Part shown: one piece after another, positions 1-64,000 of the stretch
Position numbering within the stretch: position 1 is the stretch's first letter
Layout: each line of letters begins with the position of its first letter
DNA from: Fimbriosthenelais zetlandica
Lineage: Eukaryota
DNA length: 64,000 nt
Assembly (NCBI GenBank): GCA_977030845.1
Contig: OZ365118.1
Coordinates: 16,306,001 to 16,370,000, forward strand
Direction: 5' to 3'
The notes under the pieces: model-generated
What the model was told of the DNA's origin: nothing
The model's input: the letters and a program-made list of their open reading frames with translations, nothing else
The model's database searches: none
Made by a program: the position numbers and the translations under genes

Positions 1-394
1 ATCTGCTCACCATTGTACAATAATTGTGGTCCTGTGGAGCCTAATTCTGGCGGAGGTGGGTGATTGCCACTCGGGAGAAGTGTTCCCAAATGGTGGCAAG
101 AGGAGGAGGAAAACCATGACTGGACAAATTGGTATTGATCTGTAGTGGTGCGATCTTCTCCTTTAATCCAGGCTGGCAGTCTACAGGCGATCATGGATTA
201 GCCTACTTAGAGCCGAGTAGTCTCCATTCAACCTGGAAGAGACGGAGAAAAAAAGATCAACAAGCATCAAGGTGAATAGTGGGGACATAGTGTCAACAAA
301 AACTACAAGGAGACTTTTAAATGAGAGAAAGCTAATCAGCTCCCATGTAGACCTTCAACATGTGAGACTAGTGCTGTAGTAGAATGCATTCCAT

Positions 395-700
395 TCCATT
401 GATATGCAACTTGATAGCTAAAGTTGAATATTTATCATTTTAGTGTCATAAGCATCTAATTTTAACCCCCAGTTTCGGCGGCCATCTTGGATTTAGGCCC
501 AAGGTTGGACCCAGCGCAAGAAGGGTTCGAAGATTCGGGAGACAATCCTCAAAATATAGTATACCGAAAAATAAAATGGGCTGATGAAACACACAATAGA
601 GGGTACATACAACATTCTTAATTGTTGAAAGATGCATATAACAGAACATTTCATGGCCAGTTCTCACTAAGCAATTTAATCAAGAGATTCTTGTCATGAC
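395..700. mobile_element. Probable non-autonomous DNA-transposon (MITE-like) remnant
   Basis: Contains ttccattgatatgcaact and ggcggccatcttggattt, strings typical of MITE interiors; no TIR pair found. Confidence 0.3.
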
Positions 701-2304
701 CCTCATCAAATGACACATCCATACCTCTAATCTTACGAGGCAGAAAGCACTTCATGAAAAGCGGGATGAACATATTTTGTGGCCAGTAGAAGCGGTGATA
801 ATTCTAGCTGTCTCATTTTGGTGAGAGCAGGGGGCAAGTGGCTGTGGTTGGGGTATCAGTGAGAGCAGGCTGGCCCCCTGTGGAGACGATGATTGATACT
901 TTTCATCAAGCATAACTGGAGATCATTGCCCACTCTAAGCTCTCATCATTCAAGGTTTATCAAAATGGGAGGATGATGCTCTGAGGAGATCCCGGGCTTA
1001 GCATTGGTGTAATATAGCGAAATGAAATGCTTCCCCAATTTAGTACAGACGAGGACTTCCAAGGGCAAGGGAGTTGGCTTTTTATCCATTGTATGTCTCG
1101 TATGAGAATAAAAGATTAAAAAATGTACCAGAGAGAAGGTGAGCTTATGAGCATTTGCTTCAAGGACGTGGGTTTCATGGGTTCACAAAAGAAATCAACT
1201 GCATGGTCTGACAGTGTAGAAAGTTAGGAATGAGTAGTGACTTCCCAGAGATTTCCTTTCATTAGTTTCGAACCATTTCATTGAGCAATTTATTATATTT
1301 GCCCAGAAGTCATTTAGTGAATCCCAGAGCTAATCATTTACGTGAGAATCATTAAATTCCATGCATTTATCAAAACCAACATTCCCCCCAATAATTTACC
1401 AAACCAAAGCCAAAATTCAGCTCCCCCATTCTCAGAGCAATTCTATCCTGGGAATACTGAGAACAAGCAAAGCAAATATTTCTTGTTTAGCCAGTGATCC
1501 ACTGTGCTATGGAAAATCACAGAGTACTTGTCTGCATGGACAAAACGGATGCACAAGAACCTCGAGTATGCATTTTGCAAAATTAGAGATTTCATCAAAT
1601 ATTCAGTGGGAAAATGGGATAATGTTTCATAACGTTCCTAATCTGGTCACTAATGCTGCACCCTGAATCATCCGAGTGCTCATTGCCTATTACATGACAG
1701 GCGCAGGGTACATGTAAGAGAGATGCTTGTACTTTTTAGCTTAGTGCCCTGTTCTACCCTTTGATTCTCATCATTATAAGCAGGACAATGGGTGCCCTAT
1801 AGGATCACTGGGTGTAGATGGTAAGGGATCTAACATTGAATCATTTCGTGGGGGGTGTTTGATCCATGGAGAAAAGATAGAATGATCAGAGACAGTTTCT
1901 ACACTGGGAGGCATATGAGATGTCCCTCCAATAGGCAAGGCCATATTTGCAGAGTAGCATGGTACCCAAGGTCAAAGATAACAGGAGATGGAAGTTCATT
2001 TCTGTTTAGAAGATTAAACACAAACAGCTATAGTTTCTGTTAACAAACTGTTTCAAAATATATTGGCCACTTCTTTTCTCTTAATTGCAACAGGGGTAGT
2101 TTCCGTTTTCCGAAATCATTCTGTTCCTTTGACTGATATCAACAGTGGCTTGCTGATTAGGTAGGCAGATGAACATGGTTAAAGATCTTTTCTAACAGAT
2201 CCTGAGTCAATCTTCCGCATTGACCTTTTAACTCACCTCTATCTCTTACCCTTCCACCCGTCATATGTACCTACAGCAGACAAAGGTGTGTGAAATAAAG
2301 TGAG

Positions 2305-2420
2305 AGGCTGAAGAGGGAGAAGGGGATGAGATTGAGCCAGAGTGAGAGGAGAGAAGGGCCAGAGATGAAAGTCTGGGAGCCGAGTCATAGAGGGAGGGAG
2401 AGAGATGTCTAACAGAGACA
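2305..2420. repeat. Degenerate GA-rich tract
   Basis: Direct reading. Confidence 0.7.
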
Positions 2421-5400
2421 GTATAGCGGATCCAGGATTTCAGCAAAAGTTCAATGTGAGTTGGCCTATGCATGTCACTATGAGTATGGAAGTCCCTGCA
2501 TGTGAGCATGAACTTCCATGAACTGCTTGAGAAGTTCCATGAACTTTATCTCATTAAGTTTCACCCTTTGATCCAGTAATGAAAGCTAAGGAGACTACTC
2601 ATGTAAACGGGTCTGCATGTTGATAACAACAAATCAATGCCTCTATAAAGTCAGAGTAAGACATCTGACCTTGCCACAAGGTAAATAAATCCCCTAAAAA
2701 CTGGCCAGTTTGATTTCCCCTGGTAGAGTCACTCACATCAGCTCTTTGTACCTGAGACGCGGAGTTAAAGTGGAGCAGATACAATCAATAAGTGTATGGA
2801 GAGTGGGGCAAAATACACCCCTGAGTCTTTTGTTCTGGATTCTATGGAACGTCCCAGAAGACTTAAACTGCAGGTCGCTTCAAAAAGAATTACTAGTCAG
2901 TATCCAAGAGTTACAAGTTTCTTGATACATTTGTATACTTTCTTCGCCCACAAGTAACATTCGAGAAGGCCTGGACCCGCCGCCTTCTATCCCTCCGGTC
3001 TCAAATATTATCTAATTTGTCATCTTTTATGGTTCAGGTACTTTCAGATGTACCTTTCCTTCCTTGAGAACATTAAGAGGTAAAGAATGGAGGTCTTGGT
3101 TTGTAAACAGTATAAGGAGCCGCCAGACAGAGTGGTTGAATGCTTTATTGAAATGTGCATGATCTACTTGCATGTCTCAATACATTACCTGAGTGAGCAG
3201 ATCAGGTTATTATTAGACCACAACTGCTCCCCCTGCCGACCAAACAGTACAAAAATAGACGGCAAACATACTCCCTCCATCTAAGAATAGACTCTATACC
3301 ACTAACGTGACTTTCTTGCCATTAACTCATATCTGTCTTGGCCTTTGTGTAATTAATAATTTCAACATTTTCTTGGAATCTTATCTAAAGAACTGATGAA
3401 CATGGCTAGTCAGGTAGGAAGCAGTGTCACTAAGAATGTAATTTAAAATGCCCTAGGGCATTGGGAAAAGTTCGAATTTCAAGCATCCTGCAGTCTACTA
3501 TAGTGATTCAGAAATCCATTCCATCCGGTAGAGATGGAACCAGATATACTCTAATGACATTTCTAATTAAATACTAATATGCATTTAGAATCAAAATCTC
3601 AAAGTCTAACGAGTTGAGTTGATAAGAATCTAATGTGAGAGGCTCCAAATTCCAGGCTTTCCAGACACATTTCAATCAAATCAACGTATATACATATGTT
3701 TCAACCGAGTAAACAACTATATAAAAACAGGTTTACACGGATGGTAAAAGATCTGAGACTGCGTGATAGAGTAGGCCTACCTTTCTGAAGGGAGATCATT
3801 AGTTAGAAGGCTTGCCTCATCCAAGCCATTACTTAGAAGTTTCACTTCATCCATGCAATTTTCTAGAAGCCAGCAAGTGGGGGATTCAGACATCTGCTTC
3901 CTTTAATATCTGTTGCTTGTCTTTTGATTTGAAAATTACTTCTGTGAAGACATATAAAGAGATATATCACCTCTAGAGAAGGAATCTGAGGGATGATGAA
4001 TTTGCAGAGCCTTATATCCACTCAGCGATTTGGCAGTTTGATTAAGCAGTATAGGCTGGTTCTCTGGCATCATGCGGAAAACAACATTTGGAATTAGGTG
4101 ACTATGTAAAATGAACTGCCAAATTTAAGACTCAGTCATGTGGGGCACTTCTTCGAGAAGTGGTCAATAGAAAACTAGGTTGCAAGCATACATTGTGACT
4201 AGTATAAAATCGGTCTTTCGGAATAGCTTTACCTATGAAAGAGCAACTTTGAGCAGACATGAGCAGAAGTCTCCACAACACGAGCTGCTCTTGCTCTAAG
4301 AAGCAGAACAGGCTGCTATCTGATAGCCTTCCCACCCAAACAGAACCTCGCAGTTCTGTCCTGGCAGACCATGTCACACTTGCTTCTATGAAGTTAGAGG
4401 CAGGGTGTTTGTGGAGGGTTTTATGTGTTAGATATAGCTTTGCTTTGGCCTCAGAATGTCCTTAGTCATCGCATTAAAACCGTCCTCTGAAGCATTACCA
4501 TTTATCAAACCGCCTTCTCCTTACACTGTCTGCGAGTAGGAGCACTCTCAGACACAGCCACAGACGGTAAATTATAGGCCAATATAACTTGTCACTGCTA
4601 CAGCTTTTACACTTTTAAATGTGTTATCAGTATGAAAACAAGGCTTTGTTAGAAACGACAGGCATTGAGGCATCTTAACACTTACGAGTAAGATCCACAT
4701 TTACTCATATACTGCCCAACAAAGGAAGACAATTCTCACGTCTTCACAATAACAGGTTCCATTTCTCACTCCATCAATAAGTGGATTGTTCGTTTCATCA
4801 GAAGAAAACAATCTTCTCTTAAAACATTTCAGCTTTTCTTGCTGAGAACACTCTTCAACTAAAAGTGTTTGTGAACTGTTTTTTGAAAGGACACTTAAGT
4901 TCTCTTGATTTAAAACTGTGGAGCAACATGAGAATGGAGAATTCAAAGGGACACAGTGAGATTGGCTTTGAAAGGTACAGCCACACTCAAGCGATTTGAA
5001 CGACCGATTGCCTCAATGGGAACCCTTTCCTTATATCAAATACCAAGCACCGTTTCCACGATTGTTCAACATTCTTCCCAAAACATTTTCAAAATTTCTC
5101 ACTTTCCTTTACCGTCCAGTCCAGCTGACTGATATCAAAGGCCAGCCATGTCCTCTGCCTATGGCAAGAGGTATAGAGAAGATCAGTCAAATTATGTGCC
5201 GAAAGCGTGTTTCCTAATCGTCCTGAGCTCGTAGAAAAATTGCTGATTCGCTATTAAACAACTATTCATATTAACAGGGCACAAGTAGGACCCTGGTGCC
5301 GTTTTTTAAATACACATGTCAGAGATTTAAAGCAAGGTATGATATGATTTAAGAAAACAGGGGAATATTTGTGTGGGAAGGCTTCCACCTCACACCACTC

Positions 5401-6666
5401 CTCATGCCTCACTAGTTACATAAACATGTCAGTGGGTGGTCCAAATAGAGCCTTATTTATTATACCTCTCTAACGTGTTTACGACCAAGGCATGCCTAGC
5501 TTACTTCATTCACAAACTTCTGGCGGCTTTTTACAAAAAAAGGTGGAGTGCAAAATTCCCCCTGTATTTTCAGATTAAATATTCATTGTCTCTGAAATGA
5601 GAAATACTAGCATTTCAGCTGTTATACTTTTCTCCGTCTGCCTTCTTTAGTAAAAATAGTAACATGTCTAGTCTGAATTTTGGACACTTTAATCACTAAG
5701 ATGTGGTCGCTAATTCCTCTGCCATTAAAACAGACTCGAGAAGCTATTTTGCTTCTATATATAGAACCCAGATAAATAAAGCACCACGATATTTTAATTC
5801 AAGTAATTACTTGGATTAAAGTCAAGCACATGTTTAACAATATTTTCTATGTTAATTTGAGTGACGACTAAGCCTCAAGGCATCTTAACAAGTGCTATCT
5901 GGTCACCGGATGGCCTTCTCTATTCTTATAATAGCAGACTACCTGTGTACAGTAAGATGCTTAAAGATCCACCAAACCAAACTTGAAGTCAGATAAGTAC
6001 CTTTCAGAAATAACCTTAAACTGCAGCTAAACCACACATTTCATCCTTCAAGGGCTAATGTCCTTTTCGTGGGAAACAAATCAAATAACTTGTCCAAGTT
6101 GTATTAATGAAAATCCTTCAAATATGTACCGACAGATACACTTTTAACAGTGGACAACCACCTAATGACAAGCCTCCATTTTGGCATGCAACTCTTGAGC
6201 CTCTGGGGTCTTATAGCTTTCAAACTAATTCCGTCACTTTCCCATCAGGCCGAGTGAGCAAGCAAGTGATTTGGGGGAAAAGATTCCCCGCCACACCTCC
6301 GCGACCGTAACACGATTATCGTAATCGTGTTTCTCCCTTAATTGAGCATTGATTTACAATGAACGTTACACACTACAAACATGTCCCCCAGGTCCTCTCT
6401 CCATCTCCTCACTACTTCCATTTAAAATCCTTCTATAAAGAGGCCCTACTTGTTCAAGAATACCGAGGGAAATCAGTCACAAAACAGAGTGCTAAGTGGG
6501 TGATATGAATTCAGAACCTGTCCACTAAGTCCCCCGTGGGGAGGGGATGTCTGCTCAAGAAATTCACTTTAATTTTTTTAGGAGATTGCTGTAAGATTGA
6601 GAGAGGAATGTGAGTATAGGCTGCTCTCGATATCTGTCAGTGGCTCAGTCAGATATTCTGAATATG

Positions 6667-6815
6667 GATATAGTGATGATCAATGCCCCAAGGCCATTAG
6701 AGGAAACAGACCTTATATATTGATATATAGTGATGATCAATGACCCCAGGGCATTTGAGAGAAGAGGCCTTTCCTACTGATATAGTGATGATCAATGTGC
6801 CCGGGGCATTCGAGG
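6667..6815. repeat. Diverged ~56-bp tandem repeat x3 with invariant 18-nt core ATATAGTGATGATCAATG
   Basis: Core at about 6668, 6725 and 6780; tails visibly related but diverged. Confidence 0.85.
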
Positions 6816-9800
6816 CCAGATAGACTATTTTTCCTTTTGAAATTTCTGAAGTGACATCTCGAGTTTTAACTAGTCTGGCGAAGGTAGGTAGGAAAGCAAG
6901 GATACTGTGTAGGAGAGGGATCAATCATTGTTCCCATGGCTGGTTTCACTTTGTCTCTGACAGGCCCTATAAGGTAGGACAAGTCTACATGAAATGCTCC
7001 CTTGCTCACTGGTTTGACAATCTGTCCCAAAGTCCTGCCATGACCAGACAACCATAATGGATACTCCTTGCCAGTCAGTGTTTAGAGTGGTACATCAAGA
7101 CCTTCCAGGACCTGGACCTATCAAGTGCTACCCAGAAAACCTGGTGCCACAGAGTATCTTTCCTGGGTTGATTTGACAGATCTCATAACTCTACAATACT
7201 TCCAAGAAAAGACACGTCATCAAACTCATAGTTCCAAAAGCCCTGATTGAACTCTATAACACCTTTAAATCAGTATAGGCCTCTGGAGACCCAAGTCTCA
7301 TGGAGTATCAACTTCAACTCATCCACTGTTTTCTTCTGCTTGACTTTACATCTCAGTAATTCTTCATCCACTCTCCACTAGTCATTGATCTCTCATGCCC
7401 GATCACTCCGCATCCACGTTTGATAGCTTTGGCATCTCTGGACCAAGTCCATCATTTGTCACTTAACTCTAGTGACTTCCATCATACCACAAAAGATTAA
7501 TAAACTTTAATCATTTCTTACAGTGATTTACATTTTGTTGCGTAGTAACACTGTTAAAAATGTTGTTTTCATTTGGGGGAAGTTCAGACATAGATCTGAG
7601 TGGGGTCTAATACTTCTCACTTCATGTGAAAATTCTTCTCTTCACTTCCTTTCCAAGTAATTCTATGATAATGACATAGAAACCAAGTGATCTAAACTGG
7701 TCACTTTTCTTGTTTAAATTCTCCTCAGGAGGGACTCGGGATAGATATTATACGATATCGAATCAGTTTCAATTCTTATCAGCTTCTGGGAAATCCAGTG
7801 CACGAGCCATGTCTCAAAGTGGACAAGATATGATTAAAAACCGACATATCCCAGGGGTAGTGGTAACTGACAGTCTGTGAATTTGAATATCCCACTCCAC
7901 TGGGGAATACAAATGTATATCATATTTGACTGAAAGACATAAAACTAGGTTCATGGGAGGAAATCCTCCGAGACCTTACAGCTTGTGAATCTAAGATCTT
8001 TAGTTTATGGAACAGTATTCGTTCATGATCCTATAACTAATAGAGTTCATTGCAAATATAAATGACATGGGGGTTCTGTAAAACTTACAGGACCGATCAC
8101 AGATTCAGTTCTGTAAAACGAAATTTATTATATTATTGATGTAATCAAATTAGTAAGTATCTGTGAAGTTCTGAAAGTCTACAGTCAAGTAAGGACATTG
8201 CTCCCTGCCTCCTCCCCAAACCGTTCCCACATCAGTCATCCCTCGCTACATCCCAAGGGAGAGTTTTTGTGACACCGCCAAATCTACCTGCCACATATCT
8301 GCCACTCCCAACTTCCCAAGGTGCCATCTCCGCTCCTCCGGATGTCCACTGCATCTAAATCTCGCGACCAAATCTAATAAATCAATCTATGACTGGGGAT
8401 ATTTCATTTAGGACTGAGGAATGTCTCTCCTGTCCAATACAAGGTCCTGTCTGCTGGACCCAACAAGACATGCAAAGATGGCCCATCACCCAGTCAGGAC
8501 TGATTTGGGCAGCGTCGAGGGCAAGATGAAGAAAAACTCCTTCAGTAATTGACCATATGCTTACCTCGATCTGCCAACTTAATCTTCTTCACGGCTCTTT
8601 AGAGCCACAGATTTCAGTTTTTTATATAAAAAAGAGTTTTTGGTTTCCTATTCAGTGCTTGGTAGTTCCAGCTTTGAAGGGCATGCCTCTATACGTTTCC
8701 AAAGCCCACTTCTTGCCAGGTTCCATTCCAGGGACCTAGGCTCATGTCAGGGGCCACAATTTGCAGTTAATTCCAGCCAGATTTACTCTTTAGCAGTTCA
8801 AATGCATGCAAAATACATGAACATATAAAACTAATATACCTTAGAATTGCAAAATGTGTTTGTTTCTAGCTGCCAATATTTGCATTCTTCGGGATTCTGG
8901 TCTTCACCTAAAACCATGCTTCAGACCTTCTTGTCAGAAACATGATTTCTGTGAAGGTACTGGCATTCTTAGTCTCCAAACCAAGTTGTATATTACTCAT
9001 CTTTTAGTCCAACTAAGTTATCAAAGCCAACTAAGTTTGAGTTCTATGGTAGGAAGAAAATAAATTATGACAAATGGAGACCCAGAAATTACAGAAACCC
9101 ATAATAAATAATAAGTACCCTACAACTTATTAACTAAAGTTTCTTCTCAATCTCACGAGAAAGACCCTACAAAGTGTTAAGAGGTGGTACCGAGTTTCAC
9201 AAACTTATTTTCAAACTGACGGAAGAGCTTAGTCGGTGATAGTATAATGGTTCTAAAAGCATCTTGAACTTTTCAGGTCATTAGGGGGTTACCCCTCTGT
9301 GTAACCAATCCAGGTGCATATGTAGGCCTGTGGCATATTCACCCTTCAATGCTCAAAACCCCTTAGCGCGAATAACACCAAGGGGAAAAGGGTTATAGTT
9401 TATATGCCTCATAGCCCCTTTTGCTTGAGTGTATACTGTAGTACTACAGAAGAAAGACATAGCCTCGGGTACAACATCAATGCTTGAACCAGGATCTGCT
9501 GAAAGTCAGGACTCCTGGGGCCAAATTCTGAGGCGTGAAAGTTGAGTCGACTTGACTTTCCAGCTTCAGGGAACTATACAATCAGAAGTTACTTCACTTT
9601 TCAACTGATATAACTTAGCCTTTCCTCCTTTTTAGTACATTATCAATCTGCAAGTAATATGAATGTCAATTATCTGTCTCTGTCTTTCGGTCCTTGTTTC
9701 CCTGTCTTTTCAACCTCCCTCACTTCATATGGAATCATTCTGTTTTTGCTGAAGACCACCACCACCTCGCGCCACCACAAAAACTGACTGATCCCAGGTC

Positions 9801-12800
9801 TGGCGCGGTGGTGCTTTCCACTGCTCCACGGAACATTTCATTCATGCTTCAGACAGTGTGAGTGAAGCACCGTATATACTCCACCCAGCATCTCTATCAA
9901 TCAAACAATCATTCACAAACGGCTACCACATGTCTCACAAACACTACCTGCTCTCTCAACCAGCCCATCCGCTCATTCCACTGGTAGTGAAACACCTTAA
10001 CTGTTAGTTTTAACTGCCTGTTTTCAGCAAGGCAAAATTTCATCACCATTCAACCCACAACCAGTGTATAGATCTCTTCTGCTGTGAAATCTGAGACTCA
10101 CTAGTTAGCCTTATGAAGATTACTTATGGCATTCTGAACCTCATTACAACTAATGAGAATTGTTAGAAGTCATTAGCTTGATATGGAATCAATGAATCAA
10201 TTTCTTACATGTATACAGTCCTTCGTAAATTTCTTACGCAGGCACATATCGATTGCACTAGAGATCAAATGAAAACTATGACCTTGAATAGATTGAGTCT
10301 GTACTAAATGAATATCTGGATACAAGGTTCCAGCGATCAATTGTGACTGATTGACAGACTCTTCATCCTTCTGTCACTCTACTTTCGCTCATCCGCATGT
10401 TTCACCCTCTCAAACCCTGCGGGCTTTGAACCTCTGATCATAATACAGAGATTTATAGCTGCTAGAATGAGTGGGTGGATGGCAGAGGGAATTGCTTGAC
10501 CACAGGCATGAGTGACCATTGAGTGACCACTCAATGTCCGTCTAATGTTTGGCTGAAAGCATCCGTGACAGTAGAAAGAACTGGACAAGTAGTTCTTGCT
10601 TTGATATCCTTCTGTTATGGCCATTACTGATCACAGTTGTTTTCCCTTTGTTCAGGCAGGTTCCTGGTCAGCTCTTTGACATTGTACTCTGCATTTGTAG
10701 CTATATCAAACACATAACTACTGCTTTACAATTCTCTGAGTCACTTCAAAGAGTCAGACTGATATTCAGTATATAATATTCAACAATAAAGTCTACGTTT
10801 CAAAAAGCTCAGATAGAATCTATAGAAGAAAACCTTTCCAGATCCCGAATCCTGTTTCGATTCATACTTTCCCGATTCACTATTGAAAAAGGGTAAAATG
10901 ATCAGAATATCAAACATATATCCACTTGGGTTTAGAGGAATAAAGAATGGATTTCTTTGCAGAAGAACATCGGATTATTGGTGAATGTCAAGCAGCAACA
11001 ATACGGTATAAAGGGATATGCTGGAAGGACTCACAGAAGGTCTGGAACAGATGGAGAAGCGTGCAGTCTTATATACCACAAAGTTCCCACTTTTTCTCGC
11101 TTCACAGATGCAGGTAAAGGTGTGTGTTTTTATAACCTCTAGGGCAGCAGGCATCCACAGCTAGGTGTATACACTCTTAAACTGCAGTGTTAATGAAACA
11201 GAAGCTACTGTATCTCAATAAGCAGGTAGAAAATGGTCCAATTAAAGCAATTAAAGTATTGCAAATCGGTAATGCTGTGTACCAATTGTTCAGGTGTCGG
11301 CAAAGCAAGCGTAGGACTTACAGAAAACTGCAACTGTTTGTTGCAGGAATGCACTATCAACATTATAGATAGTTCAATTGGCAACAGGAAACAGCTTCTG
11401 TGATAATGTTTTCCTTATCAAAGGTAGACAAATGGTTATGCAGGAAACACACATTTCATCAAAGAATTTCTTTTGCTGGAAATCAATGTTGCTCTCTCCA
11501 CTGATTCATGTTACTTTTTACTCACTGTCTGGAAGGAATTACTTTTTTTGTTGAAATAATAGACTTTGGCTTGTAGGGGTTTATTTTGGATTTAGTCAGA
11601 AGAAAGGTCATGGAGAGCACGCAGGCGGTCAGCCAGACAGTAGGGGGCCCAGAGAACTGTGACGTAAAGAATTATTTTTAAAAACTTCTGAAGCTTCCAT
11701 GCTGTGTGCCACATGGCCAAGTGTGTGTGAATATTCCATGGAACCTTTGTTCATCTATAATTATCCAAATCCTGAGCCAATTCTCCCCCAGAATCAGCAA
11801 GCACCTTTTACAATATAGTATAGCCATTTCATCCAGGAAACTACTTTGTGCACTCTGGCAGTGCAGAACATTCCCTGAGCAAGGGTCTGTGGAATCTAAT
11901 GTCTTTCAAGTTTGCAATGAGATGTAGAAACTTTTTGGGGCTTTTGTCAATGATTATGTATGGTTTGGTTAGCAGTGAGCTTGTGGAGTTTGATTTCATG
12001 CTTTGGTTTGCAGTGATCTGGCAGTGAGGTCAATGGTACTCTCTGGGGATAGCAGTCACTCCTGACGACTACAGCATCGGGTCTAGTGTCATCTATAGTC
12101 ATCCAGGCCTTTCTTGTAGGTGTTTAGAACAGATAGATGAACATCCAGCTATTAATAACAATGGTTTGAATCTGCTGTCAATAAAAATGACATGATTGAA
12201 TGAGACAGTAAATAACAATCAATGTTCTTGTCAAAGTTACAAGGTAGTTATGGCTTGTGATTCAAACGTGCAGTATCAGGGCCTGCCAGGCCCTCCCTCA
12301 ACAATCCGCCAAGTTTCAACACTCGATTCTTCAGAGAAAACCATTCAATTAAAATGAAATTATCAATCTAAAATTAGAAGACGCTGCTCTGCAATGAATG
12401 GAAATATCTAGATGGGCACTGACAAAAGGCAATTTGGAAATGTACAAACTAATAGTGTCTTAAGTGGATAACACTTTCATATGTCAGTATTATTTAGCGT
12501 GCTAACTTAGTGCCATAGGCACAATAAGATCAGGTAATTCTACCATTGTTTTGGCTGTAATTTGAATGAAATCTGGTTCATCTCTGAGGCCATGTATATC
12601 GATTTCATCAGACACTGGCCATTTCTAAGCACCAACAGCCAGTCTGAACTAAAAACCCGACAGATAGAGTGAGATTGAGATCCAGCCGTCAGCCAGGTGT
12701 TAGGAAAAACCTGAGGCAAGGTTTGTCAGTAAATGCTTAGTGTTTACAGGCAGCTGTCTCAACACTGTAAAAGTCTGCTGGGACTCGTACAGTGGATGTG

Positions 12801-15800
12801 ATCAGGTTTATACCGCTGTTACGTGCTGCTTCTCCTGCCCTCTCATCAACAAATTCCACCTGAAATGTCTTTCAGATTCACAAGGACTAACTTATGGTAT
12901 CCATTTTGGATAGAAAACTTTAGTACAGGCTGCATTATACTTTGCTATGATGCAGCTCTCACACTGAGCCGAAAGACGCCAACCCACTGATAGATGTAGT
13001 TTCCGATCTTTGTATCTCAGGATTTGCACACTGTTATAAATCTAACTTCTTTACCAGTTTGGCACAGTTCAGACCAGTTAAATTAATGGCTAAAACAGGC
13101 CACATTGCATAATAACATTAAACATTAAGGCAAATGGTTCTGGATTGAATAATACAAAGGGCTGATTAATCATTGGGTGATCAGGTCGATTTTTAATAAT
13201 CCAAATATCCATCGATCCGTCAGCCTGATGTGTGAACATCATATAACTGTATTATAAGCCCTCATAGTTGGGGATAGTGAGCCATTACTAGCAGAATTTC
13301 AACATGGTGCGGAATCCCTTGATTTGTGTCCTTTACCAGGGTGAAAAAGTAAATGACTGGGAGTAAATTTGCCTCACCCCTGATTCTGTATTCATCACCC
13401 TGCAGCGCTGCCCAGATCGCGTCCATAACTCACCAGATATCTACCCTCAACAAACAAGGCTTCTTTCTAACTTTCTTCGCCTTTTATAAGGCATCGTGTC
13501 TGCTACCTGCATGGGTCCTGGACATTCTCAGACACAATCAGTGAGTCAGTGTATATTAGTTTAACGTCCAGTCAGCAATTTTTCAGTTTTCTCAGGTCGA
13601 GGTACAATTGTACACAACGGCCTGCTTTACTTGCCTTAGACAGTGAGAGACATGACAGAATGGTTTTCAGTTATAAGTCCCTGGGGCCTAAAAGCATCCC
13701 AGGCACCATACAGGAAAACCTTGTAAATAAAAGCCATTAAGTGAAGACATTTCAAATGGTAATGATAGGAAATTCAAAAGCTGGACACTCCACAAATAAT
13801 AACCTTTCAGTCTGTGAAAGTCGGAATGAGTCAATGAACTGAAACTTTGAATTATTCTATTGTGCTTTTTATCTCTTTTCGCCCACTCGATCTCTTAAAG
13901 TTCCCTGTTTAATTTAATGTTCATTTTCTAGTTTGGATCTTTTTATTTTTTAAATTTCATATCAATTCTTATGACCTTTCTTAAAAACCTGATGGGTCGT
14001 GCAGTCGGCTTCATCCAGGCCTCACAAAAGCAGACTACGGCAAAATGATGGTACCTTCTATCTCGACCTGGATACATTCCTATTCTTCTGCACTTTTGCC
14101 ATGTATGGCAACTATCCAAAGATCCAAGATCTGATCACCTCTGTTCCTATAATACTATTGATTCTTATCGTTCTGAATCAAGAGGCAAACGCATCTTAGA
14201 CCTTAGAGGTCAATGACCTGAAGTTACTCGAGCTTACAAACAGACTACTCACGGACCATCTCGTGAGTAGGTGAGTAACTCATGAGTAACTCATCATCAG
14301 TAGTAGCAGTAGCGGGTGGTCCCACAGGCTACTACTCACTTACACACCTCGCCTCCCCATCAATGTGAGGACTGCCCTGGAAGACTTTCCCTACACAAAT
14401 TACTATACCTACCTACCACTCCATCAGACGAGCCGCTCACTGGAGCAGCTTTGAGCAGTTCACAATGATGTGACCTACTTCACCACTGAGGAGCACCTGA
14501 GATGGGTAGAGGTGGGGTGAAGTCTCAATGGTGGAAAATTGAATGACTGATGGGTATAGTTTCAGGCCAAACAAACACTGTTACTATTGGCAAAACTATT
14601 TAGTGTGTCTGACATAGCTATTTTTACTGGCAAATGTGTCAAGGAAGAACTTGATGGCCTCTAAACTGAAGCAGTTAAGTTATGTAACCAATAACAGTAG
14701 GATTGTCCATTGTACTGTCTAAACAAGTACCCTGTATTCTAGGTCAGCTCCACTTAAAATGGGTCTTCAGTCCTTGCAAATCTTTGGGACGTTAGGAGTT
14801 TAGGAATTTGCAACGAGAAACTGCAAGAACTGCAAGGCAAGATTCATGGAGTGTTGGAGTAATTAATAATCTGATTCATTGGGGCAATTAATCAGGAAAA
14901 TGAAAATCAAAAAGTGAGATATTTTGTTAGAAACGTGCATGGACAAAGTGCTGCCCTGACTGTGTTCTGGTACCGTAGCTGGAGGTGTCGGTATACCAAT
15001 GCCACGAGGTGAAAGATCAAGACAGCCTTGTAATGTTAAGCTGCTATACTCTGTACCACCTCCGGTTCAGCGAAAAACACCTGGAGGTTCAGCAGGCTAG
15101 GGCTTTGATGTGTCCCCGCGAACACAACTTGTCATGGAGTGCAATGGCTTGGCTGCATGGGGTCCTGAAACCAGGGAAGCCAACTGCTGTGTCGGGGTGT
15201 AAATGGATAGATTCATGAGCCTTCTACTTGTAGACAGATTTATAGGCAATCAATCTTCCATGCCACAGGGGGATTTGTTACTTTTTCATTAGAAAAAAGT
15301 GGAATTTTTGCCTTTATTTCAATGAGGGATTAATCATAAGTCTGTTAGGAACACATGCCTGGTCGGTCAGGGGAGTAGAGGTCTACACGGGAAGCCTGTT
15401 AGTTCTGTTGTTTTTGTAGGTTTGGAAAGTTGGGTATGTTAAGGGGGTTAAGGTTCATCTATGAAAAGTGACTTTCGGATAGTTTACTCTGGATGGGAAT
15501 ATATGATCGGTGGGGAATTAGGAAGGGGAGAAGAGGGCATGGCAGGGGGAGTCAGAATGTGGGAGAATGATAGCAGGAGTGAGAAGGGAAAAGGTGAGAG
15601 CTGGAAGAAGTATGGCTGATTCAGTTTTGAAAAAAAAGACTGATCTGATAATCAGAAATGTAAGAAATAGAAGAAGTATTAGGTGGGAGAGAACAAAAAT
15701 CTAGGAAAACAGGAGCAGAAGAGCAAGAGGAGAAAAGGGCATATTGTCCTGATAAAACTTGTCCTGAATCTGAGGAGCAGGAGCAGTGCATGGAAAAAGT

Positions 15801-16138
15801 GAAATAATGAAGGACAATGAGCGGATCAGATCTGGTGTTAGGAGAGCAGCTCTGTTAGATGGCGCTCGTGCCCAGCAGGGATTACACCTTTGTTCGTGTG
15901 TGTTAAACATATTAGCTGGCTTTGACCTTTTCTCTGGAGACAGGCCCTTAACACCCATATGGTGAAGAGCTTCACTCTAAAGGTTGCCACAACCTGGTGC
16001 CTCCATTCAATCTATACAGGACGGGTTCAACAAAAGGCCCACAATACAAATCTAGGACTTTTTTGAACAGGTGTAAATGGAAGAAAACCTCATGTCCACG
16101 ATGACCCTTTAAGATGTTGCTCCATTGAGATTGGACGC

Positions 16139-16168
16139 TAGGGTTAGGGTTAGGTTAGAGACGTTAGG
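16139..16168 (+). repeat. Short degenerate TTAGGG-like run
   Basis: tagggttagggttaggttagagacgttagg. Confidence 0.6.
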
Positions 16169-17294
16169 AACTACCAAAGACTCAGAAGTCGAGAAGGAGC
16201 AATGGGACATGCAGTGCAATACTTGGATACTGCAGTAAACTTTCATGTTATGGTTTGCATCACTGACATGTATGATCCCATCCCTTTAAAACCTTCAGTT
16301 TCAGATCGAAAAAAACTTTATGTAAGAAAAGGTGAGAGATGCGATACCTGCTGAAATGAATCATTAAAACCTCTACTCGTGGATGAGATGAGGGGAGGGA
16401 AGAAAGTGACTGACAATCTGGTTAAAATAATGAGCTTCCCACTCCCAATACATAACACCTTCTCTGTGTCCATTAAACCAAGGTGTGTTTTCTAAAAGTT
16501 CTCATTTCTTCTCTCAAACTTGTTAAAGTCAATCCCATGGTTTTTCTTAATACTCGCAGACTTTTAAGCACTATTTTCATCTTATAATCTCGCATACAAA
16601 CAGTCCATACCCTGGGTTACTGGAGAGAGGGGAACATCCATATCTTTCCATGTCAATTCCAATCTATCGGATCAATAATAGTAAAATATCACTTCAGTAA
16701 TGTGATCATCGGTTGGGGCTTCCACTGAACTGGTTCTGCTGGGGCTGCATGAGAGGTATGCCTCCAAATCTTGGATCAAGTGATTATATTTCTGATTAGG
16801 TATGAGGGATTTATGCTAGATAACTCGTGCTAGCAGTTACTTTATCATAAGGAATGATAGTTTTGATACCACTTGGTGCGAAACACATGGTTCAAGTCAC
16901 TTAAGATGTCTTGCTTCATTGGTAAAGGAACATGTTACTTTCCTTAGGTGGTGCTGGAAATTGAACAAGTATCCTCAGAATGCACATGAAAAGATGTGTG
17001 CCAGTCGTTATCACCCTTCAAACTGTAGTTGAAAAAATACGGTGTTGAGAAAGAAAGGTTAGGGCACTAAAATGCCATAACTGAACTTTGTTCCAGCTCC
17101 TTTTGACTGTTACAAATTATCCTTAACTTTTAACAGATTTCGGTTCAAATTAACGCCACTCTCCTGCACTAATCCAAGTCAATATTGCTGTACTATATCG
17201 CCTTCATATACTGACCAACTTCCATCTTTATCTGATTTCATTTACAGGACAAAAAACACAGGAATCATTAACTATCTGCCTGCCCATCAGATTC

Positions 17295-17380
17295 CGGGGA
17301 TCTACTTCCGGTTAGCTCGGACCTGAACTAAGCAAACATTGGCTGTGCAATGCTCGACCAATCAGAGGGACGTAAAACCT
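17295..17380. promoter_or_regulatory. Promoter-like cluster (ETS, opposed CCAAT boxes)
   Basis: ACTTCCGG 17304-17311; ATTGG 17338; CCAATCAG 17358. Confidence 0.35.
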
Positions 17381-19902
17381 CACCAGAATCACAATAAGGG
17401 ATGTGAGATTAATCTCCCGACATCACCTTTATGTTGGTCATCTATAATCAAGTAAGTCTCTAACGTATAACTCAACAACTTCTGATTGAACTGAGTAATA
17501 TTTTGTATTATATTACTTATAACTCCTTCAATTAGGTTCAATCTATCAAAGCACCAATGGCTGATCTTCAGTATCACAATTATAGACTTTTTAATGACTT
17601 TATAGTCTAGAACCTTCCCCATGTTCTTCCCTCTCACGCTCATTGTTCAGGAATACAATTACAAACTGATTTAAAGTTTCTAAACTTTAAAGTCGTGGGT
17701 AAAAATATAGCATTTTCAGTGATTGATCAGTGTAATCTAGTCTGTACATGTTCCAATTCCTGGCCGGGTTTCCCGCTCAGTGCTACACTAATTAAACACC
17801 CATCCTCAGTAATCCTTCAGTGATTGAAAAGGAATCTTCTTATAATGAGGAAGAACCCCTTGTCTTCTAACGTGTTGGCTTTGGTTTTGGACAGATAAAG
17901 TACTCTCTCACGGAGTAGATCAACTGTAGGAGACACATCTCGATGTCTGTGATAGAACACATCTTGTTACACCACTGGGAAGTTTTCTTTTCTCCAATTT
18001 ACATTCTATTATTGTGGGTAGTTATTCCTAAGTCTATAAGGCCAACAGAAGGAAGTTCTAGGCTCTAGATCTTCTTTTCTCTCGATCCCTGAACAACTCA
18101 CATAGCTTTGTAAGAAAAATCCAGAGTAGTTCAGAATTCTAAGTATCCCCTCCTCAACTTCTCCAGAAGCCTTTGTTTTTACTGTTGTTGGTAAAGCTCT
18201 GCAATTACACAAGATAAGTACTTAAATAAGTACAACGACCAATATAGAAGACAAACTATCGCTGGTCAGGGAAATCTGACATCCTACTGCTCCCCATTTC
18301 TTCACTTTTACAACTACTTCTCAACATCATTATCCCTCAGAACTGTCCAAAAGGCGCCAAGATAACGGCCACTGTTCACACGAATATACCATTTATGAAC
18401 ATTGTAACTAGGTTTATGATAAGATTTCCTGGTCATAAGGAACATACGTGGTCTTCTGATCTAAGTTCGGGGTCACCAAGGACTGCAGCTCGCCTTAAAC
18501 ATTCATATTACACGAGTTTGCCATACTGGTTTTAGATTTTAAAATCCAGTTTCTTATGTTGCAGCACAGAACTGTTAAAGTTCATTCTGTTTCTTTGCGA
18601 ATTAAAGGACATTGTGGAGTGCATTCATGTCTGTATTCGTCCTTGATAAGCCTATAACATGCCAGCATTTATAGTGACAGTAGGTCTTTATGATGATTGT
18701 ATTGACTCTGGCTTGTTGCTGTCTTATTGATGCCCTCATATAAATAACAAACCTGCACCTGAACCCCCTACTGGCCTACACACAATGAAGCTTTGATCTG
18801 ACAATAATAAACCCTGGCAGTCTTATATCTGTGTATATATGGGGTGAATATTAAAGGCTGGATCCTGGTGTTGAAAAGGGAATAAACTGACAGGTTGACT
18901 CCTGTCGTCCCCAAGAAATTTATTTGGAACAATAAACCAAACTATTTGTATACCATATACTAAAGGCTACTTCAAAAGGATCAAAGGTTTTGTCCATTTC
19001 TGAAGGTGTTGCATGTTGTTCGTTCGTCTTTAAAGCATTGTTACCTTGTCAAGTTAATAATATAATATTATTCATCTCTACTGACAGAAGTGTACACGAA
19101 GACCAACATGCTATTTTGGGAAATATACAAAATACTTGATGTTTTTGGGTTGGTTCCAGGGCCAGCATACATCCTAGTATTTCCCGGTAACTATCTCAGT
19201 CAGTGTGCTCATTTTGCTAATGTTTCCTCTTCCTATTAAAAGATCCATCACATATTAAAAGGTCTATTCATCCTATTAAATTCAATCTTTAATTGTCTAT
19301 TCAGTCTTTTGAATCCAGCTTATCAATAAGTTTGCGCATCACATTAAACCCCAGCCTTTCATATAGCTAGTCCTTTAAATCCATATTAAATCCATGTTTG
19401 ATTACATTCAATGGTCTATAGGCACCCTGGCTGACAAGCCGATATTTCCTGATGATTTCTACCATATTAATTGGTCTAGTCACAAACAGTAACTGCACTA
19501 TAGGATTATAGTATCATAAATCAGAATGGCGGGCTCTGTATGGAAAAGGGCGCCTTTAAGGCTGAGCCAAGCTCGGGTTGTTTATGTGATGATGTAAAGG
19601 TGGGCCCGCACATGAGACCATGCTTTGTTCTTTGTGAGTGTCGGTTAGCTTGATTTCGTGATGAAGCTTATACTTTAGCTTTACCTGAGCCTCTTGCTTT
19701 ACCCGACTCACCTTCATGCTGTCATGCTTGTAGTTTGTATATGGGAGTTAAAGGGGGATGTCTTCGTGAAAGGTAGAGTATGGCAAACCAACGGGTATTC
19801 TACACTCGATGGGTGTACGTGCATGGAACCGACCAAGGACATGATTGTATACATGGGTCGCTTGGAAAGAGGAAGCAGCAAGATGATAGAATGAGTGAGA
19901 TA

Positions 19903-20045
19903 AAGAGGGAGAGAGGGAGTAGCGAGAGAGCGAGAGAGGAGAAAGAGAGGGAGGAGAGAGAGGAGGGGGACAGAGAGAGGGACAGAGAGAGGGAGGAGAG
20001 AGAGAGAGGAGGGGGAGAGGGAGGAGAGAGAGAGAGTGGAGGGGG
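19903..20045. repeat. GA-rich low-complexity / microsatellite tract
   Basis: Nearly pure G/A; it produces the three overlapping spurious ORFs at 19714-20120. Confidence 0.95.
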
Positions 20046-23000
20046 AATGAAAGTGTTGCAGCACTTTCGATTTTTGGGTTCGGTTATAAAACATGCTAAG
20101 AGAAGGTAGGATGAGTACATAACATGGTAAAGCCTCCTTTAATACTTGTTCTTGTCTGGTCTACTTTGTACAAGAGGAAGATATAAAGTCACATTGAGTG
20201 CACTGTGACTCTGCATGCAACTCCTGGATCCCGCCAAATGAAGTCAGACAGGGCAGCAATGTTTGACGGAAAGGAACATCTTCAAAGATGCTTTAATGCT
20301 ACGATGGAAGAATAGCTCCTTCACACCCAAACTTCCCATCTCTACCCGGGCTCAAATTCCCCAACATCAGGCAAACATCTACCTGACACAGGTTCATCTG
20401 ACAAAAACACAGGTGAAATGCTTAGATCAACCTCGATATTCCAAGAACAAGTCGGCGGAAAACCTCCAAAATCATCGGTAAAAGTTAACCGAGATACACG
20501 AGTGTCTTTACAGAATTTAATTCAGAATTCAGATGAAATTATGGGGGATGTCCACAGTATAATAGATCTTTTTCTGTGGAATTCAACACAGATCAGAAGA
20601 ATCCAGAAGAATGTGTTTCAGGATTACAGCTAAGAGAATGAAATCCCAGGTCAATAAATAGACGATCAGCTTGGACCATCCTGACCATCAAAACTAAGAG
20701 AACCTTTCTTACAGATTTGTCTGCTTCAATTTCCTTCGTAAATCTTTACTGATACTCTAAAGAAGGATGAGCTATAGCGATCCCGTACCGATTCTTCTCA
20801 GCCACAAAAGATTTAGTTGCAGAAGCTTTTTGCACTTAATCAATTAACTGTGAGAGACAAGAACAATATGACCTGCTGCATGAACCCGCTAAGGCTTTTG
20901 CGTGTTTCATTAAAGGCAAATGAAGATTTAAAGAATGGTACTTTTGCTGATAGAAGAAATGGACAAATTTATGAGAGCTCATTCTAAAATAATCAACCAG
21001 CTTCATACTATGTGAATAACCAAATTCTTTGTAAAAGTTAAGGGCAACATGATGGACAATATATGGAGTGACATTGCGGATTGTGATTTCCATGCAGGCT
21101 GCAATTAACCCAGCCTATCCATGTAGGTCTATATAATATATAACGCCTGGCTAATCTCATAATCCAGAGATGAATGAGATTAGAGCAGAAGTGATTAGCC
21201 GGAAATAATCAATATCATAGTCAGTGATGCATGGAGCGTATAGATATGTCTAATCAAGGGTCTATAGCGAGAAGCAATACATTTGGTGCAGAAGAAGACA
21301 CATCTTCTAGAGATATACCTTCTAGTTCTATACAAACTTGCGCACTTGATTCGCTCTTCTCCTAAGTTTCTAACTATAGATTGATTTAGTTATATTCATG
21401 CAATTCCTTTGCAAAAGTCGCAATGTCAATCTGTTTGCCCAAATCCTGCATATTTTGGGGGGAATTCATTGACCGATATATGCATCTTCACTAAAATTAA
21501 GGAAGGGAATTGGAAAAGTGCATTGATATCGTCAACATAGCATTATAAACTACTCTTTACTTAAAATATCCTCGCATGCATGGCACTGGGGCGAGAGGCA
21601 TGTAAGGCTACAGATGTATTATTCATACAAATCAACATTGATTGTGATTGCTGTTTTGGCAAGAAGAGATGACGATTGTGAATTGCTGCCTTAAATAAAG
21701 AGGACTTGGTGCGGCAGGTGCGGCAAACGGTGCATGCAAGCATAAAGCTCTGTTCATGGCCAATTATTTCCATTTAAGATGTTCATTTCCCACTCCTATA
21801 CCCGAGTGAGCATTGCGTGTATGGTTCCTCGGCTGAGGGTTATTTCCCATTTATGTTAGAACTTTTTCTTTGCCCAGTATTTGTAGGCTATCGATATCGT
21901 TCCCGGGTCCTTCTATTATTTGTGTGGTAGGGAAATAAGGCAGTAAAGAAAGGGAAATGCATGATGCGAGCTTTAATTGGCAAAATACATTCAGAAGTGC
22001 AGGAACTGTTCCTTTGTAATAAGCTCTAAGAGTGTACGAATGTTGAATGGTAGTATAGGTCTCTAATCGAGATAAGATCAATAAATAACACGGCATTTCC
22101 CGGCGATAAAGTAGTAAGACTTGTACTTGAAGCATGAAAAGTGTTGCTTTAGATGTAACTATTAAATACTAGTATGCAATGCCTGATCCTTTCAACATAG
22201 CTCTTCTCTCTCAGATTGCCTACTATAAGCCCATATCGATACCTTACCTTTGTGGCTGATTGTTATGAAAATAGTTGATCACATTTATCATTTTAATTGT
22301 TGTCTTTGCCTCCGGGTGGGCTAACCACATCTCCTATCAGACTTTCATTACATGGCATCACGTCAGTGGTGATATTTAATCAAGTAATTTCTTTGGATTG
22401 TGTTCCCTCCTTTTCGCGACTTTGTGGCTAGACCACACGCACAAAAGCCTTTGCCCTTGATTTACAATGTCATGGCGGGGAACTAAAATAGTAAGGGTTT
22501 ATTCATCAATCTTCTTCCTTTAATCAGTGAAGTACATTCCAGAAAAAAGTGTTCTCATTTAGAGCCTGGAAATCTTTTCTGCCTTCTCTGCCCATAAACA
22601 TTTTGCTCAAGTGTAATAAATTTGGCCTTGAAATGGAAAAGGCTCTGTGAATAAGCAAGAAGGTTGAGTGTTAAAAATAGCCGGAACTATAGGTGTGAGC
22701 AAGTCTCAGGGATGAGTGACCTTCACTAAGAGACTGGCGAGCAATTAGTGAGCTGGTAATGAGCAGTTGTCGCTGCCTTAAGTAGTAGAGAGGCCTTCAC
22801 ATGACATACATAGGATTTAGGATTCACGACAAGTTATATCTCTACCTTGCTTTAAAGATGTAATGTTCTCTTAATGGGATTTGTAGCTATAACAAGAACA
22901 AGTAAAGTGTTGTTTTAACACCAAAAGGTACGTTAGGTTTGTGATTTAAATGTTTTAAAACAAAAAAGTCAGTCCAGAAGCTAGCCTACTGAGTCATTCT

Positions 23001-26000
23001 CCGAAAACTGACAGAGGGGTTCATGTTCTGGTTACTAATCATAAAATAAATGTTGTGACATCTAATCATGTTTCTTGCTGAAAGGTTATGGCCATGTGTC
23101 TAGCACCGATCTTGTCAGAGGTGTATGCAGAAAAGCCCAACTTTCTGTGAAGAGTTCCTGGGCCTTCGAACTATATCCTTACTAAAGATTCAATACCCGC
23201 ATGGAAGTACGTTGAGGATAGGTAAATGCCTGGTGAGAGAAATGTAGAAAGAAAGATTGATAAATGATGCTTACCAGTGATATATGATGGACACATACAG
23301 GTGTCTGCCTTATCGTTCAGTGACTTCCTTTCAAAGCCTCGTGAACAGCAGGGAGTAGACCCAGCGGCCGATTGTAGGAGCTAGGCCTACGGTACTACTC
23401 AAAATACGATGGAACTGTTCTTCTACAAGACCCCAACTTCAATCCACTTGATCCTCTCAAATTTATTTTCTGAAATGGTATTAAAAACCTCTTTAAATCC
23501 CGAAATACTCCAGATTCAAGATAACTTGAATCTCAAGCCCATTCCTGAGAAACATGAGAAGAAATAGTTCGGACATATTTCATGCTTTGAAGAAAACCCC
23601 ATCAGGAACTGTCAATCAAATTTCTAGAGCATTTCCCTGGAATATTCCCCTCATGCCCGTCACTACTGTTTTCCTTGAGGCGTCAGGGGTCGCTTCCTGT
23701 CCTCCCGCCACTTCTCATTGGCTGAAATCAACCTGAGGACACTATGAGCGGAGGGCTAGTTAGTATCAGGGGAAACAGCATGGAAACTGTGGCTAGAACT
23801 TAGACGAACCTGAACAAATGCAGTTCAAGTTCGGATCCTATTATAGGAGATACCCTTCCAACACAAAATATGTGTTTCTATTGGTTGTAGGTGCTACGGT
23901 ACATGCAATTCATACAGGCTTCCTTAACTTTTAACAACTTTAATCAAAGCTTGCTAGGAACTGCTTCTACCGAATTATCTCATGGAAGACTTCAAGATAA
24001 GATTAGATTCTCATGGAGGCATCAATCTTGATCTATCGTCCCACCACACTCGGAGATACTCCCAACAGAATGCCATTCCATGTTCCTCCAGGGCAGACTC
24101 CAATGAATGCTGCGAGAACCAAAACTAAAGCCAGGTTCTGCGAAAACTATAAACAGTCAATAAATTGTCTCCCTCTCATTCTACTCTTCATCAACTCAAA
24201 TCTCCATCTCTCGACAGTGCAATGGTTAGTGTCACTACCGAAATACCATCGGATGGTAAGGCAATTCGCTGAAGCAATTTTTAAAAATTCGGTCAGTCAC
24301 GGTCTTTGGAGATTTTCACGTATACATTTCCAAGATCTACGCACTACTTTAAGGGAGTATTCCAAAGCATAGCCTAGTGAAATACAATATCGTTTCTGTG
24401 AAACCTTAGGTTTACTTGAGTAGAAATCTCCCCAGACTGCGACTCTAGTAAATATCAATGTTCTACTTGTCTTGCACTCTGTTTTAGTGCACCACCTTCG
24501 ATTCAGTATCATAACAAGGAATGTAGTTGTCTATAACTTGATGTATGGATGTTAGAATTACCTCCCCTGGCGGTCCTTATGCCTGGGCTCATCATCCCCT
24601 ATACCTTTAAGCTTCTTACTGCACTGAATCCAGTTTTTATTCAATCACTTCTAACTAAAGATTACTTCAGTCCTGTCTGGAAAAGTTCATCAAGGAAGTT
24701 TTCAGGACATGGAAGTGCACCAAGAACTTTAGAAGCAAAGAGGTGATCTATAGGATCATAAAATAACATCCTCAAGCTCAAGATATGTAAATTGATCAAA
24801 TGAAATTTAAAATCTAAAGATCCGAGTTGAGACGGGCATGGAAACAAATTGCCCATGGGCCTATATACCAAATACATACATAGCAATATGGAATATACAT
24901 ACATTGTATGGATGCAATTCACAGGGCCCTGTTGCTATTTGCCAGGAAGAACAAAATTGGGGAAAAAAACAGATTTGGCAGTTGGATTCAGTTTAGCTCT
25001 TGCTGTTTCACCTGTCTAATCTAGGCGGGATCTAAAATAAGAAATATCATCATCGACCGACATCCCCCAACTACCGAACAGGGGAGAGAGGGTGGCCAAG
25101 AGCCAAGAAAAACACGCTTACGTTTTACTCGCTTTGGGTTTGTCTGTTAAACCTGGCAGAAATATGACAATGGAATCAATAGAGAGAGATTGATCAATGT
25201 AAATGATCAAGTTAGGGGATGAGCAGTTGGCAGTGGGAAGGGAGAGGCTTCCTCCACATTATTGTGTTAGTCTCATATGGGGACAGACTCTCTCACACAC
25301 AGCCGCAGCTAGCGATGCGGTTACTGGAAATAGAAATGTGGAGTGAGAAATTATGCATTCATAAAGCTTGGCACTTTCGGACCTCGTTTGAGGACAATTT
25401 TAGATCAGGTATAATTGGAAAGAAATGGGTGCAAAACTCGGTTTTAAAAGGGTCAACAAGTTCCAATAGCTTGATGGGGACAACCCAGGGCATTTGCAAA
25501 TGTCTGTATAATATTGCCCTTATATTGGTCCACTAATATTACCTTCTGGAATGTTTGTGTCACTCAGGGGTAGGCCTACGCTAAGCTCTGCCACTTGTGA
25601 GACAAAAGTTGTGAGGGCACTCCTGTTCTGCCAAACCATCTTCCCAGATGGGACCCTCGTTTGGCTATATTCCTTTATAAGTTCTTGATATACATATTCA
25701 TGGATTTATGAATATTAATAACTTCACAGGTCATTTATAATGGAAATGTGTCCTTATGGTTATATCATTGCGGCTGCATTGTCATTATAGAGTGAGCGAT
25801 AATGGGGGTAAATTGGGCGTTGTTATGTATGGGGCTGATGATTCAAACATGAGCAACTCTTGATTGTGACGTCAATGTATGCACCCACTGAACTGCTTCA
25901 CGCTTGGTCAGAGCAGCTCTCCTGCTCATCATAAGTCACTGCCCCAGATGATGATCAGGCAAGGTAACAGCTAAAAAAGAGCTGTTCCCATAGCCGACAA

Positions 26001-28940
26001 GAAAAAATGGCGAGGAAAGGCAATGCTCCTCTCAGGGCACCCCCAACAGCAGCTGCTGCGGCGCGTGGGAAGCTTTTGTAAAACAAATCTCCAGGTCTGG
26101 TAGTACTTGATGCTACGATAGGGGATACCCGGATAAGGGAACCACTTTAAAACGATATATCTCACTTAAATAAGCTGTCAACAGAAAAGAACCACTTTTG
26201 ATGCAAGGGCTGATCAACTACAAGACAAGATCATACTTTCCCCCAGATACAAGATGTCAGGCGGCATTATCCCAACTTTAAGTTTTGATTGACAGTTGCT
26301 GTATGGGTATTGCAACAAAGGTAATGTGTTTCACAGACAGAAGGAAAATGAAAAATCTGCCTCATTGGAAAATGCCCTCAAACCTACAAAAGTTACTTTA
26401 AGTGAATGACGTTTTGTTGTGGAATGAAAGAGCTTGAGAAGTTGAATTTGGTATCATTTACTCTCAATTCTCACCATCTCTCTGGGGAAGGATAAATATC
26501 CAATCTATCCTCAATCATTGCCATGTGTTTAAATATTTTGACAGGAGGTGAGAGCGTGGTTATACTCTTCCCCCATTTCATTATATACCTCACAAGTCTG
26601 CCAGGGGAGTCAGAGGCTGGTGAGGGAGGTCCAGTCGTAGATCTTGGCTCCTAGATCAGAAGCTGTTCTAGTTGACTTGTGATCAGTCTAACTTATGTAT
26701 GAGTACACACTCATATGATTTGTGATCTAGACAGTCGGGGTACAGCATCAATGAAAGAGTGAGTAATTCTCGTAGGTAGCTGATTAAAATCTCTTCAATG
26801 GAATGAATGCTTCTTTCGTTTGCTACATCATTTAGTCAGAAATGTACAAGCAAATGGGGTGTCTGTCAGTTGTTGGATTGAGTCAGATATTGGCTTTGTA
26901 AAACCGTCTTAAATATTTCAGAAAGAGTATCCCAACATGTCTTTTCACCTCTCCCACTTCCAACAGATCCTCATATGAGGAAGATTCCATATATAAAACC
27001 TTTCACTGGCATTTCCAGAGAGTTCATATCTCTAAAGCCTACAAGTTTTTACTTTCCTTTCTCTCTCATTTCGGAACATTAAGGAAATTCTTTTGGAGGA
27101 GCGAGGCCTTTTCAGTCCTTAGCTTCTGTCACTTTATCGGTCAAGGTTTTGGTCACCTACTACTATAGACATTAATAGACAAGGGCTAGACAGCGCTTGA
27201 CAAAAAAAGAAAATATTGGCAAAGACGACCAGCCCCTTTGAGGAGTACTAACAAGGAGACCCAGAGATGGTCTCATTAGTGTTGGGTTCTGAGATTGACC
27301 GCCTCCTCTTTCAATTATCACCTTTCAATTATTTTTTCCTCCCAGCACCCATTTGTGTAATTGGAAAATGATAAGTGTAGATGAATGTTTGCTTGGTTAA
27401 GCTAAAGGGAACACTGGGCTCCTGAAGGGATAAAAGGTGTTTCTGAGATATACTAGGAAACTCCCTTGGATACGTCAATGTAGCTGGACATTTTTTTCTC
27501 ATAGGCAGGTGGATTTATTGGAACAATCGTTATTTTGTTATCACTATAAGAGTAATTTGCTAACTCCGATCAATTTACGACAGAGATACTTATGATTTCC
27601 ATGGTCTAAACATCTCCCGGATAATTATCAATATATAGAAGTAAAACAATAAGAAAAAGTAACACAAGCAGTTAGTTTGGTCACCAAAAATTAGCCAGAA
27701 TATCATCTTGAACCATCAGGCCAATATTCTATAGAGATAGTCAGTCATATAGCCACATAAAAGTGAAGTCTGAAGTGCTGCCGACTGAGTCAGCAACCAG
27801 TCGCCTCTGTTGTGACAACCTACAGTCAAGACCTTGCAGTGTAACCACCATCTGCAGGTCCTTTCATAGTAAGGTATTATTATTAGGTAGTGACAGGTTT
27901 GTAGTCCAAAGATCAAGCGTCTTTGACATTTAATGAAGCTAAGGGTCAGGTGTTGAGCTCAAGATGAATATTTTTATTGGAGGTTTCCTTGGATGTTGAA
28001 GCTAATAATTTACCTCCAGTAGAGAGTCTGACTGAAGCTGATTGACATTTGGCGTGTCTATTCGCAGGCTAATGATGATTTATTAAAGTGCCTTTATAAC
28101 CCCAATTAAAGAGACTTTAACTCTCTTCATTATTCACAGCATGCTGCCAGTGTGTGATAAGAATTTGAGTTGATGTTTTCAAGGCAAACCTATATTCAAC
28201 CGTCAAGTCATGTTCATTACAAGGTCCAAAAAACTCTACACTCGAAGCCCACTGCAACTTGCCTTCAACGTCTTCATCAGTTTTCAAACTTTGAAAAGCA
28301 AAGCAAGTTCACAGGAGCGATTGATCAACCATAAAGAAATGTAGAGTCACTTCATAGATACAACATTACCATAAAATAGCTGGTCTTTTTAATATGCGTT
28401 GCACTATTCAGAATGTAAATTAAGACAGCCTTCATATGAATGGCATCTCCCCGATGAAAAATTCATTTAATTAACGTCGCTACTTCCTGGTGTGAAAGAG
28501 GACAAGCTTTTGCTGGGAAGGATAAAGCTGATGGTTGGAAGGGAGAAGGCTTTAAGCTTACAAGGGCAATATCAAGGTTCACATCCTGGGTGAGTACGGA
28601 ATTCAAATCCCCGTCTTCTACATGATGGTTAACCGGGAACGTGAGTCGACGTACAAATTACCTTTTTGTTTCTATCAGGCATCCAAGGAGGGAGAAAGTT
28701 CAAGGGTTTAGTGCAAATAAAAAGACAATGCTCCTTGATTTCTTTTCATGAAAGTTAGACCGAGCAGGAATATGTAACAGGTCGGTCATAGTGGGGAGGA
28801 AACTAGCAAAAATGTGAGTGAAATTTTGGTGACACAGAACTGTCAAAAAGAGAAGGAAATATACGTATATCAGAAAGGAATTGTAATGCTTCTGAAACCC
28901 AAGTGAGACATCTGTCAGTCTGAAAGCATTTGCGTGGTGA

Positions 28941-28955
28941 GGGGGGGGGGGGGGG
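28941..28955 (+). repeat. G15 homopolymer
   Basis: Direct reading. Confidence 0.95.
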
Positions 28956-29339
28956 ACGTATGGAAAGCAGTTGCACTTGAAAGAAGGTTTGAACATTTTC
29001 TTTCTTGGTCGCTGAAAATTTGTCCTAGATATAAAACTAGGTTTTTTGGTTTAAACTATTAAGATATTTATGAGCTGCTGTTTAAAAGGTCCAGCGGAAT
29101 CTGCATGCTTTGTGACAGCAACCAAGAGACCACGCCTCCACAAATAATGTCAAAATGTTATATGTATTCAGGGAACATGGGCAGTAAATGCGCTATAAAT
29201 GTAAAGGACCGTCCCCCTTCCCTGCATTTGTCACAATAAAGCTGCACACTCTTGGTTACTTCTCAGTTCAAACACATTTTCGCCAGTCCTATGTGAGTGA
29301 TTGAGGAAGCAGGATGATAAAGGCGTGTAATGAATGTAA

Positions 29340-29460
29340 TATGAGAGCCAATCTCTGCCCCTCCACGCCGCCATTTTTGGCTGAGAATGCTCTGTCAACC
29401 AATACTGCCTTTGCAACGCATTCAACCAGTCTCCAATAAAAACAACGCTCATTCAAATCA
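29340..29460. promoter_or_regulatory. Promoter-like cluster (CCAAT x3, YY1-like GCCGCCATTTT)
   Basis: Direct reading; lies in MITE-like context. Confidence 0.35.
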
Positions 29461-32400
29461 GACCGTTATCCCTGGACCAACCGGCTGCGGAGTCATGTTC
29501 AAATTGTTCTTTTATAACAGACCCCTTTTTCTAGATCCATAAGCCAAAGAAATTTGCAGAGACTTGCTCGAGTGTGGGGATCAGCCTCATGAACAAACCA
29601 AAAAGAGTCACTCGTGATGGACATTGCTGGTTGAATAGACTACTCCCCATGACGTAATGATGTAGAGAACAATTAAAAATTCTTTTAAAAATATTCATGA
29701 ATCTCGAAGAAAGAGTCTGGCAAAAATATTACAAAGGGAAATTAATCAACTCAAGTCACAGATGTCCCAGTTTTTAAACCGCGGTCCAATAAATCTTTAG
29801 TGGGAGATCTTTTTTGTCTGTCCTCCATTAGGCCAAATAACTTTGTGGCACAATCCTAATCGTGTTATGAAGTGATAAAAGCAAGCATGAATATGCTTCA
29901 TCGTTGATAAAATTAAACGACCAACAGTGGGAATTTTTTCTTGAAATGGCACATGCTTTCACGCCGTGCCTTCAGCCCAGTTAATGTAATAATTATCTCA
30001 ATTTGGAGAAAATCTCTGCCACTAAAAGCGAATTTATGCTCGCCATCAGAATGGTCTGGCCCCATTATGAAGAGGTTCACATTTTTGTAAGGAAATGACA
30101 AGTTTAGAAAATGATTATTGAATAGGAGATGAGCGTAGGTGGAATTTTAGTTCTTTTTACAATTTCTGACTCGCTAGAAGAGTCATCCTTTAGATGGTGC
30201 ATTTCATGGCCATCCGTTAGACTCATTGAAAAGTAGGTCATCTTGCAAAAGAATCTGATAGGAATAGGATGGGAATCGGGAAGTTGACGTCCAGTACCCT
30301 GATTTCAACACTGCATGGGTCAATATAGCAAAAGAAGGACAATGAATCTGCCAATCATATCATCAACTGATATCACCTAATAGCAATAACCTTCATAATT
30401 CAACGACTTAATTAAATTTAAGCAACCACTAACCAAGCAAACATACCTCATTTAACGCAATAAACATGCAATTAATGAAGTTATAAACTGACATAAATAG
30501 AATCCACACTCGACTGACTCTGTACGGATCCAAGAAGAACCCATGCAATGGTCTTTATAATCAAATGCAACAACTCAATGTGTTTGATCTTCAATGCCAA
30601 CACATTAAAGCTCATAACTGACTGTTCTGTGTTATCAAGTCATGAATCTGCCTAAATGTATGATAATCACACATCAATATAGTGAGATAAATGGGTTGTG
30701 TGAGTTATATATAAAGTTACTCGACACGTCCGCCCCTGGTGCCACCCACTCTGATACGGGCCAGCTCCCAGCTTTTTGCATATAAAGTGAGCCATCAATC
30801 AGCCTATAGTGGCAGGCGGAAGGTGGGTTATGTTGTTCTTTAGCTATGTACACAGGTCTCGCATCATATTTATGTACAGAGCCCCTTTAAAAATCGATGG
30901 GGACATATCACAATTCATATGGTGGTGTACAAGGTCAATGGGCAGAGCCTGGGCAACCCCTGAGGCCAAGGAGTAAATGGGTTGTCTCCATCTATCCGTT
31001 CCTTCCTGGAAGGAAACTACAAGATCTTTGATGATTTGTTACAAGATCGTTATGTTTAGTTCGAAAAGAAAACAGATGTTAATAACACTTGTGTCCTGTT
31101 GGACAGGAACAAAGATGTTCGGTTAAATCAGAACACAGGAGCCCATTCCCAAACAAAAATTAGCCATAGACTTAGCCTTGTTGATTTTCCAATTCGTTTA
31201 AAGAAAAACTGATATTTTCACGATTGAAAAGGCAACTTTTTCCATACTTTTCACATGGGATTTTCCCTTACATTTAACAGTGGAACAAGGAGGGGAGTTT
31301 TGCCTCATATCCTCCAGGTGTTTTCACCTGTAATCAAGCATGATCACTTACCTGTGAGAGCTGCTCCTGTGAGGTGCATGCAGGCGGAGCGGGTTGGTGG
31401 CAGGCTCAGGAATCCTACCAATACACAAAACTTCTCCTCCGCCCTTCAAAAGTTCCAGGGTGTCCAGTTGAGGGTTTAGAAACACCGGAGAAAAGTTGGT
31501 TGTAGATATTTCTGGGACATCAATCACAAAGTTCTAGAATCCAATCTTGCTCAATTGCAACGGATCAATATCCAATAAAGCTTGACACTTTGGTCTATCT
31601 TGTGAGCACATTTACAAGCAAATTGGTTTTGGAATCTGCACAGAGTAAACTTTGCTATGCAAAGTTCATCCTTTCAATGGTTCAACAAAATGAAGTTGTC
31701 TTTGTGAACAACTTTTCCTATTCAAATATCGTAAATCCTTGAGGAACCATCACAATGACAAATCACAATGTAGAATTCTGGTTTAAACAGGCTTTAAAGT
31801 ACACTACCACTACATTGGATTAAAGTACCAATTTGAGTATCCGTATCCGACACTTCTTTCACATTGTCTTGATTGGGAAATGACGATGTCCTTTTCAAAC
31901 GGGGTGGGAGGACTGGCTGGCTTGCACTTGTTGCACTGTATTAGTGACCAAACCAGTTCAGCTGGCCCCCAAAATCCCCTCTGTGACCTGGACCTTTTCG
32001 CACCTGGAACAAAAGAGAACGAGTTGTAAAAGTATATGAATTAAGACTTTTAGCTTCAGAAACCCCTATGCAATAGTAGTGATTAAAAATAAGTTTCGAT
32101 AGGTAACTGAGGAGTTATATAATCATGATGCCTTTGTTGTCATATAGTGAATAGATCCTGTGTTCTAATAGTTAATCAGAAGGAATCGATGATAGGTGTA
32201 GGCCTCTGGTTAAAATCCGTAGTAAGGTGAAACAAGTAGTGGAAGAATAACTCCAGTGGGAGAATGAATGAAGTAAGTTCCGGGAGGAAGTATAGTACTA
32301 TATCCCAGCGTTCAGGGGCGCTGGCAATGCCAGGAGAGCCAATGGAATTGATGGTTGAAGAGAACTGCAGGCCACACCTACTCCTGATCCAGGGGGCAGC

Positions 32401-32582
32401 CACGTGGGGTGGCTGCTGCTGGCAAGTTAGTAGGCTCCAGCCAAAAGTTTCTATCTGCCAGGGAAGCTCTCTGAGAATGATCAGATTCTGGTGCCAGCTC
32501 CTGTGGCTAGGTGGGGGTATTGTGCCATTGGTTTAGTGTGAGAGAAATAGGCAAGGAGGGTTTGTTGGAGAACTGACGGATG

Positions 32583-32680
32583 ATCTCTCTCTCCCGATCT
32601 CTCTCTCACTATCTCCCTCCTTCCCTCTCTCTCCCTCCACACACACTCTCTCTATCCTCTTTCTCCATTCTCTACCTCTC
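32583..32680. repeat. CT-rich low-complexity tract
   Basis: Direct reading. Confidence 0.85.
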
Positions 32681-32867
32681 AAAGAGAAACATTGAAATCA
32701 CAACTTACCTGTCTCATTCTCTGTTGACACGTCCATATCTTGTGTGAGTGTAAAGTGTGACAAATTGTATATCTGTAGTATTCCTCGATTTCTGGTTGTC
32801 AAAGTAGACTTCTACCAACGCGACTCACTCGCGAATGACAGGTTGACAGACGACCAGTGTTTACACC

Positions 32868-32964
32868 CATGTAGATGTAATCAGCTTTATAACTGAAAAA
32901 TTGTTCAAAAGTGACGTTAAACCCCATTCAATCAAACAAACATGTAGATGTAATCAGCTTTATA
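32868..32964. repeat. 24-bp direct repeat CATGTAGATGTAATCAGCTTTATA (32868-32891, 32941-32964)
   Basis: Exact match; local duplication with a 73-bp period. Confidence 0.9.
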
Positions 32965-34138
32965 CAGACTATATATAACGTCAGTGATCAGGTCAGTGGT
33001 CAGGTGGTAAGCTTGCCCCCCCCCCTCCCACACACCAGGCATAAACTGAAAAATAAAAGTAAAGTAAGTTAGAAGGCGCCTAATAAACTTTAAGATATAA
33101 ATATCATTTGTAAAAGACACTTTTCCGTGTACAACACATAATGTCAACCCTTCACACTCACAATATTGACAAGATATGGTTGAATAACTGTAACAAAGGG
33201 AGAGAAACGTAGTCATTGATTTGCGAAGATCCTAACTCCTATCTGCCACGTAGTGAGAAAAGCCGGAACTACAGATCCAGCGCGCTGTGGTTCCGTATTT
33301 CCACACTAGAAGGTAGCACCAGAGCTCAAATGATTGCGGTGCTCTACAGAAGCGACCTACCATTAGCATCAGATTCTTCAATCTTTACTGACTTTATTTG
33401 TAACAAATTGAGTTGTCTTTAAGAGACATAGGTTTTTAGATTACAGTCTTATTGACATTCATAATTTAAGAGACGCTGGATTAACAAAGCAAATCCATGG
33501 GCTAATGCGCCACATTTTGGAATGAAACTTTCCACCATTTTGAAAGTGTTCTCCCATTATAAGTTAATTATTTATTTATTGACTAACTAATTATTACGAT
33601 AGGTGTCCACTTAGAAATATGAAGAGTGACTAGGTATGGTGAAAATATATTTATGCTATGCTATGCCCTAGATTCTAGACAATAGTAAGGATTTCTCCGG
33701 AATAAAAAACCCCGGAATGGGATCACAGCGGCATGTACAACCATGTATAGGTAGACAAACTACGTGGTTATAATATGCAGGGAGAAAGGGGACACATATA
33801 CCCTCCCTGAATATCAAATATTGACCGTGAGGAAACAATTTCATGTTCAGTACATCACGACAATTTCCTTCACAAAAAATGAAAAGGGATTCTCCCTGGT
33901 TAATCTCTAACACCCCGGAAAGTGCATGTAAGCATAGAACTAGTTCTATGATGTAAGTATATGAAAGGTACAAACTAAATTTAGCAGGTGTCATGAAGTC
34001 GGCCATATATAAGCATGGCATCACTCTGGGATAACCCCAGAGTCCATCTCACTACCATAGATACACCACCCATCACCCCAGACCACTAGAATAGTGTCCT
34101 CACACATAACCACCATTTTGTTCTTATAAAGTACAAAT

Positions 34139-34540
34139 ATGGTATACTTCGATGACATATTGGTTCAGATTGGGGAACTAGGAAGGTATCAAACCCTTTT
34201 CCTAGTAGGATGCTGTACTTGGGTCTTCATGACAGCATCTTTTGCTAATCTGCCTATTGTCTTCCTAGTGGCCACTCCCGATCATTGGTGCCAGGCTCCT
34301 AGCCTGACGCATCTCAACCTTTCCAGGGATGTTACATTGAATCTCACTGTTCCTCAAATAACTAGTTATGGGAAGCAGGGATACAGCAGTTGTCTTCAGT
34401 ATGACAGGGACTTCACTAATTGGACTCAGGATGAAGCATTGGATTTGATGAATGAACCTACAGAGAATGTGTCTACAGTGCCTTGTCGGTCGGGCTGGGA
34501 TTTTGATTATTCAGTCTACACTTCAACCGTAGTAACTGAG
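34139..34540 (+). CDS. SLC22: SLC22 exon 1 (402 nt, MVYFDD...STVVTE)
   Basis: ATG at 34139; donor GAG|gtaggt at 34541; encodes TM1 and the large glycosylated loop. Confidence 0.95.
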
Positions 34541-37500
34541 GTAGGTATAATTTGACATATTAATTTATAATTATATTGCTAATAACTTAGTTCATTAAAT
34601 CCGTTTCCTTAATCATAGATAGGTCTTGATACGGTAATACCATTATTAGATTTACAACAATACAAAATGGACATTTTTTTAAATTGAGTTCCGTCTGAAT
34701 TTCCGTCAACATCAGACATAAACTAGGTACAAAAGTTCTACATTCGTGACCATAAGGACATGTATAGTATTCATATGGTTGGCCGTGTGTTGTTGACTTT
34801 GGCTTCACCTTTCATCTCTACAGTGGGACGTAGTGTGTGATGACAAGATCTGGGTGGCCACGTCTAAATCTGTCTACTTGGCTGGATTTTTTGTAGGAGT
34901 GCTTGTATTTGGTTTTCTCTCAGACATGTGAGTGGGGATTTTGTGAATCAAATAACTAAATTCTCACCCTTACTTAGCGGTGGGAAATATGAGCGCCTCA
35001 GTACGTTTTTCTTTCATTTATACGTCTTCATACAAAAGAATATTGTATATGCCGACACAGCTTTCCCATAGGTTAGCCGATTCCTTATCAGTTAAATCAA
35101 TAAGTCTATCAGACTCTTAAGTCTATGCCCTAAAACAATACGTTAAAATATTTGGTTAATGTTGGTAGGTATGGAAGGAAGAAGACGTACATGGTGACGG
35201 TCATTCTGGGGGTGGTATGTTCACTCCTCATCCCATTCGCCCCTAATCTACCCTCCTTCATCGCCCTGCGCTTCTTTAGAGGCGCCATCTCCATCGGCAA
35301 CTTTACCATCATTTATGTCCTCAGTAAGTATCAATACCTTCAGATTCTTTATTAATACTTCATGGCCCATTTAATTAATTTTAATTTCAATAAATAATTT
35401 AACATGTAACTCAAATCACGCAACATGCCATCAAACCATGCAGCGAAAAAGCAAATTCAAATTAATTCAATTACTTATTCGAGACCCATTTTGATCTACT
35501 AGGATGACGTGCATAGATAAATAGTAACCGAGAAATTAAAGGGAAGGACTATGTCTAAGCATAGATTAGCTATAATAGATGTCAAGGGCATGTTTTGGCA
35601 TATCCCACCAAACAGCTATATGTAGGCCTACAGCCCCGCCTCAACTGTAGGCCTCTAGGCCCTGTCATACATCTATGGCCCTGTCTATGCTGTATAATAG
35701 CCCATACAAGGAGAACATATTTGGCAGCAGTTACTGTGAATGTGGCTCCAATAAAGAATACATATTTTTTTAAACTATAATTTCTTTTTTGTTAACCAGT
35801 GATGGAGATAGTGGGACCATCCAGGAGAGGACCTGTGGCCATATTAATATCGTTTCTCTGGAGCGCCACTAGTCTATTAGCGACAATTCTCGCCTACCTG
35901 CTGCGAGACTGGCGCCATCTATCAATAGCTCTGGCAGCCCCAGCCGTCATTCAACTGGTAAATCTATTGTGAGTGAATTTCTGTCCATTCCTCCAACACT
36001 TTGCGTGCATAAATTTATTGTTTAAGGGAAAATAGTTTACCCAAAGTTGACATTAGAAAATTGTTTCAGATAGGGCCTATCTTACTAGATTTTCCCTTGC
36101 AGGGAAATGCCCAGAAAGGACCGATTTAAAAGCTACGTTGTGAGGCAGATTGGCAATTGGCAATTTCACTGCAATGTATCAATTCATTTTCTTACAGTTT
36201 CATCCAGGAATCCCCCAGATGGTTGTATACACAGAACCGTGATGAAGAGGCCGAGAAAATACTGAGGAGAATGGCTGCTGTAAACAAGACGAAACTACCC
36301 GAGAAAATAATAGTAGAAATTAAAGTAAGACTTGTCCAATATCTCCTGCCAAAACTTAATGTCAAACTTAATTAACTTGCTTAAACTTTAATGTCATGTG
36401 TATCACTTAAATTATAACTTCAGTCTGAAGAAAAAGGAAGATTCCGGGATCTTTTTCTCTATCCTGTATTGCGCAAGAGGATGATTATAATCTGCATTGA
36501 ATGGTATGATAATTTAATGTATTATATGTTTAGCATATTATCATTGGTGTGGAAAATTAAGTCACATCCTCACGTGACTGAATTGTCTCAACTGGCCTTC
36601 ATAAAAGCATCAAACTGACTGATTTTCGAATCTTTTAGGTTTGCCGTTACCATGGCTTTCTATGGATTAGCCTACAGCTCCGCTGATCTGGGATTTGGTT
36701 ATAATCCTTACCTCAACTTCGCTTTTGGAGTTTTTGTGGGAATTCCATCGATTATCATATGTCAAGTGTCTCAGAGATTTGTTGGAAGGAAGACTATGCT
36801 CATAGCTTTTGGTATTTGCGGTGGCGTTGCCCTTCTGGGAATATTAGCTATTCCTAGGTGTATGTATTTTTCTACAATTTTCTAATTTGAACTTGTTAAA
36901 ATGTTCTGTTACTAAGGCTCCATTCAAATTTCAATCTGTACCCATACATTTGGAAATATCTTTGTAAAATATTGCTGTATCATTCCCTTTATTTTCAGTT
37001 TAATATTACTTTCCAAGGGATGTCAATTTAAAGGTTAATTTTGGGCAATATTAAATGGGTCACTTGCAGGTTATCTTCTTTCTATTTTAAGCCTATTCTG
37101 GAGCCTACTACATGACCCTGACCTTGTCATTATTGGGCAGATTCTGTGCCAGTGGAGGATTTATCATTGTCTATCTTTACACTGCTGAAATAGTACCCAC
37201 TGTGGTGAGGAGTGTGGGCATGGGCACGGCTTCAGCTACAGCCAGAATAGGCGGCATCCTGTCACAGTACTTAATGGGACTAGTGAGTTGGCCTACAATA
37301 CTAAAATGCCCAGATGCAATTGAATTCAGATCAAACTTAAACCGGGAATCAGCAACGAGGATAATGGTCTTGATTAAATGAGAATTAAATGCTTGAATTG
37401 CAGAAAGACGTGAGTTTGTTCATACCGTATGTGACCATGGGAGGCGTTTCAATCCTGGCATGCCTCTTACTCATACCTCTGCCCGACACCAAAGGAAAGA

Positions 37501-37828
37501 AGCTCCCAGAGACTATTACTGAAGGAGAGGAGTTCGGAAGGTTTGTATAACAGGCTACGATCATATTGTGGAACATAAATTGATTATGGGTATCTGAGTA
37601 TCAAAATTCCATTCAATATTACACCAGACGAGCCTCGATTGGGGGTTAGTTTAACATGAAAATCTTCATATGGGTATCTTCATAATAGTCATGTAGACCT
37701 ACGTACGTATAATAATAGTCATTTTTGTGTATCTTCTTGTTTTCAGAGATGTGCCAGAAAAGAATGAAAGTGAGAACAAACTCCCTCCCTGGGGATCAGA
37801 CAATGTCATTGAAAGTACTTATATTTAA
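34139..37828 (+). CDS. SLC22: SLC22-family organic cation/anion/zwitterion transporter (MFS), 10 coding exons, 555 aa: join(34139..34540,34824..34927,35169..35323,35800..35968,36198..36324,36424..36503,36639..36859,37092..37282,37404..37540,37747..37828)
   Basis: All nine introns are GT..AG. The exons sum to 1668 nt (555 aa + TAA) with no internal stop. Family motifs: FDDIL..IGELGRYQ; PDHWC, SSCLQY, PCRSGWDFD and WDVVC (four loop cysteines); LSDMYGRK; EIVGPSRR; ESPRWL; AEIVPTVVRSVG; LPDTKGKKLPETI. Subfamily not assignable by eye. Confidence 0.96.
34824..34927 (+). CDS. SLC22: SLC22 exon 2 (104 nt, WDVVCDDK...GFLSD)
   Basis: ctacag|TGG acceptor; AT|gtgagt donor; not in the ORF track. Confidence 0.95.
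35169..35323 (+). CDS. SLC22: SLC22 exon 3 (155 nt, YGRKK...IIYVL)
   Basis: ggtag|G acceptor; A|gtaagt donor. Confidence 0.95.
35800..35968 (+). CDS. SLC22: SLC22 exon 4 (169 nt, MEIVGPSRR...RDWRHL...VNL)
   Basis: aaccag|T acceptor; TT|gtgagt donor. Confidence 0.95.
36198..36324 (+). CDS. SLC22: SLC22 exon 5 (127 nt, FIQESPRWL...VEIK)
   Basis: ttacag|T acceptor; AAA|gtaaga donor. Confidence 0.95.
36424..36503 (+). CDS. SLC22: SLC22 exon 6 (80 nt, SEEKGRFRDLFLYPVLRKRM...)
   Basis: cttcag|TCT acceptor; TG|gtatga donor; DLF..P.LRKR motif. Confidence 0.92.
36639..36859 (+). CDS. SLC22: SLC22 exon 7 (221 nt, FAVTMAFYGL...GRK...AIPR)
   Basis: ttttag|G acceptor; T|gtatgt donor (its phase fits exon 8). 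Confidence 0.92.
37092..37282 (+). CDS. SLC22: SLC22 exon 8 (191 nt, ...GRFCASGGF...YTAEIVPTVVRSVG...ARIGGIL...)
   Basis: ttttaag|CC acceptor; CTA|gtgagt donor. Confidence 0.93.
37404..37540 (+). CDS. SLC22: SLC22 exon 9 (137 nt, KDVSLFIP...LPDTKGKKLPETITEGEEFG)
   Basis: ttgcag|AAA acceptor; AG|gtttgt donor. Confidence 0.93.
37747..37828 (+). CDS. SLC22: SLC22 exon 10 (82 nt, DVPEKNE...STYI*)
   Basis: Pyrimidine tract then tttcag|A; in-frame TAA at 37826-37828; AATAAA follows. Confidence 0.85.
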
Positions 37829-37842
37829 ATTTCAACAGCCAA

Positions 37843-37911
37843 AATAAACCCCTGTATCTAGTGTAAGTGGGCAGACTTCCTACTGAATCAAAGTTATAAT
37901 TCACCAATAAA
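37843..37911 (+). terminator. Candidate polyadenylation signals of the SLC22 gene (AATAAA at 37843-37848 and 37906-37911)
   Basis: Two AATAAA hexamers shortly downstream of the stop codon. Confidence 0.55.
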
Positions 37912-39524
37912 CTTATATTAATGAGAGCGATAATCTTGCTTGTAGTTTGGGAGCGTCTGTTTGGGAGTGTCTGCAATCTTGCACCCCACCCATCATAAGC
38001 TAGTTATGTAATCCTAGGGCTGGAGACTCCAAACACGGAGGATCTACTCTGACCACTAGAATGTGGCGCCATCTGTCGGGAAACTACCGAAACTAGATTC
38101 AACACTAGGTGGCAGGGCAGTGTGTGTCCCTTTTGTCACTAACCTGATTCCAAACATAGCGCCCCATACTACTGAGTGTTATGACAGCGCCCCGTACCAC
38201 GACGCCACCCGCGGCATAAGCGTGAACTATCTTTCATTGCTAAGTCTATGGAAAAGGAGTTTTCGCCCCCTTTTTCGAATATTCAGCAGTTGCCTAGCCC
38301 CAGACGCCATGTATGCAGGTAGATATACATTTTATCTATTGAGATTTCCCATTTTGACTCCATTTAATTGTATTTTCTCTCAAAAACACTCTTTTTAATA
38401 TGCTCCTTGTCGTCAGTGCTAATTCAACGAGAGCAAACTTAAGGCATCATTTATAAAATATTTACCCACTTGTCTCATTTCGGATAAAACCTTTGGGTCA
38501 CATTGGGGCTGAACCCCATCCCTTTTTCACAAAATGCTGGATCCGCCCCTGGACTGCATCTTCTAGTTTAATATGCATGGTCTCGCTACTGCTTTGTCTG
38601 TTTTTATGGAGCAGTTGTCATTTTGAAGAAGCAGGATGTGTCCTGAATGATTCACAGGGGATCATCCTCACTCGGAAAGCTTTAGACCTCATTCAAAGAG
38701 ACAAGACTGAGGGCATGGGTCGGCAGGCATTCTCTGTCAGTGTTCATGCCTTGGCACCGGCAGTGTGGCCGCCTTCAAAATATATAATTTTTCTTCGCAT
38801 AACAAAAGTAATACATGAGCAACGAAGATATGTTTTCAGAGGCCTATAAAAAGAACTCTCGAAAAGATATCTGGAACTTTCCCTTTGAAAAGAGGCGAAC
38901 CATGAGTCATATTCAAACAAAGCATTCAAAACGTGAATTCATGCATTTTCATGAACGTATTGCTTGGAAGAAACCGATTATTCCCCCAAGAAATTCCAGG
39001 AGGGAATCAACCAGATTAATTTTTCATACACACATGTCCATCTCCGGGCACCATGCATGCTGAAGCAAATTATTATCAACTTACTGGGCCAAAGATGAAA
39101 TGGAGTGAAAAGGGCCTAACCCCTACTCCATTCCTATGCATACACATTAGGTATTAGGACATTTACCTTGAAGTGAAGAGAATAATTCAAAAGAATAAAA
39201 ATGAATCAGGAGTTGCCTTAGTGATTTCACAAAGTAGAATCCAAGTTTTTTACAGTAAGCGGTTAGGCAAACGTCTTACTAAATCACTATTCCTAAGGGA
39301 TATTATTGCTTGCCACTGGGATTTTAGCACTTGATACATTTTCGTACCAAGATTCATGACCAGAAAATGAGTCAGATTACCAATATAAGCTTCACATGTT
39401 CATCCTTCATATCACAGACAAAGCGGTCTAAACCAACATCATTCATTTCCCCTCCATTCAACTACTTGAACGTGAAAAGTTTCCTACTATTTGGTAACTC
39501 ATTCTAATCCCAACTCATCACGAC

Positions 39525-39625
39525 CACCGGAAGTGAGCAAATATTGACTCCCTCGCGCATGCGCCCCACAAATCAGAACCGAGGCACGGCGGATGTGGTT
39601 CAGGCCCCTCTAAAAGGGCGCCAAG
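39525..39625. promoter_or_regulatory. Promoter-like cluster (ETS + NRF1)
   Basis: CCGGAAGTG 39527-39535; GCGCATGCGC 39555-39564. Confidence 0.45.
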
Positions 39626-40454
39626 CAGAGAAAATGAGAGAAAGGGGCAGAGCAAGCTTAAAAGGGTCATGTTTAAGAGACATGTTTTTGGAGGGGGCTA
39701 TTGGCCCCCGTTTACAGTTTAAATATTGACGTTTCAAGGCCGTTATTTAAACTGTTGCTCGTTGGCAGAACCATCTGTGCATTTTGTCCTCTGCTGTTGG
39801 TCGGGTCAGGGTCAGGGTGGGTGTATTGTTAATGTAGCGGGTCAGCTCTGCCCTCTGGAAGAGGGGGCTGTCTTCAGGAAGTAATATGATAGCTAGGCTA
39901 TTTACTTTTGGCACGGTCAGTTTTTGCTCTGGATCCTTATTGCCTTTTGTTGGTCAGTAAAGGCATTCTGGGGTAGCGACCCGTGCCAAAAATATCTGGT
40001 GTGACATGGACAGTCCCCCAGACCAACGTTTTCTCGTTATTTCTCAACCAACCTATATATCATAATTCTTGCAAGAATTATAACATGTTATAAATCACCA
40101 TTGATTCCATAAACGTATTGCTTTATGGCATGGCATTCGTTTGGGTCCCTAGGGTTTGAATCAGGATTTCTGTTGTTAGTTCCGTTACTTACTTTCCCTT
40201 TCTCATCCTTTCCTCGTTTGCTTCAAGCCTTGAAAAAGTAAATAGCCATAAAAGCCGTTGACAAAGGAGAGGAGCAACTGAAGGCTGATGAAGGGAACAA
40301 GGATAGAAACACTTGAGAGAAGAAGCACTGAAAAGATTGCCCCACTCCATATGTACCTCTAGAGGGATAGATAGAGCATCACAAAGGGATCTAAAAATAA
40401 ATAGTCTGTCAAAAGACCACATGGTGAATTGAATCTAGAGCCACGGAGAAAAAC

Positions 40455-40550
40455 TCTGTCTCAATCCCCCTCTCAACTGTATCTCTTTCTCTCCTCCACA
40501 TGTCTATCTGCTAGCTCTCTCCTTTCTCAGTATCTCTGTCACTCTCACTC

Positions 40551-40585
<35 letters not shown>
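40455..40585. repeat. CT-rich tract ending in a pure (CT)n run (~40554-40585)
   Basis: Direct reading. Confidence 0.95.
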
Positions 40586-40588
<3 letters not shown>

Positions 40589-40810
40589 CATGTGACTCTC
40601 GCTCACGAGATTGGCGTGTTTCTGCCGTGCACCAAGTCATTTTCACAGGGAAAAATATAGTAAAGAAATATAGAGAATTCAATAATAAAAATGCCTCAAG
40701 GTTAAAGTGCGGTATTTGGAAAATGCTAACCTTGGTCCCAGATTCATACCGAGATGATTGATGACTAAAAAAACAGTCATAAAGAAATAGTACAATATGG
40801 ACATGAAAAT

Positions 40811-40929
40811 TAATCAAAAATTAAGTTAAACTTACGTTAGTAATTTGAAGCTTAATTAGGATTATACAAGCCATATAGGCTTATGGGGGGGTCAGGTGAG
40901 AAGGCGCTGGTGCGTGTGTAAGAGGTCAG
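40811..40929 (-). repeat. Right ITR (40860-40929) plus 49-bp right extension (40811-40859) of the DIRS element
   Basis: Ends ...TTTTTGATTA on the - strand; its outer 88 bp are perfectly complementary to the ICR. Confidence 0.88.
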
Positions 40930-41080
40930 CATTTAATCATCCCGGAGAAGTGATCCTAACCAATTGGGTCAGGAATTTGTCAGTTTTATCCCCTACATCT
41001 AAAACTGAAATGTAGCTAGCTTCATACTAGCTATTTGGTCCCAAGTAGATCTATACTTGAGACGGGTAGGGTGAGGTGGG

Positions 41081-41207
41081 CACCTGACCCCCCCATAAGC
41101 CTATATGGCTTGTATAATCCTAATTAAGCTTCAAATTACTAACGTAAGTTTAACTTAATTTTTGATTATACTTCGCCCCATAGGCTACTAGGGGGCGACA
41201 GGTGAGA
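41081..41207 (+). repeat. Internal complementary region (ICR): the + strand reads as the circle junction (right end + left start overlapping at GATTA, 41164-41168)
   Basis: Exact match to both termini as listed for the element. Confidence 0.88.
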
Positions 41208-41479
41208 TTTTAACTTATTAGGGGAACTTCTCCGGGACTTCTACTATATGACATATAGATAGGTCCTAGTAGGAATAATTTTCCTCTTTTTCAGGATGAA
41301 TTTAACGAGGAACTCGACCTAGTGATTTTGTTCATCATAAAGTACTAGGTTTCTTTCAAATTATGAGCTTTAAGTTATCACTTATAATTGGAGTTGATAT
41401 TGATATCAATTGGGTTATCACTAGCTATCAGATCATCTTTATGATCATTAGTGATTTTATTTTAGGGAAGCAGTGGAGT

Positions 41480-41900
41480 TGGTCTTTATTTGGAAACTTG
41501 GGTTTCATTCATGCGAGCATGACCAAGCCTCCTGACATGATAGAACCTTTGTCCTTAAGCTTTCATGAGACGTTATGGAGATCAATTCTCCAATGTAGAG
41601 GTGTATCATAATTTAACTAATTACGAAAGCATTTGGACATGCAATATCTGTCTATAATATGGATATACTAGTATATATTGGACTATGCCAACACTTTTTT
41701 GCCTAAATATTTTAGGTCGACTCTACTTGTTTCACAGTACCGGTATTCATGGGAACACAAGTTCAAGGTTCACACAGATGTGTGGCTTTTTACAAGTAAT
41801 TGTGTCACCCTGAGCATCAATAAGGTATGGAAGAACTTTATGGCATCTTGTCATATCGTGTTCGAGTGAGGTAAAGCTGGAAGCACCTTCCAACTCTAGC
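41480..41900 (-). pseudogene. Possible tyrosine recombinase remnant
   Basis: FFHTLLMLRVTQLL (box I-like LR.SEL) near 41790-41840; SHESLR / YHVRRLG (H-x-x-R-like) near 41520-41570 in other frames; the position just before the ICR is as expected. Weak. Confidence 0.28.
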
Positions 41901-42118
41901 TTACACCTACTACCACGATTCCACAGTGTCTGTCCAGGACGTTTCGGATGCTCGCATGGTATTTAGATGAGGTACATATACAAGTACTGTTAATTTTTTG
42001 ACAGAGTCTTAGGCAGGGCGGACATTGTAAGGTGTGAGGGGCCAATGTCGTTATTACTGCAAGTATGAAGGAAATATACTGCGGCCAGAAATTACAACAG
42101 GCTGTGGTGGGAATTTGG

Positions 42119-42667
42119 TTAAAAGACATACAATTTTCTGTAGATGTATTGAGGACATGCCGGGAGATGTGAATGGATTATAGGGTCCTTGCGATTGGGG
42201 GATGATAACATTTTTTGACTTTTTAAGTCCCGTGATCTTAATTTTTTAGATCTAAAATATACGCTTTTGGACAATGGATAGTTGGATAAATTAGCCAGTT
42301 AAATAATCGAAATTTCGCCAGTAATATCGCCGGCAATGACGTCAGTAAACTTAAAACTTTTTAGGACCTTTTGGACCTTTTTAAGCGCTTAAATCTTTAC
42401 ATGCCGTGTGGGAACCCCGGAATAGTGAGTCATCCAGAAGTTTTGAAGTTTCTTAACTGGTCTTAAAGATGTTAGACCACAGGTAATTCTTCCAGCCCTG
42501 GTCGTTAGTCTTACTCGAATAGGGCAATTCCCCTTCTTTCGAATAGAAGACTTGCCTCAATCTCCAGTTTCGTCTGGAAACATTGAATTAAATTCTTGGT
42601 TTTCTTTGCTCACAGCTTATGTGGGGTTTTCATGGGAGTCAAAAATAAATGTAAACATGTCGTTTAT
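42119..42667 (-). pseudogene. Degenerate frame resembling the DIRS1 methyltransferase-like (MT) region
   Basis: 183 codons, 4 internal stops; DMFTFIFDSHEN...FNSMFPDE resembles the DLFAS..N....F.S..PD motif and lies downstream of RT as expected. Confidence 0.35.
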
Positions 42668-43633
42668 TTAATAGGAGGGAGAGCACAGTTTTATTATATG
42701 TTCCTGTGAATAAGTATTACTGATGGGGCCTCTTCACTGGGTAGACCTGGGAGATGATTACATTTTTGTGGTAGTCTTGAATGATGTTAGATTATTTAGG
42801 ATTACCGTGTAATCATAGCCAAAGTGGCTATAATTGGTTCTTCAGGTTCCAGGAGTATTCAGGTAAGAGGTATAGAAGGACTGATTCACTGGGTATATAG
42901 TGCTAAAGAGTGCCTTAGAATAACAAACATAGGGTCCTATGATGAGGACAGTTTCCCTGCGTGATAATCATTTACTATGATAAGGGATTTAGATTAAGTT
43001 TATAGGTTGCTGCCTAGGCAATGTTTCCAAAATAGGAAAATTAACATACTAGGATCTATATCAATTTGGCCAAGCTCATTTAGTTCAATACAGTGACATG
43101 TATAATCGATTTATATCGATACGTTTGACCGTTTGATCGTGAAGGTTTCACGAGGGAGTACCACTGTGGCTATTAGTGGTTTTATTTTACGTAAAAGGGT
43201 ATTCGGATAACGATTGGAGTATCAGTTTAGTTATCATTTCAAGGCTCGTCATTGAGTTAAATTTTGTCCTGTTTTCCCAGGAAAGTTTCCATAACTGACA
43301 AGTAATTGAGTAACTTTATATCCAATGTCAAGAAATAAGGCAGATTATAGTTGGATGAGTTGGGACAGAGGCGAGTCTGTACTATAATGTGGGTCTGCAG
43401 AACGACAGATAATACATTTTTTGATAGTAGGTTTCTGTTCAGGGTCTATTATGTTTTCTAGAAACACTTAGAAATGGTTCTGAATCATTCAGTGTTGTGT
43501 ACTTAAAAAAACCTACTCATCAAGCCTGAGCTTGAGTGTAATATTTGTCACTCGAGTTATACGTTAATTCACATCAATTTCTGAGGACTGATGGGGGTCT
43601 ACATTGTCTATATTCTCTGATGTCTAGTAAACG

Positions 43634-44371
43634 TCAAGATGAGATACGAATGGCCCAATGCATAGATGCATGCATGTCTAAGACATAAATCATAAAGACT
43701 TCATCTTCCAGACTTTGTAAAGAACGCTTCAGGTCAAAGCGTAACTTATAAGTTGATCTCTTTATTATAATTGTTACGAGTAGGGATTTCCGTGACCTAA
43801 TATAAGAAGACGTAGTGAATGAATGGTCATTGAGTCCCATGCCAGGCGATGAGGCTGTATTTATAGCGAGTAACGCTTGTGATATTGAAGGGGTAAACCC
43901 TTAGATCCCATGAGAGAAACTCAGTTTTAATTGGAGTATGACTGAAGTGGATGTCCTTAGACAGTAGAATAAATTAGTTATTCTATTGAATATACCAGTA
44001 AGTTTCACACTGAAATAATCAGGGCTTATATTACTTATGTCGCTAAACTCGATGTTCGATCTTGATTTTAAAGGGTCTGAGATACATTTACTGTCCACGT
44101 AAATACACTAAGCCACGACCCATAGACAGGGAGGACCTGTGAAGGGTTTAGGGAAAAGAGCGCCTTGTTTAAGACAAATGCTTAATGTAAGGAAAGTTTT
44201 TTGATGTAAACTTATATTGTATTGGACTATCTCGGAGTCCGTCTTAAGGTCCGCTTTTAATGGGCCCAAGAAAATCATTATTATTATTGTTCTTCTATAC
44301 GTGAGTATAAGTATGAGGGTGCTTCCTTCCAATATCTTGATATTAACCTCTAAAGAAAGGGAAAAATGGCG
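43634..44371 (-). pseudogene. Degenerate DIRS-type reverse transcriptase frame
   Basis: Three ORF-track ORFs (44108-44332, 43901-44098, 43634-43840) are one frame: 246 codons with only two internal stops in AT-rich DNA. Motif resemblances in order: EGSTLILIL (cf. DGS.R.ILDL), KADLKTD...SLHQKTFL (cf. K.DLKDAY...SHQKFL), KPFTGPP (cf. LPFG...P), CIYVDS (cf. YLDD, second Asp lost). By-eye alignment only. Confidence 0.6.
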
Positions 44372-44666
44372 TTAAGTTCTATGAAGGTTGCTGATTGTAA
44401 TTATATAGGGAACAGGACTGTAATTTCCGTCATATATCAGCCAACTTGTCTGGCGATTCGGACTTTGCTGGTAGGATCTCTCCTATCGGATTATCATACA
44501 GTTGTTGATCATCTTGTCCTATAATCGCGGTGGCTCGGGGGGTACCGCACAACTCCGGACACTGTCTGAGTGGCTGTGGGCACAGGGGTTAGACTGTGTT
44601 GAAAGGTAGTATTAGGTGAAAATGCAGTTTCTAAGTGACGTTTTCTTTAAGGAACCTGTTGATGTT

Positions 44667-44888
44667 GGTTTAATTTCTGTTAATTAATAGGATTAATTAC
44701 TAACTGTCCATAAATAAACCATCTCCAAGTATGGTTTAATTTCTGTTAATTAATTGGATTAATTACCAACTGTCCATAAGTAAACCATCTCCCTGTATGG
44801 TTTAATTTCTGTTAATTAATAGGATTAATTACCAACTGTCCACAATTAAACCATCTCCAAGTATGGTTTAATTTCTGTTAATTAATAG
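44667..44888. repeat. 66-bp tandem repeat x ~3.4 inside the DIRS element
   Basis: Units start at 44667, 44733, 44799 and 44865 (ggtttaatttctgttaattaataggattaattaccaactgtcc...aaaccatctccaagtat), with a few substitutions between units. Confidence 0.95.
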
Positions 44889-46012
44889 AATGAAATTCAG
44901 TAAACCATTCTCAGGTCAGTCTAATTAGGGAGTTGAGAAGAATCGTCCTAGGTATTGTAGGCCTATTGGAATAATAAGGCCGTAGTACAGCACATGTGGA
45001 GAAGGTAGCACTGTCTCCTGCATCGTCCGAGTCGAGGGTGTAGGTATAATTCGCTATCACAACTGCATAACAATGCTGCTCAATGATACGTAATTCACTG
45101 TAAAAAATGGATCATTTTGAAGGAATTTGTCTCATCTTACTGTTGGTACCTTTCTGTATATTGGGTACCTTCAGATGGTGGTCCTATGAATTTGTGTTTA
45201 GATATTCATATCTTTTATGGACGTAAATGTCCGAAATATATTATTGAATTGAAGTGAAATTGTTGCGACACCCTGTAAGTGAACGGTACCGGTACTATTT
45301 ATGTACCAATGGTCAACAAGGTGTTGAAGCGTGGTTACAGTCCGCTACTATACGGTTCTGTTATGTAACACAATCAATTCGACAACGAGGTCACAATGGC
45401 TGTCAACTTGTCCTTGAGTTCACAGTAATGTAGAGTGTGAAATACCAAAATGATATATACATAAACGGGTCTGGAAGTCAGGGCCCATTTAGAGATAGAA
45501 ATCCACTCTTTTAGTAGAGGGATGGTCACACATTTAATTTGTCGTAGTTATGGCTATTGCCATTTTTGTACAACACATTACCTTGAGGTTTTGGACTTCT
45601 CTCCTTCTCCTCCTGCGACTGTGATAAGAGGGAGCCAATCCTGCCAAGTAATTGACGGCAGAAGTCGGTCTATATTCTGCTAGCTGGAGCCAGAACATTT
45701 CATGGTGCAAGGTCAGTTATAGCCTTGCTTCACAGCGTTCTCTTCTTCATAGCCTAGCCTTTGGACTCTTACGAGTCAACGATAGTAACCCCGCGGTTAT
45801 ATCGCCCTTGTCTCAAAAAACACCCAACAAATGACAAGTGTCTCTCCCCGTCTCCAAAACCTTGAGAAGCTCGAAGGCAGGAGTTGTATAAATGTAGAAT
45901 AGGCTCTTGGGGAGAGCAAGGCATGGTTGGTACACCGTCGGTATAGTTGAAAGTATCCACGTCCATTGATGGCAATCAAAATGCGACCTGCTTGTTCCAC
46001 GAACTCAGCTAA

Positions 46013-46084
46013 CTGACCTCTTACACACGCACCAGCGCCTTCTCACCTGTCGCCCCCTAGTAGCCTATGGGGCGAAGTATAATC
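46013..46084 (-). repeat. Left inverted terminal repeat of the DIRS element (begins GATTATACTTCGCCCC on the - strand)
   Basis: Inner 37 bp identical to the right ITR; outer 35 bp homologous but different (gattatac...ataggct...ggggg shared). Confidence 0.88.
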
Positions 46085-46739
46085 CATATTCATACAGTGC
46101 TATAATATATACTAGTCTAATAAATGACAGTATACCTGTACAATTCAATATGCTTTCCCCTATATATTGATTCCTTTCAGATTCAGACAATACTTTCTTT
46201 TGAAAGGGAGTAGGCCTAGTCCATCAAGAGAGGAACCTTAGAGACCATGTCGTCTGTTTGGCCTTCCCACACTTGCTGTCCAATGCAATTATTCCCCAAT
46301 TAATACAGAGCTACAACCTGTCATTTACATGTAGTTGCATGTAATTTATGCCATTACAATAACCCTGTAATTAGGCTATCTATCTGACAGGTGTCCTTTA
46401 ACGTGATTCTCAAGGAAGGGGCGTGTGGACTTAACCTTTGTCCTCATGACAAATCCTATGTAAATTCATTATAATATAAAATACATCAGGTCTTTAAAAT
46501 GCTTCATTTTATCCACTGGCCTGGAAGATTGAATTCTTAAGGTACTTCGGCAGAAAGCCCATTAAAATACATCTCAATTCTAGGTTCACAAAATGGAGCC
46601 TTCAATAAATGGTTGACCTTTCCTTGTCAAAGCATTGCACAAATCTTGGGCATCAGGGAAAGGAATACACATCCCTCAAGAAAAGAACCCCCTCGGAGGT
46701 TTTTCCTACCCTGCAGCTATAATTAAAAGTCCTCATCAT

Positions 46740-46970
46740 TGCTGCGCATGCTCGACTGGTTCTGGATGCTGATTGGATAACCCCGCCTCCTGTCATATCC
46801 TCTAATACTATACTGATTACGTCACACCTTTGTGATCTTCCTCACCAAAGACGCACCAAATAGTGACGTCATACTATAATCTAATGATCCTGATGACAGT
46901 GTTGGGTTCTTGACCCGGAAGTTATTGGTAGTTCAAGCGGAAGGGAAAGGAATGGGCGGCGCTTTTTTGT
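46740..46970. promoter_or_regulatory. CpG-rich promoter-like motif cluster
   Basis: GCGCATGC, ATTGG x2, CCCCGCC, TTACGTCA, TGACGTCA, CCGGAAGT, GCGGAAG and GGGCGG within ~230 bp. Confidence 0.5.
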
Positions 46971-48679
46971 CTGCCGTTGTTTGTGTCGAGAGAGTAAATT
47001 ACAGACTTTGATGTTTGACACTTCGTAGTAATTATGTTGTTTGAATAACACATGTAATTACTTTTGTTCTGCAGCTCTCGACTTTTCGTATGAGCTTTTT
47101 CAGAACATACATGAAATTCCACCACACTTGGAGAGAACAAAATACTCATAAGAGTACATGAGAAATGCAGATAGAGGTATATATATATGTCCTGTGCAGT
47201 GATGTGAAGGGGTCAGGTCATAATTTAAATCTTATCTCAATTATCACGCCCCACCTCTTCCAAGGTCCAGCCATGTTCTTACTGACCCCACCCACATAAT
47301 TCAGACAGGATTTGTGTAATCCATACTTGCGTACACGCAATTTCTTGGGAAAGTCCTTCCGAAGTGCTTACAGAGCTCCGGAAAAATGTGTCCTCCAATG
47401 AAGTGCTTTTAAAATAATCCGGAATATGCCTTATTGAAAGACTATGAAAATGACATCAAGATTCCAACATGGTGTATTATAATAGAGCATGAGCGGATGG
47501 CGAGGTACAACAATTGGAAGGACTAAATTGTGATACACATTGTAGGTAAAACTTACGAACCAATATCCATGAAAGTCTTCATCTTTCACACATTCAGAAC
47601 TTCTGCGGCATCAAAAATTAAGCCCAGACGAAGAGAGCCAGTGAGAGAGATAAGTCCACTGGCAAAATAATGTGGACATTTAGAGAGAAATTCAATGAGA
47701 AGAATTATCTTAGTGCATTTGGATTAAGGAAAGAAGGATCGGTAAGAAGGAAAGCATGGGATTTTGGGCGGGTATGGGGATATATGGAGGATGTGTGTGG
47801 GATGATCCGCCTATAGAGCAGTACATGCATGGATGTCTTCCACTGTCAGGTGTGTACAGGTGCGTGTAAATAGAGACTAATACAAATTGACCCCAAAATC
47901 AGCGGGGCAGGAGGGCAGATAGTGTCCAGACCGCACGTAGCTGGGGACTTCCCTAATATTACAATATAAGACTTATGTGGCAGATATCTGGTCCCAAATG
48001 GATTTTTTTCCGATGAAAAAATTGTGTTTCAATGAAAAAAATCGAATGAGTATGTTTGACCATGCATACACCTATAGACAATTCCCAAGCGTGTCTTAAG
48101 CAAAATGGAGATATCTCTCTCAAATTTAATCGCATCTTGACCCATCCAACATAATTTAAAGCTACATGGATGAAGCCTATAGAGATTGGGACAGAGCAAT
48201 TATAATTATTATCGTTCAAAAGAAAACGGGGTGGCGATACAAGTTGTTGATTAGTGGGTAAGGGTGGTTGTGATGGGGTATCTACGTCTAAATCTCATTG
48301 TTTAAGTTGTAATAACCTGCCATGTCTGGCTACACCAGGAATGTTGTCCCCTCTCTCTCTATGCCTACTATACAACTTAAGATTGGTTTTAATGACTTTA
48401 ATTACAATGAGTCGTATTCTTTGATCGCTTCTTCTTGTGAAGAATGTCAAACGCTTACTGCATTCAAAGTAAGTTCATTAATTTCCTGAGGGGTCAAGAA
48501 ATGTATAATCATTCCTTTTGTTAGTTTTCAGAATGTGTATGTCTAATTATAATTTGCATAATTGTTTTGCACACCTGTGATGATTTTAAGGATTTGAGTC
48601 AAGAACTTAAAGTTCTACCATAGATGTGTTGCAAGGGGAAAAGTGTGATCGAAATGGATCTCATTATTTCGTAAAGAGG

Positions 48680-48830
48680 TGGATTTGAACCTAGAATAGA
48701 TCAGGTACGAAACAGTGGGAGTCTTAGCTCTGTTGGTTAGAAACGAAGCAAAGGTCGACACAAAGGTGAACGGTTCATGCTGTACACCTTTTCCATGCCA
48801 CTCTAACCGGCCATAGCTTTTCTGCTTAAT
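48680..48830 (+). other. tRNA-derived (SINE-like / pseudo-tRNA) fragments
   Basis: A-box-like TAGCTCTGTTGGTTAGA (48725-48741) and weak B-box GGTTCATGC (48772-48780) on +; B-box GGTTCAAATCC on - at about 48681-48691; no full cloverleaf. Confidence 0.3.
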
Positions 48831-49204
48831 TATTCATTGCCAGCTTGGTTCAGAAACTAGACAAGTTTGATCACTTGCTACTTTTGATCATGACAAACCG
48901 GAAGTTGCCCCCTCAATGTTCCAGAGCGTGGTTACTCAAGACCATGTGTAATGAACAGTTTGCATTCAATATTTTGGGCCCAACCCTGTCGTTTGACCTA
49001 ATAATGAATGACAGATGCATTAAATTTAACTGAATTATTAACTATTTGGGTGCGACACTTTCCTTACAAGATGGACCTATATAGTCATCCAATCAAGTGA
49101 TTCATCATTCAATATTCCAAAAACAAACCAAACCCGAGTGCAGACCTAACACCAAGCCTGCCATTTCGGCTGTTCCACTGAGCTTGCCTCGTCCAGCAGA
49201 TGCT

Positions 49205-49330
49205 CGTACCAATGACAGATCCCAACAAGGACGTCACTTCCGCTTGCCTCGCGCACACAGAAGCTGACATCTCGCCCGCATCTCGCGAGACGTGACTAAG
49301 ATGAATGGTTCATAATCGTGATAGATTGGT
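49205..49330. promoter_or_regulatory. CpG-rich promoter-like motif cluster
   Basis: CCAAT 49209, GACGTCA 49230, CACTTCCG (ETS) 49235, TCTCGCGAGA 49281-49290, ATTGG ~49325. Confidence 0.5.
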
Positions 49331-49654
49331 CTGCGACTGAATTAAGCAAATATCCATGTCAAAATTACTATTGCTAACCTATTGTTAGAAGTCCAAATTC
49401 TGCAATGTCTCCATGTACTTTTACCTATTCTCGGGCCTATTCATGCAAGTATAACAGTCCATTTTCATCTGTGATATCGGGGAAGATTTTGAACTTTCAC
49501 AAAATTCTCCAGGTGAAGCTTGAATATACATGTGTGTACATGTACCAGATATACAGACAGGATGAGGGTGAGATGGAGGCAGTGAGAGGACTGGATGAAC
49601 TCCCATGTCATTGTAGTCTTAGTGGAACACGCAAAGTTCAACACAGGTCTGAGG

Positions 49655-49757
49655 GGTGAGAGACAGAGACCTCGACAGACAGGGAGCGAGGGGGACAGAC
49701 AGAACAGGCCTGAGACTAGGCGGAGAGACAGAAAGATAGACAGCAGAAGAGGACAGT
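49655..49757. repeat. Degenerate GA/GACA-rich tract
   Basis: Direct reading. Confidence 0.65.
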
Positions 49758-52700
49758 CAGTCAAGATACAGTTCAGCTTTGGTTGGCTGGTTGTCAATGT
49801 TCAACCACACATTTCCTAACTCTCCCACTTTACTGAAACATGCCCCTGATATCCGGATCATTAATTGGACAAACAAGACACCCTGGCACCGAAACAAATC
49901 ATGACAGGAGAATAGAAGTGCCACTGGAGGAAATTAAAAGTTTACCTAAGCATGACACTCTGTGGGAAGTGTGACACTCAGGAAATTAGGGCCTCTTCCC
50001 ATTCAGTCCATTCCCTTATTAGAAATTCTACCTAGAAAAGGTGGCAGAAACGGAGTCATTTCTAAAAGAAACCATGTCCAACTAATGATCCTCTGCCATG
50101 TATAACCTGAATGTTGCCTATACCTTTAATTAACCTTTCTTGCACCAGGTGTCAGGTCAGTGACCTTTTCTGTATACGGACAATACTGACACTCATTTTA
50201 GGTCCAGTACCAACACCTATTGTCATTCTTATTTAGTCGGACTCACTTCCCAAATGTACTTGTTTAATTTCTGTGAGATCGGGCCGATCGTCAAGAGTTT
50301 ATTCTTCCATTTTGATCGGGAAGTAGAGACCAGGATATTTGTTCATGTGGGTGCTATACTTTGAATACACGTTCGCATTGTATGTTTGTATATATGAACA
50401 GGAAATGGTTGCTTTTATATGGAGGTTTTTAATCAAATATTGAGTGGTCACATGGGTGCCGCAAGTGGGTACTCTTTCCCACAGCCAATGTCGTGATGGA
50501 CTGCATCACGAAAGCAAAAATGAAATCATTTAAAACATGTCATAATTAAGTGAAGTAAGGAGTTAATTTTGTATACTTGAATATCTCAGGGCACTCGATA
50601 TCAATTAAAAAGTGTCTTAAGAGTAAGTAAGAAGGCCTAACTGGTGACCTAAGGACTCTAAAGACACTCTAACTGTGCCCTAAGGGTATCTGTCTCCCAC
50701 CAGGGTGTGAAATGTCGCCCCCTATGTGACGACAATGGAAGCTCCAGCCAATAGAGCGATGCCACGTCACAACGATCCTTATGACATCATTTTAAACTCA
50801 AATATCTACTTGTTTTTGTTAGGAGGCGAGTGTTTCACTCGAGAGTATGTCAGGGCATTGTCAGATGTGGTCACCAATGTGACACCTCGCCAGTCAACAG
50901 GGTGAGAAGATGGTGACACTTAATTCAAGCGTCAAGGGTGACGATCGAGTCGTGTATTTTAGTCCTAAACATCTGACAGCTACACCTATGCGAAGTCCAA
51001 TGCAAAAGCATCGCAGAAAGTGAATGAATATCTTCTCATATCAAAGCATTGTCATCAAGGTTTGTTATTAAATGGGCGACCTGGGGTTTAGCCTCATTGT
51101 TGGCAATTTGTTCAAACATTTCAATGACAGAGTCTAAGCATTGACACAGACTTAAACATAGGGCATTTTCTCCCATGCGCCTATCAATAAAGAATTCCTC
51201 ACTGTTGGAGACTTGTATAAATGTTGCTTGTCCAGCAGTGGTCATTTTCATCATCAGACACCACAAAGATATATAATCCTGTAATCACCAGAATTCACCA
51301 CCCCTGACCACACCTCAGACACAAAACATTACGCAACGACCACACCTTCCACATTTACATACCACGCGTCATTGTTGAACATGACATAGAATGACGTAAC
51401 TACATCGCGATGGTGTTTCCGAGAATATATTTACCCGAAATTCACCAGATGTTCAGTGTTGATAGATTTTAATTAAGTATAAATTCAAGGTCAAGCCGAA
51501 AAGACTCAAGATGGTTGTACAGAAAAAAAACCGATGCTAAGGAATGTTAAGACATCTTAACCACAACGGAGTAAAATAAAATGTATTTAAACATGACCAG
51601 AAGGAAAATAATCCACAAAAATATGATCAAAGATCTCTTGGAATAACATATATACATACATTATGGCATTTCAACAAGCTAAGAAAGATTAAAAGTGATT
51701 AAATTGGATGGAAAAAGGCAGAGTTTAGACGTGTGAAGAGCACTTAGCCTGACTGACACCTTCCCACCTTCCCTTCTGATTTTTGAACATTTGGATCCCT
51801 TAGCCCTAATCCCGGCGCCACTAAACTATTATCGCCTCATTACATGAGATTATCGTATAAGGATTTATGATTAGTACACCTTTTATGTTGGGAACGATTA
51901 GCTAAAAAACAAAAGTGGGTCTGGGAGGAAAAGCGGGAGGACAATGGGCAATTCTCAAGAGAATACATAGGATTTACATTAACAAAGGGACAAAATTGAC
52001 CTCAAAGTGTATTAACTTTGGAGGAGTGCAGCGCGAAGTGTGAGCCCAGGTAGTCTAGAGATAGAAATCACTAAACAAGGATCGAACTGTGGTTATCAAG
52101 CCACCATCTGCGTTGAAAACCAATCTATATTTATTTGGATAAGTCATGGACAGTGAGATATTTTAGTTCATCCCACTCATACCCACAATCTGTTAACGGA
52201 CTAAATACCATCTCCTTGATTCCGCCGCTTTAACCTTGAGTTATGCTGATCCCATCACTGACCACTTGTATGAGCAGCAGGCAGCTGACCCCCCTTTATC
52301 TCCCCCCTGACCCCCTTATCAACCTCTATAATCCCCCTATTTCTCTATGGGACTCCAACCATGAACCCAGATCATCCCCCGGCTGACCCAAGCTTCCCCT
52401 GCGGGTGGAATCCCTGTATGAACGGCCCCCTCTTCCTTTCAGTCTTGGATCTGATTCATAAAAGGTACGATACAAATTCACAAAGTTTCCTCCGGATTTT
52501 TCCAATACTTTCTTCATATATATCCCACGTACTTTATGAAATAAGCTTTCCCTTTTTCAACATGAAAGAAATAATCTCTACTTCAAGGGTGCGTGTAAGG
52601 TTTTTCAGCTAGTATATAGGTTTAATTCCCACGCTACTCTCAATATTAAAGTTTACAATATAATAACATATTATTGGTTCCGTCAACTCCCTCTCAATTT

Positions 52701-55700
52701 CATCTTCAAATTCCAACTTCCAAGCCCCATCTACTGCTGAGTTAACATGCAATATTTACATGCAATGTCACGCATAGTCATGTCACTACTTATCATGTAT
52801 ATATACCATCATGTGAGTCTGACCAGGGGGTATAACGGCTCCACTCGTGGTTCAACCCTCGTGGATGGCCGAGGGTGGGAGATTATTTCATGGGGTAATT
52901 TCTGCCATTCACTCATAATTTTACGTGGCAGTAATTAAATAATTACGGACGTGAACTAATGATTACTAGTGGAATATAATTAGTTCTGATTATATTCACC
53001 CCATGACCCACATTTTTTGCGTAGAGTCAGGCCAAATTAAGAGTTTTGTTCTATTCAGGTACATATCAAAAAATCTATTCCATGGCACTCTTTCATAATG
53101 GGATATATTGCCCAAAGAATCAATTAAATGGAAAAGGTCTTAGTGGTAGATCTGACTAAGAAATGAAGGAAGGTGGGTTGCATGAGGAAGGGAGGAAAGA
53201 AAGAAGGATTCGAAGGTAGCAGGGCAGGAACGAAAGCAAGAGAGAGCAAAAAAAGTCCAGGGAAAACGGGATAGAAGCTAGGAAAGATGAATTGACGGAA
53301 TGAATCGAACCGAAGAATAATCAGAAGATTATTCAAGAAAAGACAAAAACATATCATAAAGACGCCAAAAGAGGACATTTCTTACTTGGCCAGGGGGTAT
53401 GATGTGTAATTGTTGTAATAAGCCATCTGTGAAGCTATTATCATATAGATGAACCCCTCATGACACCCACCATTCATAATGTACACTCATTACCCTCTAT
53501 TGTTCTTATACCGCCACTCTGAGGGAACACATCAAAGATAGACTCATATCTACACCTCAATCATATATACCTCCCCCACCCCCGACTTTCAACACAGATG
53601 ACCTCTTAACCTTGCTGATGTGACCTTATAATAGGTGACAACGGTTAAGCAAGGTCATCATCATGGTGAAGTTCATATAAGACTTGCACCAAAAGAATTT
53701 ATATACATTTTTATAATAAATTTACTAAATAATATTCGATGATAGGTGTATATGTATAGCTTAAACGATTTATACACATATTCTTAACAGCTTAACATAT
53801 ATTCAATGTTGGAAGACATGTTTCAAATACTGTATATAAAAGGTTTTTGAGCCATATATTAATTCATACTTTTAAGTTATTCTTGGGCAAATATGCCATG
53901 AGAGCTTTTGGAAGTTTATAATTAGCTGTTGATTTCCAGGAGAAGGATAATAATTATTGATTTTAACGGCCACGTAGGCCTATAGGATGTACCTACATGT
54001 GTACTTACACATATACAAGTACACATGTAGAATAATTGTCTGTATATAATTATAATAAAGATGGTTTTATCCGGGCAGCCATCTCTGACGAGCTACATGT
54101 CTCGTGTAGGATTTCTGCGTGTCAGATGAAAGGGAGCGATGTAATCAGCAGAAAAGAACAAAAGGTGGAGAAATTGCTGGGAGGATTGGGGGAAATATAC
54201 AGTTAATTACGGATTTAAATAGAGCATTTCACCGAGGAAACAATGGCTATTTGTAATCTAAATTTGACAAATGTACATTCCTGTCTTATTTGTGGTCTTG
54301 TATTGTCTATCTCAGATCTATTTATCAAAATAAATAGTAGCCTTAAGCCCACGGTTAATATTTAGTTTTGAAACGATGTGGTCGTGGATCTGTTCTCCAT
54401 TCCAAACAGAGCTAAATCTGGATTCCCTTATATAACAAAGAAGGGATTTTAAGGACTTTATCTTGTGACTTTTCATATAAAATGAGTACAAATCCACATT
54501 GCAACGACCACAAATCCCTGTGGAATGCAAACAAACTTTACAGCTTGAAAATGCCTTAAAGGAATCCAGCGCTCAGAAGTAGCGTACCACTTGTAGAAGG
54601 ACGGAGCTGATAAGATCAGTCATTCCGTCCCCTTACTGATGCCTTTTACTGATAAGTATAATAAGGGGCATGAGCCTGCGAGCCTGTTGGTAGCATTATG
54701 ATTTATCATAGTGTTAAATATGATATGTATGGACTGTTATTGGCAATGACAAGTGGTGGAGATAGCATCTCTTATCATGAGTAGAGCCATTGCTCTCGGC
54801 TTATAGGCTGACAATCTATAGCGAGTGAGTGGACAAGGGAGTAATCCATACAATCAAGACTTCTATTATGGTTTAAATATACATACAGGATAAATATTGT
54901 TACTATAAATACACACATGGAATACATAAATATCCCTAAAATTTGATTTGTAAATATTTGGGTATTTCTTGAGATTGAAATCAATGGGATATGTTCTAAT
55001 ATTTCATTGAGTATTGACGCCTCACTCATTCAGATTTTGAGCAATCTTTCAAGTCCTTTAAGAAGATATCTTCTCAGAGACAGGTTCTACTGACCTACTG
55101 GTAACTATACTCTGATTTCAGGCCCTCAAACCAGTGGATAAAAACCGGTAATAAACATATTTACGGCCGGGAGGGTGGGCATAAATCACTCAGTCACAAA
55201 TAATAGAGAGGACTGCAGAATCCACAGGTTGTCACGAAGGCCTCACGATCCCAAACTTTACCTCCAGAAAAGGTTGACTTTTAATGGGTCTTATCTCCAA
55301 ATAAATTACACCTATGTATCATAATATGAGTAAATGATAAGATCAAGAAGTTACTTATCAGGCAGGGGGATAATTATTGTTTTCTATTATTGATTTGAAC
55401 ATTCCCTTAGGGATCAAGTACATGTTCAAATAGATGTATAGTATGCATAATTCCATTTTCGGAAAGAAATACTACTTGAGTGAGGGGAATTGAAGTTGAT
55501 CACTTCATTGTTTCTTCCCTGGAGTTCATCCACGCGTGACGGTCAATGCTGTCACACTCGGCCGCCCTTCTGTCTGCTGGTACCTGGCACTCCAGCCAGT
55601 TCCTGACACTGACAGGAGGGCTTTCCCCACCTCTCCCTCCTGCTCTGTCATAATTTGTGTTTCTCTAAATCATGCTATTTACACATCCATCTTGTATCTG

Positions 55701-58700
55701 TCACTACATAACAAGAGGTGTATGTACTAGCCCCAGCTCACAGCCACGCCCCCGCGCGATCCCTCCCCAAACAAGGGCCTTCCAGAAAAGTACTAGGCAT
55801 GGGATCTGTGCCTTAAAATCACTAATGAAAGTATTGCTTTGGGATGCAAACAGAAATTAAAGAAATGCCCCAGGGGTAGGGGGACGGAACTCCCTTCTCA
55901 GAAGATCAGAGAATGACTGAAAGGAAAGGGCAAAATGCTTCCTATTCATAATATAAGATCAAGCTTGTTTCGATATTTGTCATTATTTTTCCTTGAAAAT
56001 CTAATTTTCATAATGACTTCTCAGCTGAAAAAAGTAATGAGAAGGACGAGGGGACTATTGCCTCAGGTGGAAACAAATTGGTTTGGTATACAAATACATA
56101 ACGTTAATGGATTCGGAAACAATGGTGATTTTTGGTCTGACAATAGTGGGTATTATTATACAGGTGACACTGCCGCCTACCGGGGAGGAGTAAAGGTAAA
56201 GGGGCTGAGGTGGGGTGATGAGGATCAGCATACTTAAACACTGACCACCCCCTGACCGTCACGAAGACACTGGCCACTCGCCACTGATCGTCACCTATAG
56301 AGATAATCGTGGGAACCAGGGAAGGACCAGATCTTATAGGGACCCAGGGAACAATCTATGGACGGTCAAAGTATCGCTTCTCGTGAGGGAAAGCAATGAC
56401 TGGACACAAGCTCAGTCCTCTGGGGTATTAAGCTCAAAGACTGCATGAAACGTTTCCATCAAATGACATACTATACATTTCCTTCTAGTCCATTACCAGT
56501 TCAAACATCAACCACCCCCATACCCTCTCTTACACTTCCATAAGCCCTTTCCATGTCTTTTATCATAGACCCTAATTAATATTTCCCCTGATCTCTAAAA
56601 AAAATACTCCACTTTGAAAATTCAACAATTTCCTTAAAGATGAGTGGCCGGCAACCCTCATAAATAGGGGCATATACAGTGGTCCAGCCTGCTACATATA
56701 TACAAATGTAAAGGTGCATGGAAAGGGGCAATGAAGGTGTATACCTTCCCCCCACCTGGGGTGTAGAGACGCCAGCAGCATGGCCTGATACAAGCTGCCT
56801 GAGGGCATCACGAAGGACCAGAAAGAAAGCCCTCAGCCCCAGTGGGCGTCTATTGTTATTGTCCAGTTATCTGAGGGCATGTGAGGGGCAGGCCCCACCA
56901 GAAAGGTCATTGCTAAAGTGAGGGGCACTAATTCGCAAATAACTACTGAGGAGGCCAAGGAAATGTTCTGTTTCCAATGCGTCAGTATTCACCAGTTTTC
57001 TGACACTTGGTTGAATAGCTTATGAATGCCAGAACCAATGGTAAGGATCCGACCTATTCCTGACCTCTGGACAAAAAGATTATTCCTAGATAATAATCAA
57101 TTTTCTTATAGGCCTATTATTGACTAGTAGAATTGTTAAATTACAATTAAATTACAAAGAGGGTTCGGGCGTTCCCTGGTCATATAACAGATCGCACATA
57201 CTGCTTGGAATAGTTAAATAATGAATTACATATTAGAAACTAATATATATTTGTCATTTTCAAGCAGTTGGCATTGGCCTCACAGTGCATGTTTCCTGGC
57301 CATTTGAAGTGATCCCCCTCTCCTGGTTCCCTGGCAACTTTCTGTCGTAGCCTCCTTTTGAAGCAGCGAGCCTGCTGGTCCCCGGCTAGCCTATTGCCTT
57401 TGGTCATCACAGGGCCCTGAGGGCATGGCGAAGAAAAAGGGGAAAATATGTGGACTGGCCACTATGGATATTTACACCAATTATTCAAACAATTATACTT
57501 GTTTACTGAGTGAAAAACTTTAAAGTTCTCATGGGAATAGAGTGTGGTGACAAATAGTTCAAGAGAAGACTGCTGTATTGGGCTTTTAGTTGTACCCTTT
57601 CCAGTACAAATTTGCAAGCTTGTTCTTTTCATTGCTGTCTATCATGAGATGCTGATTTCGCAGGAATTTGGTTTCAAAAGAAAGTGGGGGTGGAACATAG
57701 AAAGAACTTGATACTTTGTCTGTGTCGCAAAGTGATTACAAGATGGACAATGGCAAGAGTATATTGTTTTATATTTTATGTGCGTCTGGAAGCCTAATTG
57801 TCCAGACGCATCTGCAGCAAAATGTACTCAATAAACAAGACTTAAAAACAAGATAAGCTGACAATGACAGTGGACAAAATACATATCAGATAAGTAAATT
57901 ATCAATTGCCATGTTTCAATGACAGGACGGAGGGAGGGGAAACAAAGTGGCGAGCTCAGTGAGTGAACTTTAATTACAAGCTTGCTGCTTATCTCGCTAA
58001 TTCCCGACCCTCATACAGGTGTCTCTGTCAGCATCCACCCGAGCAAAGGGCACAGGTCAATAGTTCCGGTTCCGGCGGCAGGGCTGGGGATAGGGGTAAG
58101 TAAGAGGGGCTGTGTGACCTCAGGGTCGGACTGGATGTGTAGTTTTCATCTAAGATAAGGAACCAATGGTTTAGTTGCTACTTTCATTGTTGCAATAGGG
58201 GCTTGTAGGCTCTTTGATTAGGGGGCAACAAAGATGGCCTTGGCCAGTTAAAGATTGTAATTGAATATGTACATACTCTTATCTCTGGATGAAATATGAG
58301 CAAAGCTTGGACAATTCAATTAGTTTTGGACTGGTGGTGGTCACAAAATGATCAAGTAGGATCGTATTGTCCACAAGCAGTGAACATGGCCAACTTGGTT
58401 CAAGCTTATTCGGTTTTGCTTTGTCTTTGTCTCAGCAAAAGTTCTCTTCTCCAAAAACATTTTTATATACTACTCAGTCATACCCTTGTATAAACTACTC
58501 GAGTAGATTGACATTTGTAAGCTATTAAACCTGAAGAGCTGCAAAGAAAAAAGTTGGATATTTGATAATGCAGATCAATTATAGTTCATGTATCGATACA
58601 TTAAACTATCATGTAACCAATACAGCATGTCCATGTACTGGGGGTTTCATGACAAATATTAAAGATGCATGACAGGGTTTTTGCGACTTTTTAGTTATCA

Positions 58701-60819
58701 TTCATGAAACAAATCCCAGAGTTCAGCACACAAAGCCCAATGGAGGTGTGTTATTGGAAAAGTGGGGTTAGGGGCGGGTAGCTTTGAAAACATTTAGCTG
58801 GGCATTATTTTAAATGAATGCTGTGTGAATCATTGAATGAAAGTTAAGGATTTCAAAGGTGACGTGCTCGGAGGGGTTTAGCTGAATGTAGTGACATGTT
58901 TGACTCTTTAACTATGAGTCAGCACATATTGTGACCGATAAAAAGGAAACCTTTTTACCAATTAGGCAATAATGGATGGAGATCATGGCAAGTCTCGACC
59001 CTGGTGAAAAAAGGGTAACGTTTAGGATTCATGTGACATTCAAAAGGTATTGCAATTATAGCTAAAAGCTAGTGTTATTTTTTTAACTATCTAATGCAGA
59101 TTAGGTTATATAAAAGTATTTTCTCATCAAGGGATCATAAACTATACTCTGTGACGTGATAAATTGTCACATGTCTCTGGGATAATTAAAAGTCAGACGG
59201 GTTAACTATTTATCAATCACTCCAGGCGTCTTAACAGAAGGTCGAGCTTAGTGAACTTAGTCTATTTAAAGTGAACTGACATATATATACGCAGTTACCT
59301 TCAAAGGACCCAGGGTTATTAATGGAATCTCTAACGATTTATGTACTCCTCTCATGGCTATACATGTATCCATAGTGACTCAATGCATTTAGTCGAGGCT
59401 AGGGGCTATATATCACCTGAGGTAACGGACCTTGTAGATCAAAATTCTAGAGCATAATTATAAGGTTTTTTAGATTTCAAGATAAATTGGGGTCTTTGCA
59501 ACCTGTACAGGGTAAGGATTCTTCCTACAAAAAGACACCTCAAGATCTGAAAAATTAATGTACCAACAGACACAATTAACTCTTTGATATCACTGTCAAC
59601 TTTCTTTCCTTTAAAAGTCAAATTCAACCACTTTCCTGTATGTTTTCTGATAATATTTTGACATGCCTTACAGTCCTGAGCATGACGGTACAGCAGGATA
59701 CCACAATCATGAAAGTGCCAAACTTGACAAAACGATTTTAGACACAAGTGCCCCCTGGAAGTATACAACAAAAGCTGCTGTTGACAGGAACTTACTCTGC
59801 CGGAATCGAGCAATTACAGCACCCTGATTGGCTATTTCCTGGTCAGCAGGGGTACAAGAAAAACAATATCCCCCAACAATACACTGCCTCACACTCTGTG
59901 TGCCAATTTTCTCCATTACAGAACAGCCTAGAAACATTGCCGGAAGCAACAGCCGCTCCGCAGTTAATAAAGGTTAGGACCGCAGCAAATAATGGAGTGC
60001 CTTTCCATTGGGCAAGAGTCAAATAAGTGAAAAGTGCTTGATTGTTATCAACAAATTATGTCACACTATTTTGACAGTTGTAGGAGATTATTTCCTGTAT
60101 TTAAGTGCTTGGATCCAAGGCTTTATATTTATACAACGCCCATGTCTACGTGAATAAATCTGCACTGTTCATTTGCTTGTGGGGCTTTTAGTTATTATAT
60201 AACCAAGGCTGAGATCTAAGTAGTTTTGATGTTATAATGTGGAGGGTGAATGTCTTTATGGGAGGTAGCCTGACAGATGCTTTGTCGTGAGGGCCTGCAG
60301 CTATACAAGTACTTCAAGTCTTGTATCTACATGTCTGACATCTGATGAAGCGTGCACCTACCGCACTCAAGGAAATTCTAAAAGGAAAATTCTCAAAATA
60401 TTTTGCTTTCAAATGCACCTACAGCGGCTGATTTTCAAGAGTGGGGTTCGAAAAAGGGTACTTTGAGAACTCCCTCCCTATTCTGCCCCAAGCGACTTTG
60501 GAGACCCAAAAAGCAAATTTCACCCAGACCTGATTGGACATGAAGTGGCCTATGTTTTCTGACATTAAATACCAATATATTAGGGGTAAATAGGGGTATT
60601 AATTATATGGTTTTCGAGAAAATTCACTGAGAGAGCCTTGGCAGATTTATATCAGATAAATGCATACAAACCATGCGAAATGTATAAATCTCTCCTTCCC
60701 TAATCAATGGTAATGTCGGTTATTAGGTTCCATTATGTCGACCTAGGTGCTAATTAATGTAGATGACTAAATGAACGACGAGCCCGCTTATTAACCATGA
60801 CATCATGTTTTAGACCAAA

Positions 60820-60985
60820 ATCGGAACCGGAAAGCTGGCAGGTCATGACGCGCACGCATCCATGACCCAGTGTGGGTGGTCCATGACCGTCTATCGCGAT
60901 TCTCTCAAGTTATTAATGTTACCTGGGAGCAATAATGGTAACAACAACAGTGGTGGCCAATCAAGATGGCCGCCGCGGGGGACGG
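60820..60985. promoter_or_regulatory. Promoter-like cluster (ETS-like, CCAAT, YY1)
   Basis: ACCGGAAA ~60826; CCAAT 60957 directly followed by CAAGATGGCCGCC 60962-60974. Confidence 0.45.
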
Positions 60986-62480
60986 AGAAATGTACATGGC
61001 CTCATTATCGCCGACTCCTTTTAATAGATGGATTTTGTGTAGGGAGACCTGAAAGCTACTGTTTAATAGCTTGGGTGAGGGGCCGCAGGGGGACATTTGG
61101 AGGGGGGAGTTTAGGTTGGTGGCCCGTGGGTCTATGGACATGTTCTACATGGTTTCTGTGGGTTTAGAGAGAGTGGTCAGACGTAGAAGATCGGAGGGAC
61201 TATATGTTGAATTGATCTTAAAAGCGAGTCCTTAAAATTAGCTTAAATCTCTTAAAGTTAAGTAACCATGCAGATATCATTGAATGATAGCCTACTTACT
61301 CTTGTGATCATTTTCTCCAGAAGAAGAATGTCCTAAAAGAAATAAAGATTTAGGTCAAATTATAGTTATTTTAATTGTAACTTGCAGAGAATATCCCTGG
61401 ATTTGGCATCATATATATTAGGCATGGACAGATTGAGAGGAGAGCAGCAAACACTAATGTATTTTGACAACTCTGTCAACTTAAAAGTCATCAATATACC
61501 GCCCAAACAAACCAAGGTCCCCATCTCGTCAAACCTCGTCAAATCACGTCTCGCTCGAGGTGACGGTTTGAAATATTGGACCATACTGGAGCATTCTAAT
61601 GTAAACAAAGAGACAAAGAGGGCGCTCCGAGCGTCAGTTTGTTTGTTATTTTTTTCATCCATTCTCCCTCACAGAAGGTTTGTATGACGTCATAGATGGC
61701 ACGTCATGCTCCTGGGGTGATATCTTTTTGTCTCCATCCACCAGTACCATCTTTAGTCTGACGCATGTCAAGTTATTTGCTTGGGGTGGTAAAAAGATCC
61801 ATTCCTTTGTAATGAGAAAGTTCAACTTTGGATCAACATAATTAACAAAAGACTGTCTTCTAATTGTCTTTCTGATGGATAGGATTCTAAAACTCATTTG
61901 TAAGAAACCAATTCCATTAATCAGGATTCATTTGTGTCTATATTTAAACAGGTGAAATCAAAGGACATGCCCCAGATATTCTGTAGCAAGAATAACGTGT
62001 TCCAACCGCCATTTGATAGAGATTAGAATGTCGAAACAAATGTACATATCAACCCATTCTCTGGCTTCAAAATCATTCCAAGAATTGTGCGTAAATCACA
62101 TATGACTAGTTAGATAAATGACTGGTTTCACTTTCCAATAAACACATATCATTTCAATGTCGTGCCTCGAAAACAAATACCCCAAATAGAGTCATTAAGA
62201 TAAGACATGTCATTGTTTTGTCTGATTCAAGTAATATTTCAAGGCCCTCAAGCTTGACTTGGCATTGTGTGTGGAGATACCCTCAACACTTGAGAAGGGC
62301 ACTTACCCTATGACCTGTGACTGTGGCCCTTTGTTTTCACATATTGTCCTCAGTACTGGGTGTCAATCATTTTTCTATCTATCACCATGTGTATTGTCTT
62401 CGTTATTAGTGGTCAATCTTTGACCTGATGCTCCACCTGCCGGACACTAATTACATCCTTGACCTCTTGGCCTTCTAACG

Positions 62481-62612
62481 TTCTCTCTCTCTCTTTCCAT
62501 AGTTCTCTCTCTCCCTTGTTGCTCTCCAATCTTACATGCTCCCCCGCCCTGCACCCTGTTCTCTCTTTTCTCCTCTTACTTCTCTGTCCCCTCCCTGAAT
62601 CATTCTCCTTCA
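62481..62612. repeat. Degenerate CT-rich tract
   Basis: Direct reading. Confidence 0.8.
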
Positions 62613-63229
62613 CATTTCTTAAAATGAATCAATAGCAATATGACTTCATTTTTTATACAGTGAGATGCCATATCATTTGAATATCTATATTGTAATGCTT
62701 ATTAAGTGCATTAAAAAGTAGTGACCTGAGGACCATCTTTCCACTTGAGTGGTCACTAACCAGTGGTCAGCCCACACGTGCCATTTTCTCACCTGGATAA
62801 TTGGTTGCCAAGGGCGACCAGGTGAGTAACTGACCGCATGGCCGCCAGGTGTTGAGAGGCTTTCTGGGGGAGAATATTTCCCCCGACACCCCCGGAACTG
62901 ACCATGGCTCATTCAGTCTTCCTGTAGAGTGGGGTCAGCTGTTGCATGCCGGGACAGATCCTGACTAATGATGGTAAGACAATATGGTCAGATTTTGTAG
63001 AGCGGCACCTGAATGTGGAGGCAGCATCAGGGCTTGACACTGATTGGCTCTTGGCATTTCCGGTTACCTTGAAATTGGAAAGGGCGAATCTTACAAGTGA
63101 TCTTATTATAGGTCATAGCATAGCTAGCCAACAGGTCTATCCTCAGACTCCGTCCCCAAGAAAATAATTTAGTTTGCATAATATGGTTTAAATGATGAGG
63201 TTGGAATTCAGCAATATTGCTTAAATGCA

Positions 63230-63276
63230 ACCTTAATATGAATACCTTAATATGAATACTATGACCTTAATATGGA
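63230..63276. repeat. Short tandem repeat ACCTTAATATG(AAT) x3
   Basis: Direct reading. Confidence 0.85.
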
Positions 63277-64000
63277 TAGTAAGGACCTATATAGAATATA
63301 GTTCCACATTCATGGCTCTGTTTGATCAATTGAGAGATCGACAATCAGGAAGGGTATCTTATTTGACACATATTCATGCAGTGTCAGTATACAAACAAAT
63401 CAGGAAATAACAGAACTGACACTGGGCATTTTAGTGAAGTACAGGTCATTGTAGAGTCAACTAAAACATAATACAGTCAGCCACAATCTGTGACCATAGT
63501 CAATATGTCATATCTGACACAGGGGACCAGTGTAAGGTGTCACATGACCGTATAACCTGGTCCCAGGGCAGGCTGGATGTCGTGAGAGAGAATGACCTAA
63601 CCAATAGGTTCTATAACATAACGCACTGCGCCATGTGTATGGCATTGTCTCTGGTATGCCGGCATGTGATTTATGAGTGAGTGACATTGAAACTCGCATG
63701 TCATAACTCTGATCTGGCACAATGACACGTGTGAAACAATACCCCGAGTTATCACGGGGGATTAAATGGGCGGAACGGCAGAAATAGCCTCTAGGTGAGG
63801 TGGTAGTCATGACATGGTAGTCATGGTAGTCATGGCGTGGACAGGCGGGGGGTGTTAGGTTGACGAGTGATTGTATCGATAGGAGAGATTGATGAACAAT
63901 GCTTGGCAGATTTTGTGTTTGTTTTGGCAGATTTGACATTGCAGTAGAGCTATACATGGTTGTCAAGTAGTTCCTCTCAAAACTGAGGAGGGATTTTGGA

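What the first reader, a model, noticed from the sequence alone, without database searches (positions are those of the whole stretch)
40811..46084. Hidden DIRS1-type retroelement revealed only by its terminal geometry
No ORF in the track identifies this element. Three perfect reverse-complement matches (88, 44 and 37 bp) assemble into the DIRS1 layout on the - strand: lITR, body, ICR, rITR plus extension. The ICR (41081-41207) is exactly the complement of the junction a circular intermediate would form. That DIRS elements have this layout and integrate through a tyrosine recombinase is established. Residual RT-, MT- and YR-like frames lie in the expected order. The proteins are so diverged that this may be an unannotated family; I cannot check that.
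Basis: partly seen in the sequence, partly recalled or inferred. Interest (0 to 1): 0.75.

Follow-up and report, generated by a model that had tools for sequence, protein, structure and literature searches.

The report
Gene-less DIRS1-type retroelement family
This is one of roughly 25-30 near-identical copies of a 5.3-kb mobile element that has the end structure of DIRS1-type retrotransposons but no genes, so it must borrow its enzymes, most likely from a single intact relative elsewhere in the genome; it is a clean example of a known kind of element, not a new kind.

Summary
Window 40811-46084 (sense on the - strand) has the full DIRS1 layout: left ITR, body, ICR, right ITR plus a 48-nt extension. 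The ICR is the exact complement of the joined ends.

It is a real, young, multi-copy element: at least 25 copies on 12 or more contigs share the same ends, have unrelated flanks and show no target-site duplication. Most differ from this copy by 0.25-1.3%.

Open frames are no longer than in shuffled sequence. Pfam, a DIRS Pol profile and tblastn with the cognate proteins all find nothing.

One intact DIRS1-like element on contig C23 encodes a 1111-aa gag-RT-RH-MT protein and a 395-aa tyrosine recombinase. It shares only the first ~307 nt (nt 2-52 identical) and the last 469 nt (93%) with this element. The 4.5-kb body is unrelated to it.

An older 5.33-kb sister family has the same geometry. It shares part of the non-coding body and still carries a decayed recombinase gene.

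Best reading: a non-autonomous DIRS1-like family mobilised in trans. Chlamydomonas TOC1 and Dictyostelium helper/donor experiments are precedents.

The scan read this same stretch before (s1-228851) and noted other non-autonomous YR retroelements elsewhere in this genome.

The parts
40811..46084 (-). Whole non-autonomous DIRS1-like element (5274 nt). Element coordinate p = 46085 - window coordinate.
   Evidence: Nine copies match nearly end to end (element 1-3 to 5271-5274, one ending at 5188) at 98-100%, and further length variants share the same ends. Flanks are unrelated.
46013..46084 (-). Left terminus / left ITR (element 1-72). The first 44 nt are complementary to the left ICR. Element 28-72 is the conserved ITR part.
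   Evidence: Element 2-52 is identical to the C23 autonomous element.
45778..46083 (-). 5' region homologous to the 5' UTR and ORF1 start region of the autonomous partner (element 2-307, 67% overall).
   Evidence: blastn E 9e-32; alignment.
44666..44888 (.). 66-bp tandem repeat, 3.4 units here; the unit number varies among copies.
42432..45514 (-). Body part X (element 571-3653). It is non-coding and shared, collinear, with sister family 2. It is not found elsewhere in the genome.
   Evidence: nhmmer family-2 profile against the element, E 1e-41 to 2e-4. In the genome search all 33 candidates were scored and all lie in the two families.
41280..42431 (-). Body part Y (element 3654-4805). It is non-coding and has no detectable relative except an embedded interspersed repeat.
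42178..42399 (.). About 220-nt interspersed repeat embedded in Y. It has hundreds of dispersed copies at 76-82% on both strands.
   Evidence: 447 first-look candidates. No terminal inverted repeats.
40811..41279 (-). 3' cis block (element 4806-5274), 93% identical to the autonomous partner.
   Evidence: It is also the best-conserved part between subfamilies: 96.8% against 92-93.5% for the body.
41218..41237 (-). Upstream arm of a short inverted repeat that brackets the ICR and spacer. It is conserved in the partner and in family 2.
   Evidence: I4; alignment.
41164..41207 (-). Left ICR (element 4878-4921), the exact complement of element 1-44.
   Evidence: I2.
41081..41168 (-). Right ICR (element 4917-5004), the exact complement of element 5187-5274. 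It overlaps the left ICR by GATTA (canonical junction AAT/ATT).
   Evidence: I1. Perfect 88/88 in 18 of 26 rows (a few loci appear twice).
40940..40959 (-). Downstream arm of the bracketing inverted repeat.
   Evidence: I4.
40859..40929 (-). Right ITR (element 5156-5226), 86% complementary to the left ITR.
   Evidence: (I3).
40811..40858 (-). Right extension (rE, 48 nt), complementary only to the right ICR.
   Evidence: The size matches mollusc-type DIRS1-like elements in PMC3266345 Table 3.

Best explanation
This is a non-autonomous DIRS1-like retrotransposon: a 5.27-kb RNA-copied element that keeps only the cis-acting ends of a DIRS1-like element. Those ends are about 300 nt at the 5' end, of which the first 52 are strictly conserved, and 469 nt at the 3' end holding the ICR, spacer, right ITR and extension. 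They flank a 4.5-kb non-coding body. It encodes nothing and is propagated in trans by the gag/RT-RNaseH-MT and tyrosine recombinase of an autonomous relative. The best candidate is the single intact copy at C23:2786215-2791598. Inferred cycle: a transcript is made from the left end; the helper's RT copies it; the ICR acts as a splint that pairs with both termini of the single-stranded copy (44 + 88 nt) and defines the end-to-end junction; the helper's recombinase then recombines the ATT junction with an (A/G)ATTA-like target, leaving no target-site duplication. Shown here: the geometry, the copy number and youth, the identical ends, the absence of TSDs, the absence of coding capacity, homology of the termini only to an RT+YR element, and ICR/terminus complementarity that holds through sequence change. 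Inferred: transcription, trans-complementation, the identity of the helper and current activity.
For: Geometry. Copies: at least 25 with the same ends on contigs C1, C10, C11, C13, C14, C19, C21, C25, C27, C33, C37 and C38. Divergence from the window copy is 0.25-0.4% for 13 copies, about 1.2% for 6, 2.8% for one and roughly 5-8% for older subfamilies. Junctions: the flanks are all different and there is no TSD. The left trinucleotide is NTT (mostly ATT, also TTT and GTT). At the right junction the element's own GATT is followed by A in all but three copies. No genes. Helper: ORF1 of 1111 aa with RVT_1 at E 6.5e-18 and a weak MT-like hit, ORF2 of 395 aa with Phage_integrase at E 6e-8, and an R..HxxR..Y pattern visible. 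888 DIRS-type Pol relatives in public data carry RT/RNaseH/Dam-MT domains. The helper is single-copy; the next Pol reaches at most 47% aa over its RT-RH-MT part, and the nearest relatives are broken fragments (gag region 52%, YR 65-67%). Only the termini are shared: element 2-307 and 4806-5274. The element differs from the helper at 3 positions of the right terminus; two are visibly mirrored in each element's own ICR, a G/C swap and a 1-nt indel. Family 2 differs from this element at 17 of 90 positions in the right terminus and 8 of 44 in the left, yet each family's ICR is the exact complement of its own termini. The body has the helper-like A-rich, G-poor sense-strand composition, unlike the host background. 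[quoted passage not shown]
Against: There is no direct evidence of transcription or mobilisation: no sequencing run was listed and no empty site exists in the assembly. The candidate helper is not identical at the ends: the 5' homology decays after nt 52 and the 3' block is 93% identical. It is a single copy, so the true helper could be another DIRS family in this genome, several of which have uninterrupted Pol and YR frames, or one missing from the assembly. The origin of body parts X and Y is unknown.
Confidence: 0.8

Rival explanations
1. These are decayed copies of a once-autonomous DIRS1-like element whose RT, MT and YR genes are still faintly present.
For: Total length (5274 nt) is close to the autonomous partner's (about 5385 nt). 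Sister family 2 does retain a decayed MT C-terminus and YR in collinear positions (tblastn E 6e-7 and 1e-3; nhmmer E 1e-68), so the lineage did start from a coding element. Sense-strand composition resembles the partner's.
Against: No protein or DNA remnant is detectable in this family. Copies are 99.6-99.75% identical to each other and all share the ORF-less body, so amplification followed the loss of coding capacity. In family 2 the YR region is still 62-66% identical to the partner, but the region where gag-RT-RH should lie (X) shows no homology at all. That argues for replacement rather than uniform decay.
Confidence: 0.08
2. This is a DNA-level mobile element moved by a tyrosine recombinase alone (Crypton-like excision and integration of a double-stranded circle), without reverse transcription.
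For: Integration without TSD at a short homologous core is also what Cryptons do. Cryptons exist in this genome according to unchecked scan notes.
Against: The ITR + ICR + extension architecture is specific to DIRS1-like retroelements and is needed for their RT-based cycle (PMC7192593). The termini are homologous to an element encoding RT-RH-MT as well as YR. The strand-asymmetric composition is typical of retroelements. Copy number increased, which points to replicative spread.
Confidence: 0.05
3. This is not a transposon: a segmental duplication, a foldback structure next to another repeat, or an assembly artefact.
For: None beyond the presence of inverted repeats.
Against: There are at least 25 copies with base-identical ends and unrelated, mostly unique flanks on many contigs. 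Two sequence-diverged families keep the same geometry.
Confidence: 0.02

Closest known systems
DIRS1-like retrotransposons of lophotrochozoans (AcaDIRS1/2 of Aplysia, LgDIRS1/3 of Lottia; Piednoel et al. 2011, PMC3266345)
   Same: The terminal architecture is the same: ATT at both ends, an AAT junction in the ICR, a right extension of 48 nt, ICR halves of about 44 and 88 nt, a short ITR split into divergent and conserved parts, no TSD, and a total size near 5.2-5.8 kb.
   Different: Those elements encode gag, RT-RH-MT and YR. This one encodes nothing, and its 4.5-kb interior is unrelated to any DIRS coding sequence.
TOC1 of Chlamydomonas reinhardtii, called a non-autonomous DIRS retrotransposon in PMC9940879
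   Same: It is a non-autonomous member of the DIRS order, and the same genome holds protein-coding DIRS elements such as TOC3. From my own knowledge, unchecked: TOC1 is about 5.7 kb, lacks long ORFs, and TOC3 is its presumed helper relative.
   Different: From my own knowledge, unchecked: TOC1 has split direct repeats (PAT-like termini), not ITR + ICR. It is a green-alga element, and there is no sequence relation.
Engineered trDIRS-1 donor constructs in Dictyostelium (Malicki et al. 2020, PMC7192593)
   Same: A DIRS element lacking gag/RT/RNase H coding capacity is mobilised by endogenous proteins in trans and needs its ICR. That is the mechanism proposed here.
   Different: It is an artificial construct in an amoebozoan. 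Here a natural family has apparently done this for a long time, given two diverged families.
LARDs and TRIMs (non-autonomous LTR retrotransposons)
   Same: The logic is the same: large or small ORF-less interiors between conserved cis-acting ends, parasitising an autonomous partner.
   Different: They have direct LTRs, DDE integrase and TSDs. This element has ITR/ICR ends, a tyrosine recombinase helper and no TSD.

Membership tests
DIRS1-like retrotransposon (structural definition) | Inverted terminal repeats | tested here: met
   Element 1-72 pairs with 5156-5226 at 86%, with a core of 45 nt at 96%.
DIRS1-like retrotransposon (structural definition) | An ICR near the 3' end whose 5' half complements the start of the left terminus and whose 3' half complements the end of the right terminus and extension | tested here: met
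   44 nt and 88 nt, both 100%. The 88-nt pair is perfect in 18 of 26 rows.
DIRS1-like retrotransposon (structural definition) | A 3-bp circular junction, with the element beginning and ending in the same NTT trinucleotide | tested here: met
   ATT...ATT, with AAT at the overlap of the two ICR halves. This is the commonest type in PMC3266345.
DIRS1-like retrotransposon (structural definition) | No target-site duplication | tested here: met
   14 loci with both junctions read and 16 more with one show no duplication beyond the ATT(A) core.
DIRS1-like retrotransposon (autonomous member) | Encodes RT/RNase H/methyltransferase and a tyrosine recombinase | tested here: not met
   No ORF and no remnant. 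The feature is met by the partner on C23.
Non-autonomous retroelement mobilised in trans | Lacks coding capacity but shares cis-acting termini with an autonomous element in the same genome | tested here: met
   Element 2-52 is identical and 4806-5274 is 93% identical to the C23 element; the body is unrelated.
Non-autonomous retroelement mobilised in trans | Amplified after loss of the genes | tested here: met
   All copies share the ORF-less body at 96.5-100% pairwise identity, 99.5% at the median.
Non-autonomous retroelement mobilised in trans | Demonstrated mobilisation by the helper's proteins, and an RNA intermediate | not testable with these tools
   No sequencing run was listed. Support comes only by analogy with Dictyostelium (PMC7192593).

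The most novel reading that the evidence does not exclude
The ORF-less lineage may be old and self-sustaining rather than a one-off deletion derivative. Two families are only about 64-70% identical, yet both keep the shared non-coding body part X and a total length (5.27 and 5.33 kb) close to the helper's 5.38 kb. They outnumber the helper by about 30 to 1. That would imply a length constraint or an internal cis requirement, such as packaging or splint-mediated end joining, in DIRS replication, with X carrying a function of its own.
Probability: 0.15. Interest if true: 0.6.

Novelty: new member of a known kind. Interest (0 to 1): 0.4.

Why it matters
Reported DIRS elements are mostly found through their proteins. 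The main survey of DIRS1-like elements screened with RT, MT and YR profiles and left out degenerate copies (PMC3266345). A gene-less family like this is invisible to such screens and was found here only by its geometry.

It offers a natural deletion map of what a DIRS1-like element needs in cis: at most about 300 nt at the 5' end, with 52 nt strictly kept, and 469 nt at the 3' end. It also offers a helper/parasite pair with a single-copy helper and junction data on where strand exchange occurs. The left trinucleotide follows the target and the right one follows the element.

In my paper searches, TOC1 was the only element explicitly called a non-autonomous DIRS. Conceptually, though, this is the expected DIRS counterpart of LARDs, so it refines rather than changes the picture.

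Tried and rejected
1. Alternative genetic codes: frames free of one or two stop types are no longer than in shuffles.
2. Pfam on the 20 longest stop-to-stop frames of both strands gave only noise, E >= 0.03.
3. tblastn with the partner's Pol and YR, and with the RT/YR of a nested element, gave nothing in this element.
4. A Pol HMM built from 61 DIRS Pol sequences, run on six-frame translations with X at stops, hit the partner as positive control at 1e-275. This element scored no better than 20 shuffles.
5. DNA profiles: a YR-region profile (family 2 plus partner) against this element hit only the 3' block. A profile of body part X against the partner gave nothing.
6. Rfam and tRNA scans of the element gave nothing credible.
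7. Empty-site search with 600 nt of each flank found only the flanks themselves.
8. Sequencing runs for expression, circle junctions or polymorphism: none was listed.
10. PDB sequence search with the helper's YR gave no hit.
11. G-to-A hypermutation as the cause of the unrecognisable body was rejected. The sense strand is G-poor, but editing alone could not erase DNA homology.

The profiles were used for searching only.
Full report
**1. The observation**

In window 40000-47000, the repeat finder reports three relevant inverted pairs:
- 40811-40898 / 41081-41168: 88 nt, 100%.
- 41164-41207 / 46041-46084: 44 nt, 100%.
- 40885-40929 / 46013-46057: 45 nt, 96%.

I read the element on the - strand, with element coordinate p = 46085 - window coordinate. 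This gives:
- a left terminus (1-72);
- an ICR (4878-5004) whose first 44 nt complement positions 1-44 and whose last 88 nt complement positions 5187-5274;
- a right ITR (5156-5226, 86% complementary to the left one);
- a 48-nt right extension (5227-5274).

The two ICR halves overlap by GATTA. As single-stranded DNA the 3' block folds into the 88-bp hairpin with z = -22.5.

**2. It is a real, young, multi-copy element**

The window's genome is 447 Mb in 79 contigs, and the window is C37:16306001-16370000.
- The whole element finds nine copies that match nearly end to end at 98-100% (one stops at 5188), plus many length variants with the same ends.
- A 430-nt 3' probe finds 25 places at 97% or more and 5 at 89-95%.
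- A 300-nt 5' probe finds 22 at 99% or more.
- The copies lie on C1, C10, C11, C13, C14, C19, C21, C25, C27, C33, C37 and C38.
- Over element 2000-4800, 13 copies differ from the window copy by 0.25-0.4%, six by about 1.2% and one by 2.8%. Older subfamilies differ by roughly 5-8%.
- In those older copies the last kilobase is better conserved (96.8%) than the body (92-93.5%).
- The 88-nt terminus/ICR pair is perfect in 18 of the 26 rows (a few loci appear twice).

**3. The junctions**

The flanks are unrelated among copies and there is no target-site duplication.
- The left junction reads flank, then (A/G), then NTT, then ATACTTCG. NTT is ATT in most copies but TTT or GTT in four.
- The right junction reads TTTTTG-ATT-A in all but three copies and is usually followed by a further A.
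- This is the published DIRS1-like pattern: the element begins and ends with the same NTT (most often ATT), the ICR holds one AAT, and integration is by recombination with an identical 3-bp target without a TSD (PMC3266345).
- The terminal metrics here are rE 48 nt, ICR halves of 44 and 88 nt, and a short ITR split into a divergent and a conserved part. They match the Aplysia and Lottia elements of that paper's Table 3.
- The left trinucleotide varies and the right one does not. This suggests that the left copy comes from the target and the right copy from the element.
- The inferred target preference is (A/G)ATTA(A).
- The flanks of the window copy are unique, so the assembly holds no empty site.

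**4. There are no genes in it**

- No ORF exceeds 101 aa on either strand. The mean longest frame in shuffles is 108.5 aa, and alternative stop-codon sets do not help.
- The 20 longest stop-to-stop frames have no Pfam hit better than E 0.03.
- A profile built from 61 DIRS Pol proteins recovers the autonomous partner at 1e-275. It scores this element no better than 20 shuffles.
- Rfam and tRNA scans are empty.

**5. The autonomous partner**

One place with related termini, C23:2786215-2791598 (locus L037, - strand, about 5385 nt), carries two overlapping open frames.
- ORF1 is 1111 aa, with RVT_1 at E 6.5e-18 and a weak PCIF1_WW methyltransferase-like hit.
- ORF2 is 395 aa, with Phage_integrase at E 6e-8 and an N-terminal SAM-like domain. 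An R..HxxR..Y pattern is visible in its translation.
- The RT-to-MT part of ORF1 has 888 relatives in public data (best 52% identity). Many carry RT, RNase H and Dam-type MT domains, so it is a typical DIRS Pol.
- In this genome the partner is single-copy. The next Pol reaches at most 47% aa identity over the RT-RH-MT part. The next intact YR reaches 43%, and the closest relatives are broken fragments: 52% in the gag region and 65-67% in YR (105 of 125 YR candidates were scored).

blastn between the two elements finds only element 2-307 (67%; the first 100 nt at 90%) and element 4806-5274 (93%). The 4.5-kb interior is unrelated. In the alignment, element 2-52 is identical to the partner. The right terminus differs from the partner's at 3 positions. 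Two are visibly mirrored in each element's own ICR: a G/C swap and a 1-nt indel. A short inverted repeat that brackets the ICR and spacer (41218-41237 / 40940-40959) is conserved in both arms in all three elements compared.

**6. A sister family shows where the lineage came from**

Termini about 70% identical led to a second family (L033 3169-8495, 5327 nt). It has five full copies that are 92-97% alike, plus fragments.
- It has the same geometry, 44 + 90 nt, both perfect.
- It differs from this element at 17 of 90 right-terminus positions and 8 of 44 left-terminus positions. Each family's ICR nevertheless complements its own termini exactly. Complementarity is therefore maintained or regenerated through sequence change, as expected if the ICR serves as a template or splint.
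- Family 2 has no frame longer than 122 aa. It does keep a decayed methyltransferase C-terminus (tblastn E 6e-7) and two recombinase fragments (E 1e-3), in the right order and position.
- Its DNA profile aligns with the partner from the recombinase gene to the 3' end (E 1e-68). Identity is 62-66% in the gene and 74-79% in the termini.
- The same profile aligns, collinearly, with element 571-3653 of this family (E 2e-4 to 1e-41). I call this shared part X.
- X has no detectable homology with the partner's gag-RT-RH, even with a profile. It occurs nowhere else in the genome: 33 of 33 candidates were scored and all lie in the two families.
- Part Y of this element (3654-4805) matches neither family 2 nor the partner. 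It holds a roughly 220-nt interspersed repeat with hundreds of dispersed copies.

The most economical history has four steps:
- An autonomous DIRS1-like element lost gag-RT-RH, which was replaced by X.
- Its recombinase then decayed, which is the family 2 state.
- In the line leading to this family, that part was replaced or eroded beyond recognition (Y).
- Tandem repeats and a small repeat were acquired along the way.

The body's sense strand is A-rich and G-poor like the partner's and unlike the host background. This argues against a recent capture of host DNA.

**7. Mechanism**

The geometry and the literature fit one model. In Dictyostelium the ICR is essential for retrotransposition. The intermediates there are mostly linear single-stranded cDNA. 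[quoted passage not shown]

Here an ORF-less RNA would be copied by the helper's RT. The ICR would pair with both ends of the single strand and so set the ATT junction. The helper's recombinase would then insert the product at an ATT(A) target. These steps are inferred and none could be tested, because no sequencing run was listed.

**8. Comparison and novelty**

Structurally this element meets every test for a DIRS1-like element except coding capacity. It is best filed as a non-autonomous DIRS1-like family.

Non-autonomous members of the DIRS order are known. TOC1 of Chlamydomonas is called exactly that in PMC9940879. From my own knowledge, TOC1 has split direct repeats rather than ITR + ICR. 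Phrase searches for non-autonomous DIRS or Ngaro elements returned only that case. Repbase and Dfam could not be checked.

I rate it a new member of a known kind, of moderate interest. It is a clean helper/parasite pair, a natural map of the cis requirements, and a reminder that protein-based DIRS screens miss such families.

The scan has read this same stretch before as a "full-size non-autonomous YR retroelement" (s1-228851). It has also noted other non-autonomous YR retroelements elsewhere in this genome (s1-214061, s1-203932). Another note calls the host a probable annelid (s1-193440, unchecked). The termini metrics fit a lophotrochozoan.

Noticed in passing
L036:4865-9401 (C27:7154864-7159400), inside another copy of this family: A different YR retroelement of about 4.5 kb sits on the opposite strand. 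It has frames of 328, 406 (RVT_1), 182 and 343 aa (Phage_integrase). It is inserted in the 66-bp tandem-repeat region of a family copy. Copies at C27:5171883-5184673 and C11:30196661-30211111 also carry large insertions.
   Followed up: partly
window 42178-42399: An interspersed repeat of about 220 nt with no terminal inverted repeats has hundreds of dispersed genomic copies at 76-82% on both strands. It is embedded in the element's body and so is carried along with it. Its class was not determined.
   Followed up: partly
window 44666-44888: A 66-bp tandem repeat has 3.4 units here. The unit number and neighbouring duplications differ between subfamilies. It is the main source of length variation among copies.
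   Followed up: partly
L033:3169-8495 and four sister loci (L034, L035, L038, L039): A second, older ORF-less DIRS1-like family (5327 nt, 5 full copies) has perfect 44 + 90 nt ICR/terminus pairs and a decayed recombinase gene.
   Followed up: yes
G000 C13:13361281-13418215: Several DIRS Pol/YR hits recur with identical scores at about 7.9-kb spacing, in two blocks 23.1 kb apart. This looks like a tandemly duplicated DIRS-containing array. DIRS hits are also dense in C11:28-32 Mb and C27:5-8.6 Mb.
   Followed up: no
window 40940-40959 and 41218-41237: A short inverted repeat (core TCCCGGAGAAG / CTTCTCCGGGA) brackets the ICR and spacer. Both arms are conserved in this family, in family 2 and in the autonomous partner. 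It may be a further cis-acting stem. The arms are nearly invariant, so covariation gives no test.
   Followed up: partly
window 40515-40585: A CT dinucleotide microsatellite (36 units, 75% matches) lies in the flank next to the element's 3' end.
   Followed up: no
L003 and L037, 5' flanks: Two insertions, a family copy on C33 and the autonomous partner on C23, sit in flanks that share a palindromic motif (AAATCCAAGATGGC). They may have landed in the same unidentified repeat family.
   Followed up: no

What the first reader, a model, noticed from the sequence alone, without database searches (positions are those of the whole stretch)
41208..46012. Flawless termini around dead genes: a candidate full-size non-autonomous YR retroelement
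There are zero mismatches across 169 aligned terminal/ICR positions, while every internal frame is interrupted and the RT catalytic motif reads YVDS rather than YxDD. Decay after insertion would hit termini and interior alike. Under the DIRS replication model the ICR and ends are re-synchronised at each cycle. The simplest inference is that an already dead ~5-kb genome was mobilised recently in trans by an intact relative, a LARD-like parasite of a DIRS family. Alternatives are gene conversion between the repeats or selection on the paired structure.
Basis: inference. Interest (0 to 1): 0.7.

Follow-up and report, generated by a model that had tools for sequence, protein, structure and literature searches.

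The report
Young gene-less DIRS1-type retroelement copy
This 5.3-kb stretch is a very recent insertion of a jumping element that keeps the peculiar end structure of DIRS1-type retrotransposons but has no genes of its own, so it must be copied by enzymes borrowed from other elements; this is a tidy example of a known kind of genomic parasite, not a new mechanism.

Summary
The termini are real and flawless: window 40811-46084 (minus strand, 5274 nt) has the full DIRS1-like layout. That layout is inverted terminal repeats, a 50-nt right extension, and an internal complementary region (ICR) pairing perfectly with both ends. The interior is not a set of lightly broken genes. Stop density is at random expectation in all six frames, and 30 open pieces give no Pfam RT, RNase H or recombinase hit. 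The "YVDS" string has no support as an RT motif.

The genome holds about 27 copies. Full-length copies differ by 0.2-0.6%, share the same stops and sit in unrelated flanks. This copy has 5 private substitutions, so zero mismatches in the termini is what youth alone predicts. Old copies have decayed termini, which argues against in-place gene conversion.

A sister family (5329 nt, about 6 copies) is also gene-less and also perfectly paired. It differs by 22 compensated substitutions in the ICR and termini. It keeps faint, collinear relics of a DIRS pol C-terminus and recombinase.

Intact DIRS1-like elements exist in the genome, but none shares these termini, so no helper is identified. No sequencing runs were listed, so expression and polymorphism are untested. 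The scan noted this same stretch once before (s1-228832).

The parts
40811..40860 (-). Right extension (rE), about 50 nt. It is the outermost part of the right terminus and pairs only with the ICR. The element ends ...TTTTTGATT(A).
   Evidence: The end is defined by 23 copies with different flanks.
40861..40929 (-). Right inverted terminal repeat. The divergent outer part (to 40892) is about 70% like the left ITR. The conserved inner 37 nt (40893-40929) are identical to the left ITR.
40930..41080 (-). Spacer between the right ITR and the ICR. It is the loop of the 88-bp right-terminus/ICR pairing; the arms lie 182 nt apart.
   Evidence: I1. About 50-60% conserved in the sister family.
41081..41168 (-). 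Right ICR, 88 nt, 100% complementary to the right terminus 40811-40898.
41164..41207 (-). Left ICR, 44 nt, 100% complementary to the left terminus 46041-46084. It overlaps the right ICR on GATTA, which is the circle junction (core ATT/AAT).
41208..46012 (-). Interior, 4805 nt, with no detectable gene. It has 76-122 stops per frame and the longest open stretch is 101 codons.
43637..44371 (-). A 243-codon stretch with only two stops, a possible last trace of an old reading frame. The stops are shared by all young copies, and one subfamily is frameshifted here.
44666..44888 (-). Tandem array of a 66-nt unit, 3.4 copies here. The copy number differs between subfamilies.
46013..46084 (-). Left inverted terminal repeat: conserved inner 37 nt (46013-46049) and divergent outer 35 nt (46050-46084). 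The element proper starts at ATTATACTTCG (46083). Base 46084 is flank that happens to match.

Best explanation
Window 40811-46084 (minus strand) is a young copy of a non-autonomous DIRS1-like retrotransposon family, here called family 1, with about 27 copies in this 447-Mb animal genome. It keeps every cis feature of the DIRS1-like group but encodes nothing. Those features are ITRs with a conserved inner and a divergent outer part, a right extension, and a two-part ICR whose halves overlap on the circle junction. It also has ATT at both ends and no target-site duplication.

Inferred mechanism, following the Cappello model as tested in Dictyostelium. A sub-genomic transcript is reverse-transcribed by RT supplied in trans. 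The cDNA ends anneal to the ICR and are rebuilt from it, which yields a circle. A tyrosine recombinase supplied in trans then recombines the junction ATT(A) with an (A/G)ATTA(A) site in the chromosome.

Because the ends are rewritten from the ICR at each cycle, ends and ICR co-vary between lineages and are perfect in every fresh insertion. After insertion they decay like any other DNA. The non-coding interior was inherited in that state from the master copy.

The lineage descends from an autonomous gag / RT-RH-MT / YR element, judged from relics in the sister family. It has since split into at least three gene-less families.

Shown: architecture, copy number, youth, independent insertions, lack of coding capacity, covariation, decay in old copies, relics in family 2, and presence of intact DIRS1-like elements in the genome. 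Inferred: the RNA intermediate, mobilisation in trans, and the identity of the helper.
For: Architecture. The 88-nt and 44-nt pairings are perfect and the 37-nt ITR core is identical on both sides. The dimensions are 35 (divergent ITR), 37 (conserved ITR), 50 (rE) and 44-88 (ICR), in a 5274-nt element. They almost equal those published for the mollusc element AcaDIRS1: 36, 32, 48, 45-88, 5222 bp, with ATT/ATT/AAT (PMC3266345 Table 3).

Copies. There are 55 hits of the 44-nt terminus and 52 of the ITR core, with none in the controls. Nine collinear copies exist, eight of them full length and one truncated at its 3' end. Three deletion or repeat-number subfamilies also exist. The flanks are unrelated. 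Eight aligned copies differ pairwise by 10-32 substitutions, and this copy has 5 private ones. The same stops occur in all young copies.

Junctions. Of 18 left ends, 15 read ATTA|TAC. Of 23 right ends, 20 read TTTTTG ATTA. There is no duplication beyond that core.

No coding capacity.

Covariation. Family 2 (L044, 5329 nt) has perfect 44-nt and 90-nt pairings. Relative to family 1 it carries 7+15 substitutions and 4 indel columns, all mirrored in the partner arm.

Decay after insertion. The old copy L043 has 2/88 mismatches in one pairing and only 88.9% identity in the other. Several older copies carry unmatched terminus mutations.

Relics. A 54-aa open piece of family 2 (L044:4885-5046) aligns over 48 residues to the pol C-terminus of an intact DIRS1-like element (E 4e-6 for that single comparison). 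The tblastn score of 28.1 bits exceeds 300 of 300 simulated sequences. YR-like hits lie collinear downstream (p 0.007), and the joint pattern occurs in 0 of 300 simulations.

Possible helpers. At least 9 copies of one family have 591-650-aa open pol frames and 3 copies of another have 674-675-aa ones. Both encode gag, RT-RH-MT and YR.

Literature. The ICR is essential and DIRS-1 RT acts in trans (PMC7192593).
Against: No helper with matching termini was found. Every element carrying these termini or their conserved blocks is gene-less. The two intact DIRS1-like families examined share no significant terminal similarity.

There is no RNA, cDNA or polymorphism evidence, because no sequencing run was listed and no empty-site haplotig exists in the assembly.

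The pol and YR relics are weak, were found only in the sister family, and Pfam does not see them.

I could fetch only part of the genome's YR elements. An autonomous relative with more diverged termini may have been missed.
Confidence: 0.8

Rival explanations
1. DNA-only mobilisation. The element is a non-autonomous partner of a tyrosine recombinase that excises and re-integrates it as a double-stranded circle (Crypton-like), without reverse transcription. On this view the ICR is a leftover.
For: Integration at a short ATT(A) core without a target duplication is what any YR circle integration gives. The genome is rich in Crypton-type recombinases. There is no RNA evidence either way.
Against: Two diverged families keep 132-134 nt of ICR perfectly matched to both ends through 22 compensated substitutions and 4 indel columns. 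That is expected if the ends are copied from the ICR and has no role in a DNA-only cycle. Copy number has risen to about 27 with several subfamilies. The layout equals that of RT-encoding DIRS1-like elements. The sister family carries pol relics.
Confidence: 0.08
2. The perfect termini are maintained in place, either by gene conversion between the repeats or by selection on the paired structure at this locus. On this view they do not reflect recent insertion.
For: The paired arms could in principle form hairpins or cruciforms that favour conversion.
Against: This copy differs from its siblings by only 5 private substitutions over 5274 nt. About 0.3 changes are therefore expected in the paired bases, and nothing is left to explain. 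Older copies have unsynchronised mismatches: 2/88 mismatches and 88.9% identity in L043, plus several single-sided terminus variants. A third-family relic has 96.6% arms.
Confidence: 0.04
3. The element is cryptically autonomous. Its interior would encode proteins through introns, recoding or very short ORFs that ordinary scans miss.
For: One 243-codon stretch has only two stops.
Against: Stop density is at random expectation in all six frames, with no codon-position bias. No Pfam hit appears in 30 open pieces. The language-model recognition score is below that of real proteins. One active subfamily carries a frameshift inside the low-stop stretch. Similarity to family 2 appears equally on both strands and in all frames, so it is DNA-level similarity.
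Confidence: 0.03
4. The copies are segmental duplications or an assembly artefact and not transposition products.
For: None beyond the high identity.
Against: The copies lie on 12 contigs. Their flanks are unrelated right up to the same terminal bases. The flank of this copy is unique in the assembly.
Confidence: 0.01

Closest known systems
DIRS1-like retrotransposons of animals, in particular the mollusc-type termini described for AcaDIRS1 (Piednoel et al. 2011, PMC3266345)
   Same: It has ITRs with a conserved and a divergent part of about equal size, a right extension of about 50 nt, and left and right ICRs of 44-45 and 88 nt that overlap on the circle junction AAT. It has ATT at both ends, no target-site duplication and a size of about 5.2-5.3 kb.
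   Different: It has no gag, no RT/RNase H/methyltransferase and no tyrosine recombinase. I could not compare sequences with AcaDIRS1 itself. The resemblance is in published dimensions only.
DIRS-1 of Dictyostelium discoideum (Cappello model; Malicki et al. 2020, PMC7192593)
   Same: It has non-identical inverted terminal repeats whose outer parts are repeated side by side in an ICR that is exactly complementary to both ends. In DIRS-1 those parts are 33 + 55 nt; here they are 44 + 88 nt. The paper shows that the ICR is essential and that the RT can act in trans, which is the mechanism assumed here.
   Different: DIRS-1 is autonomous, has much longer ITRs and inserts preferentially into other DIRS-1 copies. 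Here most insertions lie in unrelated single-copy flanks.
TOC1 of Chlamydomonas reinhardtii, cited as a non-autonomous DIRS retrotransposon (PMC9940879)
   Same: It is a gene-less element of the YR-retrotransposon order that is active and varies in copy number, so it is mobilised in trans. From memory, not checked here: TOC1 is about 5.7 kb and also carries an internal tandem-repeat array.
   Different: It comes from a different kingdom. As far as I recall, TOC1 has a split-direct-repeat terminal arrangement and not ITR plus ICR; I did not check this here.
LARD / TRIM elements of LTR retrotransposons
   Same: They are non-coding derivatives that keep only the terminal cis signals and are copied by proteins of autonomous relatives. 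LARDs stay large, as this element does.
   Different: They have direct LTRs, a PBS and PPT, and DDE-integrase insertion with target duplications. None of these is present here.

Membership tests
DIRS1-like retrotransposons (order DIRS) | Inverted terminal repeats, imperfect in their outer part | tested here: met
   The inner 37 nt are identical left and right. The outer 35 nt are about 70% alike.
DIRS1-like retrotransposons (order DIRS) | An ICR near the 3' end whose 5' half complements the start of the left terminus and whose 3' half complements the end of the right terminus, with the halves adjacent or overlapping on the circle junction | tested here: met
   The pairings are 44 nt and 88 nt, both 100%, and overlap on GATTA. 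The definition is as in PMC8969392 and PMC3266345.
DIRS1-like retrotransposons (order DIRS) | A terminal extension that pairs only with the ICR | tested here: met
   A 50-nt right extension, 40811-40860.
DIRS1-like retrotransposons (order DIRS) | The element begins and ends with the same NTT trinucleotide, complementary to the junction, and makes no target-site duplication | tested here: met
   ATT at both ends. Of 18 left ends 15 read ATTA, and of 23 right ends 20 do. The flanks are otherwise unrelated.
DIRS1-like retrotransposons (order DIRS) | Encodes gag, RT-RNase H-methyltransferase and a tyrosine recombinase | tested here: not met
   Stops are at random density and there is no Pfam or DIRS-protein match. 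The element is therefore a structural, non-autonomous member only.
DIRS1-like retrotransposons (order DIRS) | Descent from a coding DIRS element | tested here: inconclusive
   There is no relic in this family. The collinear sister family has weak pol C-terminus and YR relics, which Pfam does not see.
Non-autonomous retroelement mobilised in trans (LARD/TOC1-like) | Multiple recent, independent insertions of a copy that cannot encode its own machinery | tested here: met
   About 27 copies at 99.4-99.8% identity, in different flanks, with shared stops.
Non-autonomous retroelement mobilised in trans (LARD/TOC1-like) | An autonomous partner with matching cis signals in the same genome | tested here: not met
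   Intact DIRS1-like elements exist, but none has these termini.
Non-autonomous retroelement mobilised in trans (LARD/TOC1-like) | An RNA intermediate, or transcription of the element | not testable with these tools
   No sequencing run was listed for this stretch.

The most novel reading that the evidence does not exclude
A whole clade of gene-less DIRS1-like elements, at least three families of which two are still active, has persisted and diversified for a long time purely by borrowing enzymes. During that time it kept its size (5274 and 5329 nt), its terminal and ICR geometry and a few internal patches, while the rest of the interior drifted to background similarity. That would imply cis requirements beyond the termini, such as a length or packaging constraint and internal signals. 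It would also imply helpers that tolerate unrelated terminal sequences, because no coding element with these termini exists in the assembly.
Probability: 0.45. Interest if true: 0.55.

Novelty: new member of a known kind. Interest (0 to 1): 0.4.

Why it matters
Surveys of DIRS1-like elements look for the RT, MT and YR domains and so ignore gene-less copies by design (PMC3266345). This family shows that such copies can be among the most recently amplified YR-type elements sampled here from an animal genome, and they would be missed or mislabelled by domain-based annotation.

The pair of sister families is also a natural covariation experiment. Their 22 substitutions and 4 indel columns are all compensated between the ICR and the termini, and old insertions have decayed pairings. 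This supports, from sequence alone, the idea that the ends are rewritten from the ICR at each cycle and not kept matched in place.

If a helper is identified, the system offers a clean donor/helper pair for studying which cis signals DIRS enzymes need.

Tried and rejected
1. RT reading of 'YVDS'. Pfam on the piece holding it and on its neighbours gave nothing at E up to 10. Intact DIRS pol proteins of this genome do not match the region. The atlas look-up gave a recognition score below that of real proteins and no usable hit. Rejected.

2. Helper by shared termini. I searched five patterns: the 44-nt terminus, the 37-nt ITR core, the 24-nt junction, the 23-nt conserved rICR block, and two gapped degenerate patterns. 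They returned only gene-less families 1-3 and fragments.

3. Longer copies as possible autonomous versions. L043 (7.3 kb) and L017 are old copies with insertions and no ORF. The 9.9-kb copy on C27 holds a nested, unrelated gag/YR retroelement.

4. Candidate helpers L046 and L047. Both are intact gag / RT-RH-MT / YR elements, but there is no DNA or protein similarity to the element. Terminal similarity to L047 is not convincing: p is 0.066 and 0.004, and the orientation relative to the junction is wrong. The left terminus of the L047 copy was not within reach.

5. Twelve YR loci from the Pfam scan. Most are Crypton-type (DUF3504), and none resembles the element.

6. Alternative genetic code. 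All three stop codons are frequent in every frame.

7. Rfam gave no match.

8. Reads. No run was listed. The empty-site search found no second haplotype.

After that I fetched only small pieces.

10. I did not run the large protein searches. A decayed relic cannot reach significance in a library of billions of proteins, and targeted comparisons are more sensitive.
Full report
ANATOMY. The finding's coordinates (41208-46012) are the interior of an element that spans window 40811-46084 on the minus strand (5274 nt).

Read in element orientation, it starts with a 72-nt left terminus at 46084-46013. The outer 35 nt are GATTATACTTCGCCCC...GGCGA and the inner 37 nt are CAGGTGAGAAGG...GGTCAG.

The 4805-nt interior follows. 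Next comes an internal complementary region (ICR) at 41207-41081, then a 182-nt spacer that contains the inverted inner 37 nt. Last comes the right terminus, which ends at 40811.

The repeat finder gives 40811-40898/41081-41168 (88 nt, 100%) and 41164-41207/46041-46084 (44 nt, 100%).

The two ICR halves overlap on GATTA. The outer parts of the left and right ITR are only about 70% alike, yet each matches its ICR half perfectly. The right terminus also has a 50-nt extension that pairs only with the ICR.

This is exactly the layout defined for DIRS1-like elements (PMC8969392; PMC3266345).

The measurements are 35 (divergent ITR), 37 (conserved ITR), 50 (rE), 44-88 (ICR), ATT at both ends, junction AAT, and 5274 nt. 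They are almost those tabulated for the Aplysia element AcaDIRS1: 36, 32, 48, 45-88, ATT/ATT/AAT, 5222 bp.

THE INTERIOR. The three sense frames carry 76, 103 and 113 stops within the 4805-nt interior, and the antisense frames 102-122. Sequence simulated with the same dinucleotide content gives 104 +/- 10.5 per frame. The longest open stretch is 101 codons, against a simulated mean of 104. Base composition shows no codon-position bias. All three stop codons are common in every frame.

Thirty open pieces of 36-93 aa on the sense strand gave no RT, RNase H, methyltransferase, recombinase or gag hit in Pfam.

I read the three sense frames through with X at stops and compared them with intact DIRS-type proteins taken from this genome. 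Nothing scored above the null for this family. By tblastn, pol had p=0.86, YR p=0.057 and gag p=0.97 against 300 simulated sequences.

The piece with 'CIYVDSKC' and the piece before it are among those without any hit. A language-model look-up scored the upstream piece below the level of real proteins.

The one anomaly is a 243-codon stretch with only two stops (43637-44371, minus strand). Simulations reach this 0.3-0.7% of the time, and the window size was chosen after seeing the data. It may be the last shadow of a reading frame. One active subfamily is frameshifted inside it, so it is not under coding selection.

COPIES. The genome (447 Mb, 79 contigs) holds 55 matches to the 44-nt terminus and 52 to the ITR core, with none for the reversed control patterns. 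That is about 27 elements.

BLAST of the whole element finds nine collinear copies, eight of them full length and one cut off at position 5188. It also finds six copies with extra 66-nt repeat units and six with extra units plus a 133-nt deletion. One copy has a 1.3-kb deletion, and several copies are older or interrupted.

The flanks are unrelated right up to the terminal bases, so these are independent insertions and not duplications.

Eight aligned copies differ pairwise by 10-32 substitutions (0.2-0.6%). The window copy has 5 substitutions not seen in the other seven. Every young copy has the same stops at the same places.

With 5 private changes in 5274 nt, about 0.3 are expected among the 338 paired bases. 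Zero mismatches is therefore the likely outcome (probability about 0.7) and needs no further explanation in this copy.

INSERTION SITES. Left junctions read flank-(A/G)ATTA|TACTTCG in 15 of 18 copies; three have TTTA or GTTA. Right junctions read ...TTTTTG ATTA followed by flank in 20 of 23 copies, and the next base is A in 17. The ICR reads TTTTTGATTATAC.

The element therefore carries ATT at both ends, one copy presumably from the circle and one from the target. The preferred target is about (A/G)ATTA(A), and there is no target duplication. This matches what is described for DIRS1-like elements and expected for recombinase-mediated integration of a circle.

IS THE PAIRING MAINTAINED, AND HOW? 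A search for the junction with three mismatches found a second family. I fetched one copy (L044, element 5329 nt). It has the same architecture with perfect 44-nt and 90-nt pairings and no ORF of 100 aa or more on the element's sense strand. It has about six copies.

The two families are collinear. Their termini and ICR are 70-85% identical. A few internal patches reach 60-85% (element positions about 2150-2340, 3060-3330 and 3593-3644). The rest is at background similarity.

Within the paired segments the families differ by 7+15 substitutions and 4 indel columns, and every one is mirrored in the partner arm. The inner ITR cores also differ between families but are identical left and right within each. 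An older subfamily of family 1 carries the same C-to-A change in both cores.

By contrast, the old copy L043 (92-97% identical to the window copy) has 2/88 mismatches in one pairing and only 88.9% identity in the other. Several older copies have terminus variants that their ICR lacks. A relic of a third family has 96.6% arms.

So the pairing is renewed when the element replicates and is not maintained in place. This fits the Cappello model, in which the ends are rebuilt on the ICR. The ICR has been shown to be essential in Dictyostelium DIRS-1 (PMC7192593).

ORIGIN. Family 2 keeps weak relics. A 54-aa open piece (L044:4885-5046) aligns over 48 residues to the conserved C-terminal block of the pol protein of an intact DIRS1-like element of this genome (FPPFS...GVLI.P.W...PW). 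The BLASTP E-value is 4e-6 for that single comparison.

In the unbiased tblastn of six proteins against the whole element it scores 28.1 bits, above all 300 simulated sequences. YR-like hits lie 300-600 nt downstream in the expected order (p 0.007), and the joint pattern occurs in 0 of 300 simulations. A small profile of three pol proteins gives the same hit, above all simulated elements. Pfam does not detect these pieces, so I treat them as probable, not certain.

They point to descent from a gag / RT-RH-MT / YR element and to a long gene-less history since.

HELPER. The genome has many YR elements. Most of those sampled are Crypton-type.

A scan for the Dam-like methyltransferase domain picks out two DIRS1-like families with open pol frames. 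One has at least 9 copies (591-650 aa) and the other has 3 copies (674-675 aa). Both encode gag, RT-RH-MT and YR. The first also has an 86-nt right-ICR/right-terminus pairing.

Neither shares sequence with the element, and neither shares convincing terminal similarity. No coding element carries the termini of families 1-3.

The helper is therefore unidentified.

I could not locate it and cannot say whether it is one of these families.

NOT TESTABLE HERE. No public run was listed for the stretch, so transcription, strand and presence/absence polymorphism are open. The flank of this copy is unique, with no empty second haplotype in the assembly.

COMPARISON AND VERDICT. In structure and insertion behaviour the element is a DIRS1-like element. 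It fails only the coding criterion, so it is a non-autonomous member.

Gene-less elements of the DIRS order are known: TOC1 of Chlamydomonas is cited as a non-autonomous DIRS retrotransposon (PMC9940879). In my literature searches I found no description of a gene-less ITR/ICR-type family in animals. Those searches cover open-access text only and not Repbase.

I rate it a new member of a known kind. It has some added value in the compensated sister families and in the long gene-less persistence at constant size.

All comparisons used natural copies, with X at stops where frames were read through.

Noticed in passing
L005 (G000:C10:49710053-49715243): One otherwise young copy (99.5%) stops at element position 5188. 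That is exactly where the ICR-templated outer part of the right terminus would begin. It may be an insertion of an incompletely restored cDNA or a later deletion. Its left flank happens to end in TTTGATTA, like the element's own right end.
   Followed up: partly
L012 5650-7095 (G000:C27:7154864-7159400): A 4.5-kb retroelement with a gag-like ORF and a 343-aa tyrosine recombinase is nested in the 66-nt repeat array of a family-1 copy, in opposite orientation. The insertion site is TTAAT|GTGCC. The same recombinase occurs intact at three or more other loci.
   Followed up: partly
L044 1569-6897 (G000:C10:36699168-36704496) and five further loci: This is sister family 2, a 5329-nt gene-less DIRS1-like element with perfect ICR pairing and faint pol and YR relics. 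A roughly 1-kb derivative seems to sit at G000:C13:15544211-15545237.
   Followed up: partly
G000:C13:13362306-13416769: Six Dam-domain hits of an intact DIRS1-like family lie on one strand, mostly about 7865 nt apart with two gaps of about 15.3 kb. This suggests a partly head-to-tail array of whole elements. The copy in L047 carries a long 178-nt tandem-repeat array in its 5' region.
   Followed up: no
G000:C1:68879967-69584339: A cluster of at least five recombinase hits has the same 230-aa open frame and the same single TAA. It may be a tandemly amplified or segmentally duplicated YR element.
   Followed up: no
L031 384-1122: Nested 135-nt and 107-nt inverted repeats lie just upstream of a Crypton-type (DUF3504 + integrase) ORF, and a perfect 36-nt hairpin lies downstream.
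   Followed up: no
window 40533-40584: A (TC)n microsatellite lies 230 nt outside the right end of the element. The window has no ORF of 200 aa or more on either strand.
   Followed up: no
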